Source of the DNA: Eledone cirrhosa
Taxonomy: Eukaryota
Assembly (NCBI GenBank): GCA_964016885.1
Contig: OZ024762.1
Span: 20,894,001-20,958,000 of the forward strand
Reading direction: 5' to 3'
Length of the DNA stretch: 64,000 nt
This document shows, in pieces, positions 1 through 64,000 of the stretch (the first letter of the stretch is position 1; every line of letters starts with the position of its first letter). A model generated the notes under the pieces. The model searched no databases. It had not been told where the DNA came from and saw only the letters and a list, made by a program, of their open reading frames with translations. The position numbers and the translations under genes are program-made.

Positions 1-242
1 TCATCATCATTGTTTAACGTCCATTTTCCATGCTAGCCTGGGTTAGATGGGTTGTCCCATTTGAGGTGAGTCAAGTTAAATGACTGTCTTACTCATACAT
101 AACTGTTTTTGGCTTGGTTTGGATGCACTTCCTAACACCAACCACATTTACTGTGTGAACTGGGTGCTTTTTGTTGTGACACCTACATGACCACTCACTT
201 TACTGTGTGGATAGGGTGCTTCCTTTCATGATACCTATACAA
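1..242 (-). mobile_element. 3' part of a SINE with an RTE-type (GAT)n tail, grading into the 48-bp satellite
   Basis: tcatcatcat..aacgtccattttccatgctagc and ggatgcacttcctaacaccaacc match the SINE/RTE tail family repeated throughout the window. Confidence 0.75.
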
Positions 243-1792
243 TCACTTTACAGTGTACACTAGGTGCTTTTTCTTGTGACATCTACACAACCACATTTCA
301 GTGTGGACTGGATGCTTTTTGTTGTGACATCTACACGACCACATTACAGTGTGGACTGGATGCCTTTTGTCACAATACCAACACAACCACTTTACAGTAT
401 AGACTGGGTGCCTTTTGTCACAATACCAACACAACCACTTTCCAGTATAGGCTGGGTGCTTTTTGTCGCGATACCAAGACGGCCACTTTACAGTATAGGC
501 TGGGTGCTTTTTGTCACAATACCAAGACGGCCACTTTACAGTATAGGCTGGGTGCTTTTTGTCACAATACCAAGACGGCCACTTTACAGTATAGGCTGGG
601 TGCTTTTTGTCACAATACCAAGACGGCCACTTTACAGTATAGGCTGGGTGCTTTTTGTCACAATACCAAGACGGCCACTTTACAGTATAGGCTGGGTGCT
701 TTTTGTCGCGATACCAAGACGGCCACTTTACAGTATAGGCTGGATGCTTTTTGTCGCGATACCAAGACGGCCACTTCACAGTATAGGCTGGGTGCTTTTT
801 GTCGCAATACCAACACGGCCACTTTACAGTATAGGCTGGGTGCTTTTTGTCGCGATACCAAGACAGCCACTTTACAGTATAGGCTGGATGCTTTTTGTCG
901 CGATACCAAGACGGCCACTTCACAGTATAGGCTGGGTGCTTTTTGTCACAATACCAAGACGGCCACTTTACAGTATAGGCTGGATGCTTTTTGTCGCGAT
1001 ACCAAGACGGCCACTTCACAGTATAGGCTGGGTGCTTTTTGTCGCGATACCAAGACGGCCACTTCACAGTGTAGGCTGGGTGCTTTTTCTCGCAATACCA
1101 ACACGGCCACTTTACAGTATAGGCTGGGTGCTTTTTGTCACAATACCAAGACGGCCACTTTACAGTATAGGCTGGGTGCTTTTTGTCACAATACCAAGAC
1201 GGCCACTTTACAGTATAGGCTGGGTGCTTTTTGTCACAATACCAAGACGGCCACTTTACAGTATAGGCTGGGTGCTTTTTGTCACAATACCAAGACGGCC
1301 ACTTTACAGTATAGGCTGGGTGCTTTTTGTCGCGATACCAAGACGGCCACTTTACAGTATAGGCTGGATGCTTTTTGTCGCGATACCAAGACGGCCACTT
1401 CACAGTATAGGCTGGGTGCTTTTTGTCGCAATACCAACACGGCCACTTTACAGTATAGGCTGGGTGCTTTTTGTCGCGATACCAAGACAGCCACTTTACA
1501 GTATAGGCTGGATGCTTTTTGTCGCGATACCAAGACGGCCACTTCACAGTATAGGCTGGGTGCTTTTTGTCACAATACCAAGACGGCCACTTTACAGTAT
1601 AGGCTGGATGCTTTTTGTCGCGATACCAAGACGGCCACTTCACAGTATAGGCTGGGTGCTTTTTGTCGCGATACCAAGACGGCCACTTCACAGTGTAGGC
1701 TGGGTGCTTTTTCTCGCAATACCAACACGGCCACTTTACAGTATAGGCTGGGTGCTTTTTGTTGCAATACCAAGACGGCCACTTTACAGTAT
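243..1792. repeat. 48-bp minisatellite (~32 units) with a 624-bp higher-order repeat
   Basis: Unit ggccactttacagtataggctgggtgctttttgtcgcgataccaagac. Identical ORFs at 658 and 1282 are offset by 624 = 13x48. Confidence 0.95.
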
Positions 1793-2434
1793 ATAGAGAT
1801 ATACAAATCTAAATCTTTGCTACTTAGAATTCCATCAGATGAAAAAGAGTATTAGAATTGGTGTAGATTGATTCAGTTGTTCGTATATCTAGATTTTAAT
1901 TAAGGACTTTTTCCGAAATATATTTACAGCTAGTTGTTGCTTTGGTTTAATTGCTTATCTGAATAGTGTTTATTTTTTATTTTTGTATTTTTTTTTTATC
2001 ATTTCATCTGTTTTGTTCTGATAATACTGCTAGTTTCTCTTACATAATCAATATCTTTTTCATTGTTATTTAGGTAACGTGTGTGTATGTATGTATATGT
2101 GTGGATATTTCTGTGTGTGCCATCATTCAAGGCTTGTTTTCTCTGCAAGCAAGGGTTGTGTATTTGTGTGTGTGTATGAATGTATGTAATCTCTGTAGTG
2201 TGTATATATGTGTGAATAAATATGTGTGTGTGTATTTATATATGTGAAAAAATATATATATATATATATACACACACACATGCATATATATATATTATTA
2301 TACATTATATAGATATGCACACATATATACATAAGCAAGTATATATATATATATACTTATATCTATGTGTGCATATCTATATATAGTGTGTGTGTGTGTG
2401 TGTATATGTGTGCATATCTATATAATGTGTGTGT

Positions 2435-2469
<35 letters not shown>

Positions 2470-2494
2470 GTATATATGCTTGTGTATGTATATA

Positions 2495-2527
<33 letters not shown>

Positions 2528-2552
2528 ATATGCTTGTGTATGTATATATGTA

Positions 2553-2583
<31 letters not shown>

Positions 2584-3169
2584 ATATGCTTGTGTATGTA
2601 TATATGTATATATATATGTATGCTTGCATATGTGTATGTATATATGTATATGTGTGTGTGTGTTTTCTAAATCCACGCTACACCAAATAGAAATGTTGTC
2701 ACTATGTAGACAATAGATTGTAAAACAGTGTTATGTAATCATCAGCTGCTTTGTCTGAGAGAGAATGGAAGTATCTGTAATATGAAAGAATGCTTTAGTT
2801 AACCTTTTCATCACCGTATTTCTAATTAAATACTTTATATTTTAATTAATTATTGAAGAATTTGGGAAAGATTTACTAAAATAATAATTTCATTTAGATT
2901 CTATTTGTAACATGACAATGAAATATTCTTGTATAAAATCATTTTGGAAGGTTTTCATTTAACTCTTAACATCCTCTATCGCATGAAACCACAGACATTC
3001 TTGAAAAATGTAAAATAGTAGTAGGAGTGCATCCAAATCCTAAATCATGAGCTTCTCACTTTTGATGGAGGAATCCCTCCCTGGTTGAGTTCCATTCCTC
3101 CCCATCTCAGGCTATACTGGGTCATGTGGGTCTGAGGTATCAGGTTAGATCATTGCATTATCTTGCCTT

Positions 3170-3580
3170 TGACTGCTGCCTCAGTGTTCACTGTCTCAGC
3201 ATCCACTGTCTCCGTGTTTACAGTCTCAGCATCCACAGTCTCAGTGTTCAGTCTCAGTATTCACAGTCTCGCCATTCAGTCTCAGCGTCCACTGTCTCAG
3301 TGTTCACTGTCTCAGCATCCACTGTCTCCGTGTTTACAGTCTCAGCATCCACTGTCTCAGTGTTTACAGTCTCAATATTCACAGTCTCGCCGTTCAGTCT
3401 CAGCGTCCACAATCTCAGCATCCATTGCCTCAGCATCCATTGTTCGCAGTCTCCGTTCAGTCTCAGCGTCCACAATCTCAGCATCCATTGTTCGCAGTCT
3501 CTGTTCAGTCTCCGCGTTCACAGCCTCGGCGTTCAGTCTCAGCATCCATTGCCTCAGCATCCACTCTCTGTGTTCACTGC
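3170..3580. repeat. Degenerate short-period tandem repeat (cagtctcag/catccactgt)
   Basis: Repeated tctcagcatccactgtctcagtgtt motifs; translates as periodic TVSASTVSVF. Confidence 0.8.
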
Positions 3581-4182
3581 ATCACATTCAATATCAAAGT
3601 CTTTACTTTACTGCAACTTTTTACAATGATCTGTGCACTAGTAAAGATACTATAAACATTTGAATGAACAAACCACATGAAACCACACTTCCTTGGAAGA
3701 CCTAAAGAGGTGGGTGCTTTGACTCTGTCAGGTTTAAAATGTCCAAAACACACTATATATCACTATGGTACTCCAATGACTAAATTAGGAGCTACAGGTT
3801 CGTGCATATATACTTTATAATGAAGTCTAGACATTTTCTTATAAGTAGTTTATATTCCAGTTTAATTTCAGGTCTTCTGTTTTACTTACAACCTTGTTTT
3901 GTTTTTTAAATGTCTTGGCATCAGCTGTGTAGGTTTAGATTATGAAATAGGAGCTATGGATTATCTGAAAACAATTGATTTAGCTAAAACAATGTCAGCT
4001 TAGCCTAGCCATTATGTAATACTTTGTTTCTGAAGCATTAAAAGCCCATTTAGTTATAATCTGTTTATAAATATACAAGAAGCTGTTTGTATCTCAGTGA
4101 ATTTGCCAGCAAAATCAGTCAGCATGGGAACACCTGACCTGCTGAAATTGCTTCAGTGATGTGATTTGACTCAGTAATGCTA

Positions 4183-4402
4183 TAGAGATGTGACTGGACT
4201 GAGAAACGATTTAGAGATGTGACTGGACTGAGAAACGATTTAGAGATGTGACTGGACTGAGAAATGATTTAGAGATGTGACTGGACTGAGCAAAAATTTA
4301 GAGATGTGACTGGACTGAGCAAAGATTTAGATGTGACTGGACTTAGTAATGACATAGAGGTGTGATTAAACTGATTAAAGACTTAAAGATGTGACTGGAC
4401 TA
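4183..4402. repeat. 29-bp minisatellite
   Basis: tagagatgtgactggactgagaaacgatt, about 5 good copies plus degenerate ones. Confidence 0.85.
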
Positions 4403-4691
4403 AATAAACACACACACACATATATATATATATACATATACACACACCCTTGCAAGCAGGGAAAAGTGGACGTAAAATGATGATGATGATGATGATAGAT
4501 ATAGATATATTGTACTGTATCAAGCATGTCTATAATAAGACATTTTCCCAAGGTGCCATATAATGGGATTGAACCCGAAACCATACAGTGACTACTTTAA
4601 CTATACAGCCATGTCTGTCTACCTATATATATTTTGTTGTTTTACATAAAGCTATGGTATATATAAATTATTTTCAGTTGTTCTGTTAAAA

Positions 4692-4710
4692 ACCTTAACA
4701 TAACCTATAG
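4692..4710 (+). promoter_or_regulatory. U12-type (minor spliceosome) branch point and 3' splice site
   Basis: ACCTTAAC (U12 consensus TCCTTAAC) ends 11 nt before the exon, and the AG has no polypyrimidine tract (ataacctatag). Confidence 0.7.
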
Positions 4711-4792
4711 ATTTGGAAGACCAGGTGTTGACTGCCATTGCTGCCACCCAGAAGAAGCGGCTGTGATACAAATTTTATTTCTAATAAATGAG
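4711..4792 (+). CDS. STXBP5: Tomosyn / syntaxin-binding protein 5 coding exon (82 bp; WD40 region)
   Basis: tag|A TTT GGA AGA CCA...AAT GAG|gtaagg encodes FGRPGVDCHCCHPEEAAVIQILFLINE, recognisable as the tomosyn/Lgl FGRPGV..AVIQL.FLINE motif. Its phase-0 end joins 34046 in frame (NE|GALV). Absent from the ORF track; found by reading. Confidence 0.93.
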
Positions 4793-4913
4793 GTAAGGAA
4801 TGACTTCTTCTCGTTAATCTTACTTCCAATACCATTTTTTTTTCATTTAGAACATTCATTGTAATAATTTTGTTTCTAGCCTTAACTAATTGTATGTCAA
4901 AAAAATATGTTGT

Positions 4914-5862
4914 GAGATCTGTTACTTCCCACACCTTGTCTACCAAAATATGTACTGTTACTTCCCACTCCTTGTCTACCAAAAGATGTACTGTCACATC
5001 TGTTACTTCCCACTCCTTGTCTACCAAAAGATGTACTGTTACTTCCCACTCCTTGTCTACCAAAAGATGTACTGTCACACCTGTTACTTCCCACTCCTTG
5101 TCTACCAAAAGGTGTACTGTCACATCTGTTACTTCCCACTCCTTGTCTACCAAAAGATGTACTGTCACATCTGTTACTTCCCACTCCTTGTCTACCAAAA
5201 GATGTACTGTCACACCTGTTACTTCCCACTCCTTGTCTACCAAAAGATGTACTGTTACTTCCCACTCCTTGTCTACCAAAAGATGTACTGTCACATCTGT
5301 TAATTCCCACACCTTGTCTACCAAAAGATGTACTGTTACTTCCCACTCCTTGTCTACCAAAAGATGTATTGTTACATGTTAATTCCCACTCCTTGAGTAC
5401 CAAAAGAAGTACTATTACATCTGTTACTTCCCACACCTTGTCTACCAAAAGATGTACTGTCACATCTGTTACTTCCCACACCTTGTCTACCAAAAGATGT
5501 ACTGTCACATCTGTTACTTCCCACACCGAGTCTACCAAAAGATGTATGTTACATCTGTTACTTCCCATACCATGTCTACGAAAAGATGCACTGTTACATT
5601 ACTTCCAACATCATGTCTACCAAAAGATGTACTATTACATCTGTTACTTCCCACACCATGTCTACCAAAAGATGTGATGTTACATCTGTTACTTCCCACA
5701 CCATGTCTACCAAAAGATGTGATGTTACATCTGTTACTTTCCACACAATGTCTACCAAAAGATGTTCTGTTACATCTCACACCATGTCTACCAAAAGATG
5801 TACTGTTACATCTGTTACTTCCCACACCATGTCTACCAAAAGATGTACTGTTACGTCTGTTT
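4914..5862. repeat. 42/33-bp minisatellite just downstream of the first tomosyn exon
   Basis: Unit (cacatctgt)tacttcccactccttgtctaccaaaagatgtactgt, with or without the 9-bp segment. Confidence 0.9.
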
Positions 5863-6642
5863 TATATGTATACGAAATAGGTCTAAAGTCTGTCTTGAGC
5901 CTGGGGGCTTATAAGATCAGTGCTTATCCTGGTTTTTGTGGTGTGAAGCAACTGAGAGTACAAACTGCTCCCTGGACAGGATGCTAACCCATTGCAGGGT
6001 TCAACTCCAAGCTATTGCTGGTATTCATTTTCAGCTAAGTATACCAGAGCAATGTGAAATGAAGTATTTTGCTCAAGAACACAACTCTTACCACTAGACC
6101 ACGTACCTCCACAACCAAATAGGTACTGTTACATCTTATATTTCTCACTCCTTGTATACCAAAGGTGTACAGGTATGTAGTGTATCTATTTGTCTCATTA
6201 TATAGACTACATTACTCTTATGCAATAATCTTTACTATAATTAACTTCTCTTGTTTACCACTCTCCTATATCACCTATGTATGTATGGATATGTAATTTC
6301 TTATGGAGTCATAGGAGTGCCGTAGTGACATACTGTATTTCTAGGGTAGTTTAGATCTAGTGGAGCCCATCTCTTTTCCAGGTCTGAACATACCCAATTT
6401 CTTCCAGATATGGGGAGAGAGTGATTGAGAAGAAGTGAGAAAGAGATAGAAAGGGAGAAATAACCCCAGTATTAGACTGGTACTTTGACATTCTCCCATT
6501 TAAGGTCAATAAACAAAGTTGACCTCAGTGGGATTGGAACTCAGTGTGTACAGAGCCGGAATGAATATCACAAAGAATTCTATCCAATGTTCTAATGACT
6601 CTAATTAGCTGCCTTGTTCCACCATTAGTTTATATTTCATTA

Positions 6643-7112
6643 ATGTCACTGGACCGAGATCTTTGGCGCTACGCAGTAATACAGAAGACCCGCCTTGCCT
6701 ATGTACAAAGCGAAACCTACAGTCAGTAGGCACCTCTTAACCAAATATACACCCCAATCCACTACCCCTACCCTATCCTCCCAATCTTACCAACACCACC
6801 CTCTATCTGTAAAGTTGGTACCACAACATCCAGTCCAAATAAATGAGATCGAGATCATGTAGGTGTCACGAGAAAAAAAACACACAGTCCACGCTGTAAT
6901 GTGGTCGTGTAGGTAACACAGTAAAAAGTTCCCAGTTCCACACTGTAAATGTGGTTGGTGTTAGGAAGGGTATCCAGCCATAGAAAACCTGCCAGATAGT
7001 CTTGTATGAGCGAGACACGGTCACCCGACCAACCTTGCCTCAAGTGGGACAACTCCCGTCTAACCCATGCTAGCGTGGAAGATGGACGTTAAACGAAGAT
7101 GATGATGATGAT
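6643..7112 (+). mobile_element. 5'-truncated RTE LINE 3' end (family of 13925-16796)
   Basis: aatgtcactggaccgagatctttggcg matches the ORF end at ~16336; carries the 3' UTR and (GAT)n tail. Confidence 0.85.
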
Positions 7113-7261
7113 GAGTGAGTGAGAACATATGACCACCACCACTATGTATGTGTGTGTGTCTGTGTATATTTCTGTGTGTATGTGTGTGTGACATGAAACA
7201 AATAGAATTGGTTTGAAGTGAAAATATTCCTGCAGGTTTATTACATTCTCTTTCTCCTCTT

Positions 7262-7755
7262 CTACTGCCACCAACACCAACACCACCTTCATCTGTACTG
7301 CTACTACTACCACCACCAACACCACCCCCTTCATCTGTACTACTATTACTACTACTACCACCACCATCCTCTACTACTACCAACACCATCACCTTCATCT
7401 GTACTACTACCATCACCATCACCACTAACAACACCATCTCTTTCATCACTACTACTACTACTACCACCACCACCACACTCACCTGTACTACTACTACTAC
7501 TACCACCACCAACACCACCCTCTTCATCTGTACTACTACTATTACCACCACCACCCTCTTCATCTCTACTACTACTACTATTACCACCAACACCACCCTC
7601 TTCATCTATAGTACTACTACTATTACTACCACCACCACCACCACCACCACCCTCTTCACATCTATAGTACTACAACTATTACTACTACTACTAACACCAC
7701 CCTGTTCATCCTAATACTACTACTATTACTACTACTACCACCATCACCATACCAT
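7262..7755. repeat. (CTA/CCA)n low-complexity trinucleotide region
   Basis: Runs of ctactacta/ccaccacca with a recurring ccctcttcatctgta motif. Confidence 0.85.
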
Positions 7756-8584
7756 CTTTATTGATTACCTAATAAAATATCCAATAGCTTTTAAATATTT
7801 TTACTGGTTTCAGTCATTACACTATGGCCATACTGGGGCACCACCTTGAAGAGACCAAATCAATCATATCAACCTCAGTATTACTTTACAGGTTTAAATC
7901 ATTATACTACGACCATGCTGGGGCAGTGATACTACACACACAGACACACAGACACACACATACACATACACACACGGACACATACACACACGGACACTGA
8001 CATATACGGACACACAGACACACAGAGACATGGTAGACTTCTACAGTTTCCTTCTACCAAATTTAATTCAGAATACATTGGTCATCCTGAGGCTACTGTA
8101 TGATACAAGTCCAAAGTGTGATACTGTGAGACAAAACAATAAACATGGGGCTGTGAAACCATCCATACCTATTTAATGTGGAAGGTAAAAGAAATTTATA
8201 TTAAAAAAAAAATAAAAAAAAAAAAGATAAAGAAATCAATATAGCTTTGCCCAACCTGTAATTAATGCTTAAATTAATTCTTTGTTGTGATTAGCAAGGA
8301 AATTGCTGATTAAACAACATATAGTGTAGCCCACTCTTTAGTAATAACATCAAGTACACAGCTGACATCACAGTGTCTCTCCAGGTAAGAGGTCTAATCT
8401 TGAAGATAATTAAGAATTTGGAGGGATTTACAAATAGAACTTCCTCTTATTTTCATTATGTTGGTGTTTAGAACACATACAATACATATCCTATAAACTG
8501 TAAGGTACATGTATACATGGTCCTCAAACTCCTGGTGAAGTTGTAAGGGCGCCATAGTGGGATATGGCATTTCTACAGCATTTC

Positions 8585-9236
8585 AACCTTTTAGTATTTA
8601 AACTGGCTGTATCCAGCCAGAATTCTCTCACCTCTTTCTGTTCAAACTGGCCGTAACTTGCTACTCATACTTGTGTTAAGGTATTGTTCTGAAAATAAAT
8701 AATATCAAAATCTCATAGATTTGATATTATGTGAGATAAAGCCTTTACCATGAATATCTATCTATCTAAGGCGGGTAAAATTCCCAAGATCCATGGACGA
8801 GTTCTCTCCAGCGGTCTCTGTCCCTCATTATTGCTGCCATGTCCTGCGTCTCTAACAGACCAGTGTCTGTCCTTAGGGCATCAACATACGTTAACCTTGG
8901 TCTTCCTCTTCTAGTGTGTCCATGTAGCGGCTCCCAAAGGAGAACTGAGTGCAATGTCAACTCTGGATGTCGGTGAGCATGTCCAGCTAACCTCAGTCTC
9001 CTCTGTATTTGGGAGCAAAGATTGGGAAAACGGAAGATGATGTGGTTGAGAGGAAGAGCAAGGCCTGGGCGGCGTGCCACAACTTGAGATCGGTGTGGAA
9101 GTCGGACCTTCGTAGAGACCTGAAAGTCTGCCTCTTCATTGCTGTAGTGGAGTCTGTGCTGCTGTATGGGTCTGAGACTTGGACACCATGAATATACAAT
9201 AGTATATATTGAGTAATGTAAATGCTAAAGGGTTAA
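8585..9236. mobile_element. TTAA-flanked (piggyBac-like) MITE interrupted by an RTE insertion
   Basis: Ends aaccttttagtatttaaac...taaatgctaaagggttaa; same internal sequence as the uninterrupted copies at 42783, 50108 and 51480. Confidence 0.85.
8758..9184 (-). mobile_element. RTE-clade LINE fragment with 5' inversion and 11-bp TSD
   Basis: Minus strand 8766-9008 encodes an RTE C-terminus (RRLRLAGH..RGRPRLTYVD..DRDRW) with a (TAGA)n tail. Plus strand 9009-9184 encodes the upstream RTE segment (..VESVLLYGSETWT). ACCATGAATAT is duplicated at 8747-8757 and 9185-9195. Confidence 0.88.
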
Positions 9237-9289
9237 GCCTGGCAGAGCCAATCTCCTCTCTGGGTCTGAATTCAACAGATTTCTTCCAG

Positions 9290-11060
9290 AAAAGGATAGA
9301 AAGTGAAAGGAAATGAGAGAGAGAAAGAGAGATATAGAATAATTGACTCCAGTACTTGACTGGTACTTTTTTTTTATTGACCTCAAAAGAGTGAAAGGCA
9401 AAGTTGACGTTGGCGGCATTTGAACTCAGAGAGCAGAAAGCCAGAATGAATATCACAAAGCATTCAATCTGACATTCTAATGCAGGGCCATTGCTGGGCC
9501 ACTTTTGAACATTGGAACAACTATTAGGGCCATTAATATTTATTAAGCACTATTCCAAAGATTCACCACAACTTCTTGGGAAATTATAACACACATAACC
9601 CTATCAGTGAAGCCCTTTAGTACAGGTCAACCAATAGAAAATTGTATTACGGTTACGAACAAATTTCTAAATAAGTCTACAAGGTAAAAATTAAAAACGG
9701 TCATTGCGGGCCACTCTGACTGGTCTGATGTTGCATACCCCTGTTTTAATGGAATGGATCTGCCAATTGGTTGCCAACAATTTTTGGGGAGAGGTAAGTT
9801 GATCAAATTGACCCTAGTGCATTATTATCCATAAGGATGAAAGGCAAAGCTAACCTTGGCCGGTTTTGAACTTAGAAACGTAGAGAGCCGTAACTACATG
9901 CCAAAAAGCATGTCCGACACTCTACTGATACTGCCATTCTATCACTAATAATGATAGTAATAATAATGGTTTCTGATTTTAGCTTAAGGCCAACAATTTT
10001 AGGGAAGGGGAAAGTTAATTAAATCGACGCCAGTGCATTACTGGTACTTTATTTTATCGACCCTGTAAGGATGAAAGGTAAAGATAACCTCTGCAGGATT
10101 TGAACTCAGAATGTAAAAGGCTGTAACTATATGCTAGAAAGCATGTTGTCCGACGCTCCACCGATACTGCCAATCCCATGTCCTCTGATGATGATAATTA
10201 TTTCTACTTTTGGCACAAGGCCAGCAATTATCCCAGTATGATAATAATAATGGTTTCTTATATAGGCACAAGGTCAGAAATTTTGGGGGGAGGGGAAAGT
10301 CGATTAAATCAACCCCAGTGTATGACTGGTACTTTATTTTATCGACCCCGTAAGGATGATAGACAAAGTTAACCTCGGCAGGATTTGAATTCAGACAATA
10401 AAGGGCTGTAACTATATGCTACAAAGCATGTTGTCCAATACTCCACGAATACTGCCAATCCCATGTCCTCTGATGATGATGATAATAATTGTTTCTACTT
10501 TAGGCACAAGGCCAGCAATTACCCAGTACATTACTGGTACTTTATTTTATCGACCACGTAAGGATGAAAGGCAAAGTCAACCTCGGCGGGATTTGAACTC
10601 AGACGATCAAGGGCCGTAACTCTTTGCTGCAAAGCATGGCGTCCGACCCTCTTCCGATACTGCCAATCCACCACCCTGATGATGATGATAATAATGATTT
10701 CTTAACCACAAAGGGTCCACATCAGTAAAAACCTTATGACAGTACAGGACGAAAACGTAGTGTGTCTATGTGTGTGTGTTCGTGTGTAATAATAATAATT
10801 GTTTCTACTTTAGGCACAAGGCCAGCAATTACCCAGTGCATTACTGGTACTTTATTTTATCGACCCCGTAAGGATGAAAGGCAAAGTTAACCTCGGCGGG
10901 ATTTGAACTCAGAATGGCAAGGGCCGTAACTCTATGTGTCAAAGCATGGTGTCCGACCCTCTATCGATACTGCCAATCCCAATAATAATTGTTTCTACTT
11001 TTGGCACAAGGCCAGCAATTATCCCAGTGTATTACTGGTGCTTTATTTTATCCACCCCAT
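9290..11060 (-). mobile_element. Cluster/tandem array of tRNA-derived SINEs (Meta-domain-like core)
   Basis: Repeated ctggtactttattttatcgaccccgtaaggatgaaaggcaaag..gatttgaactcag..ccgatactgcca. The reverse strand has an A box (TGGCAGTATCGG) and a B box (GTTCAAATC). Confidence 0.85.
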
Positions 11061-11084
11061 CCACAGCCATCATAAAAATACAAT

Positions 11085-11530
11085 CTCACACACACACATA
11101 CATTCTCATATACACACACATAAGGAGCATCCCTATATCTACACGCTACTTCCCTTAAGTACACAGCACTAAGTTGAATGTTAGCCTTACTGGTCTTAAC
11201 TAGTCACATCTCATCCCTATACATACAAACACACATACACACATTCATATACACACACACACACTCACACATAAGGAGCATCCCTATATCTACACTCTAC
11301 TTTCCATAAGTACATAGCACTAAGTTGAATGTTGGCCTTACTGGTCTTCTTAACTAGTCACATCTCATCCCTACACATACACACATTCACACACACACAC
11401 ACACACTCACACATAAGGAGCATCCCTATATCTACACTCTACTTTCCATAAGTACATAGCACTAAGTTGAATGTTGGCCTTACTGGTCTTCTTAACTAGT
11501 CACATCTCATCCCTACACAGACATACAAAC
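11085..11530. repeat. Three tandem ~140-155-bp units separated by (CA)n
   Basis: ataaggagcatccctatatctacac..taactagtcacatctcatcccta occurs three times. Confidence 0.85.
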
Positions 11531-12289
11531 ACGCACACATATATGTATATCATGTGTATATATATATCCAAGCAATACTTTAAAATACAATAACATTAAA
11601 TAGATATGACACTTCCCTCCTGTTCTCTTTACATTTTCTGTCAAAGAAAATCATTAAAATGTTTTATTTGAAAAGCAAAACAAAAAAAACAAAAAAAAAA
11701 ATTAACAAATCCCCTATAACTGGATTGTAACATTAGACTCAGCTTCATATGTAATTTATATTTTTATTTATTTATCTATTTTTATTATATCTAAATTTGT
11801 TTTTGTATCTTTATTTTTTTTTTGTACTTTTTTTATTATTTCATATTTTATTTTATTCATTATTTTTTTTATATTTCTCTCCCCAATTCTCCCCAGACCT
11901 GTTACCATTGGTTTCTCCATGGAATCATAAAAGGAATCAATACTTGCAGCAGTTCTTTTATTGAAATTCATTTTGTTATATTTGAATTTACTGTTACATC
12001 TCATAGGTACTGTCTGTTGGTTTTGGTTTGGTTTGGTTTGGTTTGGGTTTGGTGTTTTTTTTTTTTTTTGTTTTTTATGTTTTTTTTGTGTATGTGCGTG
12101 TGTTTTTTGTTTGTTTTGTTTCTGTGTCTTTTTGTTTGTTTTGTTTCTGTATCTTTGTTGTTGTTCTATATTATCACAATTTGATAGTTTCATATTGTAG
12201 CAATATAGTTTTGTTGTTGTTGTTGTCTTTGTCTTTAAACTATCTTGTCAGGAATATAATAAATGTTTGCGTTGCTAAAATGAGATTTA

Positions 12290-12570
12290 ATATTATTTTG
12301 CATGGTAGTGAGATGTGGGTATTGAATGAATGCAGAAAATATAGCAAAAGTTCGCAGGAAATGAGGGGAGCATGCTCCACTGGATGTGTAATGTTAGTGT
12401 GCATACACAATGAAGCACAGTTGAGTTGAGAGATGAGAAAAAATAACTGTTTTAAGAGGAATTGGATGTAGTGTGCAGGAGAGAAGACTGAAGAGTGTGC
12501 TGGTGTGGATATGTAATGCATATGGATGATGGTGAAGTTGTGGTACGTTAATTTCACGAGCAGGCAGTTC
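12290..12570 (+). mobile_element. Highly degenerate RTE fragment
   Basis: ILHGSEMWVL and gcatgctccactggatgtgtaatg resemble the RTE LHGSETW / MLRWMCN segment. Confidence 0.6.
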
Positions 12571-12729
12571 TGTTGATTGAATCAACTGGAGCATTTGTCA
12601 TGGGAAACGAAGGAGGTCCAACAACAACACACGCACACATATATATGTATATATATACATGTATACATACAGGTATATACATGTATATGTATATATATAT
12701 ACATGTATATGTATACATATATACATATG

Positions 12730-12802
<73 letters not shown>

Positions 12803-12875
12803 ATATATATATATATATGTGTGTGTGTATATATATATATATATAATATATATACACACACACATATATGTATGT

Positions 12876-13075
12876 ATAGAAATGGCTTCTACATGACGAG
12901 AACTGTTCATTCAAAAGAAATCATCCAGAAAGCCATGATGGTTTATTTTGAATGAAACCGTTTTAGTCCTGTAGAAGCCATTTCTATATTAAACATGATG
13001 TTTACACTCTACTAATGTATTGTGTACCTTACTGTGGTTACCCCTTATTGAACCCGACGGCTGAGCTCCAGCCAT
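12876..13075. mobile_element. Penelope-like pLTR remnant with an inverted pair of degenerate hammerhead motifs
   Basis: atagaaatggcttctaca...tgtagaagccatttctat inverted repeat. gaatgaaaccgttttagtcctgtagaa and ccttactgtggttacc are homologous to 39519-39566 and to the reverse complement of 34345-34410. Confidence 0.7.
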
Positions 13076-13167
13076 TTCGACAGGTAGATCCCAATAGTGC
13101 GTTATGGTCCACCCTCTTTGTTGTTATATATATATATATATATATATCCAGTTGTTATATATATATC

Positions 13168-13385
13168 CAGTTTACTCAGCTGTAGAAATGAGATGATAGG
13201 GACTAGGGTCCCTATCATTCCACTGCAAAGTGGTCGTGGAGGTGCCACGGAAAAAAAGCACCCAGCACTCACTGTAAATGAGGTTGGTGTTAGGAAGGGC
13301 ATCCAGCTGTAGAAATCAAGCCAGAATCAGTTCCCGTCCCACCCTTGCAAGCAGGGAAAAGCAGACGTAAAATGAAATGATGATA
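13168..13385 (+). mobile_element. 5'-truncated tRNA-SINE (family of 22194)
   Basis: ccagtttactcagctgtagaaatgag..cccacccttgcaagcagggaaaagcagacgtaaaatga. Confidence 0.85.
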
Positions 13386-13596
13386 AAAATGATATATATA
13401 TTTGTGTGTGTGGTAAAAAAAAAGTCGGGGCCCGATGGTTGAGCTCTTGCCATTACGACAGCTAGCACACACATAATAGGTGGATTTCCAATGTATATCG
13501 ATAGTGTAGAGTGTAGGCATATTTATTTTAGCATAGAAATGAATTTGGCACGAGTTGAACGGTTGATTTCTTACTAATGAAACAGTTCTACTCATG

Positions 13597-13689
<93 letters not shown>

Positions 13690-13726
13690 ATATATATATT
13701 TGTATATATATATATATATATATATT

Positions 13727-21225
<7,499 letters not shown>

Positions 21226-21474
21226 TATTCTCTATACAATATCTTTGTTTAATCTTAGTATACTCTGCGGGTGAATACACCACTTCAACAGAATGTTTGC
21301 CTGAATTTTGCTGAACAAATGGAATATATTTCAATTTTCCCTTGATTAAGTTTTCCATTCCACACGATAAATCAGTCGTCTGTGTTATCTATGTGCGTGT
21401 GTGTGTGTGTATATAATAATGTATGTATGATTGTGTGTGTGTATATATATATATATATACACACACAATCATAC

Positions 21475-21505
<31 letters not shown>

Positions 21506-21555
21506 ATAGAAATATGGTTTTATAAATATACTTTCCATTTATTTAATATAATTGC

Positions 21556-21593
<38 letters not shown>

Positions 21594-21596
<3 letters not shown>

Positions 21597-21956
21597 AGTG
21601 GATGTGCAGTGTAAATGTGCGTGAACGACCCAGCATAAATGTGTTGAGAGAGAAACTGTGTCTGAGAGCGATAGAATGTAGTGTACGGGAGAGGAGACTG
21701 AGGTGGTATGGACATGTGATGCGCATGGAGGATGACCGATGGGTGAAGAAGTGCCAGGAAATGCCAGTTGAAGGAAGACGTGGTAGAGGTAGACCACGAA
21801 AAACATGGGCGGAGGTGGTGAGAACAGACCTCAGATCATTGAAGCTCACGGTGGAGATGACGAGGGACCGTGACGAGTGGAGAGATGCTGTGCTGAATAA
21901 GACCCGTCCCACCCTTGCAAGCAGGGAAAAGCGGACGTAAAATGATGATGATGATG
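21594..21956 (+). mobile_element. 3' end of a second RTE family
   Basis: [34 protein letters not shown], ending gcaagcagggaaaagcggacgtaaaatgatgatg. Confidence 0.9.
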
Positions 21957-22028
21957 TCAGTTGGCTGTTTTGGTGCCATGATGAAAAGTACACAGTGTAA
22001 ATGTGGTTGGCATTGAGAAGGGTATCCA

Positions 22029-22538
<510 letters not shown>

Positions 22539-23070
22539 ATCCGTTCACAGTGTCAATGACACAACAGTCCACACTGAAAAGTGGTCGTGTAGGAGATACG
22601 GTAAAAAGGCTCCCAGTCCACACTGTAAATATGGTTGGTGTTAGGAAGGGCATCCAGCTGTAAAAAAACCTGCCAGAGCCACTAACGTACGAGCAAGACA
22701 TGGTCTCCCGACCATTCCCGCATCAAATGGAACAAAACCGTCTAACAAAACCGTCTGTTAGGGTGGAAGATGGACGTTAAATGATGATGATGATGATGAT
22801 TATATTTATATATTTGTATATATATGTGTGTGTATATGCAGGTATGTGTGTAAGTGTATATATATATATATATATTAACCTCATTTTGCATCTGTTTTTC
22901 CATGCTTACAAATCTCATCTCAACCAATTTGAGCTTCTGATTTTGATCTTCTGCTGGAACCAGAGAAACCATCACATGCTACATATTTTGACCCAGCATC
23001 ACTCTCAATATTTCTGATACTTTCTTCAGACCAGGATCTTTTTTTGATCTGTCAATAAAGTTTGTGTGTG

Positions 23071-23115
<45 letters not shown>

Positions 23116-24409
23116 TTACACATGTATATACATGTTTTTGTATCTATATATATATATATATATATATGCCTATTTGTGTATATGTGTATGTAAATACACA
23201 TATTTGTATATGAATGTGTGTGTGTGTATATGTGTATGTAAATACACGTATTTGTATATGAATGTGTGTGTGTGTATATGTGTATGTAAATACACGTATT
23301 TGTATATGAATGTGTGTGTGTATATATGTATATAATGGAAAAATGGGTGTTAAACAGAGTAGGTGTCACGACAAAAAGTACCCAGCATACACTTTAAATG
23401 TGGTTGGCGTTAGGAAGGGCATCCAGCCATAGAAAACCAGCCAGAAAATCTCCTATATGAGCGAGACACGGTCACCCAGCCCAACTTACCCCTAATTGTG
23501 ACAAACTCGTCTAACCCATGCTAGCGTGGAAGATAGACGTAAACGATGATGATGATAAGCATGTATGTTTGTATATTCAGGTTTGTATGTATATATGTGC
23601 ATGTATGTATGTCTATATGTGTATATGTGTGTGTATATGTGTGTGTGTATATGCATATATATGTATGTATGTATGTATATGTGTGTGTATGCGTATGTAT
23701 ATATGTATGTGTATATATGTATGTGTATATGCAGACTCCCAATATAGGTTTTCAATGTTAATCTATTATAACCGATATTGAACATAAAGCCAATATTAAA
23801 ATATGAAAAATTACAACTTTATTACTTATAGACATAATGATATTCAGATATTTCCAAAAGATGATTGAATGGGGGAAAAAAATATTGATCTTTTGTTTCC
23901 TTTTCAATAAGCTTCATGAAAAACACATTTATGAAATGTAATCAAAATTTTAATTGACTAAAAGAAAACTATTTGACCTTTATGGGCCTGTGTTTAGATA
24001 CTGTAGTGAAATAGTGAAGTAGATGCTGAGGAAGCTATCAGCCAATCACATTCATAGACAATGATTTATTGAAACTAGTGTCCTCCTATTGGTTGTTAGT
24101 CATAACAATGTTTGGTTTAGCCTTTGTGTTCTCCAGCTTAACTGAGATATGAATACCATATAGGGAGGGATGTTTAATTCAGAAAGACAGCTCAGTGGGG
24201 GTTCCTCTGAAGGGTCCAGAAGGGGCTCTTTGGAATTTAGGTTATTCCTTACTCTCGATAGGGTGCATATCTCAGAGATCAGGGAGTTATGTGTGTGGAC
24301 AGATATTTTTGCATACACAAACAATAACAAAATATAAACAAACGTATTTATTCCACGAGGCTCAATAAGGATAAATATATATCAAATATATAAGAACCAT
24401 AGAGCAAAA

Positions 24410-24448
24410 AACCAAGCAACGCCGGGCCATTCTGCTAGTATATACATA
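24410..24448 (+). mobile_element. Helitron 3' terminus
   Basis: ccaagcaacgccgggccattctgCTAG|t: a degenerate GC hairpin, then CTAG, then T. Homologous to the Helitron end at 44363-44395. Confidence 0.65.
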
Positions 24449-24457
24449 TATATATAT

Positions 24458-24549
24458 ATATATCTGAGGAGCTTCCAATTCCAGAGTCGGGTTCGATCAT
24501 TAATAGATCATTCCTCGAGCTGATCGACAGTGAAACATATGTAATATGT
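24458..24549 (+). ncRNA. Type I hammerhead ribozyme motif with enlarged stem II
   Basis: atatat-CTGAGGA-(~60 nt; closing gct/agt)-GAAA-CATATG-TA-atatgt. Intact core, palindromic stem III, GUA cleavage triplet after 24543. Confidence 0.6.
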
Positions 24550-24612
24550 AATTAAATATGTATATGATGCAACACTGATTCTTTGTTCCCTTATATATAT
24601 ATACATACATAC

Positions 24613-24644
<32 letters not shown>

Positions 24645-25846
24645 ACATACATACATGGTGGCTGCCAACTCGTTTTCGAGTACGGCCACTACTTTATATC
24701 CATGTAGGAGAACCCCTACCGATGCACTGAACGAGTGTGACTTTTTAGTCCAGCCAGCGACTTGAAAACTCTGGTGCAAACACTACACTTGTGACAATTA
24801 TTGACACATAGTGCTGGGCGCATGGTACCATGTGACGACAAGTGCAGAGAGATATCCAGATATAAAGCAATGCCTGTGCTGTGAAGCTTTTATAGTGAGC
24901 AAAGGTACTGCACAAAGCCAGTCCCACTCTCTTAACCAAGATGATATTTACCAAAAAGAAGAACAAAGTCAATATCATTGGATACCATCAGGGTTGCAGG
25001 TGTTATATCAGAGTTTTCCTTCTCCTAGAATTCTGCCTTGACAAAGGCTAAGGGGTCATCTCTCCCAGTGATTTTGGATGGCCATTGACTCTTAAGAGCT
25101 CCTTTTACAGGTTTTGTTTTTAGTCCTGCATTCATACATACATACATATATGCGTATATATACATATATATATACATACATATGTGCATATATATGTGTA
25201 TATATATATATGTACATGGAACATGTTTTTATTGGCAGCATGACTCACAAAGAATACAATATCTATTTCAACACATGATTTCACATCAAGAAACTTACAA
25301 AAAAAAAATACAAAAACGAAATACATATACACGTGTGTGTGTGTGTGTTTGGTTCTCTTACTATCATCAGAATAAAGAATTTTAAAAGAGTTAGACACTG
25401 CTGGTTGAACATTGATACCAACCGAAGAAGACTATCAAGATATAATCTTTATTAATTGAAGAAAATCAGGTTCTGTAGAATAGAGAATCTGTTGTTTTTT
25501 TTGTGTGTGTTTTTCTTTTGTTTTTAAAGATCCACTTCTTAGAAATAACAGCAATAATAATAATAATAATTTCTCTGATACTTTATTACATATTTCAAGA
25601 AAATTACTGTAATTGTGGATGTTTGCATTATATGTTTGAAGTTCTCTGGAAAGTAGGAAGAAAATAAATTAATAAGATTTACAAATTGTATTCTTTATAA
25701 ATATGGATAGTCTGCCTATTGATTAGTGTAAAATAAGCAAAAGTAATATTCTTAATTCTTTCAGATTTTCTTTTTATCTATTTTTATTTACCATTTAGAT
25801 AAAATTAGTTATTTTTCAATGTTTTTTTCTTTGGCTTTTTGTTTCA

Positions 25847-25884
<38 letters not shown>

Positions 25885-27286
25885 ATATACATATGTACGT
25901 ATATATATACGAATATATATATATATATATATATACGTATATATACGTATATACATATATGTGTGTCTATATATATGTGTATATATATATGTATATATAT
26001 ATGTATATATATATGTATATATATATATGTGTATATATATATGTATATATATATGTGTATATATATATGTATATATATGTGTATATATACATGTATATAT
26101 ATATACATATATACGTATATGTGTATATATATATATGTGTATATATACATGTATATATATATACATATATACGTATATGTGTATATATATATATGTGTAT
26201 ATATACATGTGTATATATACGTATATGTGTATATATATATGTGTATATATACATGTGTATATATATATATGTGTATATATACATATATATATATATATAT
26301 ACGTATATATGTGTGTATATATATATATATTATTTTTCATGGTTTAAGGCATCAAATTCATTTTGCAATGAAACTGATGTTTTAGGTCTGAGAAAGAGCA
26401 TATTTCTTTCTCATCTAAAAATGGTTGATTGGTTTTTGTTCCCTGGAGTAAAAAAGGATTATAAAGATTTATATGGCTGTTTTCTTTAGTTGTTATTTGG
26501 TGTAGTAGTTATATTTCTATATATATATTATATTATTTTTTTTTTTGTGATTGTTTATAGAGTATTGCTAAAATATTATACAAATGACTTCATTATTTTT
26601 AACTCCTATCTTATAGAATACTATCTTTGCTCCACTGCACCTAATTTTAGAGGTTAATGGTTTGAAGGTCATATGAAGGTTATTCTTTCCAAATGTTTTA
26701 TTTTATTTTTACTTATTTTATTTTTTTGTTATACATGAATGGCTAATTGAAATAAGTGACAAATTCTGATTTCATCTAATTCTCATTTTTTCCCCTCTAT
26801 TTTTTTAATTAGTTTTTTTTTTTTTTTTTCTCTCTCCAAGAAATAGCTTTGTTTCCAGAAGAAACAAATCATATTATACAACGATTTTTGGAAACTACAG
26901 ATAATTCTTTGTTTGATATTTCTATTCACATCAAAGAAGAAAGTGTTGTTTTCAAACTCTGAAATTACAATGTTTTTATATATTTATTATTTGTTAGTTT
27001 TTCTCCAAGACTTATTGATAGGAATTATCATAGAATAAAACACAACTAATTTTCAGAAATTTACTAATGCACTTCTGTACTCTTATCTCCAGCCATTCCA
27101 TTTCACTTATATTGCTAATTCTCTTGATGAAAGCAGGAATGTTGATAATCCCGTTGTTGAGCCAGCCTTCCTACACACTCTAAATCTCTGAGCTTCTGCT
27201 TCGTCTGAGCCTGAATATAATCAATATTTTATGCAGTTTTAACTGTTTATTTAACAAGTTTATTTTGCAATCATGTGATTCTGGGG

Positions 27287-27512
27287 TTAACCCTTTCATA
27301 TCAACATGCCTGAAACTCTCCCTGGTTTTATAATGTTTCATTAACACTTTAGAATTTACGTTACTCTATATATACTATTGTGTTTTCGCAGTAAAAGCTT
27401 TATCTCACGTAATATCGAATCTATGAGATTTTTATATTACTTATTTTGAGAACAATATCTTAACATCAGTATGAGCAGCAAGTTACAGCTGGTTTAAATG
27501 CTAAAGGGTTAA
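27287..27512. mobile_element. TTAA-flanked MITE (reverse orientation / composite)
   Basis: ttaaccctttc...taaatgctaaagggttaa; the internal sequence is the reverse complement of the MITE family. Confidence 0.7.
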
Positions 27513-27815
27513 CAAGTTTACTTTGCAAGTACACGATTCTGGGATTAACCCTTTTCGTATCAAATTGCCTGAAATTGTCCTTGGTTTTATGATAAACAAC
27601 TTTTCATTTTAAAATGTTCATATTTTTATTTATTAAGACCTTCTATTAGAATTTTATTTAAGAAATCTTTAAGTAATGGCGATGCCCCAACATGGCCTCA
27701 GCCACTGGAACAGGTGAAACAAAAGTGTAATGTTTCAAATGTCATTTTTCTAATGAAAATGCTAGTTAGTTATTTCATTAAATTCTTCAGATGTTTCAAA
27801 TTAATTGATACATAT

Positions 27816-28701
27816 AGATAGACGGTAGCCACGGAGTAGGCAGACCCAGAAAAACCTGGGACGAGCTGATAAATTCCGACCTCACACACTTACACCTCTC
27901 CAAGACAATGTCACTGGACCGAGACCTTTGGCGGTACTCAGTAATAGAGAAGACACGCCTTACCTAAATACAAAGTAAAACCTACTACAGTCAGTAGGCA
28001 TCTCTATCAAAACACACCCCCGTCCAACCACCTCCACCCCATCCACACCGCCCCTTTCAATGTAAAGTTATGTTGGTCCCACAACATCCAGGCCGAAACA
28101 AATGAGATCGTGTAGGTGTCACGACAAAAAAAACACACAGTCCACGCTGTAATGTGGCCGTGTAGGCAACACGGTAAAAACCTCCCAGCCCCACACTGTA
28201 AATGTGGTTGGTGTTAGGAAGGGCATCCAGCTGTAGAAAACCCGCCAGACAGTCCACGCTGTAATGTGGCCGTGTAGGCAACACGGTAAAAACCTCCCAG
28301 CCCCACACTGTAAATGTGGTTGGTGTTAGGAAGGGCATCCAGCTGTAGAAAACCCGCCAGACAGTCCACGCTGTCATGTGGCCGTGTAGGCAACACGGTA
28401 AAAACCTCCCAGCCCCACACTGTAAATGTGGTTGGTGTTAGGAAGGGCATCCAGCTGTAGAAAACCCGCCATACAGTCCACGCTGTAATGTGGCCGTGTA
28501 GGCAACATGGTAAAAACCTCCCAGCCCCACACTGTAAATGTGGTTGGTGTTAGGAAGGGCATCCAGCTGTAGAAAACCCGCCACACAGTCCTATGCGAGC
28601 AAGACAACCACTCTTGCCTCAAGTGGGAAAACTCCCGTCCAAACCCATGCAAGCGTGGAACATGGACGTTAAACGATGATGATGATGATGATGATGATGA
28701 T
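27816..28701 (+). mobile_element. RTE 3' end carrying 4 tandem copies of a 112-bp 3' UTR segment
   Basis: Matches the RTE ORF end (gatagacggtagccacgg..). tccacgctg recurs at 28141, 28253, 28365 and 28477. (GAT)n tail. Confidence 0.9.
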
Positions 28702-28764
28702 GCAATGTATTTCATTAGAAATATGGTAACAAATTGGTTTAACTGTTGCTGTGGCATAGCCAGG

Positions 28765-29000
28765 TATCATCTACAGTAGCCTTAGTTTGAAGTCTACTTT
28801 CCAACCCCAACCATGTGGTTCTGGATTTAACCTTGGAGTGCCTCTGTGTCACCGTGTCACACCCTAATCAAGTATCTACAGTAGCCTTAGTTTGAAGTCT
28901 ACTTTCCAACCCCAACCATGTGGTTCTGGATTTAACCTTGGAGTGCCTCTGTGTCACTGTGTCACACCCTAATCAAGTATCTACAGCAGCCTTAGTTTAG
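28765..29000. repeat. ~104-bp tandem duplication (2 copies plus a partial)
   Basis: atctacagtagccttagtttgaagtctactttccaacccc occurs twice, and a third start follows. Confidence 0.85.
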
Positions 29001-29805
29001 TGGAATACCTTTAGTGGAATATTTTGACAAACTTGTAATATGATTTCAATACATCCCACCACACCCCTACTAGTCATGGGCAAGCTACGGCCTATGAACC
29101 GCATGTGACTTTTTTGCCTTTCTAAATGGCATGCCTGATTTCTAAATTTCCTTAAATTTTTTGGTAGTGTGGCCCACCCTATGATGAGCCACAGCCTATG
29201 TGGTCCACTGCTTATTAAGCCTGGATTAAGTCATCACCTGTGATAAATCTTATTATCTGGGATCACCGAGAATGGATATCTCTCTACGATGCCTAATGAA
29301 TATTATGTTCTTCTGCACAACCCTGTAATATAATGGATTAATTCATCATCAATAATATCTCTTGCTCCCCCTAGGGTCATCTAGGGTGGGATATCACTCT
29401 ACAATGGCTAATGAGTCTTATGTATGACCATGTTGTGTTAGTTGGTGCTAGTGAAGATTATGATGATGAATAAAGTATGGCCATCATATTAGTAAGACCC
29501 CCTTCAGTTATGAACAACCACTTAAACATAATAAATAATATTTAAACTCTATTCGCTAGTTAGTACTCAGCCTCATGTCCGTTAATTCCACACATTTCAT
29601 CATCATCATCATTTTATGTCCGCTTTTCCCTGCTTGCAAAGGTGGGACGAGTCCTATTCAGCACAGCATCTCTCCATTTGTCACGGTCCTTCGTCATCTC
29701 CTCCGTGAGATGCAGGTTGGAGCACTCAACGAAGTACGCAGGTTGGTTTGTTTACTCCGGAGTAATGTAAAATAAAATGTGTAAGTGAAACATGTTAAAG
29801 TTGGC

Positions 29806-30582
29806 TTCATCATCATCATCATCATCATCATCATCGGGTTTAGCGTCCGTGTTCCACGCTTGCATGGGTTTGGACGGGGGTTTTCCCACTTGAGGCAAGA
29901 GTGGTTGTCTTGCTCGCATAGGACTGTCTGGCGGATTTTCTACAGCTGGATGCCCTTCCTAACACCAACCACATTTACAGTGTGGGGCTGGGAGGTTTTT
30001 ACCGTGTTGCCTACACGGCCACATTACAGCGTGGACTGTGTGTTTTTTTGTCGTGACACCTACACGATCTCATTTGTTTCGGCCTGGATGTTGTGGGACC
30101 AACATAACTTTACATTGAAAGGGGCGGTGTGGATGGGGTGGAGGTGGTGGGACGAGGGTGTGTTTTGATAGAGATGCCTACTGACTGTAGTAGGTTTTAC
30201 TTTGTATTTAGGTAAGGCGGGTCTTCTCTATTACTGAGTACCGCCAAAGGTCTCGGTCCAGTGACATTGTCTTGGAGAGGTGTAAGTGTGTGAGGTCGGA
30301 ATTTATCATGTCGTCCCAGGTTTTTCTGGGTCTGCCTACTCCGTGGCTACCGTCTATCTTTATTGCCCTGCACTTTGTTATACAGCTGTCGTCTTTCATG
30401 CGCATCACGTGACCGTACCAACGTAGCCTTCTCTCGAGTAAACAACATCTGATCCCTCTTATTTCTAATTTTTTCCTTAGTTCGTTTATGCTTTGCCGTT
30501 CACGTATATTACTATTGCACATCCAGCAGAGCATGCAAGCTTCGTTCCTCTTTAGTCTGCGTATATCCTCTGCACACAATGC
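29806..30582 (-). mobile_element. RTE 3' fragment (family of 13925), minus strand
   Basis: ORF 30208-30579 is near-identical to the C-terminus of 14777-16396; (CAT)n at 29807-29833. Confidence 0.92.
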
Positions 30583-30600
30583 TTCGTTTATTCTAATTCG

Positions 30601-30653
30601 CTGCTATATATATTTCAGTGACAGCCATTATTGGCTGTGACCTCATCAGGCAG
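30601..30653 (-). ncRNA. Type I hammerhead ribozyme motif, intact core
   Basis: Minus strand: ctgc-CTGATGA-ggtcacagcc aataat ggctgtcact-GAAA-TATATA-TA-gcag. Stem I ctgc/gcag, long stem II, palindromic stem III, AUA triplet. Confidence 0.72.
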
Positions 30654-30807
30654 TAAGAATTAATGTAGAAAAAACAGGTAAACATGTTGTTGTAATGTGT
30701 TCTACCCTGTTAATTCGATATGTCCAGCTCCTGGGTGTGTTGTTAGTCCTCAAAGAAACTGGAATCATATCCAGTTCCTGAGAATCAGAGATGAGATCTC
30801 ACACAGA

Positions 30808-30901
30808 AGCATATCTGATAATCTTTTGATTCCAGAGTCAGGTTCGATCAATAATAGATCGTTCTTTGAGCTGATTGACAGTGAAACATATGTAATATGT
30901 T
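30808..30901 (+). ncRNA. Degenerate second copy of the large-stem-II hammerhead (core CTGATAA)
   Basis: agcatat-CTGATAA-..-GAAACATATGTA-atatgtt; clearly homologous to 24458-24549, with a G8A core change. Confidence 0.55.
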
Positions 30902-31139
30902 ATTAAATATGTTATGATGCAATACTGACTCTTTGTTCCTTTATTCTTATAGTATTATACTCACCCGGCATACTGCCTACGGACGCAATTTTTCTTGCAC
31001 CCATACACCTATATATATATATATATATGGCGGGGTGTATACATACATATATATAGTGATTGTGATTCAGTGAATTATTAGTGGTGGTCCCAAAACGAGC
31101 ACTCAATACACAAGACAAGTATATATATTAAGAAAAACA

Positions 31140-31445
31140 ATGAAGTGGGATTTTCACCTAGAAAGTTCCCCCCCAAAGCACAAGTCCAGGCAAGGTTGTT
31201 TGTGGAAGACCAGCAGTCTCCCATCCATACCAGTCTCCCCTCTCCATGCCACCGATGTTGTCCAAAGGAAAGGCAAACATCAATACGGCCTGGCATCAGT
31301 GACATTGCAACTCATTTCTACAGCTGAGTAAACTGGAGCAACATGAAGTGTCTTGCTTAAGGACACAACATATCACCTGATCCAAGAATCAAACTAACAA
31401 CCTTCCCATTGCAAGCCCATTATTCTAACTAAGCCATGTGCCTTC
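31140..31445 (-). mobile_element. tRNA-derived SINE
   Basis: ctcatttctacagctgagtaaactggagcaac..gtgtcttgcttaaggacacaac..ctaagccatgtgcc is the reverse complement of the SINE head and core. Confidence 0.8.
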
Positions 31446-32854
31446 ACATTTCACATAAGTACTCTTTAACATTTTCCTTATCATATTTCTCATGAAAGAA
31501 ACTGCCTATACACTTCAATTAATTTTGAAAATAATCAAGAGTTTCGAGGATTTTGAATAAAATTACTAAATTCCTTATTAATTTGATGTTAGGAGCATTA
31601 CTTCACATAAAATTCTGATTAAATGTTTTAATATAAGTATGCATACTTTAAAAGGCACAGTTTTATATCATGAAGCCAAAGGTGGTTTTGGGGGCATTAT
31701 AATGAAAAGGGTTAATATATTCAGAATTAATTTCATATATAAATGGAAGTATTAATTTTTTTTTAATGGAAGTATTAATTTTTTTTTTTTTTAATGTTCT
31801 CTTTCATGGTTGATTCCCTGGCTTAAGTGGCCTTAACAGAACAGAAAGATGAGCTGGATGAGGAGAGAGGGAGCTGGAGAGAAAGGAAGAGATGGAGGGA
31901 GAGTGAGAGATGGATGGAGGGGGAGAGATGGAGCTAGAGAGAAAGGAAGAGATGGAGGGAGAGTGAGAGATGGATGGAGGGGGAGAGATGGAGCTAGAGA
32001 GACAGGGAGACTGGAGGGATGGAGAGAGACAGAAAGGAAGAGAAGAGATGCTGAGAAAGGAAGGGAAGAGGGAGATGGGTGGCATGAAGTTCATAAATTA
32101 ATATTCTACTTGAACTGGAAAACAACTCTAATTCATTTCAATACATCCCACCCACTCCACCACACCTCTACCATCTCCCTGGTGATGTTCTGTTGGTACA
32201 GAAGAGGTATTAATAACAGGAGTGCCATGAGTCATTTGAGGATTAAATTAATGAGGATTGAATGATGATAAAACAGGGAGTGTGTGGGGACAAGTGGGTG
32301 TGAGAAAGTGGAATCTATTGATGGGCTAAGGTTTGTCTGTTACTGAATAACTGCTGTTGCTTCTGGAAGTAACCCAAGTGTTTGTGGTGATCTGAATTTA
32401 TTCCATTAGATTTTGGAGCAGAACTTCTTGACCATTAATGTCCTGTACCACATGAAGCCATATTAACAAGACATTCTTGAAAAATACAATACAGCACATA
32501 ATATATTATATTCTTTAGTTTACAGTAAATTTCACAAAGATCTGTCCTTCCTCTTCTTCTTTGCCCACCTATTCCTGAGAGGGTCATGGGGGAAGAGTCC
32601 TCAAACACTCCCTCCAGCAGATCCTGTCAGCACCTGTCTCCAACCGATATGGATGTTATCCAACCATCTTGCTCAGGGTCTACCTCAGGGTCTGATTCTT
32701 TCCTGAGACATTCTAACCACATGCCTATACTATAGGCAGTGTATTTCATTAGAAATGGTTAAAATAAGATCTTTGCATTAGGTGTTCTTATATTTTCTCT
32801 TTTTGAACCATTTTCATTTCATATTTGAAAAAAGAGAAATAACCCTGAAACATT

Positions 32855-33225
32855 ATGTCGGCAAAAAGCCAGACGGCATGACCATCTCGTGGTGGTAAAC
32901 CCCTCATCTGGGATGCCACATGTAGTGACACTTTCTCCAGTGGCAACATAGTGCAGTCTGTGACTAATCAAGGCTCTACTGCACTTCAAGCCAAGGAGGG
33001 TAAACTCTCCAAATATTGGTTGCTCTTCGATAGGTTTGTGGTCGAGCCTACAGCAGTAGAGACTGGTGTCCTTGGCCCTAGGATCACTTCCCTACTCACC
33101 ACCATTGGCATGGAGTTGGCTACTTGCAGGTGTGAGCCCCGCAAGGTGGAATGGCTCTTCCAACACGTTTCCCTCACCATCCTCTGGGGAAACCCTTTCT
33201 CTATTATGTCCACCAGGGCCACAGG
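32855..33225 (+). mobile_element. C-terminal restriction-like endonuclease fragment of a CRE-like non-LTR retrotransposon (degenerate)
   Basis: GKKPDGMTI..KPLIWDATCSDT..KY..PTAVETG..LFQHVSLTILWGN resembles the RPDG..WD.T..KY..AVET.G..LFQRISL..QRGN signature. Confidence 0.75.
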
Positions 33226-33244
33226 GTGCATGGACCTCCATTTG

Positions 33245-33835
33245 TTTATAATAATTGTCTACATTTGGCACAAGGTCAGCAATTATCCAGTACATTACTG
33301 GTACTTTATTTTATCGACCCCGTAAGGATGAAAGGCAAAGTTAACCTCGGCAGGATTTTAACTCAGACTGCAAGAGGGCTGTAACTCTATGCTGCAAAGC
33401 ATGGCATCCAACCCTCTACCGATACTGCCAATCCCCCACCCATGTGTTTATAATAATTGTTTCTACTATTGGCACAAGGCCAGCAATTACCCAGTGCATT
33501 ACTGGTACTTTATTTTATCGACGCAGTAAGGATGAAAGGCAAAGTTAACCTCGGCAGGATTTTAACTCAGACTGCAAGAGGGCCGTAACTCTATGCTGCA
33601 AAGCATGGCATCCAACCCTCTACCGATACTGCCAATCCCCCACCCATGTGTTTATAATAATTGTTTCTACTATTGGCACAAGGCCAGCAATTACCCAGTG
33701 CATTACTGGTACTTTATTCTATCGACCTCGTAAGGATGAAAGGCAAAGTTAACCTCGGCGGGATTTGAACTCAGAATGGCAAGGGCCGTAACTCTATACA
33801 TCAAAGCATGGCGTCCGACCCTCTACCGATACTGA
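33245..33835 (-). mobile_element. Three tandem Meta-type SINE copies (~203-bp period)
   Basis: gtttataataattgt..ggcacaagg..ccctctaccgatactg occurs three times. Confidence 0.88.
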
Positions 33836-34045
33836 TGGCGAGGGTGAGAGAGATGAAGGCAGTGAGTGAAAGAGAGAGAACATCCACACTTATTTACTTA
33901 TTTATTTCTTCCTTCAACATTCATGTTGAAATCTACTGGGTAAAACATTACTTTGTTTTATTTGTCATCCTTTGCCCTTTATATATTTCTACCACATTGT
34001 ACTGGCTTTTTGAATCTTATCGGTGATTTATTATCTTATTTTCAG

Positions 34046-34146
34046 GGTGCATTGGTAACAGTTTGTTCTGATGATACCTTACATCTATGGAATTACCGAC
34101 AAAAAAGGCCAGATATTGTGCACACCTTGAAATTTATGAAAGAACG
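34046..34146 (+). CDS. STXBP5: Tomosyn / STXBP5 coding exon (101 bp)
   Basis: ttttcag|GGT GCA...GAA CG|gtaagt encodes GALVTVCSDDTLHLWNYRQKRPDIVHTLKFMKE(R), matching tomosyn GALVSA..DDTLHLWNLRQKRP.I.HSLKF..ER. Ends in phase 2. Confidence 0.95.
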
Positions 34147-34425
34147 GTAAGTGATTCACCTATACATACATATATATCTATCTATCTATCTCTATATAGT
34201 CTGGAACTAGCTGTTGAAATGGCATGAGCTCAGTCGTCGCACCCTGACCCTTTTTAATATAATAACCATACTTGACTACCCCAAGTGCTGTGGACTCTAA
34301 CCAAATTCACACTGAAGCCATCTTTATATATATATATATATACGTTATTCCGGGTTGAATCGGAGGTAACCACAGTAAGTAAGGTACTCAATACATAGCA
34401 GAGTATAATAGTTTTAATATAGATG

Positions 34426-34476
34426 AGATTCTACAGGACTAGAACTGTTTCATTCATTAGAAATCATCAGGAATCT
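34426..34476 (-). ncRNA. Type I hammerhead ribozyme, inverted copy
   Basis: Exact reverse complement of 39498-39548. Confidence 0.8.
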
Positions 34477-35244
34477 GGGTATCAAAAAATAAATATGGTA
34501 TTTATAGGTCTCTACAAGTGGTAGGAGAGGGTGGGGAGTGGGATGGGTGCAGGTCATTGGTTGATAGAGAAGGGAATTCATTAAAGGCTAATTCTACATA
34601 GCTATAGTTAATTTATATTTATTTATGTTTTTAGAGTAACAAAGGCAGACAGAAATCTATAAACAAGTTCCGGATGGCATACCATTCCTTGTCAATAAGT
34701 TTCTCTTAAGCTAGCAGATGTCTATAAAATCAGTGGGGGGTCATTCATGCTCGATAGAATTAAAGAAAAGGGAGATTCTTTAAAAGCTAAAGTCATTAAG
34801 TTCTGCTAAGTGACAAAGGTCTAGGGAATTCTGCAGACAGATTCAAAATACTGAGTGCATATCTTACTATTATCTTCGAACTTCTCTTAAACTAATCAAC
34901 AATATGCCAAATCAACAGAGACATTCACAAAAAAACAAAGAAACCCCAAAAAGACCAAAAAAACAGAAAAACAAAAAAAGCCACACCTAAAAAAAACCAC
35001 CAAAAAAACACACATACTCACTCACACACTTACGCGCAACCATAAACACACACATAAACACAAATACACACATAAAAACACACACACATATATAAAAAAA
35101 GTATATAAATATATACAAATATATATTCATGTACACGCACATGCATACACACATACATACATACATACATATATAAAATACATATACACATATACATACG
35201 CACACATATATAATACATATACATATATATATATATATATATAT

Positions 35245-35291
<47 letters not shown>

Positions 35292-35450
35292 TACACACAC
35301 ACACACATACATACATACACATATATATATATATACACACATACACACACACACACATACATACATATATATATACATATATATATACACACATACATAT
35401 ATATACACAAATATATATATATATATATATATACACATACATATACATAC

Positions 35451-35485
<35 letters not shown>

Positions 35486-35620
35486 CACACACACACGGAT
35501 ACACACGCACATACACATACATACACACATACACACATATATATACACAAGTAAATACACTCACACGCATACATACAAACACGAGTATACATATGTATAA
35601 ATATCTATACACACACACAT

Positions 35621-35675
<55 letters not shown>

Positions 35676-35790
35676 CATATACACACATACATACACACAC
35701 ACATACACATATATACACATACATACACATATATATATATATATATACATATATATACATACATATATATATATATATATACATACACAC

Positions 35791-35835
<45 letters not shown>

Positions 35836-35898
35836 TACATACACACACATATACATACATACATATATATATATATCTCTCTAAACACACATATACAA

Positions 35899-35989
<91 letters not shown>

Positions 35990-36133
35990 TATATACACAC
36001 ACATATATATATCCATACATACACAAACATACACATGCATACACAGACCTATACATAAATATACACATATATATACAGAGATATAACGCACAAATACACA
36101 CACATATATACATACACATATATATATATATAT

Positions 36134-36430
36134 GCCCATACCCACTCCTTCAGAAGACCGGATAAATCAAACCAAACAACACTCGCCTCCTACGTTTGGG
36201 ACCTCAAAAGGAACTCCACCCCCTTCACGCTTAATTGGAAAATACTCCAGAAAGCGCGCTCTTACGACGGAGGACACAAGGGCTGCGACCTTTGTATTTC
36301 AGAGAGTTACGAAATTTTATTCGCCAAGGGCCCGCTACTGAACAAACTCTCTGAACACTGCCCGAACTGCATGCACAAGAACTTTGCAACATTCAAACAC
36401 TTTAAGCCAGTGTTAAAGCCCGATGGCTAA
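36134..36430 (+). pseudogene. Penelope-like (Neptune-type) GIY-YIG endonuclease C-terminal fragment
   Basis: Open frame not in the ORF track: [84 protein letters not shown]. Motifs H..SF, T.L..Y.W.LK, W.IL, CxLC..E, LNK.SE, C.H. Confidence 0.85.
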
Positions 36431-36679
36431 AAACGACCTCCCCCTATTGGCCCCTATACCTCCTCCCCACCCTACCCCCACCCCTCCTCAACCTGAAATA
36501 CGGCCACTATGGTCATGTGAGTACCTCTTTTGTATCTACTTTTTCTGCCTGTAGAGGTGTCTTTATGTGCCTGTGTATATGCGTATATTTATTGAGTACC
36601 TATTTACTTGTATGTGTATATATTTGTTTGTATATGTGTATATGTGTATGTGTTGTGTGTGTATTATATGTATGTGTAT

Positions 36680-36719
<40 letters not shown>

Positions 36720-36729
36720 GTGTATGTAT

Positions 36730-36775
<46 letters not shown>

Positions 36776-36922
36776 TGTGTATGTATATATGTGTATATAT
36801 ATATATATATGTTTGTGTGAATACGTGTTTTATGTGTGTATATTTATGCAGGTATATGTTTGTATGTGTCTGTATTTATGTATGTATGTATGTATGTATG
36901 TGTGTGTATGTATGTATATGTA

Positions 36923-36975
<53 letters not shown>

Positions 36976-37202
36976 GTATATGTATGTATATGTATGTGTA
37001 TGTATATGTGTGTGTGTATGTATGTGTATGTATATGTATGTTTGTATATGTGTGTGTGTATATATTTGTCTGTATATATGTGTATATATGTATGTGTATG
37101 TGTATGTATGTGTATATATATATATATGTATATGTATATATATGTATGGATATATATATATATATATATATATATGCATATATATATGTGTGTGTATGTG
37201 TA

Positions 37203-37245
<43 letters not shown>

Positions 37246-37276
37246 GTGTGCGTGTGCGTATGTGTGTATATGTGTG

Positions 37277-37335
<59 letters not shown>

Positions 37336-37587
37336 ATATGTATGTGTTTGTGTGTATGTATATGTATATATATGTGTGTATATGTGTGTGTATTTGTGAG
37401 TGTATATGTACATATATGTGTGTGTGTGTATGTACGTATGTGTATGTATATGTATGTGTATATGTATATGCATGCGTGTGTATATGTATATATATGTATA
37501 TATATGTATATATATATATATATGTATGTATGTGTATGTGTATGTGTGTGTATGTATGTATTTGTATGTGTCTGTATATATATACAT

Positions 37588-37635
<48 letters not shown>

Positions 37636-37637
37636 AT

Positions 37638-37669
<32 letters not shown>

Positions 37670-37740
37670 GTGCATGAGAGAGAGAATGTGTGTGTGTATA
37701 TATATTTTGTGTGTGGGTGTGTGTATATGTGTATGCACGC

Positions 37741-37786
<46 letters not shown>

Positions 37787-37802
37787 ATGTGTGTGTGTAT
37801 GC

Positions 37803-37856
<54 letters not shown>

Positions 37857-37980
37857 ATGTATATATGTGTGTGTATTTGTGCGTTATATCTCTGTATATA
37901 TATGTGTATATTTATGTATAGGTCTGTGTATGCATGTGTATGTTTGTGTATGTATGGATATATATATGTGTGTGTATATA

Positions 37981-38081
<101 letters not shown>

Positions 38082-38144
38082 TTGTATGTGTGTGTTTAGA
38101 GAGATATATATATATATGTATGTATGTATATGTGTGTGTATGTA

Positions 38145-38189
<45 letters not shown>

Positions 38190-38302
38190 GTGTGTATGTA
38201 TATATATATATATATATGTATGTATATATATGTATATATATATATATATGTGTATGTATGTGTATATATGTGTATGTGTGTGTGTATGTATGTGTGTATA
38301 TG

Positions 38303-38349
<47 letters not shown>

Positions 38350-38484
38350 ATGTGTGTGTGTATAGATATTTATACATATGTATACTCGTGTTTGTATGTA
38401 TGCGTGTGAGTGTATTTACTTGTGTATATATATGTGTGTATGTGTGTATGTATGTGTATGTGCGTGTGTATCCGTGTGTGTGTG

Positions 38485-38519
<35 letters not shown>

Positions 38520-38678
38520 GTATGTATATGTATGTGTATATATATATATATATATATATTTGTGTATATATATGTATGTGTGTATATATATATGTATATA
38601 TATATGTATGTATGTGTGTGTGTGTGTATGTGTGTATATATATATATATGTGTATGTATGTATGTGTGTGTGTGTGTA

Positions 38679-38757
<79 letters not shown>

Positions 38758-39497
38758 GTATTATATATGTGTGCGTATGTATATGTGTATATGTATTTTA
38801 TATATGTATGTATGTATGTATGTGTGTATGCATGTGCGTGTACATGAATATATATTTGTATATATTTATATACTTTTTTTATATATGTGTGTGTGTTTTT
38901 ATGTGTGTATTTGTGTTTATGTGTGTGTTTATGGTTGTGCGTAAGTGTGTGAGTGAGTATGTGTGTTTTTTTGGTGGTTTTTTTTAGGTGTGGCTTTTTT
39001 TGTTTTTCTGTTTTTTTGGTCTTTTTGGGGTTTCTTTGTTTTTTTGTGAATGTGTCTGTTGATTTGGCATATTGTTGATTAGTTTAAGAGAAGTTCGAAG
39101 ATAATAGTAAGATATGCACTCAGTATTTTGAATCTGTCTGCAGAATTCCCTAGACCTTTGTCACTTAGCAGAACTTAATGACTTTAGCTTTTAAAGAATC
39201 TCCCTTTTCTTTAATTCTATCGAGCATGAATGACCCCCCACTGATTTTATAGACATCTGCTAGCTTAAGAGAAACTTATTGACAAGGAATGGTATGCCAT
39301 CCGGAACTTGTTTATAGATTTCTGTCTGCCTTTGTTACTCTAAAAACATAAATAAATATAAATTAACTATAGCTATGTAGAATTAGCCTTTAATGAATTC
39401 CCTTCTCTATCAACCAATGACCTGCACCCATCCCACTCCCCACCCTCTCCTACCACTTGTAGAGACCTATAAATACCATATTTATTTTTTGATACCC

Positions 39498-39548
39498 AGA
39501 TTCCTGATGATTTCTAATGAATGAAACAGTTCTAGTCCTGTAGAATCT
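39498..39548 (+). ncRNA. Type I hammerhead ribozyme, sense to the tomosyn pre-mRNA
   Basis: AGATTC-CTGATGA-tTTC taat GAAt-GAAA-CAG ttctagtc CTG-TA-GAATCT. 6-bp stem I, stem II, 4-bp stem III, GUA cleavage after 39542. Confidence 0.8.
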
Positions 39549-39977
39549 CATCTATATTAAAACTATATATATATATATATATATATATATCATCATCATC
39601 ATCATCATCATCGTTTAACGCCCATCTTCCACGCTTGCATGGGTTTAGACGGGAGTTTTCCCACTTGAGGCAAGATTAGTTGTCCTGCTCGTATAGGACT
39701 GTCTGGCGGGTTTTCTACGGCTGGATGCCCTTCCTAACACCAACCACGTTTACAGTGTGGACTGGGAGGTTTTTACCGTGTTACCTACACATCATATATA
39801 TATATATATATATATAGGGAGTGTAACTTGGAGTTACTGTAGGTTCACCCGGGTGAACACTCGATGTTTAGGTTCACTTCGAGTGTATTATAGTAAAAAG
39901 ATAACAAGGATGATTGGTTACTCCTTCATTACATTTATTGGTTGGTGACACGTGGTTCGCCACTGCTCAAGGTTTGA

Positions 39978-40021
<44 letters not shown>

Positions 40022-41188
40022 AATATGATAATAATGGAGCTGCGGCGCTGCAAATGGGTTACATATGAAAAAGTTTGTCCTCATCAGTGGCCTTCCAACC
40101 GTCGTAGGCATTTCGTCGCATTAAAGGCCATATACCTCAGGTTGGTGCGAGCAACGGCTAAAAAAAGTCGTTGGGACACGTAAATAAAGGGGACGCTAGG
40201 GTAAACAGACAAAATGGTTTAAGCAGCAGAAAGTGATGAAGAAGGAAACAAGTCCCAGATTTCTATGAATATAAATTCGGTGGAATCGTGAACGAGAGAA
40301 TAAAGACCATCACAAACCTGGTTGAAATGTGAGCAAGGAAGGAATTTCGCACAGGTCTAACGGGAGGAAGAAGGGGTCTGGTCTGCGAATTCGGTAAACA
40401 TAAGTTCTGTGAAGTGGCAGACGAGAGAGAGAGAGAGAAAAAAAAATTCACACACACACACACACACAGAGACTTCTATGTGACAGATGCACAGGGGAAG
40501 TAAGCAATGGGAGCACATGTGGAATAGATTCCTTCACTTTCGTGGGAAGCTCCCTTGAGGTTGCTGTTGATGGATTTTTTTTGCCTGGATGACATAGACC
40601 ATAATCAGAGGGTTTGGGAATTCTCTGAAATTGTAGCAGTCACAGTGAGAATGGGCTGGAGGAATTTTAAAGGGCTAGTGCCTGTCTCTGTAAGAGTGAG
40701 GAATGGGCTGTGTGATTCATGTATGTGAGTGTTGATGCTGCAAGGTAGTGAGGCACAGGCCTCGATTGCAGAAAAGAACACCTGGGAAAGCACTCTGTGG
40801 GGGCTGGAGGGAGATGGAGCACTGTATATCACCTGTAGCTATTCTATTCTAACCAATTTCATTTCCAAGCTGGTATCAGAAACCATGTTCCAAACACCAT
40901 GTCTCTGCCACCTCCCTCTCCTCTCCCCATTCCCCCATAATAATTAGTACTAATGGCTCATTAGATATGTAAGCAATTAATTTGACTGATCAAACTTGAT
41001 AAATACTGACTGGTATTCTGATTACATTTGTTTTTACGTTTAGGGTTGGGTTCAAATTGAAAATCAGACAAATTATTTGTCTGAGGTAATCAATAGCAAA
41101 TAATCAACTTTAATCTAAATGTTTGTTATATGTTTATTAATCACAGAAAGTACCATCTGTTAAATCTGCAGAATAATCAAAGGTGTGG

Positions 41189-41262
<74 letters not shown>

Positions 41263-41265
<3 letters not shown>

Positions 41266-41706
41266 TCTCTTTCTCTTAATTTCGAGTATATTTTTTTGAC
41301 CGGCCACCTTCCTGGTGGCAAGGTTGTAAAAGAAAAGAAATTGTCATCCCTTGAATCGCAAGAATGTTTTGCATATTTTGAAGGTGCCAGCTATCGCAGC
41401 CATTTGTAGACTATGAATTAGGGAGCTGCGCTTTTTGTCCGCAAATCCAAGTTCGGTCATACTTTGGTCCAAGCGGGTTGGTATATAACCCGTAGCACCA
41501 ATAATGATGGGTATGAAGCTAAAGGTGTATCTTGGATACTGGATTTGTAAGCTCCTCATCAATGGTCCGTAGATGTCCTCCTTCTCCTGTATTTTTCTGA
41601 CAACGTTTACATCAAGTGGGCAGCTGATCTCCACAACAGAACACGTTTTCAATGTGTGGTCCCAAACTACAATATCAGGCCGGTTGTGCTTTAATTTGGT
41701 GGCAGT
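41263..41706 (-). mobile_element. 3' end of an R4/Dong-like non-LTR retrotransposon (restriction-like endonuclease domain)
   Basis: KHNRPDIVVWD..VVEISCPLD.NV..K..EKEDIY..IPIIIGATG matches the PD-(D/E)xK RLE of the R4 clade. Uninterrupted ORF, short 3' UTR, abuts (CA)n on its own strand. Confidence 0.85.
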
Positions 41707-42079
41707 TTGTATGTATGTATGTATGTATGTATGTATGTATGTATGTATGTGTGTATATACATTATATATTTATTACATGTGTGTTGGTATGCCCCCCCCC
41801 CCTCACTCCCCTCTCTCTCTCTTTCTCTCTCTGTATGTATGTAAAAGGTAAATAACAACACAATCGGTTCAGTATATGGAAGGAATATATTAGGTTAACA
41901 CTTGAAATAGCAGGAAGAGGGTCTTAACGTTTTTCGATGCTTATCCTTCATCAGAAGAAAGAATGAGAAATTAAAAAGATTGAAGGGACGGGCAGGGTGG
42001 AATTGGAAAAAATGTTTTTAGAGAAAAATAACAGGTCCATTCATGTTGCCATATCAATATATCATGTGTATATGAAAAT

Positions 42080-42330
42080 AAAGTTGCAAATGTTTAGGTC
42101 ATTTGCATCACAGAATTCTAGGAGCCTTCATTTCTCCTCATTCCTCAAGCCCTATCCATAGCTACTGTGCATTCCAATGTAGCCATCCTGGTGCTGTGCA
42201 ACATCTCCATTAAAGTCACTGACCAGGATGAAGTCACTGTTGCTTGTTATTGAAGTTGTCTGTAAGAGACCTCCTCCTATGCCTCATTGAAACAGTCTTT
42301 TTGTTCATTAATCAGCCCAGACACAGGTGT
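42080..42330 (-). mobile_element. Degenerate RTE APE-endonuclease fragment
   Basis: Reverse translation GMHSSYG*GLRNEEK*RLLEFCDANDLNICN. Confidence 0.7.
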
Positions 42331-42782
42331 GTAGGTGGATATAATTGTTTTTTTTTTTTTATCTATTACCTAAGCTTATTTTGAACTAATTAATTGTCCC
42401 TTATTCTAACTCCCACAATTACCCCTAGTCAGCTAGTATAATGCCTCCTCCATCGAAGCCCATCGTCATTACCTACCCAGAACAACATGTATCTATACTG
42501 TTTACCTTGTGAGGAATCTGGCTGAGAACTCCCACCTCCATCATCTTACCTCTTAACCCTTTAGTTACCAACCAGGCCAAAACCGGCCCTGGTTCTATGA
42601 AATAAAACTATACACTTTAAAAGTTTTCAATTTAAATGAACATTTTTCAACATAATTTTATATAAGAACCTTACATTAAGTTACTTAGAGGTGAAATAAT
42701 TAATAATTTTAGTAAATCCCTCAAAATTTTTCATTAATTAATTAAAATAGTTTATTTCATTAGAAATGCAGTCATGAAAGGA

Positions 42783-42995
42783 TTAACCCTTTAGCATTTA
42801 AACTGGCTATATCCGGCCAGAATTTTCTCACCTCTTTCTGTTCAAACCAGTTGTAACTGGCTGTTGATACTGACATTAACGTATTGTTCTCAAAATAAAT
42901 TTCAAAATCTCATAGATTCGATATTATGTGAGATAAAGCCTTTTCTATGAAACCACAATAGTAAATATAGAATAATGTGAATGCTAAAGGATTAA
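42783..42995. mobile_element. TTAA-flanked MITE
   Basis: ttaaccctttagcattta...aatgctaaaggattaa; adjoins another TTAACCCTTT element at ~42553-42786. Confidence 0.85.
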
Positions 42996-43319
42996 ACACA
43001 ACACACATTTACATGTCTGTCAAACATCTCTACAATTTCACCCAACCTACCTTTCAGTGTACTAACATTGAGAGTGGCAACTCTGAAATGAGTTCCATAA
43101 CAGTCAGGGACTCTCTAACTTGATACTCTTCCTAACGTATTCCACTTTACAAAGTTTGCTGAGTGCATTTTACCATGGCACTAACACTAGAGAAGATGTC
43201 AAGTCTGAAAGGATCTCTCTGACTTTATTTTTCTCAGTCTGTTCACCCCTGAGAAAAATAGAGGAAAACAGAGCTGATATACCTATTGAATATTAATTTT
43301 GTTTTTATCATAGAGAACA

Positions 43320-43610
43320 TCCAGACCAAATAAATGAGATAATGAGATCGAGATCGTGTAGATGTCACGACAAAAAAAAAACACAGTCTACGCTGTAATG
43401 TGGCCGTGTAGGTAACACGGTAAAAAGTTCCCAGTTTCACACTGTAAATGTGGTTGGTGTTAGGAAGGGCATCCAGCCGTAGAAAACCTGCCAGATAGTC
43501 CTAGATGAGCGAGATACGGTCACCCGACCAACCTTGCCTCAAGTGGGACAACTCCCATCTAACCCATGCTAGCATGGAAGATGGACGTTAAACGATGATG
43601 ATGATGATGA
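43320..43610 (+). mobile_element. RTE 3' UTR / tail fragment
   Basis: Same sequence as 6830-7112; (GAT)n tail. Confidence 0.8.
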
Positions 43611-43720
43611 ATTGTTTTGTCTATGTTGAGTTATGTTTTATCAAGTGATAAGACATCTCTTTTTTCACATTGCTTTATTTTATCATAGATTATTTAAAAG
43701 AAATTTCTGTGAATAAATAA

Positions 43721-43975
43721 TCTATATTATAATAAGTGTTGTTTGTCTGTCTGTCTGTCCCACCATTCATCACACTCTCTTTAAATAGAGTAGAGGAGCA
43801 CCACACAAGAGATATGTACTTAGAGAAACGGGAATGCCGTGTGTTTTCAAGGTGACAGAAAAAGGTAGATAGACATAAAGTTACGGCGTCGCCCTCATCT
43901 ATATAGAGAGAGGGGAGTGCCAAGCAAGAGATATGTACATAGAGAAAAGGAACATTATCTGTTTAGAGAGATTTG
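43721..43975 (+). mobile_element. Probable non-autonomous Helitron 5' end
   Basis: a|TCTATATTATAATAAG followed by a (GTCT)n microsatellite, typical of Helitron 5' termini. 3' end not located. Confidence 0.5.
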
Positions 43976-43980
43976 TTTAG

Positions 43981-44172
43981 GGCGGTGAGTTGGCAGTATT
44001 GGTAGAGGGTCGGACGCCATGCTTTGCAGCAAAGAGTTACAGCCCTTTCCATTCTGAGTTCAAATCCCGCCAAGGTTAACTTTGCCTTTCATCCTTATGG
44101 GGTCGATAAAATAAAGTACCAGTAATACACTGGGATAATTAGTGGCCTTGTGCCAAAAGTAGAAACAATTAT
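43981..44172 (+). mobile_element. Meta-type tRNA SINE
   Basis: ggcggtgagtTGGCAGTATTGG..GAGTTCAAATCCC..ctttcatccttatggggtcgataaaataaagtacc. Confidence 0.85.
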
Positions 44173-44362
44173 TTGTTTAGAGAGAGAGATAGTGTGTGTG
44201 ACAGAAAGAGGGAGAAGACATTTCCCTCATCTAATAGTAATAAGTTTGTGTTATGTTGCTATGATACTGTGAGTTGAATATATATAACTTAATTGGGACA
44301 TAAGATATAAAATATGAGTTGTATTCATTTTCCTTATTCTTGTAGCTTTATTTTATCATAGA

Positions 44363-47300
44363 CTAGCTGAGGTACCTGGCATTACCCAGGTAAACATAAG
44401 AGAAGACCAGTAGAAGAGAAAACGACTGTATTGGATGCATTGTCTGGTTTACAGTATGAGACGAGACAGTTGTCTCTGTGTGTGTGTGACATAAAACAAA
44501 AGTAAAAAAATGTCCAGATATGCCAGATTTTTCATTTGACTGTTTGTGCATAGTATATAAAGATTTCTAGGTGTTCCAACTTGTGAACAACCTACATATA
44601 ATTATCCATGGGTAAAAACTGATTCTCTCAGATTCAATCCTACAACTTTGCGACTCTGACTCTGAAATTTATTTATGGTCACAGCAAAACTGACTCGAAC
44701 AGGGAACTGAAGTCTTGAGAATTTGAATGGGAGTTATGTAGAGCAAGGGATTAGAGGAATCTTGGGAATAAATGAATTTTCCCCTTGATGATTGCCTCCA
44801 ATCTTTAGCATCAATTTGTATGGAGGAAGTCCAGGAAGTTCCAGACTATTAAGAAACTCTGCAGAATAATCACCTTCTTCAACTTTGTCATTGGAGACAT
44901 ATGTATGAGTATCCCATGAGAGTATATCCAGTAGACATTGGTTGATCTAATTTACCATATTATTTTTTGGTGCTAAAATTGCTTGCCCAAACAGCTATGA
45001 TTGATTGATATAATTTGTGGCAACATTTGGAAATACTTGATGAATTAGTTAATTTGGCAAATTACAAACATTTCCAAATGGCAAGCTGACTTCTCCATTT
45101 TCACCTTGTTGCAGATTTCCTTTGCTCAGTGTAATTAGCTGTTTTGCAAAAGTATCAATTTCTGCTCCATTGTACAACTGCATTCTCATGTTTGTCCTCA
45201 GGGGTAATCGCCGGACTTGTTGCCATACAGTTGAGACTTTGAGGCAAGCATTTACAATATTAGCTCTTGCGTTTTTAGGAACGATGGAAATCTGTCTGAG
45301 GTCACCAGTGAGCATCATTGTTACTCCTGCCATAATTTCATTACATCCTCTAATGTCTCTTAAAGAATGGTCCAGAGCCTCAAATAACCTATGTACCATT
45401 GTTGCCTCATCCCTTTTGGTCATGGAACATTTCTCTAAAAGCTTTGCTTTTGGCGTGTTCTTTTTGATAATGCATGGAGACCATTCTCTTATGATACTCA
45501 ATGGCAACTTGAACGTTGTGGTGTTTTGCCTTCATCAAATAAGGTAGCACCAAAAGCAATTTGCTTTCACTGCGTTACTTTTGCCAAAATGAGATTTATT
45601 ATGAAGGTTTTACCAGTTCCTCTGGGAGCATCCAAGAAGTAAAGGCCTCCTTCATTCTGATCGATACTGTTCAATATTTTTTCATAAACAATTCTTTGAT
45701 CTTCAATCAGCTTTTTTTCATTTCCATTGACATATTGTGTAAGCTTATTGATGTCATAGTTCGTCTCCCTTAATATATCCTGTGAAATATGGTATGCAGC
45801 TGTGTCCTCAGGTTCTGGTAAACCACAATCCTTAAGAGACCAGCCAATTTCACTCAGGTGGTTGTTAATTTCTGTCAGTGCTTCATTATAGATTGCTGGA
45901 GAAAAATCTACATTAATGCCAGTGTTTTGAAGTTTGATCCTGCGCAATATATCACCTGGCAAGTCTTTCTCATAGTTTTCCCAGAGACTCAAGGGATCTG
46001 AAATATTACATGTAGTGAGCATTACAGCGAAGAGCTATCAAAGCTTTTTAGTCATTTGTGTGGCAGCTGCCTCCTTCAATGTCTTTTTCCAATATAACGT
46101 CTTCAAATAGGCCAAATAATTTATATACTTCAGTATACAATTCATGGGGAGTTCCATGTACAGTTTTGATATTTTCAAATGTTGTTGGCCCTCTAACAGT
46201 GTGAAAGAGTAACCTCAAATAGAAACATTCACTATGTCTAGGATGGAGCATGTAACCTTCCTATTGTGACAGTTGTTTTGATGACTGATAGTCATTCACA
46301 TGATTGCCTATCTTTTATTTGCTCCATTTCTTTTTATTCCATGTATAGAATGTGGGAATCTCACAATAAATCAAGGTTTTTGCAAAAGCATCTTCTCTAC
46401 AAAGCTTTAAAAAAGCAGTGAGAGTTGTATCCAGAGGAGACTCAGCAATTAATTGTGCATTTCATTCAGTGTAATATACCCTCTGACTATTTTCCAATTG
46501 GACTGCAAGGTGTGTCTATTGTGTATGTCAAATCCAAAGATTCTCCATTTGGCTTCATTGCTAGAAATATATCTCCCTGTGAGTTATGTTTTAACTTCAT
46601 TCAGTTGGTTATTGCCACCAATAGTAAAAGTAACCATATCACTGCCTTTGTTGATATATTTACAAACATACTTAATCGATTTGACTGATGCACTGTACTT
46701 ACAATTGATGTGAGCATCAAGGATTTTGCAGAGGAGTGGATTGTAGGGAATGTTCCAATTGTTACCAACCTGAACGTCTTCACCTCATATCTTGATAATC
46801 AGTTTTTCCACCAAATTCAAGGCTTCTCCATCTGAATTGAGGATATTCTTCGTTGCCAGTTATGGTTTCTTGTTGAAAAGGTCTTGAATATCTTTTCTTT
46901 ACATTTGTTACCTTTCATGCACACACTGCCACATGGACCATCAATCATTTGTTTTGAGATAATGGCAAATAGTTCTGGGTTATCTTCAGGATTGGGCAAT
47001 TCGGCATTTATGATTTTATCAATTTCATCTGAGTGAATGTGGTTTGTATACCAAATTAGCATGTGGTAATGAGGAAGACCTCTTTTCTGCCATTCAATAG
47101 TGTAAAGCCAACATCTTAGTTCACCAAAGGTTTATCCATCTTTTAGCAGCCACATCAAGATCTTCTGTTTCTCATTCAAATCCCTGGCAATGATGTCATG
47201 CCTATCTTTTGCATATTGGTGTCCAAACAATTCATTTTGAATTTCAGGCCACATAGGATTGCATGTAGATGTAATGAAAAGATCTGGACAACCAAATTTT

Positions 47301-48885
47301 CTTACATATGCCATGACATCTTGTGTGTGCTCAGCCATAGAGCATGGACTGCCTGTGAAGCTAGATGGCAGAATGACTGGCTGACCAACACTGGAAGGAT
47401 TCATTCCATCAATTATAATGGAGTTTCTCAAATGGATGTATTGTTCTGCTTTAAGTTTAGCTTGGTTGTTTTTAATGAATGACAGTCATTCAGCTTCAAT
47501 CTTGGCATAAACACCAACCATTAATTGGCTTGTAAGTTTCCCATTCTTAGGATATGATTAAAGCAATCTCTTACCATAAAGTGGAATGAATAATAGTCTT
47601 TGCAACTGACTGATTTATTAGTTCCCTCGCCTGTACAGGGGTTTACTTGTCTTAAGATGTCTTTCCTGAACTCTCCAAAAAATCAAATGCCACTGAAGAG
47701 CATTGTATGCTCTGTCTCCACAATTCTTCATAAACGATCAGATCTCTCATGTACAAATACGTCTCTGGATCCATGTCATTCATTGACATGGGGTTTGCAT
47801 TTTTCTTCTAAGAAAAATTTTTATACTCATATGTCATGATGGTTTTCATGAAGAAAATTTTGCAGACTGCTAATAACTTGTAGCTGAAGACCAGTGGAAA
47901 TATTTCTGCATTGTTGAGTAGCTTCTTCTTTGTTGTTGCCGAAAAAGTAAAACTTGAATAAATTTTGTTTCCTCATTAGGCTGCGGGAGTAAACGGCTGA
48001 TTAAATGGTAGAATTGTCCTTGGATTTTAAATGTTGTAAAATCACCATTGTCAGTTTGATTTTTTTTCTGCTCCAAAGGATATCATCTGAAATGCAGCAT
48101 TATTATACTTCATAATATTGCTCCTAAAGTGTTTAGCTTCATTAGTATCGACTGTAAACGGTATACAGATAACAAGTGGAGGATCTTATATCAGTGGAAG
48201 TCTGACTTTCCTTCTAAGCAACACATGCCAAGTGTTTCTCTTTTCCATTTTCTGTTTCCACAACTACTGCATGTAATGTTCATGCCACCAATTGCAACTT
48301 TAGGATCATTTCTATAATTCCTTGATGGATCATATGAAAACGTGGCTCTTAACCAGTTTATTCTGCCTTGAGCTGCTTAAGTTTGCATCACAACTCTCAA
48401 TGCTTCTTGGTAATTTTCATATTCAGCCTCCGTTTGTTGTGATCATATTTCTTCTTGTCTTAATCTTTGTTTCTCGTCTCGGGTTCACTTTCAGAAAGTT
48501 GCAATCGTCTTTCTTGTTTTAATCTTTCTGTTTCCTGACTCATATTCTGCTGAATCTCATGTGTTGTGATCATTGTTTTTGTTGACTTGGCCTTTTACTC
48601 CCAAGTTTTTTTTTACATATTGTTCTTGATTTTCTCTTAAAGATTTTGTCCCTTTGATGAACCTAATAGCTCTCCCGACAGATGAGCGGTGTTTTGATGG
48701 TATGTTGAAAATATCAGAAAAAAACAAAACAATATAAAGCAATTTAAAAAATACAAATAAATGCAAAATAACAGCCATTGCAGGGTCTTATATGGCAGCC
48801 CTAGAGGATAGGTGGACACTATAAGAATTAAGTCAGTAACAGCATTCGAGAATATCCTCAAAGTTAAATTAATATACGCTGTAGA
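44363..48885 (-). mobile_element. Degenerate autonomous Helitron (RepHel pseudogene)
   Basis: Minus-strand fragments in order: FKIQGQFYH; VILPSSFTGSP..PDLFIT.TCNP.WPEI; HUH motif EWQKRGLPHYHMLIW (~47055-47100); KYVCKYINKG; FYLRLL..VRGPT; Walker A FLDAPRGTGKT; DEATM; GDLRQI; LRTNMR. 3' end is hairpin tacctgg..ccaggta plus CTAG|T at 44363. The 5' TC at 48885 is only a candidate. Confidence 0.92.
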
Positions 48886-48971
48886 TTTTCAAATAGCATT
48901 AATTTTATCACTGGTTGTGTTTTGGTTTTTTTGTGATGTGTAAAGACACCAACCAACAAACATCTCTCTTT

Positions 48972-49420
48972 TCATCATCATCATCATCATCGTTTAACGT
49001 CCATCTTCCACGCTTGCATGGGTTTGGATGGGAGTTTTCCCACCTGAGGCAAAATTGGTTGTCCTGCTCGTATAGGACTGTCTGGCGGGTTTTCTACGGC
49101 TGGATGCCCTTCCTAACACCAACCACGTTTACAGTGTGGACTGGGAGGTTTTTACCGTGTTACCTACACGGCCACATTACAGCGTGGACTGTGTGTTTTT
49201 TTTTGTCGTGACACCTACACGTCTGGCGGGTTTTCTACGGCTGGGTGCCCTTCCCAACACCAACCACGTTTACAGTGTGTACTGGGAGGTTTTTACTGTG
49301 TTACCTACACGGCCACATTACAGCGTGGACTGTGTGTTTTTTTTTGTTTTTTTTGTTGTGACACCTACACGACCTCATTTGTTTCGGACTGGATGTTGTG
49401 GTACCAACATAACTTCACAT
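48972..49420 (-). mobile_element. RTE 3' UTR fragment with an internal duplication
   Basis: (CAT)n..gtctggcgggttttctacggctgg occurs twice. Confidence 0.8.
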
Positions 49421-49696
49421 GACAAATCGTGTGTGTGTGTGTAAACCAGTGTTTGAATCCACGGAGATGCTGGCTGCAAAACATGAGCATTACTGACAAC
49501 CTAGTGGGGTCGGTTAGCATACCCAAGATGTTTTTCTTCTTTGATATTATAAAATTAGTATCAATAAACCTTTCTGGATATACCCTTATTCCATTGGTGT
49601 ACTTACTTTTCGATTGTCAGTTTTTGTTTTTGTGTGATGCATGAAGATTAACCAACAAAGATCTTTTTGATGTTATATAATAGATTCTATATTTTT

Positions 49697-50072
49697 CATC
49701 ATCATTTTACATCCGCTTTTCCCTGCTTACAAGAGTGGGACGGGAACTGATTCTGGCTTGATTTCTACAGCTGGATGCCCTTCCTAACACCAACCTCATT
49801 TACAGTGAGTGGTGGGTGCTTTTTTTCCGTGGCACCTACACGTCCACTTTACAGTGTGGCTGAGTGCTTTTTGCCGTGACACCTCCATGACCACCTTGCA
49901 GTGGAATGATAGGGACCCCAGTCCTATCATCTCATTTCTACATCTGAGTAAACTGGAGCAATGTGAAATAAAGTGTCTTGCTCAAGGAAACAACACATCA
50001 CCCAGTCTGAGAATTGAACTCACAACCTTTCGATAGCAAGGCCAGTGCTCTAACCACTAAGCCATGTGCTTC
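49697..50072 (-). mobile_element. Full-length tRNA-derived SINE
   Basis: Reverse complement of 22194-22538, carrying two copies of the ~48-bp segment. Confidence 0.88.
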
Positions 50073-50107
50073 TATATATACATATATTATTAGCACAGCT
50101 TAAAAGT

Positions 50108-50335
50108 TTAACCTTTTGGCATTTAAAAGGCCATATCTGGCCAGAATTCTCTCAGCGCTTTCTGTTCAAACTGGCTGTAACCAGCCACTCATATTGATGT
50201 TGAGGTATTGTTCTGAAAATAAATAATATCAAAATCTCATAGATTCGATATTATGCGAGATAATTATGCAAGGTAAAACTTTTACCATGAAAATACAATA
50301 ATAAATATAGAGTAATTCAAATGCTAAAGGGTTAA
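50108..50335. mobile_element. TTAA-flanked MITE
   Basis: ttaaccttttggcattta...aaatgctaaagggttaa. Confidence 0.85.
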
Positions 50336-51479
50336 GCAAATAATTTCTTTCACCTTAAGCAGAATCATCTGAAACTGAAAAATATCAATCTGTGGGCGCA
50401 GAAGTAAATATTTCAAAACAATTATGACCAAATATTTCCTTTAGAAAATAGGAAGAAACAATGGTACCATTTGAAGACGTTCTCTTGAGGTGAGCGAAAT
50501 GTATGCAAGGGGAATTGCGTCATCAGGTGAAGCAGGAAGAACAAATTCTTGCTATGAAAAAATCAGGAGACTAATATTCTTTTTAGAATAGCCGAATAAT
50601 TTCCAGCTGCTATATATGGAAAATGATTAACCATAAAGATACTGTAGGTATTAATAATAGTAAAAATAATAATTCTTTCGTTATTAGCCACAAGGGCCCA
50701 CATATAGGGGACAGTGGGGCGTTTACAAAAAAAAAAAAATGGTTTCTGATTGAGGCACAAGGCCAACTATTTTAGGGGAAGGGAAGTCGATTAAAATAAT
50801 AATATTAGTAATTATAATTACAATAAACTAATACTAATAATTAAGGTAAATATTTTCGTAGTAAGGACTAATGGTGGGTTAGTTGTTGACATACAGGTGT
50901 GGATGCAGACGTTAACGAAAATGTAGAATATGAAAATTACACACATACACATAATTTTCCAACAAAAATGTTCATGCATGACAGTATTGTATATATTTTA
51001 TTGTTTTGTGCAATTAAAATAAACGAGCAATGTATACAATATTTTTCCGACCAATGTTTTGGTGGGGAGAACTGCTGCAATATTCCACACAAATACACAT
51101 TCACACACAGAATGTATTAAAAAGACTTACCAGACATGCTAAAAAAATGGGATGAGTTTGACTTTCGCGTAGATGTATGTCATATGAGTGGAGTAAGGCA
51201 TATTGACCATTTGTAAAAATTGTAGATAAAACTTTATATTCAGAAATGTATTGTGCAAGTTATCACTTGATTATATTTTCATTTGATTAAAAAATATATC
51301 CTTTTGAAATCGGATGATTTTTTTTTTTTTTTTTTTATTTTTCTTTTTTTGATTTTATTTTATACACCCTGTAGGTGTATTTATATATATAATGAATATA
51401 AAGTTTGGTTGTTCTTAGCTACCACATCATATATAGTGTCCGTACTCTCCATTAGGATATAATGTTGGGCTTCGAAAGA

Positions 51480-51706
51480 TTAACCCTTTAGCATTTAAAC
51501 TGACTGTATCCGGCCAGAACTCGCTCATTTCATTCTGTTCAAACTGGCCATAATCAGCTGCTCATATTTATGTTAATGTATTGTTCTCAAAATAATTAAT
51601 ATCAAAATCTCATAGATTCAATATAATGTGAGATATTACGTAAGATAAAGCTTTTACTGCGAAAATACAGTAGTTATATAGAGTAACGTAAATGCTAAAG
51701 ATTTAA
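51480..51706. mobile_element. TTAA-flanked MITE
   Basis: ttaaccctttagcattta...taaatgctaaagatttaa. Confidence 0.85.
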
Positions 51707-52864
51707 AACGATATGTGTATTTTGTGTATGTGTGTGACGTCCGAACGAGTTTCCCCTCTTCCAACTAACTTGGTCCCAGCCGATAGGATGGAGAATAAAT
51801 ACATCGCACCAGAGGACGTCGAGGGAGACACGCTAGAGTAGGTGTCATCCCAGATGAGGAACCTACCTAGGATTGTCATGTCGTCCCCTCGGTTCAGCCC
51901 CGCTGGGAAGGGAAGCCTGCCCCGTCCATGCCATGCTTTATGATTTCATTGTGTAATCCAGCGTTTGAATCCACGGAGACGTTGAGAGAGCATGCGTATA
52001 GAGAATCCCTTATGGTTGTCTCCCAACCTGCTAGAAATAGCAGTCGGGGTTGGTTAGCATACACAGGATATTTTTCTTCTTCTCTGATGTTATAAAATGA
52101 ATATCAATAAACCTTTCTGGGTATACCCTTATTCCATTGGTGTACTTACTTTTCGATTGTCAGTATTCGTTTCGTTTTGGTATGATGCGAGAAGACACCA
52201 ACCAACAAACATATCTTTTATATTGACCATAACTATAGAATGTAATAGTGATCAAAATTGTGGCATATAAACTCGTATACCTGTTTGAGCACTGTTTTCT
52301 TTTTTCCTTTTTCACATCTACGGGTATTTACTATTTATTTCTGTGTAGAAATCACAACGGAAGGGTTTCTCTCCATTGTGTGTTCTTTTGTTTATAAACA
52401 TTGTAACGATAATGTCTTAACGCCGATGAGGATCTCATCATCGTTGGCAGCTCGTGGGGCTGTTTCGTCCGAACACAGAAGAACCGAACTCCCACTGTCA
52501 TTGCTTCCATCTCTTTCGATTATGAGCAAATGGGGTCCCATGTGCTGGCCGCCCCACGGCCCCGGCGGACAATGGAAAAGGCGTATCGAGCCCATAAGGA
52601 TGAAAGGCAAAGCTAACCTCGGCGAGATTTGAACTCAGAATGTAAAGGGCCGTAACTCTGTCGCAAAGCATGTTGTCCGGCGCTCTACCGATACTGCCAA
52701 TACGCCACAATGAAATAATTGTTTTTACTATAATGTTTGTGTTATGTTGCTATGACACTGTAATTCGGATATCTATAACTTAACCTAGACATAAGACATG
52801 AAATTATTATAAGTTATATTCATTTTCGTCTTGTAGCTTTATATTATCATAGATTAATATTAAA

Positions 52865-53080
52865 ATGGAGGGAAGAATGGTGGAGTTGGACCCTTGTAGC
52901 GGCTGCTCTGATCACGGTGACGATGCTCCCCGCAAACACAAAGAAAATTGTTCATTGCTTCATGGAGTGCATCAGGATCTAAAGAGTGACCAAGTGTGTC
53001 TTTATGCGAGTGTCTGTGTGGTTGTGTGTGTGCTTGTGTGTATTACCGTGTACGTGTGTGTGTGTATGTTGCATTATTAG
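52865..53080 (+). CDS. Putative small Cys-rich tail-anchored membrane protein, paralog 1 (71 aa), nested in a tomosyn intron
   Basis: aaaATGG start context and upstream acceptor-like ttcgtcttgtag. Colinear homology with 53320-53700 (DPCxxC, HxENCxLL, CVxxCVLxCIxVYVCVC). C-terminal hydrophobic helix. Confidence 0.6.
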   Translation: MEGRMVELDPCSGCSDHGDDAPRKHKENCSLLHGVHQDLKSDQVCLYASVCVVVCVLVCITVYVCVCMLHY

Positions 53081-53319
53081 GCAAAGCTAACCTCATCGGG
53101 ATTTGAACTCAGAACGTAAAGGGCCGTAACTCTATACCGCAAAGCATGTTGTCCGGCGCTCTACCGCCATGAAGAAATATTAACAATTAAAATGTTTGTT
53201 TTATGTTGCTATGACGTTGTGATTCGAATATGTATAACTTAACCAAGGCATAAGACATGAAATATAAGTTATATTCATTTTCTTCTTGTAGCTGTATTTT
53301 ATCATAGATTAATATTAAA

Positions 53320-53700
53320 ATGGCGAAGGGAAGTGTGAACCAGTGCGAGCCTGGTGACATTGAAACCCCTGTTGAACCTCGTAAAGCTGACCCTTGTCAA
53401 GCTTGTGAACCGTGTTTACCTTGCGGACCTGACCAACCTTGCCAAATTAATTCAGAAGGCCAACGTTATCAAGAAGGCCAACGTTATCAAGAAGGCCAAC
53501 GTTATCAACCTTATCAATCTGGTCAACCTGATCAAACTGGTCAGTCTGAACAACCCTGCGATCACGAAGAAAATTGTCCATTGCTCTATCAATTTCAAAA
53601 GGAACTAAAGCAGCATCGAGTGTTTGGTTGGGTGTGTTTCTGTGTGACTATGTGTGTGTTAGCGTGTATTGGCGTGTATGTGTGTGTGTGTCTGTTGTAA
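53320..53700 (+). CDS. Putative small Cys/Pro/Gln-rich tail-anchored membrane protein, paralog 2 (126 aa), nested in a tomosyn intron
   Basis: aaaATGG start context and upstream acceptor-like ttttcttcttgtag. Frame-preserving 9- and 18-bp internal repeats (xPC triplets, EGQRYQ x3). C-terminal hydrophobic helix. ATTAAA at 53782. Confidence 0.65.
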   Translation: MAKGSVNQCEPGDIETPVEPRKADPCQACEPCLPCGPDQPCQINSEGQRYQEGQRYQEGQRYQPYQSGQPDQTGQSEQPCDHEENCPLLYQFQKELKQHRVFGWVCFCVTMCVLACIGVYVCVCLL

Positions 53701-54561
53701 TAGAGAGAGAGAGAAAATATGGACATACCAGTTCAACTGTACTCATTAGGCTGCTTGTACATCTTCGATGAGATGCCTGTTATTAAAAATATTTGCTTCA
53801 CATAAATTGTTTTAAAATACGAAAAGAATAGAAGAAAAAAAAAAAAACAAAACAAAAAAACGAAATAACAACCCAACAAACACAAAAGAAAAACCCGGAA
53901 AAGTATTTTTTAACGATAGTTCCTTGGTTGATCACAAATTTGGTTCTGTAACAGAGACTAAATATCTGGAAATACCGAAATTGAAGAAAAAGTGAAAAAA
54001 GTCTTTGATCTTCCTTATTAAAACATTTCAAATAAGAAGCATTAGTAACTAAGAAAATCTCGCTGAGATCTTTTTATTCTTTTTTTTTTTGTCCCCTTTC
54101 TTAGTTTCTTATATTGATAAATTATATTTTAAGAATCTAAGCTTTATTAAAATAGATCTATCACACTTTCGCTCACTCGCTAGGAAAATATATTTAATTG
54201 ATTGTAAAGCTAACTATAAGAAAATCTCGATGAAAATAAATATGATAAATGCATATTGCTTTCTTTTTTTTAATGTAAAAATCCAAATGAAAATTCATTG
54301 TCAATTTTTATTGATCTTCAGCTTTTAAAGACATTTTCAGAAATACTATTTCCACCTCACCGTGAAATTTTAAGTGCTGTTTCTATTGTATTTATTTGTT
54401 TATAATTAATTTAATTCTACAAATAAGTTGTCAGAGATAGAATAAGTTTTAACTTTATACTGATTTTCTTAATGTAAGAATTGTATGTCTGTCTGTGTGA
54501 GTGTTCACACACACACACACACACATATATATATTATATATATATATATATAAAGAAAAAG

Positions 54562-54843
54562 AGATGAAATCGAAAATGCAACTGGAGTCTTATTTTTTTT
54601 TTAAATATATATATTTATTTGGTTCCTTTGCCGGTTTCGCAGTTCTTCTGCTTTTCAAAAGGTGAGTTGAGATGGAGAGTCTGTGGTTTTTCTCACATCT
54701 CACCAGATGTGAGAAAAACCACAGACCCTCCATCTCAACTCACCTTTTGAAAAGCAGAAGAACTGCGAAACCGGCAAAGGAACCAAATAAATATATATAT
54801 TTAAAAAAAAAATAAGACTCCAGTTGCATTTTCGATTTCATCT
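54562..54843. repeat. Near-perfect palindrome: 139-bp arms, 4-nt loop
   Basis: 54562-54700 is the reverse complement of 54705-54843 apart from one A54678:C54727 mismatch; the loop is cacc. Confidence 0.95.
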
Positions 54844-54914
54844 TTTTCTTTATACTTTCACTCGTGTAGGACACCGGTTATTTTTCATTTTGTAAAAAAA
54901 AACCTCACTTTCTA

Positions 54915-54945
<31 letters not shown>

Positions 54946-55320
54946 TAAATTAGCGAGAATCGTATTTCGGCTTAGGAATTAACGAAAAACAACTTCTGAG
55001 ATGTGTGGCAAGCGCTCAATGATTCAGATGAACCAGAGCTACAACATACGTTAAAGGCCAAACACACTGAGACGATGGTTAAACAATCATTATGTATGTG
55101 TGTGTGTGTATACATATGTGTGTGTGTATGCATCATCATTATCGTTTAACGTCTGTCTTCCACGCTAGCATGGTTTGTATGTATGTATGTATGTATACAT
55201 ATTCTCTAGAAAAGCTGCATGTCATGTCAATATGACACCCTTATGATTCCCACAGGAATTATGGAACCATGTATACATGTGTGGATGTATGTATGCATGT
55301 AAATATGTAAATATGTATGG

Positions 55321-55484
55321 ATGTAAATATGTTTGCATGTAAATATGTTTGCATGTAAATATGTTTGCATGTAAATATGTTTGCATGTAAATATGTTTGC
55401 ATGTAAATATGTTTGCATGTAAATATGTTTGCATGTAAATATGTTTGCATGTAAATATGTTTGCATGTAAATATGTTTGCATGT
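55321..55484. repeat. 16-bp minisatellite x10
   Basis: atgtaaatatgtttgc in tandem. Confidence 0.92.
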
Positions 55485-56609
55485 ATATATGTATGTATAA
55501 ATATATGTAAAAATGTTTAACCCTTCTTTTACTAAACTACCTGAAACCAGCCCTGCTTCTATGAAAGAAAACTGTCTTAACCCTCTAGTATTTAAACCGG
55601 CCATATCTGGCCAAAATTCTCTCACCCCTTTCTGTTCAAACTGGTTGTAACTGGTCACTCATACCAATGTTAAGATATTGTTCTCAAAATAAATATCAAA
55701 ATCTCATAGATTCAATATTATGTGAGATAAAGCCTTTACCACAAAAATACAATAGTATATATAGAGTAATTGTTTTTACTTTTTGGCACAAGGCCAGCAA
55801 TTACCCAGTACATTACTGGTACTTTATTTTATCGACTCCGTAAGGATGAAAGGCAAAGTTAACCTCGGCGGGATTTGAACTCACTGAAATCCTTCACTCA
55901 CAATTTTACATCAGAGCTTTTGATAAATTGCTGGAAACACCAGAAGGCCAATGACTTTGGGGAAAGGGAATGTCAATTAAATAGAACCCAGTATTTGACT
56001 GTTACTTTATTTTATCAACTCTGGGAGGATAATAAGCAAAGTTGACTTCTGTGAGATTTGAACTCAGAATATAAAGAATTGGAACAAACACTGCAAATAA
56101 TTTTATCCAACACTTTCATGATTTCACCAGTCCATCTGAGAAAGTTGCTTATATAAATAAATCTCTCAAAATTCTTCCAGGAGTTACAACTGGCAGATAG
56201 TATCAGCAATGGAAACACCAATGGAAACATTGTTTCTTTGGTCTGATTTGATGAGTTCTACGTGGCCTAGTGGTAAGGGTGTTGGACTTACAATCATGAT
56301 GTCATGGGTTTGATTCCTGGACTGGGATGCGTATTGTGTTCTTGAGAAAAACACTTCATTTCATGTTGCTCCAGTATACTCAGCTGAAAATGAGTACCAG
56401 CAATATCTGGGGATTTAACTCTGCGATGGACAGTCGCTTAATGCCGTGAAAACCGGGATAAGCACCGGCCTAATGAGCTGGTGAACACATGAGGTTTAGC
56501 ATCTTGCTGATCAATCTAAATTCTTGATTATTTTCAAAATGAAAAACATCAGAAATGAATTTCTTTAGGAATAGGTTATAAAAGGATTAAATTACTGATA
56601 CTTATTGAT

Positions 56610-56910
56610 GGAGGCACATGGCTCAGTGGTTAGAGCATTGGCCTTGCAATCGAAAGGTTGTGAGTTCAATTCTCAGACATGTTGTTTCCTTGAGCAAGAC
56701 ACTTTATTTCACATTGCTCCAGTTTACTCAGCTGTAGAAATGAGATGATTCCACTGCAAAGTGGTCGTGGAGGTGCCACGGCAAAAAAGCACCCAGCACT
56801 CACTGTAAATGAGGTTGGTGTTAGGAAGGGCATCCAGCTGTAGAAATCAAGCCAGAATCAGTTCCCGTCCCACCCTTGCAAGCAGGGAAAAGCGGACGTA
56901 AAATGATGAT
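56610..56910 (+). mobile_element. tRNA-derived SINE (family of 22194)
   Basis: Same head, core and RTE-type tail. A related SINE lies at ~56258-56480. Confidence 0.88.
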
Positions 56911-57879
56911 ATATATATATATATATACTGAATTTGAGAAATAATTTCTTTCGATAACAGATGGTGATAGGAAGGGTATCCAACCATAGAAAGCTTGCCA
57001 AACAAAAGATTGAGATGACACTTCAATCATGTCCTGGCCATGACAATAAAAACACCCAGTATATGCTGTAAAGTGGTTGGTGATAGGAGGGGCATACAGC
57101 AGTAGAAAGCTTGCCAAATAAAGGGTTGGGAGGACCCTTCAGTTGTGTCAAAGACATGACAACCTCCTCTGTGCACTCAGTAGAACTTGAGACCAATGGA
57201 TAAGTGAGATGACAGATCCCTCGCGTGACTGGGAGGTCAGTATCCACACTTGAGTACTTATGTAGCCCTGTCCAACACTCGCTAGCAGGGAAGGTGGACA
57301 TTAAACGATAATTTTCTACTTTAGGCCAGCAATTACTCAGCAATTACTCAGTGCATTACTGGTACTTTATTTTATCGACCCCGTAAGGATGAAAGGCAAA
57401 GTCAACCTCGGCGGGATTTGAACTCAGATCGTAAAGGGACGTAACTATGCTGGAAAACATGGCGTCCGACCCTTTACCGATACTGCCAATCCACCGACGA
57501 TAATGATGAACAGAACCCTTAATAAATTATCACCCCCAACTAACAACCCTAGTATTCTTAGCAGTTTCAACTGAATTACTTGTAATGTTTATAATTAGTT
57601 TAAAATTAACAAAGCACTGCTTATTATCCTGTTGTTTGATAATTACTTTTATTATCCTACCATCAGATAATCTGATTTTCTTTGCTTCTTAAATCAACAA
57701 ACTAATTTAATATAAAAAGAATTGAATGAATGAATATATATTTACTGATAATCAACTTATTTTTTTTAAAATCTGAAGTGAAACACCACAGTAAGGCTTT
57801 TTTATGGTGGTTCAGTTGGAGGTTGTGGTGGTTTATTCATATCTGAGTGGGCATAACCAGTACTAATAATAATAAGAAA

Positions 57880-58475
57880 GTTGACATTGAGTTCAGTGAA
57901 AATGAGTGTATATCAAGGCTCTATTCTCACTCAGCCCCTCTCTGCAGACCATTACAGAAGATTTAAACTGGCTGTATCCGGCCAGAATTCTCTCACCTCT
58001 TTATGTTCAAACTGGCTCTAACTAGCTACTCATACTGATGTTAAGGTATTGTTCTCAAAATAAATATCAAAATCTCAAATTCGATATTATGTGAGATAAT
58101 TATGAGGTAAAGCCTTTATCATGAAAATATAATACTATATATAGAGTAATGTAAATGCTAAAGGGTTAAGACTGGTTTCTCATAGAAACGTCTGTTCTAT
58201 ATATGCTAATGGCTGCGATCTTATAATCAAATGTATGGAAGAGCTAGAGGAAAAATTCATGTCGTGGAAATAGAACTTTGAATCAAAAGTGATCAGAGAA
58301 TAACTAGCAAAGACAAACGCATCAATAAATAAGAAGATAGTACCCTGGTCCCACCTGGAGTGCAATACTGTACAGTAGTAAGACATGGACAGTGAATGAA
58401 GAAAGTATGCAAGGACTGGACAGAAATTATATAAAATGAGCATGCTCTGGTGGATGTGTGATGTTAGTGTTATTA
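57880..58475 (+). mobile_element. Degenerate RTE RT fragment interrupted by a TTAA MITE (~57963-58169)
   Basis: atcaaggctctattctc..cattacagaag|MITE..gctaaagggttaa|gactgg..gagctagaggaaaaattc follows the RT sequence at ~15310-15560. Confidence 0.7.
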
Positions 58476-59596
58476 GCTTAAGAGTGCATCTGTTCTATGA
58501 AAACAAAGTTGAATTTTAATTTAAAGTTCTGAAAGAATATATGAAAGGTTTCCTGAAATGACTTCCATGATCTGTTTAGCCTACAATTAAATTAAGTCCA
58601 TATCCTGATTCACTTTTCTTCAAGACTTCTCAATTGAAAAACTAACGATATTGGGGAGAGGAAGTGTGAAATTGTCTAGCATGGCATGATTCCAATAATT
58701 TTTGCAGTTGCATCAGTGCCAACAGTATTAGTTCATAATTTCCATTTGGACATGATCTGGCAAGTTAGCAGGAAAGCTTTGACAGTTGGACAATGTAAGA
58801 AGTTCACAGTATGTTCCCCAGTCTCCCTAACCCATCTTAGAATCTTATTTTATAAAATATAATACTATATAGTATGAAAACATCAACATTTTTCGTTGAA
58901 ATAGTATCATACAACTTTCCAATAAAAGAAATCAGATTAGGAGGAAAAAAAAAAAAACCTCATTACTTTTGATATATTAAATTATGAATTGGCTTAATGG
59001 TTTTGTCAAAATTAAATAAGTTTCTTTTGCAGTAAGAGGGGGAATTTGGAGTGAGTTTAGAGTATAGAATAATTGAAAGTATCACCTAAATTTTTATATC
59101 TCTTATTTCGAGACAATGAAAAAAATTGCTGTTAGGAAAATATTCCTAGAAACTTTCTCGACAGCAGTTTTTGATGACCAACAAAACCTTCTCCCTTCTC
59201 ACTCTTCTGTGACACTAGAGCCCTTGCCTTTTCCTTCCTTTTCTGGTTTTAAAAAAAAAAATATTTTCTTATTTTACATTCCATTCTTTCTTCTCAATCT
59301 AAATTTTTTTTCTTTTTCTATTAAATTGAGATTTTAAATCTTGTATATCATTTGTACACATATATATGTTAAACGAATTGGCAGAGTTGTTAGAATGTTG
59401 AATAGAATGCTTTATGATATTCGCTCCAGCTCTCTATTCTCTGAGTTCAAATCTCACCGAGGTCAACTTTACCTTTCATCCTTTCAAGGCCGATTAAAAA
59501 AAGTACCAGTCTAATACTGGGGTTGATTCTTCCTCGGTATCTCTTTCTCATTTCCTCTCTCTCTTTCTATCTTTCTCTGGAAGAAATCTGCTGTAC

Positions 59597-59722
59597 TCAG
59601 GCCTGGAGAAGGATGGGCTCCACCAGGTCAGGCCTGGGGAGGGATGGGCTCCACCAGGTCAGGCCTGGAGAGGGATGGGCTCCACCAGGTCAGGCCTGGA
59701 GAGGGATGGGCTCCTCCACCAG
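59597..59722. repeat. 31-bp GC-rich minisatellite x4
   Basis: tcaggcctggagagggatgggctccaccagg. Confidence 0.9.
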
Positions 59723-62405
59723 GCTTAAAATGCCCAAGAAACGCTGTATGTCAATACGTCACCTCTACGACTCTATCAGGAGTTATGGGACCATACATAC
59801 ATATCTTCATATGCTAAACATTCATTCAGTTTTTATCCACTGAAAACAAAAATCTGACAAAGACACCACAAATATTCTAATATTGATGCCAAGCTAGAAA
59901 TGTTTACGATGGGGCTAGGTTGGGATGTGGTAGGGGTAGACAAAGTCGATTGTATCGTGACTGGTACTTTAGTTTATCGACACCGGGAGGTGACTTCAGT
60001 GGGATTTGGACTCACAATGCAAAGAACTGGAACAAATGTCTCTCACTCTACCAATTCATTGGATGTTTGCATATCTGGCCATAACACACACGCGCGCGCA
60101 CGCACGCACGCACGCACGCGCGCATACACACACGCATACACATGCACACACATGCACACACATGCACACAAAATGCACCCAGTGATGTTGGGAGATGTGG
60201 TGGTGGTGGCACTGGAGATGGCAGTCATGATAATAGTGGTGGTGGTGGTGGTGGTGAAGGCAGCAGTAGTAGTAATAGTGGCAGTAGTGGTAATGTAGAT
60301 GGTGTTGCTGGAGATGGTAGTAGTGGCAATAATGATGGTGATGGCAGTAGTGGAGGTAGTGGAAATAGTAATGGTGGGGTATGGTAGCAATTGTAGAGCA
60401 TAAGACTAAATATCACGAAACAGTTTGAATTCTTTTCTATTTTGGATTAAAATTCTCCTACAGTCAACACTTTCCTCCTTATACCAGTTATATTCTGGGC
60501 TCAGTTGTATTGACTATATAGACACTCGGTGACCCCCAATAAATGTATGCTCCTCTACCAATCAACATCATCATCATCATTTAATGTCCATCCTCCCTTT
60601 CCCTGTGGAAAAAAAAGAGAAAAATCAGTATTTGGCAGAAACTTTTGCAGGGGGTAGAAAAAGAGAGAAAATGAGGGGGGAGACAAAAGGGAGACAGAAA
60701 GAGAGAAGGAAGGAAGACTTGGAATGAGATAGATGTATATATAGATAGATAGAGAGAGAAGGGAGAGATATAGAGAGACAGGGAAAGATATAGGGAGAGA
60801 ATGTATGTGACTATTTTAATGGAACATCTGACATGCATCTAAATATTTTAATTGAAGTTGGTATTGAGCCAATTAGTTTGGAGTAGCTGAATGTAATGAT
60901 TTATAATTTAGGCACAAGGCCAACAATTTTAGTGGTGATGGTGGGGATGGGTTAATATCAATTATATTGACCACAGTATCTTACTGGTACTTTATTTTCC
61001 AGGGTCGATAAATAAAGTACTCTCGAATAATCCCATGCTTATTAATTTTTCATCTTTTTTCCAAACCCCTTATTAAATTTTGCTAATCTATCTCCAGTGA
61101 AATTTTATTTTAAGTAGTAGCATTACTGTGACCATTAATTTTCTTTATACATAAAAAAATAAAAAAATTAAAAATTATACAAGACAAAATCCCATGTTAT
61201 AAAATAAATAGGATGGGTTGAGGGTCTCAATATGTAAACTAAATAACTAATTCTAGTTTTTAACACAAATCATTAACACAAATCAAAGGAGACAACCTAG
61301 AAAAATTACTAATTTTCCAACCTTCCTGTCTAATCCCCCCTGCCCCCTATTATTTGGGACCCGAGAGTACCAGTTCAGTATTTGTTTCAATTTTTCACAT
61401 TCTGAGTTCAAATCCCACCAAAGATAAATTTTCCTTTCATCTTTCCAGGGTCTATAAAGAACCCTTCAGTGGTTTGGCCAGAATTATTAAAGAAATGGGT
61501 GGGGTATTTTGCAGTATCTTTTCCAGTTCTGAGTTCAAATCCCACTGAGGTCAACTTTGTCTTTCATCTTTTCGGGGTCAATAAAATAGAGTACAAGCCC
61601 AGGGAGTAGTGGTGAATTGGCTGAATTATTAAGGTGTTGAATAAACAAATATCACAAAATATTTGTTTTAGCTCTGTGTGGTTTGAGTTCAAATCTTGCC
61701 TACTGTCACTAGAAAAATGATGTCACTCTAGTCAGAGGTTGCGACTGACAGATAGTATAAGCAATGGGATGACCAGCGGAAATATTGTTTCCTTGGTCCT
61801 ATTTAATGATTAGCTTATTTCTTTTCTTTTATGTTTTAAATGTATTTACCAGTCATTAATATGTATCTTAATTTGATTGACAAAAACCGATCTCATTTGC
61901 TTACCGAGCGGGGTAGAACTCATCAAATTGGACCAAAGAAACAATGTCTCCATTAGTCTTTCCAATTGCTGATACTATCTATTGGTCAAAACTCCTGGCA
62001 GAAAAAGCAACATGAAATAAAGTGTCTTGCTGAAGGACATAACACATCGCCCGGTCCAAGAATCAAACTCTCTAACCACGAAGCCATATGCCAATATGTA
62101 TCTAATTGTAAATAATCAATCAGATTCATGAAACATTGAGCAACTTTTTTTAATATTTAAAGTATGTTCTTTTTTATTTTTATTTTTTTTACTATGAAAA
62201 TAATTCCAAGTTGGGTATATGAACCCCAAGTAAACAGGTAATACTGTCCCCTTTTTCCATCTTTAGAGTCTGTATCCAACTTGTTTGACTATTTTCATAG
62301 TACAAGAAAAAACACACTCACCAGCATTGAAGCAGCTTATATCAAGTTAACATACATTCCAATATCTAATATTAATTTTATTTCCTATTTCTTTCTCTCT
62401 TTCAG

Positions 62406-62540
62406 TATTACGTATTGTCATTTGCCTTTCCAAAGCAAATGGTTTTACCTGGGAACTGAACGCGGGAATGTACACATAGTGAACATCGAAACGTTTTCTC
62501 TGTCTGGTTATGTCATTAATTGGAACAAAGCAATTGAATT
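62406..62540 (+). CDS. STXBP5: Tomosyn / STXBP5 coding exon (135 bp)
   Basis: Polypyrimidine tract, then ttcag|T ATT ACG...GAA TT|gtaagt. CG+T completes the Arg codon from the previous exon. Encodes ITYCHLPFQSKWFYLGTERGNVHIVNIETFSLSGYVINWNKAIE(L), near-identical to tomosyn. Confidence 0.96.
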
Positions 62541-62653
62541 GTAAGTATCAAAAGTTTATGAAAACAAATTTTGTTTTTAAAAAGAGTATATGTTAAAAAA
62601 AAAAGGAAGAAAGGCAATTTTTACACTGCCCTAGGCTCAAACCTGGCTACTGG

Positions 62654-62960
62654 CAATGTCAACTGTTTATAGTATCTTTACTATTGTTGACAGATAAATG
62701 TGAACATCACAATGTCAACTGTTTATAGTATCTTTACTATTGTTGACAGATAAATGTGAACATCACAATGTCAACTGTTTATAGTATCTTTACTATTGTT
62801 GACAGATAAATGTGAACATCACAATGTCAACTGTTTATAGTATCTTTACTATTGTTGACAGATAAATGTGAACATCACAATGTCAACTGTTTATAGTATC
62901 TTTACTATTGTTGACAGATAAATGTGAACATCACAATGTCAACTGTTTATAGTATCTTTA
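62654..62960. repeat. 56-bp minisatellite x5.5, each unit a hairpin
   Basis: caaTGTCAACtgtttATAGTAtcttTACTATtGTTGACAgataaatgtgaacatca. Confidence 0.92.
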
Positions 62961-63014
62961 CCATGGTGGACATATGGATGTGAACATTTGCAGTGCTAAA
63001 CTAAAGATGTTATC

Positions 63015-63535
63015 ACCATCCTTATGGGGTCGATAAAATAAAGTACCAGTAATACATTGGGATAATTGCTGGCCTTGTGCCAAAAGTAGAAACAATTATT
63101 AGTGGATTTAGTGGTGGATAGGGTGGTGGATTGGCAGTATTGGTAGAGGGTCGGACCCCATGCTTTTGCAGCATAGAGTTACGCCCCTTTACGGTCTGAA
63201 TTCAAATCCCGCCGAGGTTAACTTTACCTTTCATCCTTACAAGGTCGATAAAATAAAGTACCAGTAATGCACTGGGTAATTACTGGCCTTGTGCCAAAAA
63301 TAGAAACAATTATTAGTGAATTGGCAGTATCAGTAGAGGGTCGGACGCATGCGTTTCAGCATAGTGACGGCCCTTTACATTCTGAGTTCAAATCCCACCG
63401 AGGTTAGCTTTGCCTTTCATCCTTACGGGGTCGATAAAATAAAGTACCAGTCACGAACTGGGGTCGATTTAATTGACTTTCCCCTCCCCCAAAATTGCTG
63501 GCCTTGTGCCTAAATCTGAAATCATTATTATTATT
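63015..63535 (+). mobile_element. Tandem Meta-type SINE copies
   Basis: ttggcagtattggtagagggtcggac..ttcaaatccc..tcgataaaataaagtacc; two full copies plus a partial. Confidence 0.85.
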
Positions 63536-63699
63536 AAGTGACCAATGACCTCTTCTTTTTCCGTCTTTAAGGGTCCTTACCCTATTTTATGAGCTATTTA
63601 TAGTATCTCCATACATGAGCACATCATTCTTTGTATTAACTTTATCCCCGCAGAATTTATATATCACATCGGTCATTTGTAGCTTGTTCAGTTAGAATT

Positions 63700-64000
63700 G
63701 GTGTCAATAACAAGGTTTTTGTTGTCCAGTTTGAGGTTTGGTGTCAATAACAAGGTTTTAGTTGTTCAGTTTGTGGTTTGGTGTCAATAACAGGGTTTAA
63801 TTGTCTAGTTTGTTGTTTGGTGTCAATAAAGGGGTTTAATTGTCTAGTTTGTGGTTTGGTGTCAGTAACAGGGTTTTAGTTGTCCAGTTTGTGGTTTGGT
63901 GTCAATAACAAGGTTTTAGTTGTCCAGTTTGTGGTTTGGTGTCAGTAACAAGGTTTAATTGTCTAGTTTGTGGTTTGGTGTTAATAACAGGGTTTTAGTT
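63700..64000. repeat. 39/40-bp minisatellite running off the window end
   Basis: ggtgtcaataacaaggttttagttgtccagtttgtggttt in tandem. Confidence 0.9.

Follow-up and report, generated by a model that had tools for sequence, protein, structure and literature searches.

Two short open reading frames (ORFs) lie in tandem on the + strand within an intron of the tomosyn gene of Eledone cirrhosa, and the question they raise is whether they are genes and, if so, from what DNA they were made. We addressed this by computational analysis of the window, by which we mean the whole 64,000-nucleotide stretch of contig OZ024762.1 that surrounds them. An earlier note had described the pair as fast-evolving, cysteine-rich micro-protein genes belonging to no recognised family. 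We conclude, with a probability of roughly 0.55 and from the sequence, that the two ORFs are likely to be young genes that arose de novo and whose products are microproteins predicted to be anchored in membranes; they were assembled from a retroposon 3' end and a decayed GT tract, and then duplicated in tandem.

The duplicated unit and its host intron

ORF1 (71 aa) occupies 52865-53080 and consists of a retroposon 3' end (about 52865-52990) followed by a GT tract, and ORF2 (126 aa) occupies 53320-53700 and combines a retroposon-derived start and tail with an in-frame repeat expansion and a second GT tract. Both ORFs are confirmed as the earlier note gave them, and so is their position within tomosyn: tblastn with O. 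bimaculoides STXBP5 identifies exons on the + strand at 34043-34146, which has a phase-2 donor, and at 62406-62542, which is 98% identical to that protein over the residues searched, and a further exon at 4712-4792 also matches it. Because these exons match STXBP5, the ORF pair can be placed on the sense strand of the intron that spans 34147-62405, approximately 28 kb in length; a search of PDB sequences with the tomosyn exon returned nothing informative. We note that ORF2 is present as a single copy in the assembly and that three sequencing runs of unstated kind, all from one study and none listed as RNA, contain the stretch. Over the whole window the output of the repeat finder is dominated by microsatellites.

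The tandem duplication comprises a unit of about 475 nt, and it is larger than had been recognised, beginning within high-copy fragments at 52605-52687 (unit 1) and 53079-53165 (unit 2), both on the + strand, which were found as blastn self-matches in the window and which we take to be SINE fragments. These two fragments differ at 5/83 positions. The stop codon of ORF1 overlaps the first bases of unit 2, which leaves ORF1 without a separate 3' UTR. Each ORF is preceded on the + strand by a leader derived from the retroposon body (52731-52864 and 53190-53319, the first being AT-rich and ending in AAA before the ATG), and the leaders differ by the single indel previously noted, which is of 4 nt, and by 12/130 substitutions where about 11 had been counted. 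The pyrimidine-rich AG acceptor candidates are present in both leaders as reported, ending at 52836 and 52852 in the first and at 53291 and 53307 in the second, and on the + strand at 53782-53787 the sequence shows ATTAAA, a candidate signal for polyadenylation, with an A-rich tract after it. We also reproduced the comparison of the final 45 codons, in which 35/135 nt differ, 22 codons change the amino acid, only 3 are purely synonymous and neither an indel nor a stop occurs, and the motifs listed for the pair (DPCxxC, HxENCxLL, LK and the C-terminal Cys/Val helix) are present in both ORFs.

ORF2 differs from ORF1 in possessing an additional 55 codons, that is, a 165-nt insert that is in frame. 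This part (53350-53570, + strand) is an in-frame expansion of 9/18-nt repeats made up of xPC, QPx and EGQRYQ units, for which TRF reports periods of 18, 27 and 18, and the autocorrelation of the insert peaks at 9, 18, 27 and 36 nt only. No stop codon occurs in the insert region in the frame of the ORF, compared with 2-16 in each of the other five frames. Judging from the sequence, the expansion probably grew from a CAACCTT motif of the retroposon.

Repeat origin of the leaders, heads and anchors

The leader is not an element specific to the two ORFs; its genome-wide copies and their alignments show that it belongs to a dispersed retroposon. All 18 candidates scored in a genome search with the leader match, on eight contigs, with homology that extends some 120 nt beyond the position of the ATG, and a search with the part downstream of that position gave a match at all 40 of the loci scored, out of 90 candidates. 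Across 30 dispersed loci, all-against-all coverage shows that the copies share one fixed 3' end, which carries a GAA-rich tail, and differ in their 5' ends, as is the pattern of a retroposon. The leader and the first 40 or so codons thus come from the 3' end of a dispersed retroposon that is old and has a tail of LINE type.

A 21-nt motif of this tail matches the genome at 42 places, the reversed control at 0, and by eye about half of 25 fetched tail-motif loci run upstream into the decayed ends of a LINE's own ORF2, terminating in ...CSIGSKRN and a stop. Among the matches listed by tblastn, at least 4 of the 40 loci tested carry tail-adjacent fragments that match the C-terminus of an intact EN+RT LINE (E 1e-6 to 6e-4). 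This comparator has the domains RVT_1, Exo_endo_phos_2 and DUF6451 and is presumably an RTE element. Protein and Pfam searches with the decayed LINE pieces from one locus (L090) found nothing, and their identity comes from tblastn with the intact LINE. The middle part of the source repeat gave no meaningful blastn match to 14 LINE loci; by eye we take it to resemble an RTE 5' UTR. By analogy, the source repeat fits an RTE-tailed non-autonomous element. It is like the bipartite RTE-derived retroposons and RTE-tailed SINEs, Ceph-SINEs included, that are described in the available sections of PMC5786205 in being dispersed, variably 5'-truncated and fixed at the 3' end, and in having about 45 nt and a GAA-rich tail in common with the 3' ends of decayed LINEs. 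It differs from the tRNA-headed SINEs treated in those sections in that its 5' part is an AT-rich body of about 800 nt with internal repeats.

Much of what looks gene-like in the head of each ORF appears to have come with this repeat. Read from the ATG position, the family consensus is open for 43 codons, in which DESRPML and KELK correspond in position to the ENCxLL and LK of the ORFs; DPCxxC is absent from the consensus frame and common only to units 1 and 2. HxENCxLL and LK, which had been listed as retained motifs, are therefore repeat-derived, and echoes of them can be read in a sister copy that is frameshifted and non-coding. Since ENCxLL and LK are supplied by an open consensus frame, and the anchor by the GT tract discussed below, these motifs are inherited and are not proof of function. 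We distinguish 45 copies of the repeat, of which 28 pass both end filters (17 being dropped), and among these full copies 4 are open (2 of them without indels), 1 has an ATG and 24 are closed. Their 42 indels, 39 of which shift the frame, accompany 563 substitutions, or one indel per 14.

The start codon itself appears to be a local acquisition. The consensus has ATTG at this position, and ATGG is found in 3 of 12 pattern matches, namely units 1 and 2 and a third copy, L007, all on chromosome 23; the change from ATTG to ATGG is shared only by these three, which are the copies on that chromosome that still have the junction. L007 lies 190 kb away on the same chromosome and is non-coding, with a CSLL...ELQK-like stretch and a frameshift after 7 codons. 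A further non-coding leader copy (U3) is present within the window on the + strand at 44238-44362, and additional upstream pieces of it lie at 43251-43317 and 43609-43740, also on the + strand. A tree of 23 leader rows gives (U3,(L007,(U1,U2))), where U1 and U2 are the two units, with support of 98/94, although the bootstrap is not fully settled. U3 is cut just 5' of the ATG position by a Helitron on the - strand (44363-47485) that shows a 3' end with hairpin and CTAG, a hairpin fold z of -1.85, and broken Rep/helicase frames matching PIF1 and Helitron_like_N; the remainder of U3 was sought past the Helitron and was not found. A candidate LTR promoter at 51737-52212 was rejected, its high-copy part (about 51950-52224) aligning with copies that end in what we take to be a Helitron-like 5' terminus.

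The earlier note had also treated the cysteine-rich anchor as a selected feature, and we find that it is encoded by a decayed GT microsatellite. On the + strand the tracts at 52994-53071 in ORF1 and 53620-53697 in ORF2, each a decayed (GT)39 with 58/78 nt in phase, encode the predicted membrane helix, rich in Val and Cys in ORF1. A C-terminal hydrophobic helix without a signal peptide is borne out by hydropathy, which peaks at the C-terminus (3.08 for ORF1, 2.7 for ORF2) with an N-terminal hydrophobic stretch in neither protein, and by an AlphaFold model of ORF1 from a 2-row alignment, which predicts a single helix at residues 25-70, with a pLDDT of 94 for the part encoded by the GT tract; the helix is confident only over the last 20-25 residues, the head being of low confidence. 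Such peptides are not rare in this DNA. The window and the fetched loci contain 38 natural tracts of decayed GT, of which 27 are stop-free and 9 also lack charged residues, so that an "anchor" of this kind is cheap in the genome. A hydrophobic peak at the C-terminus only is found in 6 of the 189 ORFs of at least 50 aa in the window, a count that includes ORF1 and ORF2. Between the two units the tracts have accumulated 18 substitutions and 0 indels over 78 nt; a microsatellite-rich duplicate in the window, which serves as a control and which is purer than the ORF tracts and slips more easily, has gained 5 indels over about 1080 nt and a single substitution. In simulations, a tail that had undergone 18 changes still lacked stops and charged residues with a probability of 0.05-0.12.

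Searches for relatives are in keeping with the claim that no known family is represented. Pfam returned no family up to E 5 for either protein, the CYSTM profile included; a word-indexed search of 5.8 billion proteins with ORF2 gave 0 matches among 85 candidates and a search of 1.84 billion representatives with ORF1 found no homolog; and neither the Atlas nor an exact look-up of 3 sequences produced a match. The sensitivity of all these searches is limited by the shortness and low complexity of the queries. Protein and DNA searches of the assembly found no additional paralogs of the pair. A third genomic match to ORF1 (L003, E 1.5e-5) was set aside as microsatellite plus chance. In open-access literature text we found no paper on the locus or on the protein pair, and repeat libraries in supplements may already name the retroposon.

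Divergence, frame survival and competing explanations

The ORFs have diverged faster than their flanks while keeping their frame, as had been claimed. In their shared part 38/144 nt differ, compared with 27/239 in the flanks (Fisher p=2e-4), and the contrast is sharper when replacement sites (33/106) are set against flanks and silent sites together (32/277; p=1e-5). Silent sites differ at 13-16% and replacement sites at 29-32%. These are signs of an excess of amino-acid change; the diversifying selection proposed earlier is only suggestive: dN is 0.37-0.42 and dS 0.13-0.18, giving a borderline dN/dS of 2-3 (p 0.02-0.24), and the probability of three or fewer synonymous codons under neutrality is 0.15-0.37, so that the split between silent and replacement changes is by itself not unusual. 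Nothing among the tests run points to a role in toxins, immunity or gamete recognition.

We note that part of the excess over the flanks may be a property of the repeat. When the 13 neutral copies that have a full leader are summed by hand, their distance from consensus is 19.5% in the tail and 15.2% in the leader, an approximately 1.3-fold difference, and in 2 of these 13, the non-coding sister L007 being one, the tail is about 2-fold more diverged than the leader. After allowing for the 1.3-fold difference the excess in the ORFs retains a p of about 6e-4, a value that leaves out the uncertainty of the flank rate. Mismatches to the consensus tail number 19/54 in unit 1 and 16/54 in unit 2, at the top of the neutral range of 10 to 19 in ungapped copies selected by their leaders. 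The non-coding spacer between SINE fragment and leader is diverged at 10/26 positions, and the contrast between ORFs and flanks could be due in part to gene conversion of the latter.

In simulations that took their indel rate from the 28 full repeat copies, both 71-codon frames survived with a probability of 0.0014 if each lineage had changed by 13%, as the ORFs themselves have, of 0.023 for a change of 8% and of 0.14 for one of 4%, the flank rate. It counts against the pair that the locus was chosen, among many windows, for its gene-like look. The pair is nonetheless unlike the neutral copies, and the preservation of its frames is hard to put down to chance; we infer that both frames were kept by selection, which let or drove amino-acid change. 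The earlier note had named, as an outcome that would speak against it, a transposable-element fragment with dN/dS near 1 and random indels. A transposable-element fragment is indeed what we find, but neither dN/dS near 1 nor random indels accompany it.

It is quite conceivable, if on balance improbable, that the pair is neutral repeat debris, in which a retroposon frame that was open beforehand, an ATG that arose by chance and a neighbouring GT tract were followed by tandem copying, gene conversion of the SINE fragment and leader, and lucky survival of the frames. Almost every part of the ORFs is traceable to repeats, the consensus frame is open over the same 43 codons, the sister L007 has an identical ATGG yet is frameshifted, most GT tracts are stop-free, hydrophobic C-termini recur among the ORFs of the window, and homologs are missing from Pfam, the protein sets and the Atlas. 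This account becomes strained once conversion is invoked, because the true neutral divergence would then be the 26% of the ORFs, at which both frames survive with a probability of about 0.001, and because silent divergence should then equal replacement divergence, which it does not. The 78-nt GT tract that did not slip and the 165-nt insert that stayed in frame also weigh against it.

Two further explanations seem to us very improbable. Tomosyn might use the AGs of the leaders as 3' splice sites, cryptic or alternative, and so gain a poison or truncating exon without the ORFs being read; the position of the units on the tomosyn strand and the pyrimidine-rich AG candidates of both leaders would suit this. 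All four phase-2 joins, however, stop after 5-43 residues and are out of frame with the ORFs, which likewise led us to reject an in-frame fusion to tomosyn, and such an exon leaves the preservation of the ORF frames unexplained. Alternatively, an old fast-evolving family (CYSTM-like, toxin-like or gamete-recognition) might have moved into the intron and diverged past recognition, and the small size, the Pro/Gln/Cys-rich head and the Cys-rich C-terminal helix do resemble the CYSTM layout, as far as it is set out in the portions of PMC2804304 at hand. This reading is largely refuted by the collinearity of the DNA with a non-coding dispersed repeat across leader, start and tail, and the empty Pfam result and the lack of a further paralog also stand against it.

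If the two ORFs are young de novo genes, as we favour, their origin may have taken the following course. The retroposon, whose divergence from consensus is now about 17-20%, would have inserted, a local chromosome-23 lineage would have gained ATGG in place of ATTG and with it a start codon, one copy would have come to read into a GT tract, with a stop just past the tract and a Val/Cys tail from the GT, the unit of about 475 nt would have been duplicated in tandem, and copy 2 would have expanded in frame. By the calibration for O. vulgaris reported in the available part of PMC13282606, the insertion would date to roughly 50 and the duplication, from the divergence of the flanks, to roughly 15 million years ago, and this clock may not apply to E. 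cirrhosa. A putative transcript would run on the tomosyn strand, probably with an upstream exon spliced to an AG in either leader, so that the choice of acceptor would pick ORF1 or ORF2, and would end near the ATTAAA at 53782, with translation putatively starting at AAAATGG. C-terminal hydrophobic tails of this kind are inserted into membranes post-translationally or, if Cys-rich, can be S-acylated. The predicted products might thus be tail-anchored or palmitoylated, with a cytosolic Cys/Pro/Gln-rich head, and by analogy may have a CYSTM-like role in membrane stress or metal handling, or modulate a membrane partner. The fullest version of this scheme, a positively selected de novo pair with non-coding sisters in which the retroposon supplied start and head and the GT tract the anchor, and which forms two alternative terminal exons within tomosyn, is one that we put forward tentatively and think doubtful in its entirety.

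Relation to known systems and meaning

Gene birth from transposable-element fragments and simple repeats is already known, as is emergence by way of a membrane helix, and the ORF pair is a candidate further case. In the accessible text of bioRxiv 10.64898/2026.07.07.736878, de novo gene candidates of crickets are short domain-free ORFs derived from transposable-element fragments and simple repeats, with expression data. The pair resembles these in being compact, domain-free, of the same two kinds of origin and endowed with predicted helices; it differs in that the cricket candidates are expressed whereas the pair is known from sequence alone, and in that its modules are traceable, non-coding sisters lie nearby, and a later duplication shows an excess of amino-acid change. 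Yeast YBR196C-A, the example of "TM-first" emergence in the sections of PMC7005711 considered here, obtained a membrane helix from T-rich intergenic DNA. The likeness lies in a ready-made membrane helix from compositionally biased non-coding DNA, and the difference in the source, since in the pair Val and Cys alternate because the helix is read from a (GT)n microsatellite, with a soluble part that comes from a retroposon.

The Cys-rich hydrophobic C-terminus of CYSPD proteins may anchor them by palmitoylation, according to the part of PMC10840359 available. With CYSTM and CYSPD proteins, as partly described in PMC2804304 and PMC10840359, the pair shares a length of <150 aa, a variable non-globular Pro/Gln-rich N-terminus (clearer in ORF2) and a Cys-rich C-terminal helix, but unlike them it has no Pfam match, no conserved C-terminal acidic residue and no eukaryote-wide conservation, and it originates from repeats. 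CYSTM is therefore the nearest working analogue, membership failing on both profile and origin.

The homologous non-coding source of the ORF pair can be identified in a collinear repeat family and in the non-coding sisters U3 and L007. If the ORFs are expressed, they would represent an unusually legible animal gene birth, with the modules, the start mutation, the non-coding sisters and a later duplication all on one chromosome; they would carry the yeast "membrane-helix-first" model over to GT microsatellites and provide a direct test of octopus repeats feeding new proteins. If they are not expressed, the locus would serve as a warning that decayed GT tracts of octopus-type genomes routinely look like Cys-rich membrane anchors, and that motifs common to tandem copies can be mere repeat ancestry. 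Because octopus genomes are rich in GT tracts, the passage from microsatellite to membrane anchor could, if true, recur as a cephalopod route to lineage-specific membrane microproteins.

Copies related to the leaders and a Helitron

We compared L007 (G000:C23:21136015), the non-coding sister copy on the same chromosome, with window positions 52584-52886. A SINE lies immediately upstream of its leader copy, in the same orientation as in the tandem units 1 and 2, and its 3' flank, which has no GT tract, differs from theirs. Four related copies, L007 among them, lie within 200 kb. The third, non-coding leader copy is itself the insertion site of a broken Helitron (44363-47485, minus strand) that carries PIF1 and Helitron_like_N frames and ends 3' in a clear hairpin followed by CTAG. 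Beyond this element the window holds several copies of a high-copy segment, which in other loci ends in a Helitron-like 5' terminus; terminal-like pieces are found near 48910-48960, 49506-49690 and 51950-52235.

Duplications, arrays and other mobile-element traces

A very young inverted duplication occupies 34408-39566; its arms match at 617 of 619 nt across the unique part, its long TA/TG tracts differ by slippage only, and a frame within it (36059-36430) resembles, we assume, the endonuclease end of a Penelope-type element. We likewise take a 141-codon open frame (41344-41769, minus strand) to resemble the end of a non-LTR element that encodes a restriction-like endonuclease; a Pfam search with this frame returned no match. 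At 54549-54854 lies a near-perfect, MITE-like fold-back (304 nt, 96.7% self-complementary), and at another locus, L018, a sequence related to it comes after the retroposon copy. Four minisatellite arrays (139-1793, 4955-5861, 62654-62987 and 63698-64000, with periods of 48, 45, 56 and 40 nt, respectively) lie inside or adjoin tomosyn introns. Elsewhere in the assembly, the paired loci L011/L012 (C3) and L161/L162 (C2), spaced 260-360 kb apart, are near-identical wherever they were read, which suggests that they arose by recent segmental duplication or are duplicates in the assembly.

Retroposon subfamilies and a LINE family

A second repeat subfamily (L078, L081, L084, L086, L089 and L092, near within-locus positions 1250-1520) has its last ~150 nt in common with the retroposon and a different upstream part, an arrangement suggesting that heads have been exchanged while the tail, derived from a LINE, is shared. 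A near-intact LINE frame of 903 codons, with endonuclease and reverse transcriptase, is present at L125 (1589-4300). Its family is large, since all 150 of the DUF6451 candidates scored, from 7738, match (150/150).
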